Shown piece by piece: positions 1-1,996 of a DNA stretch of 1,996 bases (within the stretch, counting starts at the first letter, position 1; the number at the start of each line of letters is the position of its first letter). This DNA is from Escherichia coli (GTDB lineage: Bacteria > Pseudomonadota > Gammaproteobacteria > Enterobacterales > Enterobacteriaceae). The notes under the pieces were generated by a model. That model was not told the origin of the DNA. It worked only from the letters and a program-made list of their open reading frames with translations, and ran no database searches. The DNA lies in assembly GCF_003334405.1 (NCBI RefSeq), contig NZ_QOWM01000041.1; one strand, 5' to 3'. The translations under genes were made by a program, and so were the position numbers.

Positions 1-810
1 AACCAGATGGACCCGGTGTACACGCCGGCGCGAAAAATCCACCTGTACCACTGCGACCATCGCGGCCTGCCGCTGGCGCTTGTCAGCACGGAAGGGGCAA
101 CAGAATGGTGCGCAGAATACGATGAATGGGGCAACCTGCTGAATGAAGAGAACCCGCATCAGCTGCAGCAGCTTATCCGCCTGCCGGGGCAGCAGTATGA
201 TGAGGAGTCCGGCCTGTATTACAACCGCCACCGCTATTATGACCCGCTGCAGGGGAGGTATATCACTCAGGATCCGATTGGGCTGAAGGGGGGATGGAAT
301 TTTTATCAGTATCCGCTGAATCCGGTTCAGTATATAGATTCAATGGGACTGGCATCAAAATATGGACACTTAAATAATGGCGGATATGGAGCGAGACCCA
401 ACAAACCGCCTACGCCCGATCCAAGTAAATTGCCGGACATAGCGAAACAATTAAGACTGCCATATCCTATTGACCAGGCCAGTAGTGCGCCTAATGTTTT
501 CAAAACATTCTTCAGAGCATTAAGCCCTTACGACTACACACTGTATTGCAGGAAGTGGGTAAAACCAAATCTGACTTGTACGCCACAGGATGATTCCCAG
601 TATCCAGGGATGGATACAAAGACAGCAAGTGATTACCTGCCACAGACAAATTGGCCAACAACTCAATTACCACCAGGATATACTTGTGCAGAACCCTATT
701 TATTCCCAGACATTAATAAACCCGATGGGCCAGCAACAGCAGGGATAGATGATTTGGGTGAAATTTTAGCTAAGATGAAACAGAGAACATCGAGAGGAAT
801 AAGAAAATGA
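1..810 (+). CDS. ybfO: Rhs-family protein, 3' portion only (5'-partial; reading frame is open from base 1, so the ATG at 7 is an internal Met). Contains the end of the RHS repeat-associated core and a 152-aa variable C-terminal (CT) toxin domain of unknown activity; possibly an orphan Rhs core-CT fragment
   Basis: Translation carries the hallmark end-of-core motifs of Rhs proteins: [76 protein letters not shown] is at nt 226-246, DPIGL at 271-285 and the terminal DSMGL at 337-351. Composition switches from GC-rich to AT-rich at about nt 290-350, as expected at an Rhs core/CT junction. Stop TGA at 808-810. The symbol is from memory of the K-12 RhsC-region gene order and was not verified by search. 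Confidence 0.9.
223..351 (+). other. Rhs core/CT boundary: putative aspartyl-protease autoprocessing region ([21 protein letters not shown] ... [10 protein letters not shown]), with predicted release of the CT domain after Leu115 (nt 349-351)
   Basis: Seen in sequence: two D-x-x-G-L motifs 22 residues apart, DPIGL (aa 89-93 of the ORF-track numbering) and DSMGL (aa 111-115). Established knowledge: in Rhs and Tc-toxin RHS cages a PxxxxDPxGL motif marks the C-terminal autoproteolysis site, and the variable toxin domain starts immediately after it. The conserved Pro is replaced by Ser here. Confidence 0.7.
352..810 (+). other. Variable C-terminal (CT) toxin domain of the Rhs protein, 152 aa, Pro-rich, 3 Cys, no motif I can assign to a known toxin family
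   Basis: Sequence downstream of the DSMGL motif is AT-rich and shows none of the core consensus, as expected for a polymorphic-toxin tip. I could not find HNH-type, PD-(D/E)xK-type or deaminase-type motifs by eye. Confidence 0.6.
792..798 (+). promoter_or_regulatory. Shine-Dalgarno (GAGAGGA) for the immunity gene, lying inside the 3' end of the Rhs CT coding sequence; indicates translational coupling
   Basis: Purine-rich GAGG/AGGA core with an 8-nt spacer to ATG 807; start and stop codons overlap. Confidence 0.55.
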
Positions 811-863
811 AAAGAGTTTTGTTCTTTTTGCTGATGATATTTGTTAGTTTTGGTGTTATAGCT
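807..863 (+). other. Signal peptide of the putative immunity protein (aa 1-19, predicted SPase I cleavage after VIA)
   Basis: KR at positions 2-3, then a 13-residue hydrophobic stretch [13 protein letters not shown], then small residues at -3 and -1 (V-I-A). Not a canonical lipobox because Asp sits at -1 relative to Cys21. Confidence 0.6.
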
Positions 864-1376
864 GATTGCGAAATACAAGCTAAAGATCATGATTGTTTTA
901 CTATTTTCGCTAAGGGTACTATTTTTTCCGCGTTTCCTGTCTTAAATAATAAAGCCATGTGGAGATGGTATCAGAATGAGGACATCGGTGAGTATTATTG
1001 GCAAACAGAACTGGGTACATGTAAAAATAATAAATTCACACCAAGCGGGGCGAGACTCTTAATTCGCGTCGGGTCACTACGCCTTAATGAAAATCATGCC
1101 ATCAAAGGAACGTTGCAGGAGTTGATAAATACAGCAGAAAAAACGGCGTTTCTCGGCGATCGGTTTAGAAGTTATATAAGAGCGGGTATCTATCAAAAAA
1201 AGAGCAGTGATCCAGTTCAGTTGTTGGCAGTCCTTGATAATTCAATCATGGTAAAATATTTTAAAGATGAGAAACCAACTTATGCTCGAATGACAGCACA
1301 TCTCCCGAACAAAAATGAGTCTTACGAATGTTTAATAAAGATACAGCATGAACTAATTCGTAGTGAAGAGAAATAA
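807..1376 (+). CDS. ybfC: Putative Rhs immunity protein, 189 aa, with a predicted Sec signal peptide (exported, probably periplasmic)
   Basis: ORF starts at ATG 807 and overlaps the upstream stop by 4 bp (ATGA at 807-810), with a GAGAGGA Shine-Dalgarno 8 nt upstream. This is the classic position of an immunity gene directly 3' of an Rhs CT. N-terminus [19 protein letters not shown]|DC has a basic n-region, hydrophobic core and V-I-A cleavage site; the mature part has 4 Cys. AT-rich like the CT it follows. Stop TAA at 1374-1376. The symbol is from memory of an E. coli K-12 189-aa secreted protein and was not verified. Confidence 0.8.
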
Positions 1377-1458
1377 AATCTCTTCCTGAGAAAACAAATT
1401 AATCATTGTGAAAAATTATATAACTCATGGAATAGGTGTTTATTTTGCGTTCCATTTG

Positions 1459-1616
1459 CAGGGAAAGATCACGTAACGCTACTTTTTTGTACTAAATAAT
1501 TCGAATTTTAAGTTCAACAATTGAGATACTACTTATTGTCTAAAGCTGTTTTTCATAGCTTATACATGATCAAATACTCCTTACATAAATAAGGTGAACA
1601 AATGGAACTTAAAAAA
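1459..1616 (+). repeat. Direct repeat copy 1 (pairs with 1839-1996; period 380 bp)
   Basis: Hand alignment at offset 380: 150 of 158 identical. All 8 mismatches fall at 1504, 1511, 1515, 1518, 1529, 1531, 1538 and 1539. Confidence 0.9.
1591..1596 (+). promoter_or_regulatory. Shine-Dalgarno (AAGGTG) for the H-rpt transposase ORF; an identical site recurs at 1971-1976
   Basis: AAGGTG with a 5-nt spacer before ATG 1602. Confidence 0.5.
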
Positions 1617-1856
1617 TTGATGGAACATATTTCTATTACACCCGATTACAGACAAGCCTGGAAAGTGGTGCATAAATTGTCAGATATTCTACTGTTGACT
1701 ATTTGTGCCGTTATTTCTGGTGCAGAAGGTTGGGAAGATATAGAGGATTTCGGGGAAACACATCTCGATTTTTTGAAGCAATATGGTGATTTTGAAAATG
1801 GTATTCCTGTTCACGATACCATTGCCAGAGTTGTATCCCAGGGAAAGATCACGTAA
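1602..1856 (+). pseudogene. ybfQ: Truncated H-repeat-associated (ISAs1-family) transposase, N-terminal fragment (84 aa); the last 5 codons (QGKIT) and the stop come from the repeat junction
   Basis: AAGGTG Shine-Dalgarno at 1591-1596 and ATG at 1602. Homologous sequence ends at codon 79 (nt 1838), exactly where the second copy of the upstream leader begins; the frame then reads into that leader and stops at TAA 1854-1856. Full-length proteins of this family are several-fold longer. The symbol is from memory and was not verified. Confidence 0.75.
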
Positions 1857-1996
1857 CGCTACTTTTTTGTACTAAATAATTCGCATTTTATGTTTAAAAA
1901 TTGAGATATTCCTTATTACCTAAAGCTGTTTTTCATAGCTTATACATGATCAAATACTCCTTACATAAATAAGGTGAACAAATGGAACTTAAAAAA
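1839..1996 (+). mobile_element. Second H-rpt copy, 5' end (leader plus start of transposase ORF), continuing beyond the window
   Basis: 150 of 158 positions identical to 1459-1616, including the SD and ATG, with the last 76 bp identical. Confidence 0.75.
1839..1996 (+). repeat. Direct repeat copy 2 (pairs with 1459-1616); truncated by the window end
   Basis: Same alignment as copy 1. The repeat is still perfectly matching at the last base of the window, so it almost certainly extends further. Confidence 0.9.
1982..1996 (+). CDS. ybfL: Start of the next H-repeat-associated transposase ORF (MELKK...), 3'-partial, runs off the window
   Basis: ATGGAACTTAAAAAA at 1982-1996 is identical to the start of the 1602 ORF and is preceded by the same SD (AAGGTG at 1971-1976). 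Only 5 codons are visible, so whether it is intact cannot be judged. The symbol is from memory only. Confidence 0.5.

Follow-up and report, generated by a model that had tools for sequence, protein, structure and literature searches.

A putative Rhs toxin tip, orphaned in ybfO, and its predicted exported immunity protein YbfC at the rhsC locus of Escherichia coli K-12

The stretch of Escherichia coli DNA analysed here (1,996 nucleotides, hereafter the window) is 100% identical to the rhsC locus of E. coli K-12 and contains, in this order, the end of ybfO (an orphan Rhs fragment), the ybfC gene (189 aa) and ISAs1 remnants. The region is best explained as a toxin/immunity cassette, ybfO(CT)-ybfC, that forms part of the K-12 rhsC element. 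On K-12-type chromosomes the annotated gene order is rhsC, ybfB, an Rhs fragment, ybfC, ybfQ and ISAs1, and in the K-12-type strain J53 ybfO, downstream of rhsC-ybfB, is annotated as an Rhs pseudogene "missing N-terminus". The ybfO ORF is on the plus strand, starts 711 nt upstream of the window, is therefore open at the 5' end of the latter, and stops at position 810. Being a fragment, ybfO has in this genome neither a complete shell nor the PAAR-like N-terminal region that serves for delivery. The downstream boundary of the module is set by two copies of the 5' end of ISAs1 (H-repeat; 1459-1996, plus strand), recognised by repeat search, NCBIfam and annotation. The copies (1459-1616 and 1839-1996) are 95% identical, the first of them carrying ybfQ (1602-1856), a truncated transposase gene; the NCBIfam ISAs1 transposase match covers positions 1-51 of 314. 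A promoter and terminator scan returned sites no more numerous than in shuffled sequence.

The C-terminal end of the Rhs core of ybfO occupies positions 1-351 (plus strand; GC 55.8%), as delimited by NCBIfam RHS_core and TIGR03696, Pfam RHS and the annotation. RHS_core (model positions 1147-1261) and TIGR03696 both stop at residue 115 of the 267 visible residues, while the Pfam RHS match is limited to residues 11-47. The demarcation motifs DPIGL (nt 271-285) and IDSMGL (nt 334-351) close the core, and the GC content falls stepwise, from 55.8 through 43.2 to 36.9%, the tip having the intermediate value. Thus an Rhs core with a PxxxxDPxGL-type demarcation followed by a variable tip, the arrangement by which such cassettes are recognised, is found here. 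The variable C-terminal tip, a putative toxin domain, comprises residues 116-267 (352-810, plus strand; 152 aa and the stop codon), its start being marked by the end of the core and the drop in GC. The sequence-only reading of this DNA had described a Pro-rich tip of 152 aa with three Cys and no recognisable motif, and this description holds: the tip (nt 352-807) contains 21 Pro (13.8%), a single His and three Cys (tip positions 66, 76 and 112). It has no match in Pfam even at E<=10, whether searched as a single sequence or member by member through its family, nor in NCBIfam, PADLOC, PHROGs or the PDB sequences (single sequence and profile). The proposal that the tip may be an unrecognised toxin fold gained ground as well, as a fold search gave no match to any solved fold and no known domain was found.

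Two parts can be distinguished in the tip. The first 39 residues (352-468, plus strand) are a Pro-rich, poorly conserved linker, predicted to be disordered on the basis of composition, pLDDT and alignment; 10 Pro fall within the first 60 residues, the pLDDT of the linker is below 50 in both models and the linker is unalignable between distant family members. Residues 40-152 (469-807, plus strand) constitute the conserved core, as delimited by the family alignment and the fused model. Its predicted fold is a small beta-sheet core with a C-terminal amphipathic helix and a basic tail (RGxRK); residues 61-120 have a pLDDT of 70-93 in the fused model, the overall confidence of the tip model is moderate and the fused model carries no interface confidence. 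Across the family S58, P59, C66, W69, D94, P107, C112, A130 and D134 are invariant, and D61, Y62, C76 and G109 nearly so; the codons of the two invariant cysteines are at 547-549 and 685-687, that of the nearly invariant C76 at 577-579. No conserved His was seen in the family alignment, and on this ground a Cys-His peptidase or amidase was rejected; neither Pfam searches nor the alignment revealed a nuclease, deaminase or ART signature. As conserved polar residues are few and a conserved His is lacking, the alignment offers no basis for proposing a catalytic mechanism. The scarcity of conserved residues of catalytic type leaves room for one possibility, namely that the tip works non-enzymatically, by binding a periplasmic target or a wall precursor.

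By sequence comparison the ybfO tip founds a small and uncharacterised family of Rhs tips, with 28 representatives among 1.84 billion proteins. Wherever a member is long enough to include upstream sequence the Rhs core motif precedes the tip; the rest are short fragments. A search of genome contigs gave three matches labelled as Flavobacterium, Nanosynbacter and Erysipelotrichia MAGs, all on short contigs; the Flavobacterium and Nanosynbacter matches share 99-100% identity with the E. coli tip and were set aside as mis-binned. Within the species, the ybfO tip/ybfC pair is present in 3,615 of 5,426 complete genomes. Full-length Rhs proteins of 1383-1491 aa with a ybfO-type tip, all exceeding the RHS_core cutoff, occur in other strains and species. 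The tip caps intact Rhs proteins of 1395-1399 aa in E. coli AR_0015, Ecol_AZ147 and O157:H7; the Phytobacter locus encodes VgrG, an Rhs of 1383 aa (2052 bits against RHS_core) and a YbfC homologue of 194 aa, and the Delftia locus VgrG, an Rhs of 1491 aa and a YbfC homologue. VgrG is directly upstream in both Phytobacter and Delftia, but not at the rhsB and rhsC loci of E. coli. The N-terminus of the full-length E. coli form contains DUF6531, and its match to a PAAR motif is weak (E 0.066).

The ybfC ORF (807-1376, plus strand; 189 aa) overlaps the stop codon of the tip by 4 nt (ATGA), and a Shine-Dalgarno-like GAGAGGA (792-798, plus strand), read from the sequence 8 nt before the ybfC ATG, is within the coding sequence of the tip. 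The tight coupling of the two ORFs noted at first reading is borne out by these features. Transcripts of both rhsC and ybfC have been detected in STEC, and ybfOC has been treated as one operon. YbfC has no match in Pfam (single sequence or member by member), NCBIfam, PADLOC, PHROGs or the PDB sequences (single sequence and profile); existing annotation already gives its homologues the names "putative secreted protein" or "periplasmic protein".

Residues 1-19 of YbfC (807-863, plus strand) are predicted, by hydropathy and by conservation among homologues, to be a signal peptide that signal peptidase I would cleave between A19 and D20. The N-terminus consists of a charged start (MKR), a hydrophobic core and a V-x-A motif, 16 residues separating MKR from the DC that follows the cut; the cleavage region itself reads MKR, 13 further residues and then V-I-A|D. 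Over a stretch of 19 residues the hydropathy reaches at most 2.24 in the whole protein, as compared to 1.03 in the mature part. In 21 close homologues position 17 is A, V, S or T and position 19 is A, while position 20 varies; among 45 full-length members of the family, down to about 30% identity, the hydrophobic core is kept in 44 and an N-terminal K/R in 42. YbfC is therefore predicted, from this architecture and the comparative evidence, to be Sec-exported via signal peptidase I. The mature part (864-1376, plus strand; 170 aa and the stop codon), a putative cognate immunity protein, is predicted to be a periplasmic beta-sandwich. All four cysteines (C21, C30, C72 and C175) belong to the mature part, so that the Sec-type signal peptide and the four mature Cys of the earlier reading are both upheld. 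In the same 45 members C21 and C72 occur together in 28 and are missing together in 17, with no mixed case, and C30 and C175 occur together in 44. This retention and loss in pairs implies, by covariation, two disulfides (C21-C72 and C30-C175), which would form in an oxidising compartment and agree with an exported protein; the structural model describes mature YbfC as a soluble beta-sandwich. For K-12 YbfC we rejected a lipoprotein, as the sequence I-A-D-C puts Asp at -1, which is incompatible with a lipobox ([LVI][ASTVI][GAS]C), and as C21 covaries with C72. A lipobox-like motif precedes C21 in 8 of the 45 members, hence certain homologues may be lipid-anchored instead of soluble.

The nature of the two proteins bears on whether the tip could be a membrane-depolarising pore former like Tse5-CT of Pseudomonas aeruginosa. 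Tse5 is a precedent for an Rhs tip that acts on the membrane from outside the cytoplasm (PMC10684867), and the ybfO tip does end in an amphipathic helix and a conserved basic tail. However, its maximum 19-residue hydropathy is 0.14 and its mean -0.82, which means that it has no membrane segment, and neither hydrophobic nor glycine-zipper helices are seen; YbfC, in turn, is modelled as a soluble beta-sandwich after cleavage (mature maximum 1.03), not as an integral membrane protein. We regard a pore former as highly improbable and, for want of a hydrophobic segment in the tip, rejected it. The likeness to Tse5-Tsi5 thus extends to an Rhs-encapsulated tip with a site of action other than the cytoplasm (PMC10684867), while a hydrophobic pore former on one side contrasts with a hydrophilic tip and a partner predicted to be a soluble exported beta-sandwich on the other.

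At all six independent loci examined (Escherichia, Phytobacter, Delftia, Ralstonia and two others) a gene of the YbfC family directly follows the tip. This adjacency, usually with a 4-nt overlap, spans Gamma- and Betaproteobacteria, and the identities of tip and partner to those of K-12 fall together (98/92, 68/67, 43/35, 44/35, 45/32 and 42/34%). Recurrent adjacency together with parallel divergence is hard to explain without a functional pairing. Both the tip ORF and ybfC are under purifying selection (dN/dS 0.10-0.30, compared with E. coli AR_0015 and Phytobacter). These data also weigh on the proposal that the K-12 cassette is a functionless, decaying relic, in which YbfC is exported but is not an immunity protein and its adjacency to the tip is meaningless. 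That ybfO is a pseudogene fragment, that IS remnants flank the cassette, that ybfC is frameshifted in the O157:H7 lineage and that our literature search yielded no functional study would all suit such a relic; a dN/dS of 0.10-0.26 for ybfC, whose length and four cysteines are all retained and which occurs in 3,615/5,426 genomes, does not, and neither does the adjacency, which recurs, with divergence in parallel, in Enterobacteriaceae as well as in Delftia and Ralstonia. We find this proposal quite improbable.

The pair resembles T6SS-associated Rhs effector/immunity pairs, such as RhsA/RhsB with RhsI of Dickeya dadantii and Rhs-CT1, CT3 and CT5 with CTI of E. coli, in its DPxGL demarcation, its low-GC polymorphic tip and its small downstream gene (PMC6730261, PMC10433429), and also in that full-length versions adjoin vgrG in Phytobacter and Delftia and orphan cassettes are found downstream of the main gene. 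The characterised tips of such pairs are nucleases or peptidases with recognisable domains and mostly cytoplasmic immunity, whereas the ybfO tip has no recognisable domain and its partner has a signal peptide and, as covariation suggests, disulfides. Most immunity proteins of polymorphic toxins reside in the cytoplasm, and secreted ones pair with surface-acting toxins (PMC3482391). In the case of the periplasm-acting T6SS cargo effectors (Tse1/Tsi1-type amidases, Tae/Tai, and Ssp2 and Ssp4 of Serratia) the immunity protein is exported to the compartment of the toxin (PMC6833914). Ssp2 and Ssp4 are activated by DsbA of the target cell (PMC5792426), and the cysteine content of the ybfO tip is compatible with a similar oxidative activation in the target periplasm. 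Nevertheless, the cargo effectors are free-standing, with peptidoglycan-hydrolase folds and Cys-His catalysis, while the ybfO tip is fused to Rhs, has no conserved His and matches no fold.

The predicted export of the partner to the periplasm suggests that the target of the toxin is the cell envelope and not a nucleic acid. An extracytoplasmic site, which the sequence-only reading had deduced from the exported, Cys-containing partner, is supported by the linkage of the two genes, the conservation of the signal peptide and the pairing of the cysteines. The accompanying statement that non-cytoplasmic targeting is little explored for Rhs stands in so far as it is rare among characterised tips, but a precedent already exists in Tse5. 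We propose, and consider fairly probable, that the ybfO tip is an uncharacterised periplasm-acting Rhs toxin, that YbfC is its exported beta-sandwich immunity protein and that the K-12 pair is an orphan. In strains with a full-length Rhs the tip would lie inside the Rhs shell and be severed behind DPxGL...MGL; the T6SS would fire it on the VgrG spike into a neighbouring Gram-negative cell, where it would act in the periplasm or envelope of the victim. The three conserved cysteines suggest that folding or activity may be attained only after periplasmic oxidation. YbfC would be exported, its Sec signal peptide being cleaved after Ala19, would form a beta-sandwich with two disulfides and would neutralise the incoming toxin by binding it in the periplasm. 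For the tip and YbfC we infer toxicity, binding, a periplasmic site and a dependence on oxidation, and our working guess is a soluble, non-pore mechanism directed against the wall or envelope.

The export of YbfC could also be reconciled with a tip that acts in the cytoplasm, if YbfC intercepted it in the periplasm before it crossed the inner membrane. The producer would then need no cytoplasmic immunity because the Rhs shell cages its toxin, and Rhs shells are indeed known to enclose toxin domains (PMC10433429). The O157:H7 genomes, in which an intact Rhs with a ybfO-type tip coexists with a frameshifted ybfC, fit this view, as YbfC is evidently not needed there for survival of the producer; a cell in which the weapon is silent, or the toxin caged, can at least do without immunity. 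On the other hand, polymorphic toxins characterised as acting in the cytoplasm are paired with immunity proteins of that compartment (PMC3482391). Three cysteines are conserved in the ybfO tip, which lacks any nuclease, deaminase or ART signature, and neither a translocation domain nor a hydrophobic segment is visible in it. We judge a cytoplasmic action unlikely.

For K-12 itself, a periplasm-acting toxin with an exported immunity protein would have a restricted meaning. Without its N-terminal delivery region ybfO would be offensively inert, and K-12 is not known to have a T6SS. Since K-12 cannot deliver the toxin, any current function at this locus would be defence only, and only the immunity half can plausibly act. 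The module is probably an undeliverable orphan that keeps only its immunity function, and the most plausible reason why ybfC is still intact and under purifying selection is that it serves on its own as an immunity gene against tip-armed relatives. A comparable situation is that of the orphan Rhs modules of Salmonella Typhimurium, which consist of a displaced C-terminal fragment and an immunity gene downstream of a full-length rhs, with which recombination is possible (PMC7043789). The likeness is seen in Ecol_AZ147, where the orphan tip is present on a full-length rhsC; a deletion hybrid of 718 aa is known as well. The orphan toxin of Salmonella acts in the cytoplasm, together with a cytoplasmic immunity protein. 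An exported immunity protein, as predicted for YbfC, could not fill a toxin-antitoxin role of this kind.

The genes ybfO and ybfC, which have no assigned function, thus gain a concrete hypothesis, with ybfO as a toxin tip left stranded and ybfC as an orphan immunity protein that is exported, and sequence alone suffices to argue for the compartment in which the toxin would act. Attention is drawn to a putative toxin family that is widespread but unstudied, carried by 3,615 of the 5,426 complete E. coli genomes, on an intact Rhs in O157:H7 and next to VgrG in Phytobacter and Delftia. Envelope-acting tips being rare among characterised Rhs proteins, the target could reveal a new vulnerable step of the Gram-negative envelope, and the intact toxin and broken ybfC of O157:H7 bear on whether Rhs encapsulation alone protects the producer. 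We put forward only tentatively, as a possibility somewhat short of probable, that the tip is a new fold active only after disulfide formation in the periplasm of the victim, with an envelope target and a mechanism unseen among T6SS effectors, and that it is countered by a new Ig-like family of exported immunity proteins. Were this true, an uncharacterised weapon or shield directed at the envelope would be present in some two thirds of E. coli, K-12 and O157:H7 among them.

The literature searched contains no functional work on either ybfC or ybfO, and neither gene is listed in the supplement of Zhang et al. 2012 that was consulted. An in silico study of EHEC that included the same tip found no domain in it (PMC7216683); the rhsC primer of that study is the reverse complement of positions 393-412 of the window.

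All 1,996 bases of the window match K-12-type E. coli chromosomes at 100% identity. The gene order in strain J53 is kdpFAB, ybfA, rhsC (full length), ybfB, an Rhs fragment (the ybfO orphan, annotated 'missing N-terminus'), ybfC, ybfQ and ISAs1 pseudogenes, and the window starts 711 nt into the orphan fragment. The last 267 codons of ybfO run from the window start to nt 810 on the plus strand, and the Rhs core ends at residue 115 (NCBIfam RHS_core and Rhs-associated core domain), just past the core boundary motifs DPIGL (nt 271-285) and IDSMGL (nt 334-351). The tight coupling proposed in the sequence-only reading is borne out, as the start of ybfC (807-1376, plus strand) overlaps the stop codon of the tip (ATGA), with GAGAGGA 8 nt upstream of the ATG. 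The GC content decreases stepwise from 55.8% in the core to 43.2% in the tip and 36.9% in ybfC, which fits an Rhs variable region. This is the architecture of a standard Rhs tip/immunity cassette in orphan position; the sole cassette feature it lacks is a full-length deliverable protein, and that in this genome only. Further downstream, two copies of the ISAs1 (H-repeat) 5' end (1459-1616 and 1839-1996), 95% identical by repeat comparison, constitute a 158-nt direct repeat with 380 nt spacing; ybfQ (1602-1856), a truncated ISAs1 transposase gene, starts inside the first copy and is cut off at the start of the second.

The tip, described beforehand as Pro-rich with three Cys and no known motif, indeed has 152 residues with 21 prolines (10 within the first 60), cysteines at positions 66, 76 and 112, and one histidine. 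Searches of NCBIfam, PADLOC, PHROGs and PDB sequences gave no match, nor did Pfam even at E≤10, with the single sequence or with 15 family members scanned one by one. In an in silico study of EDL933 that included the same tip, neither the toxin nor its neighbour could be assigned a convincing domain (PMC7216683); nt 393-412 of the window are the reverse complement of the rhsC reverse primer of that study. When 1.84 billion representative proteins were searched exhaustively with a profile, only 28 family members emerged, and in these the tip follows the Rhs core demarcation motif wherever enough upstream sequence is present to tell. The motifs SPYDY(T/S)QYC.KW, DY.P and P.GY.C recur in distant members (~31-45% identical), as do a helix with an acidic start (A..D) and a C-terminal tail of basic character; of the cysteines, C66 and C112 are invariant and C76 nearly so, and the alignment contains no conserved histidine. 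The tip belongs to a real, so far uncharacterised family. Three short contigs of 1.4-2.4 kb, assigned in the database to Flavobacterium psychrophilum, Candidatus Nanosynbacter and Erysipelotrichia MAGs (L002, L003 and L006), carry the tip too; the tips of the first two are 99-100% identical to that of E. coli, which suggests binning contamination, and the third matches in part, at 70%.

In six independent loci the gene directly 3' of the tip encodes a YbfC-family member, and the identities of tip and partner to K-12 drop in parallel (98/92, 68/67, 43/35, 44/35, 45/32 and 42/34%). The YbfC family (72 matches) extends to Comamonas, Delftia and Ralstonia and has no relatives in Pfam, NCBIfam or PDB. 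A Sec-type signal peptide followed by four mature cysteines had been predicted for YbfC; its N-terminus fits, with DC following the 19 signal-peptide residues, and all four cysteines lie after the predicted cleavage site. Among 45 full-length members, 44 have a hydrophobic N-terminal stretch and 42 have K/R near the start; 21 close homologues have A/V/S/T at position 17, Ala at position 19 and no fixed residue at position 20, as would be expected if signal peptidase I cut after residue 19. C21 and C72 come as a pair, kept in 28 of the 45 and lost in 17 but never occurring singly, and C30 and C175 are both found in 44. Two structural disulfides (C21-C72 and C30-C175) would produce this pattern, which argues for periplasmic folding. 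A lipobox is ruled out in K-12, where Asp stands at -1 to C21; a lipobox-like motif is present in eight relatives, some of which may be lipid-anchored, and, soluble or anchored, the predicted location is outside the cytoplasm. YbfC is thus the putative cognate, exported partner of the tip. In the fused model of tip and YbfC (m69cc716eaa29), the YbfC fold (residues 183-352) has Foldseek relatives (E 1e-7 to 7e-6, 12-16% identity, ~185 aa) among uncharacterised proteins of Planctomycetes (Roseiconus, Stieleria), Lentisphaera and Halalkalibaculum; the fold may be more widely spread than the sequence family.

The tip/ybfC pair is present in 3,615 of 5,426 complete E. coli genomes. An orphan in K-12, the tip is carried at the end of intact Rhs proteins of 1395-1399 aa in AR_0015 (rhsB locus) and in Ecol_AZ147 and O157:H7 (rhsC locus). 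In Phytobacter ursingii, a VgrG (603 bits to TIGR03361) precedes a 1383-aa Rhs that exceeds the curated RHS_core cutoff and ends in the tip, then a 194-aa YbfC homologue joined to it by an ATGA overlap, and further orphans. In Delftia, VgrG is followed by a 1491-aa Rhs with a tip of the same family and a YbfC homologue, and Ralstonia shows the same tip/YbfC-family pairing. In these strains and species the tip is probably part of a weapon. The quite improbable reading of the locus as a relic cassette, with YbfC not being an immunity protein, is contradicted by purifying selection on both tip and ybfC (dN/dS 0.10-0.30 versus AR_0015 and Phytobacter) and by the tip/YbfC linkage kept across proteobacterial classes.

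In Rhs effectors generally, the tip is enclosed by a shell and released by autoproteolysis at the core boundary, and VgrG/PAAR-mounted Rhs proteins are fired by the T6SS (PMC10433429). We propose that the tip would act on the envelope or in the periplasm of the recipient, since export is a constant trait of its dedicated partner; most other immunity proteins of polymorphic toxins are cytoplasmic, and secreted ones go with surface-acting toxins (PMC3482391). The three conserved cysteines suggest that oxidation after arrival would fold or activate the tip, with a precedent in Ssp2 and Ssp4, activated DsbA-dependently in target cells (PMC5792426). Binding to the tip is how YbfC would neutralise it. 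The tip may be an enzyme of a new kind or may inhibit, by binding, some wall or envelope process. A Tse5-like pore (PMC10684867) is very unlikely, given that the tip is hydrophilic with few conserved catalytic-type residues and the partner is soluble; these same features disfavour a Cys-His wall amidase.

A cytoplasmic toxin intercepted in the periplasm by YbfC is unlikely, albeit weakly favoured by O157:H7, which tolerates a broken ybfC beside an intact toxin gene. There, a 1399-aa rhsC with the tip adjoins a ybfC annotated as frameshifted (L020 5456-6026, L012 9456-10026). The T-rich stretch in signal-peptide codons 4-8 (window 817-830) reads TTTTG and then nine T, compared to TTTTGTTCTTTTT in K-12. 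About 221 genomes are at least 99% identical to the O157 80-mer, and one of them, H57, matches it over 79 bases, as would be the case if H57 had one T fewer and its ybfC were in frame, which hints at homopolymer slippage in the T run.

The toxin half in K-12 is without a delivery region, and K-12 is not known to have a T6SS, so ybfC alone is able to act there, presumably as an orphan immunity gene. T6SS cargo amidases and lipases routinely have exported immunity proteins, but few Rhs tips do. The genes themselves and the 'secreted' label of YbfC are already in databases; the link from YbfC export to the toxin compartment and the family-wide evidence were absent from the literature searched. 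What is new is a toxin family without recognisable domain or fold, and an immunity family that appears consistently exported and, by inference, disulfide-bonded. Held tentatively, at somewhat less than an even chance, is the view that the tip is an envelope toxin of new fold, activated by disulfide formation, and that its immunity family is Ig-like.

Natural strains show recombination between the main rhsC and the orphan. In Ecol_AZ147 (L021 2260-7025) a full-length rhsC directly bears the orphan tip of K-12 together with an identical ybfC; ybfB and the K-12 rhsC tip are missing. Other genomes (L018/L019 5001-7723) have at the rhsC locus a 718-aa hybrid of a PAAR-like N-terminus, a shortened core and this tip. 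At another locus (L011 4001-5976), an orphan tip of the same family precedes two YbfC-like genes in tandem (4735-5301 and 5404-5976), each with a signal peptide, an arrangement suggestive of immunity genes duplicated or stacked into an array; the main upstream Rhs (1643 aa) has a different, Gly-rich, hydrophobic tip. In L012 (10297-11353) and L013 (10269-12406), the primary-position cassette is followed by a poly-immunity tail of orphan immunity genes of other systems, present without the toxins of those systems and encoding NTF2-fold immunity proteins, DUF6258 and HEAT-repeat YibA.

Follow-up and report, generated by a model that had tools for sequence, protein, structure and literature searches.

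The region spanning nt 280-360 of the Escherichia coli DNA analysed here (a stretch of 1,996 nt, referred to as the window) is very probably the seam of a modular polymorphic toxin, at which a step in base composition is fixed at the end of the Rhs core, ~30 nt before a homology boundary located at 324/325. This has a practical bearing on scans for such seams. The GC change-point at the end of the Rhs core is a fixed family feature, the six paralogs tested all sharing its coordinate, and it should not be taken as a recombination breakpoint. The boundary of the cassette needs to be mapped by nucleotide identity, which places it here at 324/325, inside the boundary motif.

Identity and Layout of the Locus

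Many E. coli chromosomes, those of K-12 strains among them, contain the window with 100% identity; in NC_000913.3, it corresponds to positions 734,844-736,839 (100% identity). It comprises the last 810 nt of ybfO, ybfC, ybfQ and the left end of the next H-rpt copy (the start of ybfL), which are annotated in K-12-type genomes as RHS fragment, ybfC, ybfQ, and ISAs1. The gene order in K-12 is rhsC, ybfB, ybfO, ybfC, so that ybfO is an Rhs fragment located 3' of rhsC-ybfB; it is annotated as a pseudogene or a partial gene in this strain. Residues 13-49 encoded by the window ORF match the Pfam model PF03527 (RHS) with E = 7.7e-15, and the window core shares 94-98% nucleotide identity with the K-12 rhsA, rhsB, and rhsC main genes and with yibJ up to nt 299-326 (Table 1). 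Scans of the window for Rfam families, promoters, and terminators returned nothing above chance.

In K-12, the core that precedes this toxin end amounts to 1,020 nt only, and it includes neither an N-terminal domain nor an in-frame YD-repeat shell. With such a short core, ybfO is an orphan fragment of the Rhs/YD-repeat family and not an intact member. The retained core is 97.2% identical to that of the main K-12 rhsC gene. This rhsC gene, in the 3' vicinity of which ybfO is found, is intact and possesses a different toxin end and immunity gene, the toxin ends of rhsC and ybfO being unrelated past nt 325. Furthermore, as expected for an orphan module, the same end is found as a main end in the O157 rhsC locus and, elsewhere, in the rhsB locus. 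Of note, some main genes are damaged according to their annotation: O157:H7 strain 86-24 has a frameshift in both rhsC and ybfC, and the K-12 derivative ER1709 has one in rhsC. Such annotated frameshifts could reflect either real decay or assembly errors in repeats.

The 3' part of the window is occupied by H-rpt remnants, which match the ISAs1 model NF033564 with 65.1 bits. A 158-nt direct repeat (1459-1616 and 1839-1996, 95% identical) represents the H-rpt left end, present twice. The next H-rpt copy, starting at 1839, cuts off the first one (ybfQ) at 1838/1839, and the ybfQ ORF ends inside the second repeat because the first copy is interrupted by the start of the next.

Table 1. Features of the 1,996-nt window (coordinates in nt from the first letter of the window).
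Feature	Coordinates	Strand	Basis
3' end of the Rhs core ("hyperconserved" domain) in orphan ybfO	1-324	+	Pfam and paralog identity
First DPIGL of the DPxG-(18)-DPxG aspartyl-protease signature	271-285	+	Frame-1 translation
Low-GC conserved last 11 codons of the core, with the GC change-point at its start	292-324	+	Paralog alignment, codon counts
PxxxxDPxGL-type boundary motif, ending DSMGL	322-351	+	Read from sequence
Cassette-specific half of the motif (VQYIDSMGL codons), first sequence travelling with the toxin	325-351	+	Change-points, conservation
YbfO C-terminal toxin domain, A118-K269 (stop codon 808-810)	352-810	+	Family and GC evidence
ybfC, presumed cognate immunity gene	807-1376	+	Annotation, linkage, homologs
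H-rpt (ISAs1-family) remnants	1459-1996	+	Direct repeat, NF033564, annotation
ybfQ, truncated transposase gene (84 aa)	1602-1856	+	Annotation

The Compositional Step

The GC content is 0.59 over nt 1-290 and 0.43 over nt 291-810, and it amounts to 0.40 over nt 301-1376. It is lower still in the 3' direction, reaching 0.37 in ybfC (807-1376) and 0.29 in the spacer that follows this gene. The change-point, determined by maximum likelihood with 1000 permutations, is located after nt 293 for the span 1-810 and after nt 297 for the spans 1-1376 and 1-1996, with a resolution of tens of bases (2-log-likelihood support of 234-303 or 255-302, and of 213-325 for a 700-nt span). The corresponding log-likelihood ratios range from 10.7 to 26.2 and were reached by 0/1000 permutations. 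The third codon positions exhibit the same behaviour: G or C is found in 72/97 codons of the core vs 52/152 codons of the toxin part (GC3 of 0.74 and 0.34, respectively; Fisher p = 6e-10), and GC1/GC2/GC3 shift from 0.67/0.35/0.74 to 0.47/0.47/0.35 across the step. The step is thus a change of codon usage, to which amino-acid composition alone does not amount. The first-pass annotation had described a sharp GC drop at ~290-300, between a core with G/C-ending codons and an AT-rich stretch running from ~300 to 1376, and had named the lack of a significant step as an observation that would speak against it. Both parts of this description hold: the drop (0.59 to 0.43, change-point after 293-297) is significant, none of the 1000 permutations being as extreme, and it coincides with the contrast in GC3 (0.74 vs 0.34) and with the low GC of nt 301-1376 (0.40).

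The codons that immediately follow the change-point belong to the core. Over nt 293-324, the window shares 93.8-96.9% identity with rhsA, rhsC, and yibJ, all of which bear unrelated toxin ends. With 94-97% identity to the main rhsC and rhsA genes and to yibJ, this segment is therefore conserved core and not incoming DNA. Its GC content is 0.41 in the window; among the eight K-12 paralog copies, it reaches 0.53 in ylbH and lies within 0.28-0.44 in the other seven. The N, F, and Y codons of nt 292-324 are all T-ending (5/5), vs 16/27 that are C-ending in the upstream core, while the GC3 of this short segment (5/11) does not differ significantly from that of either flank. Separate computations in rhsA, rhsB, rhsC, rhsD, rhsE, and yibJ place the GC change-point at the homologous coordinate 293-303 in all six cases. 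Since the same coordinate is found in paralogs with unrelated toxin ends, the position of the step belongs to the core end throughout the family. The GC step is not the scar of the arrival of the ybfO cassette. The 30-nt offset between step and homology boundary rests mainly on the conservation of nt 293-324 and not on the change-point statistics, because the resolution of the latter is coarse, with a support extending up to 325 in the 700-nt span.

The Homology Boundary

The window was aligned with eight paralogous core ends originating from all five K-12 rhs loci. The identity change-point is found after nt 324 with the main rhsC gene, after nt 323 with the main rhsA gene, and after nt 326 with yibJ; in these three cases, the identity is 95-98% on its left side and 32-37% on its right side. 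With the main rhsB gene, the change-point occurs after nt 299. The more distant rhsD, rhsE, ylbH, and yibS copies retain 75-82% identity up to nt 327-348. Using a stricter BLAST scoring, close copies bearing other toxin ends cease to align with the window at 299-338, and distant ones at 261 at the earliest. Comparisons between strains are also informative. The O157 rhsC gene, which possesses the ybfO toxin end, is identical to K-12 rhsC over nt 289-324 and displays dense mismatches from nt 325. The rhsB-locus gene of RIVM_C039205, which possesses the ybfO toxin end as well, shows dense differences with K-12 rhsB from nt 300. The homology boundary is thus located at 324/325, ~30 nt 3' of the GC step. 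The end of homology at 299/300 with rhsB, close to the GC step, indicates that some cassettes include the WNxYxY codons and that the boundary is not unique.

An alignment with other Rhs core ends is the check that the first-pass annotation had proposed for its central claim, namely that the step pinpoints the recombination junction. Nucleotide identity does collapse in this alignment, after 323-326 with rhsA, rhsC, and yibJ and after 299 with rhsB. The claim itself is not borne out, homology continuing beyond the step to 323-326, or to 299 against rhsB.

The Boundary Motif and Predicted Autocleavage

A DPXG-(18)-DPXG motif has been defined as closing the Rhs core (PMC2935791, PMC8636562). It is found in the window as DPIG (271-282) followed, after 18 residues, by DSMG (337-348), the Pro of the second motif being replaced by Ser. 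In frame 1, P108 is encoded by nt 322-324, four residues before D113, DSMGL by nt 337-351, and the toxin part starts at A118 (nt 352). The terminal DSMGL had been recognized in the first-pass annotation, with coordinates 3 nt off. The two DPxGL motifs are the signature of an aspartyl autoprotease, the catalytic Asp being located in the second motif, after which cleavage takes place (PMC8636562). By analogy, D113 (nt 337-339) is predicted to be the catalytic Asp of YbfO, and autocleavage is predicted to occur after L117 (nt 351/352).

The homology boundary falls inside this motif, directly after the codon of P108. The segment covering nt 325-354 is free of mismatches in three further contexts in which this toxin end occurs, whereas its flanks carry 1-6% of mismatches; the same segment is only 40-63% identical to the K-12 paralogs that bear other toxin ends. 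It had been claimed that the module brought along its own boundary motif. This stands for the xxxxDSMGL half, from nt 325 on, given its strict conservation in the three contexts. The reasoning behind this claim, according to which the compositional switch occurs before the motif, does not stand, since nt 293-324 are conserved core. Among the eight related toxins from other genera whose sequence reaches the motif, five display the Ser-type (four DSMGL and one DSLGL), and the remaining three carry DPMGL, DPKGL, and DALGL. This Ser-for-Pro variant of the autocleavage motif, present in most members of the toxin family, might tune toxin release. The more distant family members mostly possess the canonical DPxGL.

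The YbfO Toxin Domain and YbfC

Residues 118-269 of YbfO match no Pfam family, no NCBIfam family, and no PDB fold. The toxin family is very small, only 28 representatives being found when 1.84 billion proteins are clustered at 50%. It is characterized by the invariant pattern S-P-x-D-Y...C..W...C...C; three cysteines are thus conserved in all members, and no histidine is. In all members with an N-terminal extension, this extension is an Rhs core end.

The stop codon of ybfO and the start codon of ybfC share the tetranucleotide ATGA (nt 807-810), an arrangement typical of translationally coupled toxin-immunity pairs. The toxicity of YbfO and its neutralisation by YbfC are presumed from this genetic linkage, namely the ATGA overlap and the occurrence of linked homologs in other genera. 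YbfC has no match in Pfam, NCBIfam, or the PDB. Its residues 1-23 (nt 807-875) comprise MKR, 15 hydrophobic residues, and VIA/DC, and correspond by sequence to a Sec-type signal peptide, with an AXA-type site and no lipobox. The YbfC homologs also exhibit a basic-hydrophobic start, ending with ALA/YC or AIA/TC. Such a signal peptide suggests that the immunity protein is exported and, by extension, that the toxin may act in the periplasm. Most characterised Rhs toxins act in the cytoplasm, and a periplasmic immunity protein is believed to be unusual for Rhs toxins. YbfO-CT and YbfC could tentatively be seen as a functionally new Rhs toxin-immunity pair acting in the periplasm, a possibility that we consider somewhat unlikely. 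Further work on this locus could be rewarding only for the YbfO toxin, which is uncharacterised, and for YbfC, its presumably exported partner.

Distribution of the Cassette

A single copy of the segment encompassing the toxin and ybfC (nt 355-1376) is found, with 96-100% identity, in each of 3,615 out of 5,426 complete E. coli genomes. In O157:H7 strain 86-24, the ybfO-type end is the main rhsC end, at the same locus, between ybfA and ybgA (98.3% identity). At the rhsB locus, between nikR and yhhJ, it forms the main Rhs end in two strains, C1 and RIVM_C039205 (96.3%); the Rhs gene of this locus carries an annotated frameshift in the former and is intact in the latter. Of note, in these two strains, genes encoding NTF2-fold, DUF6258, pentapeptide, and sel1 proteins and a yibA homolog are found 3' of the ybfO-type end. 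This stretch forms a string of immunity-like genes together with another Rhs orphan. The latter is homologous to the window up to nt 338, which indicates that the limits of the cassettes vary by a few codons from one toxin type to another.

Beyond E. coli, toxin homologs with ~70% protein identity are found in Salmonella enterica, in Phytobacter ursingii, and in metagenomes. Both of the toxin-homolog loci examined are Rhs loci, and one of them adjoins a gene with VgrG-type Pfam domains. Downstream of the toxin homologs, YbfC homologs (57-67% identity) are present in the two loci inspected for them, one from Phytobacter and one from a metagenome. The GC content of the homolog loci is ~0.55-0.59 in the core, 0.45-0.50 in the toxin, and 0.37-0.39 in the next gene. 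The occurrence of the cassette at other loci and in other genera supports the view, already put forward in the first-pass annotation, of a horizontally mobile CT/immunity module placed after the Rhs core end.

Recombination and Proposed Displacement

In K-12, the visible scar is the point at which the ybfO core fragment starts, 696 nt 5' of the window. It has been proposed that a core fragment with its tip recombines homologously with the resident core, the old tip being pushed downstream (PMC2935791). Under such a homologous displacement model, the end of homology is only a 3' limit for crossovers and not the crossover of any one event. The actual crossovers are located somewhere upstream in the core. 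A search for them was performed by comparing K-12 rhsA, rhsB, and rhsC, O157 rhsC, and the RIVM_C039205 rhsB-locus gene. No single crossover emerged inside the 1,020-nt ybfO core, the variable sites being mosaic, with 0-6 mismatches per 100 nt and no clean switch. At the rhsC locus, K-12 and O157 are ~1.4% divergent 5' of the window coordinate -1200 and ~4.2% divergent between -1200 and the core end, which suggests that the exchanged tract may extend into the core by over 1 kb. The K-12 and O157 rhsC genes display 23 mismatches within the 200 nt from window coordinate -1200 to -1001, vs 0-7 per 200 nt further upstream; this cluster may represent the edge of an exchanged or converted tract.

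An alternative reading would have the GC step at ~290-300 as the very junction left by the incoming cassette, everything from ~300 on being incoming DNA. The position of the change-point (293-297) agrees with it, as do the collapse of identity at 299/300 against K-12 rhsB and in the rhsB-locus comparison, and the motif codons that the cassette possesses at 325-351. This reading is nevertheless unlikely. Nt 293-324 are 94-97% identical to their counterparts in the main rhsC and rhsA genes and in yibJ, in spite of unrelated toxin ends, which largely refutes it for these copies, and the O157 and K-12 rhsC genes, with their different toxins, are identical over nt 289-324. The step is found at the same coordinate in 6/6 K-12 paralogs tested. 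Moreover, a homologous exchange puts the crossover anywhere in the shared core and not at the edge of homology, and the increase in divergence at the rhsC locus from 1.4% to 4.2% at -1200 suggests a tract reaching more than 1 kb into the core.

Readings that dispense with cassette exchange fare worse. The step might result from amino-acid composition or local selection alone, without any foreign origin, and the peptide encoded by nt 292-324 is indeed rich in amino acids with AT-rich codons, which accounts for part of the drop in this segment. The fall in GC3 from 0.74 to 0.34 (p = 6e-10) is, however, a signal at synonymous sites, the low GC extends into a separate gene, ybfC (0.37), and into intergenic DNA (0.29), and the same cassette is found on different cores, at different loci, and in other genera, all of which makes this explanation very improbable. 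Divergence of the toxin end in place, by rapid mutation (hypervariability) and not by replacement, would also produce an abrupt loss of similarity after the motif, and nothing specific speaks in its favour. It is hardly credible for a toxin end that is conserved at 96-100% in 3,615 of the 5,426 complete E. coli genomes and that has a ~70% identical protein counterpart in other genera, with the matching immunity gene downstream. Replacement has also been favoured over in-place divergence for the Rhs family as a whole (PMC2935791).

The modular seam is thus the preferred reading. A GC-rich core with a G/C bias at third codon positions, common to all clade-I Rhs genes, is joined to an AT-rich toxin domain and to an AT-rich ybfC, and the toxin and immunity genes move as one cassette between rhs loci and genera. 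The compositional step comprises two components, the last 11 codons of the core (292-324), AT-shifted in most copies, and the AT-rich cassette starting at nt 325, which carries its own xxxxD(S/P)xGL codons. New toxin ends would be installed by homologous recombination anywhere in the shared core 5' of the boundary, with the old end displaced downstream. In K-12, this old end would be ybfO-ybfC, which still serves as the main rhsC end in O157.

Comparison with Known Systems

The rhs-CT/rhsI modules described by Poole et al. (2011, PMC3150448) are delimited by PxxxxDPxGL. As in the orphan modules of that study, ybfO has a variable end after the motif and a small overlapping downstream gene, and the orphan of one strain is the main end in another. 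In contrast to these modules, the ybfO motif has Ser instead of Pro (DSMGL), the DNA diverges within the motif, as soon as its first Pro is passed, instead of beyond the final Leu, and the toxin and immunity roles of YbfO and YbfC are putative.

Jackson et al. (2009, PMC2935791) documented that core and tip differ in their GC signatures, and described both the boundary at DPXG-(18)-DPXG and a model of C-terminal displacement. Like their dissociated tips, ybfO consists of a core fragment and a tip located 3' of an intact rhs gene, with distinct GC contents of core and tip, and the same tip is found on full-length genes in other strains. According to the same study, clade I E. coli loci are generally devoid of dissociated tips, and attached and dissociated cores of one locus are identical. 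The ybfO orphan core, unlike these, is ~3% different from the main rhsC core, and it is mosaic. The same boundary, together with the difference in GC and codon bias, has been reported as well in PMC8636562 and PMC3150448.

The difference in GC content and codon bias between core and toxin, the boundary motif, and the orphan cassettes are therefore already known, and the window is the K-12 reference locus. As a discovery, the partition into a GC-rich core and an AT-rich extension carries little weight, and so do the PxxxxDPxGL boundary and C-terminal displacement, all of them being established. Hill and co-workers reportedly described the GC-rich core and the AT-rich core extension of the K-12 Rhs elements. 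The E. coli K-12 RhsC element, with rhsC-ybfB, ybfO-ybfC, and the H-rpt copies ybfQ, ybfL, and ybfD, is the same locus as the one analysed here, without any difference. What is added to it is the position of the compositional step at the base level (after 293-297), relative to the homology boundary at 324/325.

Follow-up and report, generated by a model that had tools for sequence, protein, structure and literature searches.

A serine in place of proline in the autoproteolysis motif of an Escherichia coli Rhs toxin tip at the rhsC locus: a probably tolerated variant

The 3′ end of the rhsC locus and its Rhs core

The window (the whole stretch of DNA that was analysed, 1,996 bases long) corresponds to the 3′ part of the E. 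coli rhsC locus and comprises the end of an Rhs core, a toxin tip of the "ybfO/rhsO" type, ybfC and fragments of ISAs1 (H-repeat) elements, arranged as follows.

1..321, + strand: 3′ end of the Rhs core, GC-rich; the last 107 codons, with the last YD repeats that form the C-terminal plug or aspartyl autoprotease domain
271..285, + strand: first protease motif, DPIGL, canonical, carrying the first catalytic Asp
322..351, + strand: second protease or demarcation motif, with Pro, Asp, Gly and Leu kept and Ser, not Pro, after the Asp
340..342, + strand: the variant Ser codon, TCA
352..810, + strand: toxin tip of the ybfO/rhsO type, AT-richer, 152 residues plus stop, beginning ASKYG
807..1376, + strand: ybfC (RefSeq annotation), presumed cognate immunity gene, 189 residues
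1602-1856: ybfQ, followed by the start of the next ISAs1 copy

In a megablast search of 5,426 complete E. coli genomes, the whole window was 100% identical in many strains. The K-12-type strain ER1709 has the match within its rhsC locus, flanked by kdpFABC/ybfA and ybgA/phrB; there, rhsC and ybfB are followed by the N-truncated ybfO/rhsO orphan (a "RHS repeat-associated core domain-containing protein") and then by ybfC, ybfQ and more ISAs1 (H-repeat) fragments. The window is thus a full-length, 100% match to the K-12 rhsC locus (rhs fragment ybfO/rhsO - ybfC - ybfQ - ybfL - ybfD), with a like gene order, and it is also 100% identical to strains that carry the same 3′ end on an intact 1399-residue Rhs protein, without ybfB or the orphan junction; with its 5′ edge inside the core, it is compatible with both arrangements.

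The distal part of the window contains a 158-nt direct repeat (1459-1616 and 1839-1996; 95% identity, 380 nt apart), which is the left end of the ISAs1/H-repeat element, present in two copies. The first copy runs into the truncated ybfQ open reading frame (1602-1856, 84 residues), which ends where the second copy starts, at gggaaagatcacgtaacgc. This layout suggests that the ISAs1 element end was partially duplicated, in nested or tandem form. A promoter and terminator scan of the window returned 5 sites, against 6.2 expected from shuffled sequence, and so gave no excess and no evidence of an internal promoter of the kind known from Salmonella.

Three family models aligned with the core end. 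The TIGR03696 match (RHS repeat-associated core domain) covered all 76 positions of the model with residues 40-117 (84.7 bits against a cut-off of 32.5, E 4.5e-24), and Pfam PF03527 (RHS) matched as well. Residues 2-117 corresponded to positions 1146-1261 of the 1261 in NF041261 (RHS_core), with 237.5 bits against a full-length cut-off of 2000 bits, the core in the window being partial. The Rhs frame is open to the 5′ edge and the window begins inside the core, so that the in-frame ATG at nt 7, from which the preliminary description had counted D111 and S112, does not mark the true start. Numbered along the intact 1399-residue proteins, the first catalytic Asp is D1221 and the residues of the second motif are D1243 and S1244, with the expected cut at L1247|A1248.

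The second motif is usually quoted as PxxxxDPxGL. In the window, its ten codons (nt 322-351, frame 1) are CCG GTT CAG TAT ATA GAT TCA ATG GGA CTG, with the Asp at 337-339, the Ser (TCA) at 340-342, Gly-Leu (GGA CTG) at 346-351 and the Leu itself at 349-351. Frame-1 translation confirmed both the coordinates and the substitution given in the preliminary description, namely, Ser-Met for Pro-x in a terminal motif that reads DSMGL (nt 337-351), together with a canonical DPIGL upstream at 271-285. The first catalytic Asp therefore sits in a DPxG[L] motif (DPIGL), the second follows after a spacer of 17 residues (as in other E. coli cores and in P. laumondii Rhs1; 17-18 residues are usual for such sites) and Gly-Leu, from the Gly-Leu/Trp/Phe repertoire, immediately precedes the scissile bond. 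The one position that departs from the PxxxxDPxGL consensus is the residue right after the second Asp.

Published work gives these residues their roles. In P. laumondii Rhs1, two DPLGL motifs lie 17 residues apart, cleavage depends on the catalytic Asp in the second of them (it is abolished by D1338N) and the shell ends at L1342, with the CT beginning at A1343 (PMC8636562). The two-motif aspartyl-protease site of Tse5 has been written DPXGL-(18)-DPXGL (PMC9637101), and D1141 and D1164 are both required, the cut falling at L1168|I1169 (PMC9637101, PMC10684867). Substituting the catalytic aspartates D1324 and D1346 of P. protegens RhsA lowers toxicity (PMC8765631). The background offered earlier for this DNA, with a catalytic Asp in the second motif and a cut just past the Leu, agrees with the Rhs1 and Tse5 data (PMC8636562, PMC10684867). 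Our literature searches found no mutational data on the motif Pro and no published self-cleavage test of this Rhs protein, and those on ybfO/ybfC function gave nothing relevant.

The tip begins with ASKYG directly past the predicted cleavage site (nt 351|352); it is Pro-rich and has three conserved Cys. The tip family had no match in Pfam, NCBIfam or PADLOC, its AlphaFold2 model was poor (mean pLDDT of 53.5 from a 10-sequence alignment) and YbfC likewise had no family match. The toxin stop codon and the ybfC ATG overlap (ATGA, 807-810), an arrangement typical of translationally coupled toxin-immunity pairs. A YbfC homologue (57-93% identity) lies directly 3′ of every tip homologue examined, and an AT-richer variable tip followed directly by a small coinherited immunity gene is the form of a polymorphic toxin-immunity module. 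The N terminus of YbfC and of all its homologues is hydrophobic and resembles a signal peptide ending ...A(D/T/Y/N)C, which suggests that YbfC may be a periplasmic immunity protein and, hence, that the toxin may act in the periplasm or envelope. In E. coli O157:H7 MB9-1 (6508-7078 of the locus examined, L008), ybfC is annotated as frameshifted while the Rhs gene with the tip is intact; one would not expect this of a producer in which the toxin is active, and it may equally be a sequencing error.

Orphan and full-length carriers of the tip

The tip (nt 300-810) was present in 3537/5426 complete E. coli genomes, nearly always as one copy, and the K-12-type junction from ybfB to the orphan was present in 2634. 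Roughly three quarters of tip carriers thus hold the tip as an orphan, on the assumption that this junction always precedes this tip. We used the junction query and the annotation for this purpose because a count of full-length carriers by a 2.3-kb core-plus-tip query had to be dropped, the core alone making up >80% of that query. In an evenly spaced sample of the ranking, 8/29 matches were annotated as a full "RHS element core protein," which is also the RefSeq name of the 1399-residue proteins with the identical 3′ end.

Four full-length carriers were read: 300709, from the whole-window matches, and E2865, O157:H7 MB9-1 and TUM1886, from the spread sample. Each (WP_061360238.1 in 300709; WP_000015064.1 is the O157:H7 allele) has an uninterrupted 1,399-residue open reading frame that starts MSGKPAARQGD... 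and ends in the DSMGL motif and the tip found in the window, with 0-5 substitutions in the last 270 residues. In E2865 and MB9-1, the full-length rhs gene is at the rhsC locus. In TUM1886 (L009, 2312-7077), it lies at another locus, beside nikR (an rhsB-type site), with an immunity gene 93% identical to YbfC; the tip and its immunity gene have therefore moved between rhs loci within E. coli. The orphan arrangement, an N-truncated core past the main rhs-immunity pair, was absent from these four strains; K-12-type genomes are the only ones in which the module was seen as an orphan. A human gut metagenome encodes a further 1,399-residue Rhs protein, 78% identical, with the motif PVQYIDSAGL, a homologous tip and a YbfC homologue, followed by an orphan of its own. 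A search of a 5.8-billion-protein set with the tip alone had returned proteins of <=284 residues, as if only orphans existed; we rejected this reading because the matches track the query length and full-length carriers exist.

The preliminary description had held that the Ser would fit a degenerate or orphan module. As an explanation of the Ser, this finds no support, since the same sequence ends an intact 1399-residue Rhs protein in four strains and at two loci.

The Ser codon and the residue after the catalytic Asp

When the window was compared with the DNA of the main K-12 rhsC gene, the two were near-identical as far as the motif's first Pro codon (about nt 324), beyond which they are unrelated. 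GC content falls at the motif from about 0.6 (core, 0.56-0.64) to about 0.43 (tip, 0.41-0.47). As the core identity ends at the first Pro codon, DSMGL belongs to the exchangeable tip. In TUM1886 (L009, 10873-10902), an orphan motif, PVQYIDPFGL, matches the window codon for codon over PVQYID and departs from it at the Pro/Ser codon, and some recombination junctions may accordingly lie inside the motif itself.

Homologues of the tip form a small family, at about 70-75% identity, with the following versions of the motif.

Salmonella enterica (P0011; species from the protein name) and an ENA metagenomic protein (P0008): DSMGL
Phytobacter (L004): DSMGL
an assembly-derived protein (P0009): DSLGL
S. 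salamae (P0007): DPMGL
a JGI metagenomic protein (P0010): DPKGL
a vgrG-linked metagenomic Rhs protein: DALGL

The first Pro and the Asp, Gly and Leu of the motif were invariant throughout. The Ser codon was TCA in six E. coli loci (L001-L003, L008-L010), in Phytobacter (L004) and in L011, and it was TCG in L007; Ser has thus been kept at a dS of about 0.8-0.9 to E. coli, through a synonymous TCA/TCG change, with neighbouring codons differing freely. The dN/dS of the tip was 0.15-0.25, rising to 0.46 for the DALGL copy, indicating purifying selection. The Phytobacter copy of the tip is frameshifted at its 3′ end. Conservation of Ser across genera through a synonymous codon change, in a tip under purifying selection, is a further argument against a degenerate module.

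In one metagenomic vgrG-rhs locus (L005/L006), two different tips (7187-7216 and about 10605-10635) both carry DALGL, encoded with GCT and GCG, respectively, and non-Pro motifs can thus apparently cluster in one locus. The main rhs gene there is split into many short open reading frames, probably by assembly frameshifts.

Beyond this tip family, we scored the residue after the Asp in a 1.84-billion-representative library (50% identity) with a query consisting of the core end cut just before the motif, so that the search had no bias towards Ser. Of the 76,615 matches at E<=0.001, the best 150 were scored with a motif pattern that left the two residues in question free, yielding 132 motifs from a sample made up of the closest relatives of E. 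coli cores, many of them fragments. Among these, the catalytic Asp was present in 132/132, and the residue after it was Pro in 114, Ser in 12, Ala in 2 and Val, Phe, Arg or Thr in 1 each. When the tips of the 132 core ends were clustered, they fell into 60 families, 5 with Ser and 10 with a non-Pro residue, and in six of the 60 the same toxin came with Pro in some members and a non-Pro residue in others. We looked among the 132 motifs for a motif residue covarying with Ser and saw none.

In these closest relatives, then, Pro appears as a strong preference (86%) and Ser as its usual alternative; Pro after the second Asp looks to be a consensus preference (114/132, against 12/132 for Ser) and not a defining residue of the site. 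The earlier statement that the Pro is near-invariant was accordingly too strong. The preliminary description had also held that its concern would fall if Ser proved common among functional Rhs proteins with normal processing. Ser is indeed common (12/132) and occurs in intact Rhs genes, for which processing is predicted. Its other suggestion, that of a tolerated variant, fits the position of Ser as the second commonest residue, its occurrence in 5/60 tip families and the six families that mix Pro with non-Pro.

Interpretation and comparison with known Rhs systems

We consider that Asp-Ser is a natural, tolerated and, by prediction, cleavage-competent variant of the enterobacterial Rhs autoproteolysis motif, with a probability of roughly 0.75. 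We favor this reading because both Asp residues, the 17-residue spacing and the Gly-Leu are intact and because the position accepts several residues, Ser has been kept over a long divergence and the motif caps intact toxin-immunity genes. It is from this anatomy, distribution, conservation and selection, all read directly, that we infer cleavage with Ser. In a full-length Rhs shell, the plug would cut after the Leu (nt 351|352; L1247|A1248) and free the 152-residue toxin (ASKYG..., about 17 kDa) inside the cocoon, and YbfC would neutralise the freed toxin in the producer. The Ser is part of the mobile tip module and not of the E. coli core, inherited along with the tip. In K-12-type genomes, the module is parked as an N-truncated orphan behind rhsC-ybfB, where it would be neither processed nor delivered until it recombined onto a full core.

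It is also conceivable, if unlikely, that Ser weakens or abolishes autoproteolysis, such that the tip stays tethered and the module, degenerate as a delivered toxin, survives as an orphan or as an addictive pair. Such a loss would be in keeping with the Pro of the majority (86%), which also occurs in the closest solved Rhs proteins with an unmutated motif, with the K-12-type orphan in about three quarters of tip-bearing E. coli genomes (2634 versus 3537) and with the 3′ frameshift in Phytobacter. Salmonella also expresses its main and orphan tips without the shell, using internal promoters, as toxin-antitoxin modules, and such shell-independent behaviour can keep tips (PMC7043789). Purifying selection on the tip and the immunity gene therefore does not by itself prove cleavage, as toxin-antitoxin behaviour of this kind could maintain tips here too. 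Against a loss of cleavage, every tip homologue keeps the first Pro, Asp, Gly and Leu, and such invariance would be unexpected at a relaxed protease site. Furthermore, five unrelated tip families have Ser, which alternates with Pro inside families, and this tip is carried by intact full-length Rhs proteins of several E. coli lineages (at two loci) and of one divergent species.

About as improbable is a functional tuning by Asp-Ser, in which cleavage would proceed with other kinetics or under other conditions (for example, more slowly, or with the acid-labile Asp-Pro bond lost) and mark a regulatory subclass of tips. Ser is clearly the preferred alternative (12 Ser versus 6 for all others combined) and has persisted despite high synonymous divergence. 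The catalytic Asp of pepsin- and retropepsin-type aspartic proteases, moreover, is followed by Ser or Thr (DTG/DSG). The interchange of Pro and Ser inside the same toxin families, however, suggests near-neutrality, no motif residue was seen to covary with Ser and a single transition turns CCN into TCN, so that the prevalence of Ser could reflect mutational accessibility. In its specific form, in which Asp-Ser tips would be a recurrent subclass (at least 5 tip families) with slower or conditional autoproteolysis compared with Asp-Pro tips, we hold the idea to be slightly less probable still; if it were true, the residue after the catalytic Asp would tune the timing of toxin release within the cocoon. 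That the Ser arose as a sequencing error, or as a mutation private to one strain, can practically be dismissed, because the tip is in 3537/5426 genomes and every E. coli copy read has TCA, including six other E. coli loci, and because Ser recurs in other genera.

With Asp-Ser read as a tolerated variant, this is a known locus with a member of a known family, and its sole departure from the textbook consensus is at a variable position. Its biological importance is small, that of an ordinary polymorphism of a consensus motif in a well-known E. coli Rhs locus. There is, nonetheless, a practical side. A strict DPxG[LWF] pattern has been used to cut Rhs proteins in silico (bioRxiv 10.1101/2024.02.26.582050), and such a pattern would place the cut in this protein 22 residues too early, at the upstream DPIGL. 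Miscutting of this kind could touch roughly one in seven enterobacterial-type tips (18/132 non-Pro). Nor should a non-Pro residue after the Asp serve as a sign of pseudogenisation, as it does not mark a broken gene.

The plug domain in the window is shared with P. laumondii Rhs1/Tre23, P. protegens RhsA, P. aeruginosa Tse5, A. baumannii Tse15 and V. parahaemolyticus RhsP, and it matched the Protein Data Bank sequences of characterised T6SS Rhs proteins at E values of 1e-17 to 5e-25. These effectors and the window have in common two Asp motifs spaced 17-18 residues apart and a cut site that is preceded by G-[LWF] and followed by a variable tip. They differ in the residue after the second Asp: 7q97, 8uy4, 8h8a and Rhs1 (PMC8636562) have Asp-Pro, whereas the window has Asp-Ser. 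Among the five closest solved Rhs sequences, Asp-Pro is present in all three with an unmutated motif (7q97, 8uy4 and 8h8a); in 8h8b, Ala replaces the Asp, and the chain of Tse5 (8cp6_B) stops short of the motif. Cleavage has been demonstrated experimentally for the T6SS Rhs effectors, whereas for the window protein it is predicted from sequence.

Asp-Ser is not confined to this tip. A long Rhs protein of Shigella sonnei and E. coli, with a tip that starts KFHVNGDPSDFNQ..., has it too (PVRFIDSLGL), in intact or near-intact proteins of 1579-1773 residues; its tip is unrelated to that in the window, and its N-terminal region is longer. More distantly, the last YD repeats are homologous to those of the TcC (TccC3 and YenC2) and teneurin YD shells (E values of 1e-6 for TcC and 0.004-0.1 for teneurins). 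TcC shares the aspartyl protease with Rhs proteins, and teneurins are without cleavage altogether (PMC8765631). In teneurins, however, cleavage has gone through loss of the site and not through a change of Pro to Ser, whereas the protein encoded in the window keeps both Asp residues.

Follow-up and report, generated by a model that had tools for sequence, protein, structure and literature searches.

The stretch of DNA analyzed here, a window of 1,996 nucleotides from Escherichia coli (assembly GCF_003334405.1, contig NZ_QOWM01000041.1), very probably represents the distal portion of an RhsC element of the K-12 type. The ybfO gene within it would be a displaced fragment, composed of Rhs core and C-terminal (CT) domain, that lies behind rhsC and ybfB and is accompanied by its own ybfC. 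Nucleotides 1–810 are the 3′ part of K-12 ybfO (b0703); ybfC, ybfQ and the first part of a second H-rpt come after it. In terms of annotation, the stretch is the known ybfO orphan with ybfC and holds no new gene. What is added here is that the window, its boundary motif and its IS debris are undiagnostic of the orphan state, together with an estimate of how often the CT is armed and a description of natural fusions with distinct crossover intervals. The window alone cannot tell an orphan from an armed CT, as the identical sequence exists in both states (K-12 versus strains 300709 and SEC470). Only the upstream sequence discriminates between the two.

The plus strand of the window opens with the 3′ end of an Rhs core (positions 1–351), 117 codons in frame 1 that remain open past the 5′ end. 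In the ORF list and translation of the window, this frame runs from nucleotide 1 to a TGA at 808–810. Residues 2–117 match positions 1146–1261 of the 1261 in the NCBIfam RHS_core model (E = 2.8e-70; 237.5 bits for the window alone), and the Rhs_assc_core domain is matched over its full length (E = 4.5e-24). The Pfam “RHS protein” domain is matched in the K-12 fragment when this is extended upstream. Homology to the rhsC core DNA ends near nucleotide 348, and the GC content, which is 0.57–0.59 in the core, drops to 0.44 and lower past approximately the same point. The remainder of the frame, positions 352–810 of the plus strand, is the polymorphic C-terminal domain, YbfO-CT, a putative toxin of 152 amino acids closed by the TGA stop. 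The earlier note had counted 115 core residues followed by the CT; the order is correct, with the core amounting to 117 residues and the CT to 152. An Rfam search of the window gave no RNA family, and the minus-strand ORFs listed for it are all of 64 amino acids or fewer and nested within the plus-strand genes. The core homologies, the boundary motif and the IS debris of the window are all far above chance.

The core/CT boundary (positions 271–351, plus strand, as read from the translation) consists of DPIGL (271–285), 17 residues and DSMGL (337–351). The layout can be compared with the putative Rhs autoproteolysis motif of the aspartyl protease type, for which two DPxG(L) motifs approximately 18 residues apart are expected. 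Both aspartates are kept, and serine replaces the proline of the canonical DPxGL in the second motif. The boundary had been described as degenerate and counted towards the orphan reading. The substitution is indeed present, but it is of no use as an orphan clue since full-length alleles have DSMGL too: the motif is identical in all five of the full-length attached alleles examined. Distant relatives in other genera carry DSMGL, DSIGL or DALGL (D[SA]xGL) besides DPxGL. Its presence in both groups rules out DSMGL as a sign of decay. Judged by sequence comparison, the degenerate motif travels with the CT family and is no symptom of a decaying orphan, and its retention in full-length alleles and relatives from other genera suggests that the variant is functional.

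Over its full 1996 nt, the window matches many E. coli chromosomes at 100% identity, those of K-12 derivatives included, and the orphan reading was examined at the K-12 locus, which is one of these exact matches. The locus in K-12 strain J53 reads kdpFABC, ybfA, rhsC (1397 aa), ybfB, an incomplete CDS, ybfC, ybfQ, two ISAs1 pseudogenes and ybgA. RefSeq labels the incomplete CDS [quoted passage not shown] and marks it as a pseudogene. This is ybfO, a 507-codon open frame without an N-terminus. The proposal that the stretch carries an orphan core-CT fragment is borne out in K-12-type genomes, where the frame is open for only 237 codons further upstream of the window and ends at an in-frame stop, the TAA of ybfB. 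Core homology starts approximately 31 nt past this stop; the junction between the ybfB stop and the orphan core in K-12-type genomes is ATTAAGTTAATTGCTCTTATTATTATATGT joined to AACCTGGGC. Directly upstream of ybfO, and in the same orientation, lie rhsC and its own immunity gene ybfB. No Shine–Dalgarno-like motif was found before the in-frame ATGs of ybfO, whereas rhsC, ybfB and ybfC each have one. The ybfO/ybfC part of the K-12 RhsC element was reportedly described by Hill and co-workers as an incomplete core that has an extension and a downstream ORF of its own, with H-rpt behind.

Comparison with the core model gives the same picture. The curated cutoff of RHS_core (NCBIfam NF041261) for a full-length call is 2000 bits. 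RhsC spans positions 1–1261 with 2684 bits, and ybfO covers only positions 908–1261 of 1261 with 767 bits, the last 28% of the core; both ybfO and the window therefore score below the cutoff. The DUF6531/YD-repeat shell is absent from ybfO. BLAST aligns the ybfO fragment with rhsC in a single block of 1045 nt at 97.2% identity (rhsC nt 2695–3738 of 4194), which forms a direct repeat with an offset of 1871 nt, and the CT of ybfO shows no similarity to that of RhsC. The orphan had been expected to hold a short stretch of core. Its core in K-12 is longer than this, at approximately 354 model positions or 1045 nt, of which the core at positions 1–351 of the window is the distal third; these positions also make up the distal portion of the 1045-nt repeat that ybfO has in common with the main core of rhsC.

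The K-12 locus as a whole has the features of an orphan module. These include a core fragment that lacks an N-terminus and a translation start, a position downstream of a full-length rhs with its own CT and immunity gene in the same orientation, and a near-identical repeat of the main core. A DPxGL-type boundary is followed by an unrelated CT and a small ORF, and the CT of ybfO also occurs on full-length Rhs proteins elsewhere. The orphan reading is supported for K-12-type genomes, yet in these the arrangement is already annotated and conceptually well understood. The exact identity to K-12, taken with the genome counts given below, makes an orphan-type origin of the window highly likely.

The same DNA also exists as the end of intact rhs genes. 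In strain 300709, the window is matched with 0 mismatches and the CT ends an uninterrupted Rhs ORF of 1399 aa, which covers RHS_core positions 1–1261 (2676 bits) and contains DUF6531 (E = 8.9e-18) and RHS repeats; its match to a PAAR motif is insignificant (E = 0.19). Strain SEC470, again with 0 mismatches, likewise ends a 1399-aa Rhs with this sequence. An upstream ORF of more than 1000 codons, which the earlier note named as evidence against an orphan, is absent in K-12-type genomes and present in 300709 and SEC470. The CT is attached at the rhsC locus in STEC435, EcE.CRE.COL, strain 361 and ECZP248, with 1 to 10 mismatches to the window and H-rpt downstream alike. It is also attached at this locus in F690 and O157:H7 strains, and the downstream content differs in F690, the one inspected. 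Strain 746 has an attached allele at the nik/rhsB locus. Full-length alleles of 1399 aa at the rhsC locus are found in F690, 300709, STEC435, SEC470 and others.

The structure of these attached alleles was resolved by scoring the sites at which the main and orphan cores of K-12 differ. The 300709 allele has main-type sites as far as rhsC nt 2758 and orphan-type sites from 2838 onwards, and over its first 2694 nt it shows 0 differences from K-12 rhsC. SEC470 has 2 differences in the same 2694 nt and switches between 3021 and 3246, an interval that also contains the main-to-orphan switch of EcE.CRE.COL. In ECZP248, the switch lies between 3522 and 3646, and STEC435 and strain 361 are mosaics. 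There are thus at least three different switch intervals among the attached alleles, all within the 1045-nt, 97%-identical repeat. This pattern fits recurrent recombination between the main gene and the orphan. A main-to-orphan switch by itself is also expected of an ancestral allele that was never displaced. Such a single ancestral allele would give one switch point, and the differing points in near-K-12 backgrounds argue that at least some attached alleles are secondary recombinants of main gene and orphan. Gene conversion between rhs paralogues or the collapse of repeats during assembly could mimic some of the switches. Two assemblies of EDL933 have been reported to conflict at precisely this locus (PMC7216683).

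A route between the two states can be proposed on this basis. RecA-type recombination between the core repeats would delete RhsC-CT and ybfB and fuse the orphan CT to the full-length gene, and natural isolates that appear to have exactly such a fusion structure, with differing crossover intervals, exist. It is a serious possibility, although one that we place a little short of probable, that YbfO-CT and YbfC are an uncharacterized Rhs effector-immunity pair, narrowly distributed in the Enterobacteriaceae, that acts in the periplasm with a toxin fold and activity different from those of all known families, and that the cassette flips repeatedly between orphan and armed states in natural E. coli populations through recombination across the 1-kb core repeat. 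If true, the locus would offer a natural and countable example of Rhs toxin switching.

YbfO-CT itself is made up of a proline-rich variable linker of approximately 48 residues and a conserved domain of approximately 100 residues. The domain has three invariant cysteines, conserved aspartates and a basic C-terminus (RK). Searches of Pfam, NCBIfam and PDB sequences gave no match, and the family comprises only 28 clusters among 1.84 billion representative proteins. The end of an Rhs core lies upstream of the domain in six of the seven distant relatives examined that retain upstream sequence (P0035, P0036, P0040, P0041, P0042 and P0045, with P0044 being the one without). An AlphaFold (AF2) model is poor, with a mean pLDDT of 60, and Foldseek returned nothing below E = 1 for it against the PDB. 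A published I-TASSER analysis reported similarity of the C-terminal end of the EHEC RhsC to “VipE” with a TM-score of 0.574 (PMC7216683), which looks like a weak match. No experimental report of growth inhibition by the CT or of neutralization by YbfC was found in the papers searched. The signal peptide-like N-terminus and four invariant cysteines of YbfC make the periplasm or envelope the probable site of action of the putative toxin.

The predicted cognate immunity gene, ybfC, occupies positions 807–1376 of the plus strand, encodes 189 aa and overlaps the stop of ybfO with its start (ATGA). The N-terminus of YbfC resembles a signal peptide, with an n-region of MKR, a hydrophobic core and an (A/V)-x-A motif, and its four cysteines are invariant in a conservation analysis of 21 homologues from Escherichia, Salmonella, Citrobacter, Kluyvera and Pseudocitrobacter. 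The structural model is a β-sandwich (pLDDT 74) whose neighbors are only generic Ig-like folds, and the domain and structure searches gave no domain or fold assignment. In every locus inspected, ybfC lies 3′ of the CT. From these features we infer that YbfC is a predicted periplasmic immunity protein. In an STEC transcriptome, ybfC is listed as a “putative secreted protein” with transcripts detected (PMC6033998).

Past ybfC, an AT-rich spacer leads into H-rpt copy 1, a member of the ISAs1 family (positions 1459–1838, plus strand). This copy is cut off after 380 nt. Its left inverted repeat, at 1459–1479 of the plus strand, is CAGGGAAAGATCACGTAACGC. The ybfQ ORF (1602–1856, plus strand, 84 aa) is transposase-derived over 1602–1838, and it matches the ISAs1 transposase model at positions 1–51 of 314 only, with 65.1 bits against a cutoff of 70. 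The start of H-rpt copy 2, which is ybfL in K-12, occupies 1839–1996 of the plus strand, with a left inverted repeat at 1839–1859 and the transposase ATG at 1982, and exits the window at its 3′ end. The two copies form a direct repeat of 158 nt (1459–1616 and 1839–1996; 95% identical), each opening with CAGGGAAAGATCACGTAACGC and each containing the start of an ISAs1-type transposase gene. A complete ISAs1 is not present in copy 1, which has the left inverted repeat and no right end before copy 2. K-12 has three tandem H-rpt copies, and their right ends carry the CAGGGAAAGATCACGTAACGC terminus as its reverse complement. The earlier description of this region as tandem H-rpt fragments agrees with the two left ends and the truncated first copy, but the debris also occurs behind full-length alleles. 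As this applies to DSMGL as well, neither of the two is evidence for an orphan.

The frequency of each state was surveyed by DNA search in 5426 complete E. coli genomes. The CT and ybfC are present in 3615 of these, with 3518 covering at least 80% of the query and 2768 being at least 99% identical. The junction between ybfB and the core fragment is found in 2646 genomes, the entire RhsC-CT/ybfB/orphan/ybfC block in 2400, and at least 80% of the whole window in 3010. When 40 rows of the search were sampled at even spacing, ten carried “RHS element core protein” next to ybfC with a coverage of exactly 71%, as expected when the CT is attached. Extrapolation from this sample places the attached state in roughly 1000 genomes. 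The cassette is therefore present in about two thirds of complete E. coli genomes, the K-12-type orphan in about two thirds of the carriers, and the armed form in roughly a quarter to a third of them. Clustered protein databases returned only fragments of up to 826 aa when full-length proteins with YbfO-CT were sought. This fragment-only result is misleading, as full-length Rhs proteins probably cluster by their cores under representatives with other CTs. The K-12 ybfO product, for instance, was missing from the list of clustered-protein matches.

Several features bear on the expression of ybfO and ybfC. Between ybfB and ybfC, the plus strand has no terminator-like site. Promoter-like sites show no enrichment (11, compared with 8.3 ± 2.6 in shuffled sequences). 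A genomic SELEX survey of RpoD handles ybfOC as one unit in the portion that covers this region (PMC3946193). In the same portion, the only constitutive RpoD promoter listed is between ybfC and ybfQ, with no ybfO promoter among its entries (PMC3946193), and the listed promoter, TTTTCA-17-AATACT, falls at positions 1549–1577 of the window, within the left end of H-rpt. An internal promoter, P2, is known from Salmonella, and is defined by at least 80% identity to a 108-bp query and by the hexamers TTGACG-17-TACAAT (PMC7043789). The homologous stretch at positions 178–288 of the window has approximately 69% identity and the degraded hexamers ATGATG-17-TACAAC, with the −7 T lost, so that P2 is not conserved in the window. 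In-frame CTG codons are located at 283, with AGGA 10 nt upstream, and at 214, with AGGAG 6 nt upstream. We infer that the K-12-type orphan is unable to yield its toxin domain as part of a deliverable Rhs protein, and that the domain is silent. In the case of ybfC, its own AGGA ribosome-binding motif and the lack of a terminator-like site between it and rhsC would make it translatable from read-through transcripts.

Other accounts of the window have to be weighed against its origin in a K-12-type orphan. The window could be the actual 3′ terminus of an intact rhs gene of full length, from a source resembling 300709 or SEC470, with the CT armed. The identical windows that end 1399-aa ORFs in these two strains speak for this, as do the approximately 1000 genomes with an attached CT and the fact that, among the 3010 genomes with 80% or more of the window, no more than 2400 have the orphan arrangement. 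We consider it quite unlikely, however, given that most 100%-identical matches have the K-12-type orphan structure, and the orphan is at least approximately four times commoner among genomes with this downstream H-rpt configuration. The latter ratio follows from the 2400 genomes set against the 3010, which makes the orphan about four times commoner than anything else.

The remaining accounts concern what a K-12-type orphan does. One is that it is active from an internal promoter and a non-ATG start, so that YbfO-CT and YbfC form an intracellular module akin to a type II toxin-antitoxin (TA) system. Studies in Salmonella have described P2 at 89 nt upstream of PxxxxDPxGL and toxic products from a CTG start (PMC7043789), and the homologous stretch and the two CTG codons with their AGGA and AGGAG motifs would be the counterparts here. 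However, a cytoplasmic role of this kind is unlikely because the P2 hexamers are degraded and YbfC, the immunity protein, is predicted to leave the cytoplasm. A secreted YbfC would presumably miss a cytoplasmic toxin, and a toxin that acts in the periplasm would presumably be harmless in the cell without an export signal, which leaves the TA-like account very improbable. Alternatively, the cassette may be an inert relic, a displaced tip with a non-expressed ORF that drifts towards loss and has no protective or reservoir role. The pseudogene label of ybfO would agree with this, as would insertions of IS1, IS3 or IS903B in or beside the orphan in some strains and, in the portion of the SELEX survey noted above, the listing of an RpoD promoter for the ybfC–ybfQ spacer only at H-rpt. 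K-12 is also not known to have a type VI secretion system (T6SS), so that a re-armed gene would be undeliverable in K-12 itself. Drift towards loss is unlikely nonetheless. The frames of the CT and ybfC are intact and near-invariant, as the 2768 genomes with at least 99% identity indicate. Synonymous changes in the CT outnumber non-synonymous ones between K-12 and diverged attached alleles (8 to 3 and 3 to 2), natural fusions re-use the orphan CT, and ybfC is kept where rhs is deleted: in strain EF7-18-58, a deletion has taken nearly the whole of rhs together with the 5′ portion of the CT, and ybfC is intact.

With the window taken as a K-12-type orphan, YbfC would protect the cell against the approximately 1000 sequenced E. 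coli lineages that have the CT armed on a full-length Rhs. With roughly a quarter to a third of the carriers armed, it is plausible that the orphan immunity gene is still of use today, and YbfO-CT could merit a bench test.

The closest comparison is the ybfO/ybfC region of K-12, which shares with the window the same DNA, the same neighbors and the same pseudogene annotation, and from which there is no difference if the source is of the K-12 type. In genomes of the 300709/SEC470 type, on the other hand, the identical sequence belongs to a full-length gene.

Among experimentally studied systems, Salmonella Typhimurium LT2 has been shown to fuse its orphan to the main rhs, and so to arm it, through recombination across a 522-bp repeat of 95% identity (PMC3967940). 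The LT2 orphan, STM0292/rhsI-orphan, resembles ybfO in that a core fragment, a CT and an immunity gene lie directly downstream of the main rhs and rhsI (PMC3967940). Both are without a start and export signals, and in both a direct repeat of the main core permits the arming fusion. They differ in the repeat, which in E. coli is 1045 nt at 97.2% identity as opposed to 522 bp at 95%. They also differ in their CT and immunity sequences, which are unrelated, with the E. coli immunity protein appearing to be periplasmic. The LT2 fusion was shown experimentally, whereas that of E. coli is deduced from natural genomes.

In orphan rhs-CT/rhsI and cdiA-CT/cdiI modules described earlier, some core remains ahead of the DPxGL region, and full-length genes elsewhere carry the same CTs (PMC3150448). 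It has also been reported that incoming CTs displace resident “dissociated C-terminal tips” downstream (PMC2935791). The ybfO locus resembles the modules of both studies, with core kept upstream of a DPxGL-type motif, a CT that is fused elsewhere and a layout compatible with displacement. There is no difference in kind from these modules, and the ybfO locus adds population counts and crossover intervals. The TA-like Rhs CTs of Salmonella (PMC7043789) have in common with the window the corresponding piece of core and an in-frame CTG preceded by AGGA; unlike in those, the promoter hexamers are not conserved here and YbfC is predicted to be exported.

The full-length rhs alleles that carry this toxin domain (YbfO-CT, here CT) appear to preserve a record of exchange between the main rhsC core and the orphan core-CT fragment (ybfO) that lies 3' of rhsC-ybfB in K-12. 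The distal part of the core repeat shared by main gene and orphan occupies window 1-348. In the attached alleles, namely those of strains 300709 (L005 3611-7810) and SEC470 (L008 1807-6006) and of two further loci (L007 and L010), the switch from K-12 main-type to orphan-type core falls in separate intervals, corresponding to rhsC nt 2758-2838, 3021-3246 and 3522-3646. Upstream, the 300709 allele differs from K-12 rhsC at 0 nt and that of SEC470 at 2 nt, and both have zero differences within the window. Judged from these sequences, the differing intervals look like independent natural recombination events between main gene and orphan.

Where the CT is located on the main gene in strains F690 (L002 9272-13856) and 746 (L003 9299-10355), further orphan-type genes are found 3' of ybfC. 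These encode NTF2-fold immunity proteins and DUF6258 in both strains, and the nik/rhsB locus of strain 746 also holds pentapeptide-repeat pseudogene fragments, a Sel1-repeat protein and another partial Rhs core. These gene sets are arrays of displaced cassettes. In EF7-18-58 (L004 7699-8776), a deletion has placed the 5' end of rhsC, which encodes DUF6531, directly next to the last third of the CT. The CT remnant begins at about window nt 601 and ybfC is intact; the toxin has been destroyed and the immunity gene kept.

The repeated core also bears on a published PCR, which was meant to settle which of two EDL933 assemblies is right at rhsC (PMC7216683). The reverse primer falls in this CT (window 393-412). 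As the forward primer site occurs twice, once in the orphan core fragment (L001, the K-12-type locus, 9581-9600) and once at the equivalent site in the rhsC main core, the 832-bp product is expected from the orphan and attached arrangements alike and cannot discriminate between them.

Within the K-12-type locus, the orphan fragment (9290-10810) is in frame with ybfB (8933-9259), and nothing but the TAA of ybfB and 10 sense codons lies between them. One stop-codon change would fuse the two, and the shared frame is probably coincidental. In a number of strains, the rhsC-orphan-ybfC region is broken up by IS1, IS3 and IS903B insertions.

The CT (window 352-807) belongs to a tiny family of 28 clusters among 1.84 billion representative proteins, and has no match to any known fold or domain. 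Its conserved features are three invariant cysteines, an SPYDY..YC..W motif and a basic C-terminus (..RK). The product of ybfC (window 807-1376) begins with a signal-peptide-like stretch (MKR, a hydrophobic core and V/A-x-A), its four cysteines are invariant (21/21 homologues), and lipobox-like residues (A-[AS]-C) precede Cys21 in some genera. These features of YbfC, the predicted immunity protein, imply that it would be periplasmic or lipid-anchored, and that its predicted toxin partner would act in the envelope.

Downstream, the H-rpt left inverted repeats lie at window 1459-1479 and 1839-1859, with copy 2 starting exactly at its own left inverted repeat, 380 nt inside copy 1. K-12 has three head-to-tail copies (L001 11459-14084). 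Some strains (STEC435, EF7-18-58) have no middle copy, a pattern suggestive of recombination between copies in the tandem array. A constitutive RpoD promoter between ybfC and ybfQ (TTTTCA-17-AATACT) is reported in PMC3946193. It maps to window 1549-1577, within the H-rpt left end and 25 nt 5' of the transposase ATG at 1602, which makes it the promoter of the IS itself. Copy 2 carries this sequence again (1929-1957).

Follow-up and report, generated by a model that had tools for sequence, protein, structure and literature searches.

Among the described systems closest to the locus examined here is the rhs region of Salmonella Typhimurium (STM0291/STM0292; PMC3967940, PMC7043789), where, as in Escherichia coli K-12, a full-length rhs with its rhsI is followed by a 5'-truncated orphan rhs-CT with an rhsI. 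Recombination between the main and the orphan genes has been shown experimentally to yield an expressed chimera (PMC3967940). Ancestral Salmonella cells express too little orphan RhsI, and are left unprotected by the chromosomal orphan rhsI (PMC3967940). When expressed inside the cell, the Salmonella Rhs-CTs arrest growth. In addition, Salmonella has an internal promoter, P2, a short way upstream of the motif that bounds core and CT, and such promoters have been reported upstream of many Rhs toxins, some of them in E. coli (PMC7043789). A second system with a similar layout is the orphan cdiA-CT/cdiI module of EC93 (PMC3150448), in which a displaced toxin fragment without a start codon is followed by an immunity gene, again downstream of the main pair. 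The EC93 orphan module is co-transcribed with the main genes, and its immunity protein is made while the orphan toxin is undetected (PMC3150448). EC93 differs from the Rhs loci in the proteins involved and in their delivery, which is by CDI two-partner secretion.

The junction between two such genes also has precedents. The E. coli pairs hyfHI, astDB, ydbH/ynbE and menDH are co-directional and overlap by 4 nt (ATGA) or by 1 nt, and the Shine-Dalgarno sequence (SD) of the downstream gene lies within the 3' end of the upstream ORF, where it constrains the C-terminus that this ORF encodes (PMC6728339). Four of the five overlapping E. coli pairs tested were found to be translationally coupled, and the SD usually mattered; strongly coupled pairs tended to have a predicted structure at the translation initiation region (TIR) of the second gene, and TIR structure suppresses de novo initiation (PMC6728339). 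However, bioBF initiates de novo despite its overlap, and thus an overlap is no guarantee of coupling (PMC6728339). Here, we describe a junction of this anatomical type in the RhsC element of E. coli K-12, between a presumed Rhs toxin and its presumed immunity gene, ybfC.

An Rhs cassette at the 3' end of the RhsC element

The stretch of DNA that we analysed, hereafter the window, is 1,996 bases long and was found by sequence comparison to be 100% identical to the E. coli K-12 chromosome. It covers the 3' part of the K-12 RhsC element, comprising an orphan Rhs fragment (ybfO/rhsO), ybfC and, 3' of ybfC, the remnants of two ISAs1 (H-repeat) copies. In strain J53 (locus L001, from whose coordinates 9000 is subtracted to give those of the window), the gene order is kdp-ybfA-rhsC-ybfB-orphan Rhs fragment (ybfO/rhsO)-ybfC-ybfQ-ybfL-ybfD. 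The parts of the cassette described below lie on the plus strand.

The open Rhs frame spans bases 1-810 of the window. Its residues 2-117 match NCBIfam RHS_core (E 2.8e-70) over model positions 1146-1261, the last 116 positions of the model, and also match TIGR03696; the frame matches Pfam RHS as well. Together with the alignment of the orphan to rhsC, these matches place the 3' end of the Rhs core at 1..324. A PxxxxDPxGL-type motif at 322..351, recognised in the translation and in an alignment of 8 relatives, sits where the core gives way to the variable domain; in E. coli its second P is replaced by S, while the relatives have DPxGL. Across the boundary, the G+C content drops from 59% to 44%, and homology to rhsC stops at position 324. 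The remainder of the frame, 352..810 including the TGA stop, encodes a variable C-terminal domain (CT) of 152 aa, delimited by alignment of relatives and presumed to be the toxin. The Rhs/YD core, the boundary motif and the variable C-terminal domain that make up an Rhs-CT cassette are therefore all present.

The CT domain belongs to a small family, with 28 representatives among 1.84 billion proteins, which share three invariant Cys residues and a conserved basic tail (R-G-x-R-K followed by the stop). Neither the CT domain nor YbfC matched a Pfam, NCBIfam, PADLOC or PDB entry or a fold of known function, and "toxin" and "immunity" as used here remain readings of the gene architecture.

The downstream gene, ybfC (807..1376), encodes a presumed immunity protein of 189 aa, as judged from the ORF, its homologs and a structural model. 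Homologs of YbfC were found only in Enterobacteriaceae, and the model predicts an Ig-like beta-sandwich (pLDDT 80, pTM 0.76) that resembles only generic Ig-like domains. The first 19 residues (807..863), which precede an Asp-Cys pair, are predicted to be an N-terminal signal peptide, based on alignments, inspection and the low pLDDT of residues 1-19. By inspection, this region consists of an MKR n-region and a hydrophobic core of 15 residues followed by I-A-D-C in E. coli, where the relatives have A-x-A or a lipobox-like [LIM]-[AG]-[AS]-C. Of its Cys residues, Cys30 and Cys175 are invariant throughout the 16 aligned sequences, whereas Cys21 and Cys72 persist in close relatives but are lost in the remote L020 and L022. 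YbfC is thus probably, by inspection, an exported, lipid-anchored periplasmic protein. We also considered ATG 834 as an alternative start of ybfC, and rejected it: the MKR and hydrophobic N-terminus are conserved from ATG 807 in close relatives, and remote relatives also show a signal-peptide-like N-terminus after their called start.

Exported immunity proteins have parallels among T6SS systems. Tae/Tai are periplasm-acting T6SS effector/immunity pairs with exported immunity proteins. Tai3, for example, carries a signal sequence (PMC7216683). YbfC resembles the immunity proteins of Tae/Tai-type pairs in its predicted N-terminal signal peptide or lipobox and in its conserved Cys pairs, and the CT toxin domain has three invariant Cys. 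If YbfC is exported, then the toxin would be implied to act in the periplasm, and by analogy with the exported T6SS immunity proteins its target is presumably periplasmic, whereas the Salmonella Rhs-CTs arrest growth from inside the cell.

One cassette in two genomic states

To place the junction in an evolutionary context, we fetched 16 loci encoding YbfC homologs that are 59-90% identical to the K-12 protein. These loci come from Escherichia, E. albertii, Pseudocitrobacter, Citrobacter, Kluyvera, Salmonella and metagenomes, and include 8 distinct junction sequences. We also examined four more remote Rhs-CT relatives (35-46% toxin identity), and behind each of them lies a YbfC homolog (phmmer 1e-8 to 1e-29). 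A preliminary description of the window, made from its sequence alone, had read the CT and the downstream ORF as a single toxin/immunity module, and the wider sample agrees: a YbfC homolog lies behind the CT homolog in 20 of 20 loci examined, including the remote ones and one at a different rhs locus. The two genes are inherited together across genera and rhs loci, always with a tight junction, which supports reading them as one cassette.

This cassette occurs in two genomic states. In K-12, in E. albertii (L014) and in Citrobacter (L002/3 and L009) it is an orphan behind another rhs/immunity pair. Elsewhere it forms the end of a full-length Rhs protein of 1379-1399 aa, as in Citrobacter (L004, L012), Kluyvera (L005-7, L015), S. 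salamae (L010), and, within E. coli, strain 300709 (L017), strain 746 (L025) and an O157-type locus (L026); the copy in strain 746 occupies another rhs locus, beside nikR. Among 5,426 complete E. coli genomes, the segment spanning the CT and ybfC is present in single copy in 3,518. The K-12-type junction between ybfB and the orphan was found in 2,652 genomes, so that about a quarter of the module carriers are arranged otherwise, and in those that we inspected the cassette is on a full-length gene. Consistent with this proportion, 8 of 38 evenly sampled records are annotated as full-length "RHS element core protein".

The possibility that the upstream toxin is an orphan, raised in the preliminary description, holds for K-12. 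The fragment ends in an Rhs C-terminal extension that follows the core and is truncated at its 5' end, and PGAP annotates it as "missing N-terminus". It begins 30 nt after ybfB and in the same frame, separated from it by the ybfB TAA and ten sense codons, and its first in-frame ATG (L001 8377, the b0703 start) has no SD. Its core aligns to rhsC over 1,020 bp at 97.8% identity, ending at window position 324, compared with 522 bp at 95% for the Salmonella orphan. Thus, the K-12 fragment is truncated, retains core homology and lacks initiation signals, as is the case for an orphan rhs-CT/rhsI, and initiation signals are likewise absent from the Salmonella orphan; in contrast, the toxin and immunity families of the K-12 cassette differ from those of Salmonella. 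A virtual recombinant joining K-12 rhsC to the orphan, 4,200 nt in length, shares 99.86% identity with the full-length gene that strain 300709 carries. Thus, whereas the chimera was obtained by experiment in Salmonella, natural E. coli isolates carry the corresponding product.

Anatomy and conservation of the stop/start junction

At the junction itself, the sequence ...cgAGAGGAataagaaaATGAaaagag... places the ATG of the 189-aa ORF (A807, T808, G809) over the TGA stop of the Rhs CT (T808, G809, A810), and the resulting ATGA occupies 807..810. Upstream of it, GAGAGGA at 792..798, 8 nt before the ATG, forms the SD of ybfC; its GAGG core is 794-797, with 9 nt between GAGG and the A of the ATG. The SD is spelled by the S-R-G codons of the toxin (tcG AGA GGA), so that the overlap and the SD embedded in the last toxin codons are both as first described from the sequence. 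The start at 807 opens 189 codons in DNA of about 35% G+C, directly followed by the signal-peptide-like N-terminus. In its anatomy, the pair therefore falls in the same class as the coupled E. coli pairs: the two genes are co-directional, overlap by 4 nt in an ATGA, and have the SD of the second inside the ORF of the first.

By itself, an ATGA is weak evidence, since an ATG over a TGA needs only a preceding A and has a roughly 1-in-3 chance of occurring. The junction is, however, conserved beyond this chance level. In the closer relatives, ATGA together with an SD in the same place was found in all 8 distinct junction sequences, while the flanking bases vary. Of the four remote relatives, two have ATGA, one has TAG-t-ATG (a 1-nt gap) and one has a 14-nt overlap with a GTG start. 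Overall, 10 of the 12 diverged lineages in this toxin/immunity family have the ATGA, and the distance between stop and start ranges from -14 to +1 nt over all 12. The junction is an ancestral trait of this small Rhs toxin family, itself uncharacterised.

The codons of the toxin tail carry a further signature. Within the last 9 toxin codons of the 8 close sequences, Arg is encoded by AGR in 25 of 25 cases, compared with 63 of 109 in the rest of the module (Fisher p about 1e-5), and Gly by GGR in 9 of 9, as against 88 of 160 (p about 0.01), although both p-values are optimistic because the sequences are related. In Citrobacter L012, an R-to-K change converts GAGAGGA into AAAGGAG, and an SD is retained. 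Thus, purine-rich Arg and Gly codons in the toxin tail of close relatives preserve the SD. The basic tail is also conserved as protein, and part of the conservation of the SD may therefore reflect constraint on the toxin.

Other junctions at these loci vary. The rhsC and ybfB genes overlap by one base (TAATG) with a GGAG SD, and other cassettes at the same loci have spacings of -1, +8, +13 and larger.

A predicted hairpin over the SD

In K-12, the segment 791..830 is predicted to fold into a weak hairpin (-12.1 kcal/mol, z = -2.7) in which 791-804 pairs with 817-830. Nearly all of its pairs are A-U or G-U; the SD is buried in the stem, with a predicted 99% paired, and the AUG lies in the loop. 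This predicted structure would be a point of likeness between the K-12 copy and the coupled pairs with local TIR structure (PMC6728339). The K-12 hairpin is, however, not conserved and is indistinguishable from a by-product of composition. No covariation was found in the aligned relatives, where 84.8% of cells are paired compared with 84.7% after shuffling, and the RNAalifold consensus energy of the junction alignment is only -3.1 kcal/mol. Moreover, when the downstream arm is recoded synonymously, 33% of the variants match or exceed the native K-12 hairpin in stability, and the predicted accessibility of the SD among relatives ranges from 0.01 to 0.93. These four results led us to reject a conserved, SD-sequestering hairpin as a selected feature. 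Most likely, the hairpin is a by-product of the purine-rich basic tail lying beside the U-rich codons of the signal peptide, though it may all the same have a function in the K-12 allele. A search of Rfam at E up to 1 found no RNA family within the window.

Transcription of ybfC

A sigma-70 scan of the window returned 5 promoter-like sites, compared with 6.2 expected from shuffled sequence. The sole plus-strand site upstream of 807 is CTGGCA-18-AATAAT at 349-378, with 9 of 12 matches. As had been remarked before, then, no promoter for ybfC is obvious in the window, where promoter-like sites are no commoner than in shuffled sequence. The accompanying argument, that ybfC would need a promoter of its own if the toxin is a silent orphan, fares less well. 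It arose because the edge of the window hides the rhsC-ybfB context, where the orphan follows ybfB after 30 nt and where we found no terminator-like site in the interval between them. Given the short gap and the missing terminator, co-transcription with rhsC-ybfB, by read-through from rhsC, is the simplest expectation.

Our literature search on ybfO/ybfC found operon and promoter tables and one STEC transcriptome only, and no transcript, ribosome-profiling or protein data. The promoter tables list ybfO-ybfC as a single unit; a constitutive sigma-70 promoter is entered there only 3' of ybfC, before ybfQ (PMC3946193), and maps to 1550-1578 of the window. RNA polymerase binding in vitro has been detected inside rhsC, upstream of ybfB (PMC5493296). 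The EC93 module offers a precedent for read-through transcription of ybfC; co-transcription was measured there, whereas at the RhsC element we infer it.

The segment 178..285 of the window aligns, at 72% identity, to the Salmonella internal rhs promoter P2 (PMC7043789). As we read the published 108-mer, the corresponding hexamers are degenerate in K-12 (ATGATG-17-TACAAC versus TTGACG-17-TACAAT), in contrast to the promoter in Salmonella. An internal promoter for ybfC was therefore rejected: the scan sites do not exceed the shuffled level, and the P2 homolog is degenerate.

Proposed coupling and its alternatives

We favour, with moderate confidence, the explanation that this junction serves a two-gene Rhs cassette as its conserved, dual-coded initiation region, coupled when the cassette is full-length and reached by read-through in K-12. 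The last toxin codons (S-R-G-I-R-K-stop) would double as the SD of ybfC and as the first base of its start codon. In the full-length state, as in E. coli 300709, O157:H7, strain 746, Citrobacter, Kluyvera and S. salamae, ribosomes finishing the Rhs protein of about 1,400 codons would terminate at UGA 808-810 and could re-initiate at AUG 807-809, held there by the SD 8 nt upstream. The immunity protein would then be made whenever the toxin is, while the SD could also permit some independent initiation. Judged from the sequence, such termination-reinitiation coupling is plausible, and for the full-length state it is the likeliest mechanism. Obligatory production of toxin with immunity protein is an awkward fit for O157:H7, where ybfC is frameshifted.

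K-12 would differ from the full-length state. Here, the cassette is a displaced orphan with no credible start codon, and transcripts of ybfC would probably arise by read-through from rhsC-ybfB, with any translation starting only de novo at its own SD. Since the orphan frame lacks a credible start, there are perhaps no upstream ribosomes from which coupling could proceed, and coupling may be idle in this copy; the probable lack of translation of the upstream ORF also sets the K-12 pair apart from the coupled pairs of PMC6728339. Because most of the K-12 SD is paired in the prediction, low expression of ybfC would be expected. The failure of the orphan rhsI to protect ancestral Salmonella cells (PMC3967940) is the outcome that a coupled but untranslated cassette predicts. 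Recombination of rhsC with the orphan core would restore the coupled, expressed state.

Alternatively, the K-12 orphan cassette could be silent, with no useful transcription or translation of ybfC and its junction a fossil of the full-length state that works only after recombination with rhsC. The orphan lacks initiation signals, no plus-strand promoter-like site upstream of 807 stands out above chance (5 sites versus 6.2 expected), the P2-equivalent hexamers are degenerate and the SD is occluded in the K-12 prediction, all of which fit a silent cassette, as does the unprotected state of ancestral Salmonella cells (PMC3967940). However, 2,826 genomes carry an intact ybfC that is identical at its junction, and conservation of the protein extends across genera, which suggests selection on YbfC itself. 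The absence of a terminator between rhsC-ybfB and ybfC and the RNA polymerase binding observed in vitro inside rhsC (PMC5493296) also argue against silence, and we consider this alternative possible, though on the whole unlikely.

The overlap could also reflect gene packing only, with ybfC translated de novo from its own SD in both the orphan and the full-length contexts. That SD is well spaced and conserved, and it is predicted to be mostly unpaired (0.79-0.93) in L005, L010 and L024. Both bioBF, which initiates de novo in E. coli despite its overlap (PMC6728339), and the EC93 orphan, from which CdiI is made and CdiA-CT goes undetected (PMC3150448), provide examples of independent translation. 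Yet four of the five overlapping E. coli pairs tested are coupled (PMC6728339), the K-12 SD is predicted to be 99% paired, and the stop/start distance stays between -14 and +1 nt in 12 of 12 lineages, which is tighter than independent initiation demands. Packing without coupling therefore appears rather doubtful to us as the full account of the junction.

A stronger form of the coupling argument is more speculative, and we think it improbable. The immunity gene has its start fixed to the stop of the toxin and the K-12 SD is predicted to be buried, and for these reasons the orphan cassette could be translationally silent as a unit, with immunity switched on only after recombination with the main rhs; the O157:H7 allele, which has a T9 frameshift tract within the U-rich stretch mentioned above, would then represent a second, slippage-dependent layer. 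If this were true, orphan immunity genes would be armed together with their toxins, and would provide no standing shield against foreign toxins.

Finally, a P2-like promoter within the core could drive a short transcript of the CT and the immunity gene as a toxin-antitoxin-like internal module, a proposal that draws on the position of Salmonella P2 just upstream of the boundary motif and its reported occurrence upstream of numerous Rhs toxins, E. coli examples among them (PMC7043789), as well as on the homologous segment at 178-285, but that is very unlikely, given that this segment falls below the 80% identity criterion of PMC7043789, has a -10 equivalent without the final T (TACAAC) and ATGATG as its -35 equivalent in our reading, and was missed by the promoter scan, and that such internal expression fits poorly with a probably exported YbfC, which could not neutralise a cytoplasmic toxin, just as an internally made CT would have no signal peptide with which to reach a periplasmic target.

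The junction in context

The junction is ordinary, both for Rhs cassettes and for bacterial operons generally. An ATGA overlap with an embedded SD is among the commonest of bacterial gene junctions, and Rhs cassettes and their orphans are already well described. The useful outcome is instead the context that it gives to the annotated K-12 ybfO-ybfC pair, as a member of an uncharacterised Rhs toxin family whose immunity protein appears, by inspection, to be exported. In E. coli populations this cassette is found in orphan form as well as joined to a full-length Rhs protein, and K-12 versus strain 300709 or O157 thus constitutes a natural genotype pair for the question of whether coupling silences orphan immunity genes and for that of toxin action.

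The least ordinary items are the toxin family itself, uncharacterised and apparently directed at the periplasm, and a T9 allele of ybfC in which the frame is shifted. This frameshifted allele lies behind a full-length toxin gene in 221 genomes, and the examples listed, in which the toxin gene is likewise complete, are O157:H7.

A frameshifted ybfC in O157:H7-type genomes

In O157:H7-type genomes, a frameshifted ybfC lies after a full-length Rhs gene that carries the same variable C-terminal domain (CT) as the orphan fragment (L026, an O157:H7-type locus, 5468-6038, equivalent to window 807-1376). The altered tract corresponds to window 817-830, where GTTTTGTTCTTTTTG has become GTTTTGTTTTTTTTTG through a C824T substitution together with one additional T, resulting in a T9 run across signal-peptide codons 5-8. 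Frame 0 consequently meets a stop after 13 aa, and the remaining YbfC sequence continues intact in the +1 frame. As an exact 81-nt sequence, the frameshift allele is present in 221 complete genomes and, among the matches listed, all fall under 'RHS element core protein'. Slippage, during either transcription or replication, could occur at the T9 run. Without it, these strains would possess the putative toxin gene and lack its putative immunity gene.

Mobility and base composition of the CT/ybfC cassette

The cassette is also found outside the kdp-ybfA locus. E. coli strain 746 (L025 1272-6037) carries it on a full-length Rhs gene at the nikR-adjacent rhs locus, in a form that is 96% identical and keeps the ATGA overlap between toxin stop and ybfC start. 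This placement indicates transfer of the cassette from one rhs locus to another. Across window 1-1400, the G+C content declines stepwise: the Rhs core has about 59%, the CT about 44% and ybfC 31-43%. Rhs elements classically show this kind of composite structure, and the steps are consistent with a cassette that is foreign to the Rhs core.

Probable export of YbfC and the CT domain family

Relatives of YbfC have a canonical lipobox, for example L-A-S-C or I-A-A-C, in the region homologous to window 807-869. The proteins of E. coli, E. albertii, and Pseudocitrobacter carry Asp at -1 (I-A-D-C). Because this lipobox is non-standard, E. coli YbfC may instead be a substrate of signal peptidase I. 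The CT domain itself (window 352-807) belongs to a very small family, with 28 representatives among 1.84 billion proteins; where members could be identified, all are Rhs C-termini. The invariant positions include three Cys and no His, and a search for a fold relative of the domain detected none. Taken together with a partner protein that is probably exported, these family features point to a putative toxin activity of an uncharacterised kind in the periplasm.

Reading frames and promoters flanking the cassette

Upstream, at the strain J53 RhsC locus (L001), the main pair rhsC/ybfB is joined by TAATG, in which stop and start codons share 1 nt, and GGAG lies 7 nt upstream of this junction (L001 7922-7935). 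A genomic SELEX study reported binding of RpoH and RpoE holoenzymes within rhsC, some 130 nt upstream of ybfB (PMC5493296). The orphan Rhs fragment shares the ybfB reading frame, separated from it only by the ybfB TAA and ten sense codons (L001 8257-8290), and its first in-frame ATG (L001 8377) has no Shine-Dalgarno sequence. The common frame may be due to chance (1 in 3).

Downstream, a 158-nt direct repeat, 95% identical between its copies (window 1459-1616 and 1839-1996), consists of the 5' ends of two copies of ISAs1 (H-repeat). The transposase fragment ybfQ starts at ATG 1602, with its frame stop at 1856, and is followed by the start of the second ISAs1 copy at ATG 1982. For the interval from ybfC to ybfQ, a sigma-70 promoter has been reported, TTTTCA-17-AATACT (PMC3946193); it maps to window 1550-1578. 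From the 380-nt repeat offset, an equivalent sigma-70 promoter should lie in the second repeat copy, at a predicted position of about 1930-1958.

Follow-up and report, generated by a model that had tools for sequence, protein, structure and literature searches.

We find that positions 1459–1996 of the DNA analysed here (a stretch of 1,996 nucleotides from Escherichia coli, hereafter the window) very probably represent the beginning of the H-rptC1-C2-C3 array that follows the RhsC element, in the K-12-type arrangement, and that a truncated first copy, C1, is fused there to the exact left end of a second copy, C2. In all likelihood, this joint was made by transposase acting on a C2-type left end. 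We infer a transposase-type end joint, the other half of which disappeared through homologous recombination between copies or, alternatively, in a one-step adjacent deletion. The object is already known and ordinary; it is a scar passed on by inheritance and no novel type of element.

A sequence search matched all 1996 of the 1996 bases of the window to K-12-type E. coli chromosomes with 100% identity. The annotations of J53 and MG1655 place in it the end of an RHS core pseudogene (ybfO), ybfC, ybfQ and the start of ybfL. The downstream extension was carried out in strain J53 (locus L001), in which the window corresponds to L001 6001–7996. The window has the following features.

1–810, plus strand: 3′ end of an orphan Rhs core extension together with its C-terminal tip (ybfO/rhsC-linked pseudogene); the frame is already open where the window begins (ORF 7–810).
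807–1376, plus strand: ybfC, a 189-aa ORF taken from the ORF list and annotated as protein YbfC.
1377–1458, no strand: unique 82-bp spacer forming the left flank of the H-rpt array and ending in ...GTTCCATTTG; homology between copies begins only at 1459.
1459–1838, plus strand: H-rptC1, ISAs1-family element positions 1–380, from the alignment with intact H-rptB and C2.
1459–1476, plus strand: left terminal inverted repeat of C1, CAGGGAAAGATCACGTAA, which forms an inverted-repeat pair with the C2 right end (L001 9111–9129).
1602–1856, plus strand: ybfQ, an 84-aa ORF with 79 transposase codons followed by QGKIT and TAA from the C2 inverted repeat.
1838/1839, no strand: joint of C1 element position 380 with C2 position 1, from the alignment and from the exact 40-mer (1819–1858) in genomes.
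1839–1996, plus strand: first 158 bases of H-rptC2 (ybfL), with the left inverted repeat at 1839–1856, the leader and the start codon at 1982.

The left part of the window has the features of an Rhs accessory region, in which a variable tip and then a small downstream ORF (ybfC) follow the Rhs core end domain; the window as a whole corresponds to the distal portion of RhsC. Residues 1–115 of the ORF at 7–810 match the NCBIfam profiles RHS_core NF041261 (2.2e-69) and Rhs_assc_core TIGR03696; the J53 annotation calls positions 1–810 an RHS repeat-associated core domain pseudogene, and MG1655 has them as ybfO. ybfC and the Rhs tip ORF share 4 bases (ATGA), which include the stop codon of the latter, and judging from this position ybfC is presumably the cognate immunity gene of the tip. 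In the profile search it matched no NCBIfam family; its N-terminus is hydrophobic and signal-like. Strain 204 has the same 100 bases directly left of the element, which comprise the spacer and 18 bases of ybfC. The left flank of C1 and the ybfQ start-codon region form a 16-nt inverted repeat (1443–1458/1599–1614, 88% complementary), which involves the non-IS flank and is probably due to chance. A promoter and terminator scan of 1300–1996 returned one promoter-like site, as compared with 3.1 expected from shuffles, and a terminator-like hairpin at 1750–1768 within the ybfQ coding sequence, as compared with 0.2 expected.

The preliminary description of this DNA, made from the letters alone, had noticed tandem partial H-rpt copies with a 380-bp unit and a precise junction at codons 79/80 of the transposase gene, and this was borne out. 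The repeat finder detected a single direct-repeat family, 1459–1616 and 1839–1996 (158 nt, 95% identity, spacing 380). In the pairwise alignment the homology between C1 and C2 begins exactly at CAGGG, and the sequences preceding the two copies are unrelated; both copies open with the 21-mer CAGGGAAAGATCACGTAACGC (at 1459 and at 1839), for which 200 shuffles gave a chance expectation of 0 matches. C1 consists of the left inverted repeat within a 143-nt leader (1459–1601) and 79 codons, and ends exactly behind codon 79 (143 + 79 × 3 = 380). It has 8 private substitutions, at element positions 46–81. The 84-aa ORF, with its last five codons read from the next leader, was likewise found as described (ORF 1602–1856, codons 80–84 being the start of C2): these codons and the stop (CAG GGA AAG ATC ACG TAA) correspond to bases 1–18 of C2. 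This structure accounts for the annotation of ybfQ as an 84-aa 'inactive transposase YbfQ' in MG1655; elsewhere the gene is annotated as an ISAs1 family transposase missing the C-terminus. The assignment of these copies to ISAs1-family H-rpt elements in an Rhs accessory region, which the preliminary description had stated, is supported by the NF033564 and RHS_core matches and by the locus annotation. Residues 1–79 of YbfQ are 96% identical to those of YhhI, the transposase of intact H-rptB, and residues 29–79 align with positions 1–51 of NF033564 (ISAs1 family transposase; E 5.7e-18, 65.1 bits). Only the truncation of the protein keeps this score under the profile cutoff of 70; intact YhhI reaches 412 bits.

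Base 1839, and likewise 1459, is the exact left terminus of the insertion sequence at single-base resolution, as had been proposed for 1839 under a model of nested insertion. C2 is a full-length but inactivated ISAs1-family insertion sequence: it is 1290 bp long in its complete form (L001 7839–9128), ends 1132 bases past the window, and has one 378-codon frame with a single in-frame TAA at codon 18. Its left repeat CAGGGAAAGATCACGTAA (1839–1856) pairs with TTTCGTAATCTTTCCCTG, the right terminal repeat at L001 9111–9128, at 16/18 positions, about 1.27 kb downstream; the preliminary description had proposed to look downstream for such a reverse complement of 1839–1860. Intact copies of 1291 bp, including H-rptB of K-12 (yhhI), begin at the same CAGGG, and H-rptB has the ends CAGGG...CCCTG like C2. 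An inverted-repeat start of CAGGG, here present in C2 and in H-rptB, is an ISAs1-family signature according to ISfinder. As to the size characteristic of the family (about 1.2–1.5 kb with a single ORF), C2 fits it and C1 is a 380-bp fragment only; the transposase is of the family type, as seen from the NF033564 profile and the YbfQ-YhhI identity.

Relatives in other strains fix the element ends to the base, because three copies carry flanking direct repeats: an intact H-rpt copy in KFu022 with a 9-bp target duplication, GCGGGATGC; the C2 counterpart of the same strain (C2′) with a 10-bp duplication, CTTTTTGTAC; and a copy in IMT5155 with a 10-bp duplication, CCTTATATAG. H-rptB and the copies of MSHS 133 and AH50 have no target duplication around them. 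The single-base ends of E. coli H-rpt/ISEc1 are confirmed by these comparisons. Polymorphic copies with such flanking duplications constitute indirect evidence that H-rpt would have transposed in the past, with target duplications of 9–10 bp. A passage in a paper citing Zhao et al. 1993 states that H-rpt transposition had not been observed experimentally.

The C1|C2 joint is widespread in the species. The 40-mer spanning it (1819–1858) was found in 2363/5426 complete E. coli genomes, as a rule in one place each, and is at least 99% identical in 2344 of the 2363; it is therefore no assembly artefact. Among the 30 matches listed, 28 lie under ybfQ and the other two under 'transposase family protein'. 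For such counts we used queries of 40–50 bp, which can seed or pass the E-value limit only across a joint; junction queries of 120 bp are unfit for counts, as the search joins non-colinear pieces within about 560 bases and single elements then look fully covered. A scan outside E. coli, with one genome per species, gave a single match to the exact joint, on a 2399-bp contig (JARKOR010000224.1) binned in a 'Candidatus Nanosynbacter' MAG. This contig carries E. coli RhsC ybfC-ybfQ and the joint, and is almost certainly mis-binned E. coli DNA. Since the exact joint is present in so many genomes, in one place each and mostly under ybfQ, the distribution points to a single old event that was inherited vertically.

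The sequence beyond C2 proved to belong to a third copy. Directly after the C2 right end comes CTTTTTGTACTAAATAATTCG, which is position 25 onward of C3 (ybfD; L001 9129–10082), where the preliminary description had proposed to look for the remaining 3′ portion of the C1 transposase gene (after ...TIARVVS). C3 lacks positions 1–24 and has a 313-bp internal deletion. C3 is not the missing 3′ part of C1, because C1 (1–380) and C3 (25 to the end) have 356 element positions in common, about 24 of which differ between them. In KFu022 the order is Z(1–34), C2′(1–1290), Z(25–end), and the right joint of C2 is thus that of a separate, classical nested insertion, in which C2 entered C3 at 34/35 and duplicated 10 bp. 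The joint with the 34-bp C3 stub is kept in 71/5426 complete genomes and the C2|C3 joint is found in 1430/5426. KFu022 (NZ_CP091677.1; L007 1318–2608 and 3237–4560) also has extra RhsC accessory modules between ybfC and C2, namely an NTF2-fold immunity gene, an intact H-rpt, a DUF6258 gene and an RHS core fragment. In K-12, C3 positions 388–512 (L001 about 9492–9616) have 13 substitutions in 125 bp that are private with respect to the KFu022 C3, and the patch shares positions 462, 480, 489 and 512 with the copies of IMT5155 and NCTC86. Judged by these sites, the patch looks like a gene conversion from another H-rpt lineage.

How did C1 come to end at the terminus of C2? The model of nested insertion, by which C2 moved once into the C1 gene, draws on the joint at an exact IS terminus, on the matching right inverted repeat downstream and on the nested H-rpt insertions known in KFu022 and NCTC86, but places the 3′ part of C1 and a target duplication directly beyond C2. 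The C2 right end meets C3 position 25 instead of position 371/381 onward, C1 and C3 overlap over positions 25–380 with the differences described above, and the C2 right joint stems from another insertion, which left a 10-bp duplication and a 34-bp stub of its own. No target duplication exists at the C1|C2 joint or around the whole array; the 10-bp duplication of C2, as seen in KFu022, is that of the C3 insertion. The right joint that an insertion at 380/381 would have produced (right end plus positions 371–395) was not detected in the 5426 complete genomes when searched with a 50-bp probe, the only matches of which were to a different nested structure in NCTC86. In its strict form the model is thus already refuted by the downstream sequence, and we consider its chance close to nil. 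What stands of it is the IS terminus at 1839; what fell are the C1 remainder, the target duplication and the predicted right joint (0/5426). A simple arrangement of one IS nested in another is not seen at C1|C2; it is confined to C2′ in C3 of KFu022-type strains.

The second model of the preliminary description, recombination or deletion between tandem elements, also fails when taken alone. Homologous exchanges are indeed frequent among the copies, with in-register deletions of the 380-bp and 1267-bp types, and a local tandem duplication of positions 1–380 would yield the order [1–380][1–1290]. However, homologous exchange keeps the register and cannot join 380 to 1, and a duplication must by chance have one of its boundaries at the exact IS terminus. 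Furthermore, C1 and C2 differ at 21/380 bases, while C1 is identical between K-12 and O104:H4 at all variable alignment columns. Strain 204, the only single-copy form with the C1 5′ part, is a derivative and not an ancestor, because it is identical to C2 from 363 to 1290. An unequal exchange or a local 380-bp duplication that proceeded without transposase is accordingly improbable. Still less probable is a random illegitimate deletion whose right endpoint happened to coincide with the C2 left end. There is no target duplication to prove a role of transposase, and H-rpt copies have suffered other losses (313 bp within C3 and 157 bp in NCTC86), but a base-exact coincidence with the terminus would occur about 1 in 1000 times per endpoint by our estimate, the joint has no microhomology (C1 would go on with T, whereas C2 begins with C), and other H-rpt copies, in KFu022 and NCTC86, have the same type of terminus-to-internal joint.

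Action of transposase on the C2-type left end remains the preferred explanation, because the joint has a base-exact IS terminus on one side and lacks microhomology, and because homologous exchange keeps the register and is unable to join 380 to 1. Neither of the two earlier models is sufficient by itself; a mixture, an end joint made by transposase plus a loss by recombination or deletion, fits the data. The loss could have occurred by either of two routes. By the first, an element Y would have inserted into C1 at 380/381 and then recombined in register with a downstream C2′ by homologous exchange; the right part of Y, the C1 3′ remnant, any intervening orphan modules and the Z stub would have been deleted, and a chimeric C2 would have been left behind. 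To this insertion with subsequent homologous deletion we assign close to an even chance. By the second route, the C2 left end would have attacked an upstream copy intramolecularly, in a one-step, IS-mediated adjacent deletion, and later gene conversion would be needed for the C2 chimerism; its chance is substantial, though short of even. The two routes give the same product and are not separable here, and the remainder of the probability falls to chance deletion or local duplication.

K-12 C2 does look chimeric from the comparison with KFu022 C2′, to which its identity is 99.3% over 601–1291, 95.0% over 181–600 and 91.6% over 1–180; its left end is of the subtype common to C1 and to copies in IMT5155, NCTC86, MSHS 133 and AH50. 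A chimeric C2 is what the route of insertion and homologous deletion predicts, and the pattern observed fits it. Alternatively, conversion events on the KFu022 side could have produced the chimerism; patches of conversion are evident among the copies, for instance at C3 positions 388–512. A surviving C1 3′ remnant and a target duplication are both absent, so that an insertion at 380/381 is not directly demonstrable. We propose that the present structure has no transposition function and consists of direct repeats that RecA-type recombination goes on reshuffling.

The other architectures derive, as their SNP patterns show, from the three-copy form by in-register homologous recombination. O104:H4 C227-11 has C1 and a C2 × C3 hybrid, with the crossover near 652–656 and a 1267-bp deletion; 2013C-3252 has a single C1 × C2 × C3 hybrid, with a C1/C2 switch between 138 and 180 and a further 380-bp deletion; and strain 204 has a C1 × C2 hybrid and C3, with the crossover at 316–362 and a 380-bp deletion. 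In strain 204 (NZ_CM134209.1; L014 3826–5115) a full-length 1290-bp element adjoins ybfC. It is K-12 C1 over 1–315 and K-12 C2 over 363–1290, lacks the C2 TAA at codon 18, and has an intact 378-aa ORF for an ISEc1-type transposase (WP_124047000.1). We considered the single-element strains as the ancestral state and rejected this, their SNP patterns being C1/C2/C3 mosaics. A 40-mer for C1 internal variants also matched other copies, and its counts were unusable. IS1 lies within C1 of the array in strain 23CRST038 and within C2 in strain Ec-2977 (L006 4641–5338, L008 4936–5633).

Joints between a terminus and another copy also occur outside this array. In NCTC86, between galF and wzx in the O15 O-antigen cluster (L009 2530–4953), the order is X(1–204), Y(1–1291, with an intact ORF), X(362–1291), a nested H-rpt with a 157-bp target loss in place of a duplication. 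In APEC IMT5155, in the O-antigen region near gnd (L011 1770–3060), an H-rpt lies directly upstream of a strongly diverged, AT-rich ISAs1-like copy, and this arrangement may be a further insertion bordering on a related element. Among the few loci examined, we count four terminus-to-internal or terminus-to-end joints (34/35, 380, 204/362 and the edge of the diverged copy). Around positions 369–381 the element reads ..AGTTGTATCC TGTATC.., and the H-rpt right end reads TCTTKCCCTG. A speculative reading of these joints, which we regard as rather unlikely, is that H-rpt/ISEc1 preferentially inserts into its own copies and that C1 serves as a repair template re-creating an active element. If true, a 'dead' array could re-create an active element, as the C1-C2 recombination in strain 204 restores an intact transposase ORF.

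The RhsC H-rpt array is thus a fossil of at least two transposase-made joints, in which recombination collapses the array to three, two or one copies. What our analysis adds is minor: the nesting of C2 in C3 as shown by stub and duplication, the chimeric make-up of C2, the series of recombinants and the regenerated ORF. It is of use for the annotation of the pseudogenes in the array and as indirect evidence of past H-rpt transposition, and opens no new question.

The array itself is on record. Zhao and colleagues (Zhao et al. 1993, J Bacteriol 175:2799) reportedly found RhsC to contain three defective H-rpt copies in tandem, and described the 1291-bp H-rptB; we take the array of the window to be their H-rptC1/C2/C3 (ybfQ, ybfL, ybfD). 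The window and the K-12 RhsC H-rptC1-C3 are the same locus, with 100% identity and no sequence difference, and K-12-type records annotate ybfC, ybfQ, a ybfL pseudogene and ybfD. A full-text literature search on H-rpt, H-repeat and ISAs1 returned passing mentions only. With ISEc1/H-rptB (yhhI) the C copies have in common the ends CAGGG...CCCTG, the leader, the transposase and the length of 1290–1291 bp. Unlike the intact ISEc1/H-rptB, C1 comprises the first 380 bp only and C2 has the TAA at codon 18; at left-end positions 14–25, C1 and C2 have the subtype CACGTAACGCTAC, in contrast to CATCAAAAGTTCAC of H-rptB, and CACGTAACGCTAC is also the left-end subtype of the copies of IMT5155, NCTC86, MSHS 133 and AH50. 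IS-mediated adjacent deletion by intramolecular transposition is known for IS1, IS10 and IS903; one IS end remains intact and is fused to a nearby target, the intervening DNA is lost and there is no target duplication. To our knowledge, no such deletion has been demonstrated for an ISAs1-family element. In contrast to the adjacent deletions of IS1, IS10 and IS903, the target here is another copy of the same element, and an insertion combined with a homologous deletion would give the same product.

Follow-up and report, generated by a model that had tools for sequence, protein, structure and literature searches.

A private 36-bp tract in a truncated H-rpt fragment of the Escherichia coli RhsC locus is probably a recombination mosaic

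The window analyzed here, a stretch of 1,996 bases, is 100% identical to many Escherichia coli chromosomes, K-12-derived ones included, and corresponds to the 3' portion of RhsC in E. coli K-12. In J53, a K-12 derivative (locus L001), the genes are arranged in the order rhsC, ybfB, partial rhsO/ybfO, ybfC, three ISAs1-family pseudogenes, ybgA, and phrB. The pseudogenes are ybfQ, an unnamed gene with an internal stop that corresponds to K-12 ybfL, and ybfD. Features of the window are listed in Table 1.

Table 1. Features of the window, with the basis of each assignment.
Feature	Position	Strand	Basis or remark
rhsO/ybfO 3' end, orphan Rhs core/tip	7-810	+	ORF list; RefSeq (J53): partial RHS repeat-associated core domain protein
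ybfC, small ORF 3' of the Rhs tip	807-1376	+	ORF list; RefSeq annotation of J53
Unique AT-rich spacer, ybfC to H-rptC1 left end	1377-1458	.	Left junction common to the single H-rpt of TC24
H-rptC1 (ybfQ), truncated and non-functional: first 380 bp of ISAs1-family H-rpt/ISEc1	1459-1838	+	Repeat and BLAST analysis
H-rptC1 left inverted repeat CAGGGAAAGATCACGTAA	1459-1476		
Patch of eight C1-private substitutions, element positions 46-81	1504-1539	.	Copy comparison, population counts
TTTTCA-17-AATACT, ybfQ promoter hexamers proposed in the literature	1550-1578	+	PMC3946193; outside the patch; same in C1 and C2
ybfQ ORF, 84 aa, ISAs1 transposase N-terminal fragment	1602-1856	+	ORF list; NF033564; annotated pseudogene
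H-rptC2 (ybfL), first 158 bp, then window end	1839-1996	+	Full length of 1,291 bp in the genome

Repeat and BLAST analysis of the J53 locus revealed three H-rpt pieces, C1 to C3, arranged head to tail downstream of ybfC. C2 is a complete element of 1,291 bp with 18-bp terminal inverted repeats; its ends, CAGGGAAAGATCACGTAA and TTTCGTAATCTTTCCCTG, are complementary at 16 of 18 positions. C3 lacks the first 25 bp and carries an internal deletion. C1 retains only the left end and 380 bp, and is thus a fragment, an incomplete member of the ISAs1 family. The ybfQ ORF crosses the C1/C2 junction, and its stop falls within the left inverted repeat of C2. The canonical version of the patch lies at 1884-1919 in C2, whose ORF starts at 1982. 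Intact copies for comparison, H-rptB (yhhI) and H-rptE (ydcC), were taken from MG1655. The H-rptB ORF scored 412.4 bits against NF033564, the NCBIfam model for ISAs1 transposases (cut-off 70). The ybfQ stump matched model positions 1-51 only and, being a fragment, scored below this cut-off at 65.1 bits.

Transposition of H-rpt has never been observed, according to the literature (PMC3032704). The element in the window is already known: it consists of the H-rpt/ISEc1 remnants of RhsC, and the original naming of the copies as H-rpt was correct. The correspondence to this Rhs-associated, ISAs1-family element of E. coli extends to the identity of the window with K-12-type RhsC, the 1,291-bp size, the terminal inverted repeats, and the ISAs1 transposase, and no difference was found at the level of the element. 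The H-rpt of RhsC was reportedly described by Zhao et al. (J Bacteriol, 1993), with H-rptC1, H-rptC2, and H-rptC3 corresponding to ybfQ, ybfL, and ybfD, respectively. The sole additions made here to the known H-rpt are the private, diverged 36-bp tract of C1 and a private tract of C2 at element positions 181-260. C1 is a dead stump, not an active element. In E. coli MIN9 (L005, 2248-2945), an IS1 is inserted within the C1 patch, splitting it, which fits a dispensable fragment.

To compare the two copies, positions 1459-1616 were aligned with 1839-1996 at an offset of 380. The original prediction had placed eight mismatches at 1504, 1511, 1515, 1518, 1529, 1531, 1538, and 1539, and we found them exactly there. 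The identical left flank of 45 bp (1459-1503) and the presence of TTGAGA at 1521-1526 in both copies were likewise correct. The right flank, given as 76 bp, is really 77 bp in the window (1540-1616), where it is ended by copy 2 leaving the window; in the full locus, the identical right-hand flank is 99 bp.

The accompanying claim that all differences between the copies fall in the patch does not hold as stated, as 13 more lie past base 1996, but the clustering itself is non-random. Specifically, the full 380-bp overlap of C1 and C2 in J53 contains 21 differences: eight at element positions 46-81, none at 82-180, and 13 at 181-362. The C2 partner of this last set lies beyond base 1996, so the appearance that all differences cluster is an artefact of the window edge. 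Within the window, all eight differences fall in 36 of 158 nt (P ~1e-4). Over the full overlap, the probability of at least 8 of 21 differences falling in 36 of 380 nt was 0.0135, and for the changes private to C1, 8 of 11 in 36 of 380 nt, it was ~3e-5. The patch is a real cluster that was overstated by the window edge, and it serves as a caution that such an edge can make a mosaic look like a single patch containing every difference.

The patch is identical in C2, C3, H-rptB, H-rptE, and the copy of strain TC24; all eight differences are private to C1. The differences between C1 and C2 in the coding region are mostly private to C2, including the TAA stop that disrupts ybfL. Among 5,426 E. coli genomes, 2,670 had the C1 patch, at 2,676 places in all (median, one per genome), and 4,947 had the canonical patch, at 17,681 places (median, four). 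The ybfC-C1 junction was present at an identity of at least 99% in 2,659 records. Based on these counts and junction records, the C1 haplotype is an allele of a single locus and not a second element family.

Alignment of many copies had been suggested as a check of whether the variants segregate as a block. Using a 76-nt query of the C1 type and the best place per genome in the same 5,426 genomes, we found that they do. The best matches were bimodal: identity was at least 99% in 2,601 genomes and 80-90% in 2,673, with only 72 genomes in between (61 at 95-99% and 11 at 90-95%). The patch is thus a linked block, bounded by identity, that segregates as a unit. The C1 tract marks the K-12-type C1-C2-C3 array stably and in single copy, which makes it useful in read mapping and RhsC typing.

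Artificial chimeras of the C1 and C2 patches were used as queries to search the E. coli genomes for recombinants. An exact haplotype with C1 alleles on the left and C2 alleles on the right occurred in two genomes, and the exact reverse in two. Some 14 further genomes were within one to three mismatches of a chimeric query, for a total of ~18. Denoting C1 alleles as 1 and C2 alleles as 2, the patch read 1111|2222 in LD93-1, 2222|1111 in both EC2 and ws5-3, and 11111121, with one site changed, in CRE1540. All four of these fetched recombinants are at the C1 locus, with ybfQ intact and with the C1 structure and all downstream C1 alleles retained; that is, the switch points are contiguous and the copy structure is unchanged. 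The four patterns reflect the conversion of C1 by canonical copies over tracts of roughly 11-120 bp. Accordingly, the contiguous half-patch chimeras at C1 establish that short gene-conversion tracts occur at this exact spot. Viewed base by base in 5,426 genomes, the tandem H-rpt remnants of RhsC prove to be mosaics, with exchanged tracts as short as 11-120 bp. Beyond such bookkeeping, the importance of the patch is small.

Patchy gene conversion between H-rpt copies, one of the two explanations originally offered, best fits the evidence of block behaviour and half-patch chimeras. We consider it probable, with some reservation, that the patch is a recombination mosaic in a dead insertion-sequence fragment. 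Ectopic gene conversion and mosaicism are known among bacterial repeat copies, including IS copies, rrn operons, tuf genes, and Rhs cores. The C1 tract resembles these cases in that long identity is broken by a short block of linked variants and rare recombinants switch contiguously. It differs in that conversion is seen directly only for the later, partial overwriting and is deduced for the origin of the tract. In the history we propose, C1 and C2 would have come to be identical at element positions 1-45 and 82-180, with a 22%-diverged tract at 46-81 in C1 alone among the sampled copies, in one of two ways. In the first, gene conversion would have copied a short tract into C1 from a divergent H-rpt lineage that is no longer sampled. 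In the second, C1 would itself be the relic of a divergent H-rpt lineage, its flanks having been homogenised against C2. Telling the two forms apart would require a donor. In either form, the tract would then have been fixed at the C1 locus in E. coli lineages with the C1-C2-C3 array, which make up about half of the sequenced genomes; canonical copies occasionally overwrite part of it. The C1 tract is probably neutral.

Comparisons with other copies bear on the origin of the tract. Relative to ten other copies, C1 differed at 7-10 of 36 positions in the patch, 0-10 of 45 in the left flank, and 0-7 of 100 in the right flank. Relative to C2, its flanks differed at 0 of 45 and 0 of 99 positions, and the two share private alleles there. 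In an alignment of ~24 H-rpt leaders, E. whittamii, strain MOD1-EC7003, a plasmid copy, and other old lineages had 1515C as their common state. 1518C, 1529C, 1538G, and 1539T each occurred singly in some other H-rpt lineage, and 1504A, 1511A, and 1531A were found in C1 only. Such single recurrences of two to five C1 alleles in older H-rpt lineages of Escherichia point tentatively to a divergent source, whether a donor or an unconverted relic.

C2 carries a private cluster of its own at element positions 181-260 (L001, 8019-8098, beyond the window), which includes the TAA stop at 195. In this segment, C2 and the TC24 copy differ from every other H-rpt at 9-13 of 80 positions. Thus, mosaicism is general in the C1-C2-C3 array, which is a mosaic with a complex history. 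C1 and C2 each carry one hyper-diverged tract. E. coli TC24 has one full-length, C2-like H-rpt (L004, 3630-4920) with the same left junction and neither C1 nor C3. In this strain, ~400 bp that are absent from K-12 precede ybgA (L004, 4920-5300). The TC24 state is possibly an older arrangement of the locus.

Searches for a donor covered the 5,426 E. coli genomes, 72,556 plasmids, 100,044 species-representative genomes, and metagenomes. Outside the C1 locus, no copy in these collections carried more than two to three of the eight alleles, and no identifiable donor of the tract was found. In the E. coli genomes, the exact C1 patch occurred at the C1 locus only. A degenerate-pattern scan of the 100,044 species-representative genomes yielded 16 matches; it demanded an exact match at the 34 non-variable bases, such that divergent donors could be missed. 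Among these 16, E. whittamii and MOD1-EC7003 provided the copies unlike K-12, which shared at most two C1 alleles; the full C1 haplotype was present only in K-12-like contaminant contigs in MAGs. The plasmids yielded 24 records, and the C1 type was absent outside chromosome-like records. The metagenome scan returned 52 contigs; every one had the full haplotype, and the ybfC junction was present in 50. Two metagenome contigs with the patch elsewhere, L059 and L083, were considered as donors and rejected: they are joined within stretches common to the copies, either 22 bp of the left inverted repeat or the 99-bp identical run. Moreover, the locus flanking the patch in L083 has the canonical patch in all 866 complete genomes that possess it. 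Both contigs are best read as assembly chimeras.

Several diverged or misplaced H-rpt sequences were noted during these searches. On the IncX4 plasmid p194195_1 (L021, 401-600), an independent H-rpt lineage is also more diverged from C2 in the patch (7 of 36) than in the flanks (3 of 45 and 7 of 100), and its changes are mostly not at the positions changed in C1. A far more diverged left-end remnant of H-rpt, CAGGAAAAGCATCACGTGATG...TTCGCGCTAATGTTCAATAG..., is present at the yafV-side Rhs locus (L083, 1-270, minus strand; L089, 1801-2068), showing that E. coli once harboured older H-rpt lineages. Finally, MAGs labelled Candidatus Nanosynbacter, Flavobacterium psychrophilum, and Bacillota (L006, L009-L011, L019) contain the H-rpt of K-12-type RhsC, RhsB, or RhsE at identity, most likely through contamination of the bins by E. 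coli.

A single clustered mutation event would produce the same block pattern, which counts against the recombination reading. Under this explanation, which we hold to be rather unlikely, a multi-nucleotide mutation arose in the non-functional C1 stump and was fixed by drift; an error-prone repair patch or template switching at a quasi-palindrome are possible causes. It is favoured by the failure to find a donor anywhere, by the three alleles unique to C1, and by the behaviour of the eight variants as one block. Template-switch mutagenesis leaves a signature in which imperfect inverted repeats are made perfect; for quasi-palindromes, there is reportedly a model by Ripley and work in E. coli by the Lovett laboratory. 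Two features of C1 resemble this signature. First, 1511A and 1515C change TTTTATGTTT to TTTTAAGTTC (1506-1515), a perfect 10-nt inverted repeat of GAACTTAAAA at 1605-1614. Second, 1518C, 1538G, and 1539T make a local ACAAT/ATTGT stem of 5 bp (1517-1521 with 1535-1539).

However, template switching accounts for at most two to five of the eight changes, and it must skip the adjacent, uncorrected mismatches at 1503 and 1505. Nor does the stabilisation go beyond chance: when eight substitutions were placed in the patch at random, 5% of the sets stabilised the fold to the same extent. We estimate the 10-mer match to be near what the searched sequence would yield by chance. In 36 kb of K-12 sequence, there was no ectopic template of at least 11 nt, and the 10-mers were limited to the complement at the ORF start and one unrelated match. 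A clustered mutation of any cause is also at odds with the states of the new bases, five of the eight matching those in other H-rpt lineages, which is above the expectation for random mutation.

The second explanation originally offered was that the patch is a functional site, either a promoter or a transposase-binding region. This was not supported: tests of promoters and RNA structure gave results no better than chance, the patch is as variable as other parts of the leader, and the copy is dead. In its broadest form, this explanation holds that the patch is a functional leader segment, such as a UP element, a site for transposase or a host factor, or a segment that pairs with the ORF and thereby blocks translation, and that the C1 version was selected through expression of ybfQ or read-through expression of C2. 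We judge it improbable.

A default promoter scan detected no sigma-70-like site in the leader of C1 or C2. The best PWM pair in the leader, TTGTAC-16-TA[A/T]GTT, includes site 1511 and scored 5.8 in C1 and 6.8 in C2. Overall, the best scores of promoter-like sites in the leaders were 5.8-7.7, relative to a median best score of 7.4 in shuffled sequence, and none of the sites outperformed shuffled sequence. In the PWM scan, TTGAGA (1521-1526) paired only with AAAGCT and had no usable -10 partner. Thus, the patch yielded no sigma-70 hexamers at a spacing of 16-18 bp that scored above chance.

Published genomic SELEX data place an RpoD-holoenzyme site in the ybfC>ybfQ spacer, with the hexamers TTTTCA-17-AATACT, and the same listing has no site for yhhI, ydcC, ybfL, or ybfD (PMC3946193). 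No other promoter for ybfQ has been proposed in print. The regulatory explanation draws on this restriction of the site to ybfQ among the H-rpt genes. Moreover, the patch would be at about -46 to -81 with respect to the proposed -10 (1573-1578), in the zone of UP elements and activators. The hexamers themselves, at 1550-1555 and 1573-1578, are downstream of the patch and have a low PWM score of 3.2. The method uses RNAP in vitro and has a resolution of 200-300 bp, and a better site occurs on the minus strand of the unique spacer. This site, TAAACA-16-TATAAT (1442-1415; L001, 7442-7415), is the best sigma-70-like match of the region at 10 of 12 positions; it lies between ybfC and C1 and points back to ybfC. 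It could be the source of the published RNAP SELEX peak.

Whether the patch is special relative to the rest of the leader was evaluated from the proportion of variable columns in ~17 non-C1 lineages. Patch and flanks were alike: the value was 0.28 in the patch and 0.30 and 0.32 in its flanks, which the original prediction counts as a refutation of a special site. A subterminal transposase site was also sought and rejected. There was no convincing repeat of the patch in the right end of the element, where the homology of the inverted repeats stops at 18 bp; the best other match was a gapped one of 19 columns.

The structure of the leader RNA was analyzed by prediction. The C1-specific TTTTAAGTTC is the perfect complement of codons 2-4 of ybfQ, and the 141-nt leader of C1 is predicted to fold at -22.0 kcal/mol (z = -2.2), with 1501-1515 paired with codons 2-6. 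This predicted fold is stronger than those of C2 and H-rptB (-16.6 and -17.8 kcal/mol, respectively), in line with a regulatory role, but the gain was not significant on randomisation (P ~0.05). Local folds of 77 nt of the leader had z ~0, and Rfam returned no match at E<=1. Covariation was not detected, as 1515C occurs with 1538A in many lineages. The leader thus has neither a match to a known RNA family nor an above-shuffle fold with covariation, the features expected of a structured cis-regulatory RNA.

In IS10 and IS50, fold-back structures inhibit the translation of transposase from read-through transcripts. The predicted pairing of the C1 leader with the start of the transposase ORF is similar. 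It differs in that it occurs only in the dead C1 and not in the intact canonical copies, lacks support from covariation, and is a prediction only. Immediately outside the left end of C1, 16 nt (1443-1458, TTTTGCGTTCCATTTG) are 88% complementary to the RBS-ATG region at 1599-1614 (CAAATGGAACTTAAAA), which we estimate to be about the chance level for a 2-kb, AT-rich window.

Two further considerations oppose a regulatory role: the product is an 84-aa transposase stump, and strains exist in which half of the patch has been lost by conversion. No positive evidence of regulation by the patch emerged. A more specific proposal, which we regard as very improbable, is that element positions 46-81 are an exchangeable regulatory cassette, acting as an upstream promoter element or as a leader that pairs with the first codons, and that the C1 version was selected for silencing translation of the ybfQ stump through its 10-nt complement to codons 2-4, or for altering read-through into ybfL. 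Lineages could carry differing versions of such a cassette, as in C1, p194195_1, and the yafV-side remnant. If true, the regulatory explanation would provide a first handle on the control of expression in the poorly studied ISAs1 family; nothing found here supports it.

That independent neutral substitutions clustered by chance, or that the pattern is an artefact of sequencing or assembly, has almost no plausibility left and is effectively refuted: the window end did exaggerate the pattern, with 13 more differences beyond it, but scan statistics gave P values from 3e-5 to 0.0135, and more than 2,600 complete genomes that are independent of one another, together with 52 metagenome contigs, carry the identical haplotype.

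A terminator-like hairpin, TCGGGGAAACACATCTCGA, was observed inside the transposase ORF at 1750-1768 of the window and at 8130-8148 of L001. In C1, the hairpin is followed by TTTTTT, and in C2, the same stem is followed by TTTCTT.

Follow-up and report, generated by a model that had tools for sequence, protein, structure and literature searches.

The principle of a brake that acts on an insertion sequence by occluding the Shine-Dalgarno (SD) sequence of its transposase gene is already well known from several elements. One case is IS200, in which a stem-loop in the 5' UTR of tnpA sequesters a near-perfect SD sequence and blocks binding of the 30S subunit, as was demonstrated by toeprinting and by mutations in the stem (PMC4513863). 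In ISPpu9, too, secondary structure of the mRNA leader is reported to restrict the translation of the transposase (PMC8450116), and for IS10 and IS50 the promoters are Dam-sensitive (PMC4265352). Almost nothing has been published on the control of the ISAs1 family. This family includes the H-repeats attached to the Rhs and O-antigen loci of Escherichia coli and Salmonella; in E. coli the family is represented by the H-repeat, also called ISEc1. A literature search returned no description of an SD-occluding leader hairpin of this kind for ISAs1, and Rfam holds no such family.

In this work we analysed a stretch of 1996 bases from E. coli (hereafter the window), in which a short hairpin had been noticed over the ribosome-binding site of a transposase gene, together with the leaders of related elements. 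The practical message for the window itself is modest: the two copies of the element are defective, their hairpin is degraded, and its annotation as a regulatory RNA is unneeded.

The RhsC tail and its two H-repeat copies

The window has 100% matches to many E. coli chromosomes and, by the RefSeq and K-12 annotation, represents the end part of their RhsC locus, carrying an Rhs toxin tip, ybfC and two defective copies of an ISAs1-family element (H-rpt/ISEc1); the features are collected in Table 1. The Rhs fragment shows the core-end motif followed by a variable C-terminal tip, and the start of ybfC overlaps its stop codon by 4 bases (ATGA), so that both genes display the usual arrangement of a toxin tip plus immunity. 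At all three Rhs loci of K-12 the H-repeat is found downstream of the rhs genes and on the same strand.

The sequence-only reading had called the gene behind the hairpin a transposase, and the annotation bears this out, given that RefSeq labels ybfQ as an ISAs1-family transposase lacking the C-terminus. The open reading frame aligns with the N-terminus of YdcC/YhhI, and its homologues carry PF01609 and PF13808, as is characteristic of ISAs1-type DDE transposases, of which the window has a fragment only. Both copies start with a terminal inverted repeat of the CAGGG type, and this left end, CAGGGAAAGATCACG, is common to ISEc1 and its relatives. The right terminal repeat (IRR) of ISEc1 is CAGGGCAAGATTACG, with equivalent ends across the ISAs1 family; no right end of an ISAs1 element occurs inside the window. 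Copy 1 is 380 bp long and stops at position 1838, abutting the left end of copy 2.

In K-12, copies 1 and 2 differ at 21 of these 380 positions and are identical between element positions 82 and 180, the stretch that contains the hairpin and the start codon. Within the 158 nt that both copies share in the window there are eight differences, all clustered at 1504-1539; in this patch copy 2 agrees with ISEc1 and copy 1 does not, which suggests a mosaic or a gene-conversion event. Two other signals were recorded in the same region. One is a terminator-like hairpin, TCGGGGAAACACATCTCGA, followed by TTTTTT at 1750-1768 (+), inside the N-terminal coding part of the transposase; the terminator scan gave three such sites in the window, with 1.5 expected. 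The other is the best promoter-like site of the window, TAAACA-16-TATAAT (10/12), located at 1442-1415 (-), immediately beyond the left end of the element and directed away from it.

Table 1. Features of the 1996-base window; positions are counted from its first base.
Feature	Position	Strand	Basis or remark
Orphan Rhs core-plus-toxin-tip gene, 3' part (ybfO-like)	7-810		RefSeq and K-12 annotation
ybfC	807-1376		RefSeq and K-12 annotation
Left terminal inverted repeat (IRL) of H-rpt copy 1, CAGGGAAAGATCACG, GATC at 1467-1470	1459-1473	+	Start of direct repeat
Conserved leader block TGATCAAATACT, -10-like (TGn + TCAAAT) with Dam site	1567-1578	+	Last two bases begin the 5' arm
5' arm CTCCTTA (anti-SD)	1577-1583	+	Sequence, RNAfold, covarying helix; T1578 mismatched
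Hairpin loop cataaa	1584-1589	+	Sequence, folding
3' arm TAAGGTG (SD)	1590-1596	+	TAAGGAG in intact elements
ybfQ, N-terminal 84-codon fragment of ISAs1-family transposase	1602-1856	+	ORF list, RefSeq annotation
IRL of H-rpt copy 2, CAGGGAAAGATCACG, GATC at 1847-1850	1839-1853	+	Direct repeat
Leader block TGATCAAATACT, copy 2	1947-1958	+	Direct repeat, covariance-model match
Hairpin of copy 2: 5' arm 1957-1963, loop 1964-1969, 3' arm/SD 1970-1976	1957-1976	+	
Second transposase copy, first five codons (ybfL pseudogene in K-12)	1982-1996	+	Truncated by window end

The hairpin in the window and in intact E. coli copies

The same 16 nt, CCTTA/cataaa/TAAGG, are present at 1579-1594 and at 1959-1974, exactly as the sequence-only reading had reported. 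It was also correct in that the 3' arm overlaps the SD sequence: AAGGTG, at 1591-1596, ends 5 nt before the ATG at 1602 (the ATG of the second copy is at 1982), so that one arm of the helix covers the SD at a functional distance from the start codon. The hairpin had further been presented as conserved in both copies. The identity is real; nevertheless, it carries no weight as independent evidence, because the two sites are recent paralogues of one insertion sequence.

The structure obtained with RNAfold consists of the CCTTA/TAAGG stem and one additional C-G pair (1577/1596) across a T.T mismatch. Taken alone the hairpin reaches -2.3 kcal/mol, a value equalled by 14 of 200 shuffled sequences; in contexts of 41 to 81 nt it reaches -3.5 kcal/mol, with z values from -0.35 to +0.25 and between 67 and 119 of 200 shuffles as good; over all the folds of the window version, z ranged from -0.5 to +0.25. 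Perfect 5-bp stems with loops of 3-8 nt are also common in this DNA, 16 in the window versus 14.5 +/- 4.6 in dinucleotide shuffles, and 8.6% of the shuffled upstream sequences yield some 5-bp hairpin over this SD. The stability of the window hairpin is thus not clearly above background, as opposed to that of the intact relatives ISEc1 and yhhI, and would hardly suffice to compete with 30S binding. A folding check around the start codon had been put forward together with the original proposal, and with a stem energy at the level of shuffled sequences the window fails it on those terms; in contrast, the accompanying remark that a stem so short and AT-rich would have a weak effect was right for both copies, in which GGAG has become GGTG and the genes are defective. 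The hairpin of the window exists, but it is probably too weak to matter much. A search with the Rfam covariance models yielded nothing relevant for the window (E<=10) and nothing at all for seven related loci (E<=1). An intrinsic terminator was considered as well and rejected, since neither strand has a run of T after the stem; the hairpin is not listed by the terminator scan.

A different picture is obtained with the intact H-rpt genes of 378 codons' worth of protein (378 aa), namely yhhI, ydcC, L002 and L091, since all of them have a perfect 7-bp stem, CTCCTTA/TAAGGAG. Their leader reads CTCCTTA-N6-TAAGGAG-aacaaa-ATG in yhhI and ydcC of K-12, in ISEc1 of strain THO-015 and in an O157 copy. 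In another copy (L090) the stem extends to 9 bp, TTCTCCTTA/TAAGGAGAA, and in ybfD, where the 5' arm is CTTCTTA, pairing is kept by a U.G wobble. The leader hairpins of ISEc1 and yhhI reach -8.0 kcal/mol (z of -2.5 and -2.2, respectively, and from -2.2 to -4.6 over all the folds) and that of ybfD -5.1 kcal/mol, versus -3.5 kcal/mol for the window. The stems are broken in the pseudogenes L003 and L006. The form TAAGGTG, with a spacer one base shorter, was found only in the defective copies linked to RhsC (window, K-12 and L089), and the intact genes have TAAGGAG; therefore, on this comparison, the version in the window is the derived one, in which a single A-to-T change (GGAG to GGTG) weakens the stem and the SD together. 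Read in this way, the window hairpin is a mutated remnant of a stronger hairpin that many ISAs1 elements carry over the ribosome-binding site of their transposase gene. The sequence CUCCUUA corresponds to the last 7 nt, at the 3' end, of the E. coli 16S rRNA, and the 5' arm is therefore an exact intramolecular mimic of the ribosomal anti-SD.

A leader helix and a promoter-like block across the ISAs1 family

A scan of one genome per species provided 80 ISAs1 loci from many phyla, with 40-98% amino-acid identity to YdcC, in which the start codons were placed by tblastn. Nearly all the gammaproteobacterial leaders follow one plan: TTTGACC, 15 nt, GATC-NN-AT-N-CT, the 5' arm, a T-rich loop, the 3' arm, 5-7 nt and the ATG. 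The arms vary from element to element yet stay complementary, with pairs such as CTCCC/GGGAG, CTCTC/GAGAG, CTTCC/GGAAG, GCTCCTA/TAGGAGC, TCTCCT/AGGAGA, CTGTC/GACAG, CTGCTT/AAGCAG and CTGGCT/AGCCAG. The 3' arm of these relatives is GGGAG, AGGAG or a similar sequence, and it ends 5-7 nt before the ATG, at the position expected for the SD. Distant members of the family also have a strong stem beside the ATG (GGGAAAC/GTTTCCC, GAGAAAC/GTTTCTC, TTCCGAAT/ATTCGGAA and CCTTATAT/ATATAAGG). Across elements both the arms and the loop, of 4 to 9 nt, are variable, a pattern that would fit an RNA helix better than a protein-binding site.

The leaders are also more structured than expected. Forty per cent of 53 non-redundant leaders fold better than 95% of their dinucleotide shuffles, with a mean z of -1.54. 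When 43-nt segments at nine offsets were compared in 52 non-redundant elements, only the one from -40 to +2 was excessively structured (mean z -1.53, 42% with p<=0.05); the other eight gave mean z values between -0.5 and +0.2, with 2-13% of the elements at p<=0.05. A slight excess was found as well in the pairing probability of positions -14 to -5, 0.62 versus 0.56 in composition-matched shuffles of the upstream part (Wilcoxon p = 0.004); since a pyrimidine-rich composition alone pairs with the purine-rich SD, this value is to be taken as a caveat and not as support. In the cyanobacterial members L044, L045, L050, L053, L055 and L057 the region ahead of the start codon is no more structured than expected (z about 0), and the hairpin is therefore not universal in the ISAs1 family. 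In two marine members (L015 and L017, 1155-1220) the SD hairpin sits within an additional outer helix, UUGUGAUC/GAUCACAA, which extends as far as the AUG, with energies of -20 to -22 kcal/mol; here the bases immediately preceding the AUG are paired with the GATC region, much as in the read-through RNA of IS50.

A covariance model of the leader motif was built from seven sequences. In 181 kb searched on both strands it gave 40 matches, almost all of them just upstream of a transposase ATG and on the coding strand; ISEc1 scored 30.3 bits, and the copies of the window 17.4 bits (E = 0.27; the match in copy 2 covers 1947-1977). A plain MAFFT alignment of 24 leaders left the 3' arms out of register because the loops differ in length, and it was replaced by an alignment made with the covariance model. 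In this alignment, whose fit to the model is a caveat for all the values that follow, 87% of the paired cells are complementary versus 72.2 +/- 1.5 in shuffles, the two-sided changes number 36 versus 11.5 +/- 3.1, and the covariation score is 0.431 versus 0.181, with slid controls not exceeding 0.19; none of 500 shuffles reached the observed figure in any of the three cases. The same helix was predicted by RNAalifold. Compensatory changes are thus found among the relatives, in an alignment fitted to the model, and they are confined to part of the helix. The inner three pairs vary on both sides while staying complementary, with 7, 11 and 12 distinct sequences; the outer two (C-G and T-A) never covary, and coincide with the conserved ATNCT block and with the AG of the SD. 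The counts of G.U and A.C for the transcribed strand, 3 versus 2, do not tell the strands apart.

From these results, the idea that an RBS-sequestering structure lies over the start of the transposase gene is supported for the family, on account of the stems of 7-9 bp, the compensatory changes and the excess structure at -40 to +2, and barely so for the copies in the window.

Directly 5' of the hairpin, the leader block (TGATCNNATNCT) holds the second GATC of each copy. The pattern GATC-NN-AT-N-CT is closely tied to this place, given that 42 of its 49 occurrences in 258 kb fall at -45 to -25 of a transposase ATG, and in 18 of 24 leaders TTGAC is located exactly 16 nt upstream of the GATC. Together these signals have the geometry of a candidate promoter, with a -35 TTGACN, a 17-bp spacer and an extended -10, TGn-TCNNAT, in which the second position, normally essential, is a C. 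In the H-rpt lineage of E. coli the TTGAC of the -35 is lacking, with TGTTTT in its place. A sigma-70 scan of the leader gave no promoter, because the proposed -10 has no A at position 2. The literature search returned no experiment and no start-site data for any ISAs1 element, and neither start sites nor expression data for ydcC, yhhI or ybfD, the mentions of which in the text were exclusion lists.

The other GATC of each copy is that of the left terminal repeat. In members from Enterobacterales, Vibrionales, Aeromonadales and Alteromonadales the left repeat has the form CAGGG..AGATC.., and the right one ..AGAGC.. or ..AGATTACG, neither of which contains GATC; in other phyla the left and right ends of the element share one sequence, CAGGGCAA(A/G)CGCAT. 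The presence of GATC in the left repeat only suggests, by analogy with the inner ends of IS10 and IS50, that the left end may be under Dam control.

Proposed mechanism, alternatives and comparison with known systems

The reading that we favour, with a probability of about 0.7, is that the hairpin of the window derives from a leader hairpin characteristic of ISAs1 elements and has been weakened by mutation; this reading includes the sequestration of the SD and an arrangement that would respond to read-through. A conserved and covarying helix with a variable loop over the SD would be best understood as an RNA that competes with the 30S subunit. In intact elements an anti-SD is located a few bases upstream of the SD (CTCCTTA in ISEc1), and in RNA this segment would pair with TAAGGAG; the 30S subunit would then have to compete with the intramolecular duplex, and the translation of the transposase would therefore be held down. 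The promoter-like signals adjoin the 5' arm on its upstream side and extend into it. Transcription beginning 6-8 nt beyond the -10 hexamer would probably start inside or after that arm, and the mRNA of the element itself would have a free SD. The full hairpin would be present only in transcripts read in from outside, in this case from the rhs and ybfC genes located upstream on the same strand, and the position of the promoter-like element suggests that it may form only in such transcripts, as in IS10 and IS50. Given that the H-repeat lies downstream of rhs on the same strand, read-through is plausible.

In the window, the change from GGAG to GGTG removes one pair, so that a helix of 5 + 1 bp at -3.5 kcal/mol is left, and weakens the SD as well; with the genes of both copies defective, any local effect is probably minor. 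In the MS2 system, de Smit and van Duin reportedly found in 1990 that translation is little affected by hairpins weaker than about -6 kcal/mol and falls about tenfold with each further -1.4 kcal/mol. On this scale ISEc1, at -8 kcal/mol, would be repressed and the version in the window hardly at all.

Several other explanations have to be weighed against this one. The hairpin of the window could be a chance structure without function, that is, a short AT-rich inverted repeat duplicated only with the whole insertion sequence. Its energy, the number of comparable stems (16 versus 14.5 expected), the 8.6% of shuffles that give a stem covering the SD, the defective state of both host genes and the paralogy of the two copies all agree with this idea; nevertheless, every intact E. 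coli copy that was checked has a perfect stem of 7-9 bp at the same position, and a covarying helix occupies that position across the family, from which it follows that the stem of the window descends from a conserved structure. Chance is thereby excluded as its origin. As regards what the stem does in the window today, chance is still a reasonable description, since the stem may be functionally inert there, a condition compatible with the favoured reading; as a full account, chance is unlikely. A somewhat less doubtful proposal, although still an unlikely one, is that transcription starts upstream of the 5' arm, so that the hairpin would be part of every transposase mRNA, as in IS200. It would then act as a constitutive attenuator, with a constant damping of translation, or as a 5' stabiliser that protects the 5' end from RNase. 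The conservation and covariation of the helix speak for this proposal too, and IS200 provides the precedent (PMC4513863); moreover, the proposed -10, with its C at position 2, is not canonical and a -35 is missing from the E. coli lineage, so that transcription could in fact begin at another site. On the other hand, in 18 of 24 leaders the same 17-bp spacer separates TTGACN from TGn-TCNNAT, and the promoter-like block rigidly adjoins the 5' arm, which would place a start 6-8 nt after the hexamer in the arm or in the loop.

An element acting at the level of DNA would be either a palindromic site for the N-terminal domain of the transposase or for a host factor, or only the product of overlapping constraints from promoter and SD. 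The outer two pairs, which never covary and fall in the ATNCT block and in the AG of the SD, could be accounted for in this manner; the leader block does contain a Dam site, and the wobble counts do not identify an RNA strand. What makes this explanation improbable is that the inner three pairs change on both sides and are still complementary, and that the loop of 4-9 nt is unlike an operator with two fixed half-sites; because loop length varies and the arms covary, an operator is unlikely. In addition, the right end of the element lacks the motif, and the U.G pairing of ybfD would be a mismatch in DNA. Least credible of all, we consider it very improbable that the hairpin is an RNA thermometer, a short A-U-rich stem that would melt with heat and couple translation to temperature. 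The stem of ISEc1 does occlude the SD with four A-U pairs and -8 kcal/mol, which is within the range of known RNA thermometers, but most stems of the family are G-C-rich (CTCCC/GGGAG), some outer helices reach -20 kcal/mol, and no thermometer family of Rfam matches.

Returning to the favoured reading of a weakened hairpin that would respond to read-through, a broader and more tentative proposal can be built on it. In Dam-positive Gammaproteobacteria, ISAs1 elements might have a three-part safeguard similar to those of IS10 and IS50, formed by an extended -10 promoter with a Dam site (TGATCNNAT), a Dam site in the left repeat and never in the right one, and an anti-SD/SD hairpin split by the transcription start, which would silence only read-through transcripts. 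The window would then be, just as tentatively, a decayed example of it. If this were true, transposition would be tied to the passage of the replication fork and insulated from host transcription. An SD hairpin beside a promoter-like block with a Dam site would give ISAs1 the logic of self-restraint of IS10, IS50 and IS200, and the same arrangement would explain how copies of the element can reside directly downstream of transcribed rhs genes without being activated.

IS200 and ISAs1 both have a hairpin in the transposase leader directly over the SD; the block to 30S binding was demonstrated in the former and would be expected in the latter. The IS200 structure differs from that of ISAs1 in several respects: its long stem spans nt 69-138 and is part of the native transcript, it acts together with an antisense sRNA and Hfq, and it precedes an unrelated transposase. 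ISPpu9 also departs from ISAs1, as it employs two sRNAs and belongs to a different family.

The comparison with the fold-back inhibition of IS10 and with the read-through transcript of IS50 (Tn5) extends to more components. The three elements have DDE transposases, and they share a weak promoter near the left end with GATC in the -10 region, which in ISAs1 is a candidate promoter. The hexamer of the T1 promoter region of IS50, TCTGAT, verified in the IS50 sequence, overlaps Dam sites and fits the TCNNAT of the ISAs1 block. When the IS50 RNAs were folded, with the T1 start at the position reportedly given by Krebs and Reznikoff in 1986, the long leader RNA formed a structure covering the AUG region with an energy of -14.7 kcal/mol, as against only -4.0 for the short RNA. 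Neither the antisense RNA of IS10 nor the inhibitor protein of IS50 is evident in ISAs1, and its transcription start, Dam sensitivity and translational effect are, as compared with those of IS10 and IS50, predictions from sequence. The core helix of ISAs1 is a compact anti-SD/SD hairpin with a loop of 4-9 nt, whereas the pairing in IS10 and IS50 is longer and irregular; in these two elements it is the externally transcribed sequence that pairs with the translation initiation region, and the ISAs1 leader would be its predicted counterpart.
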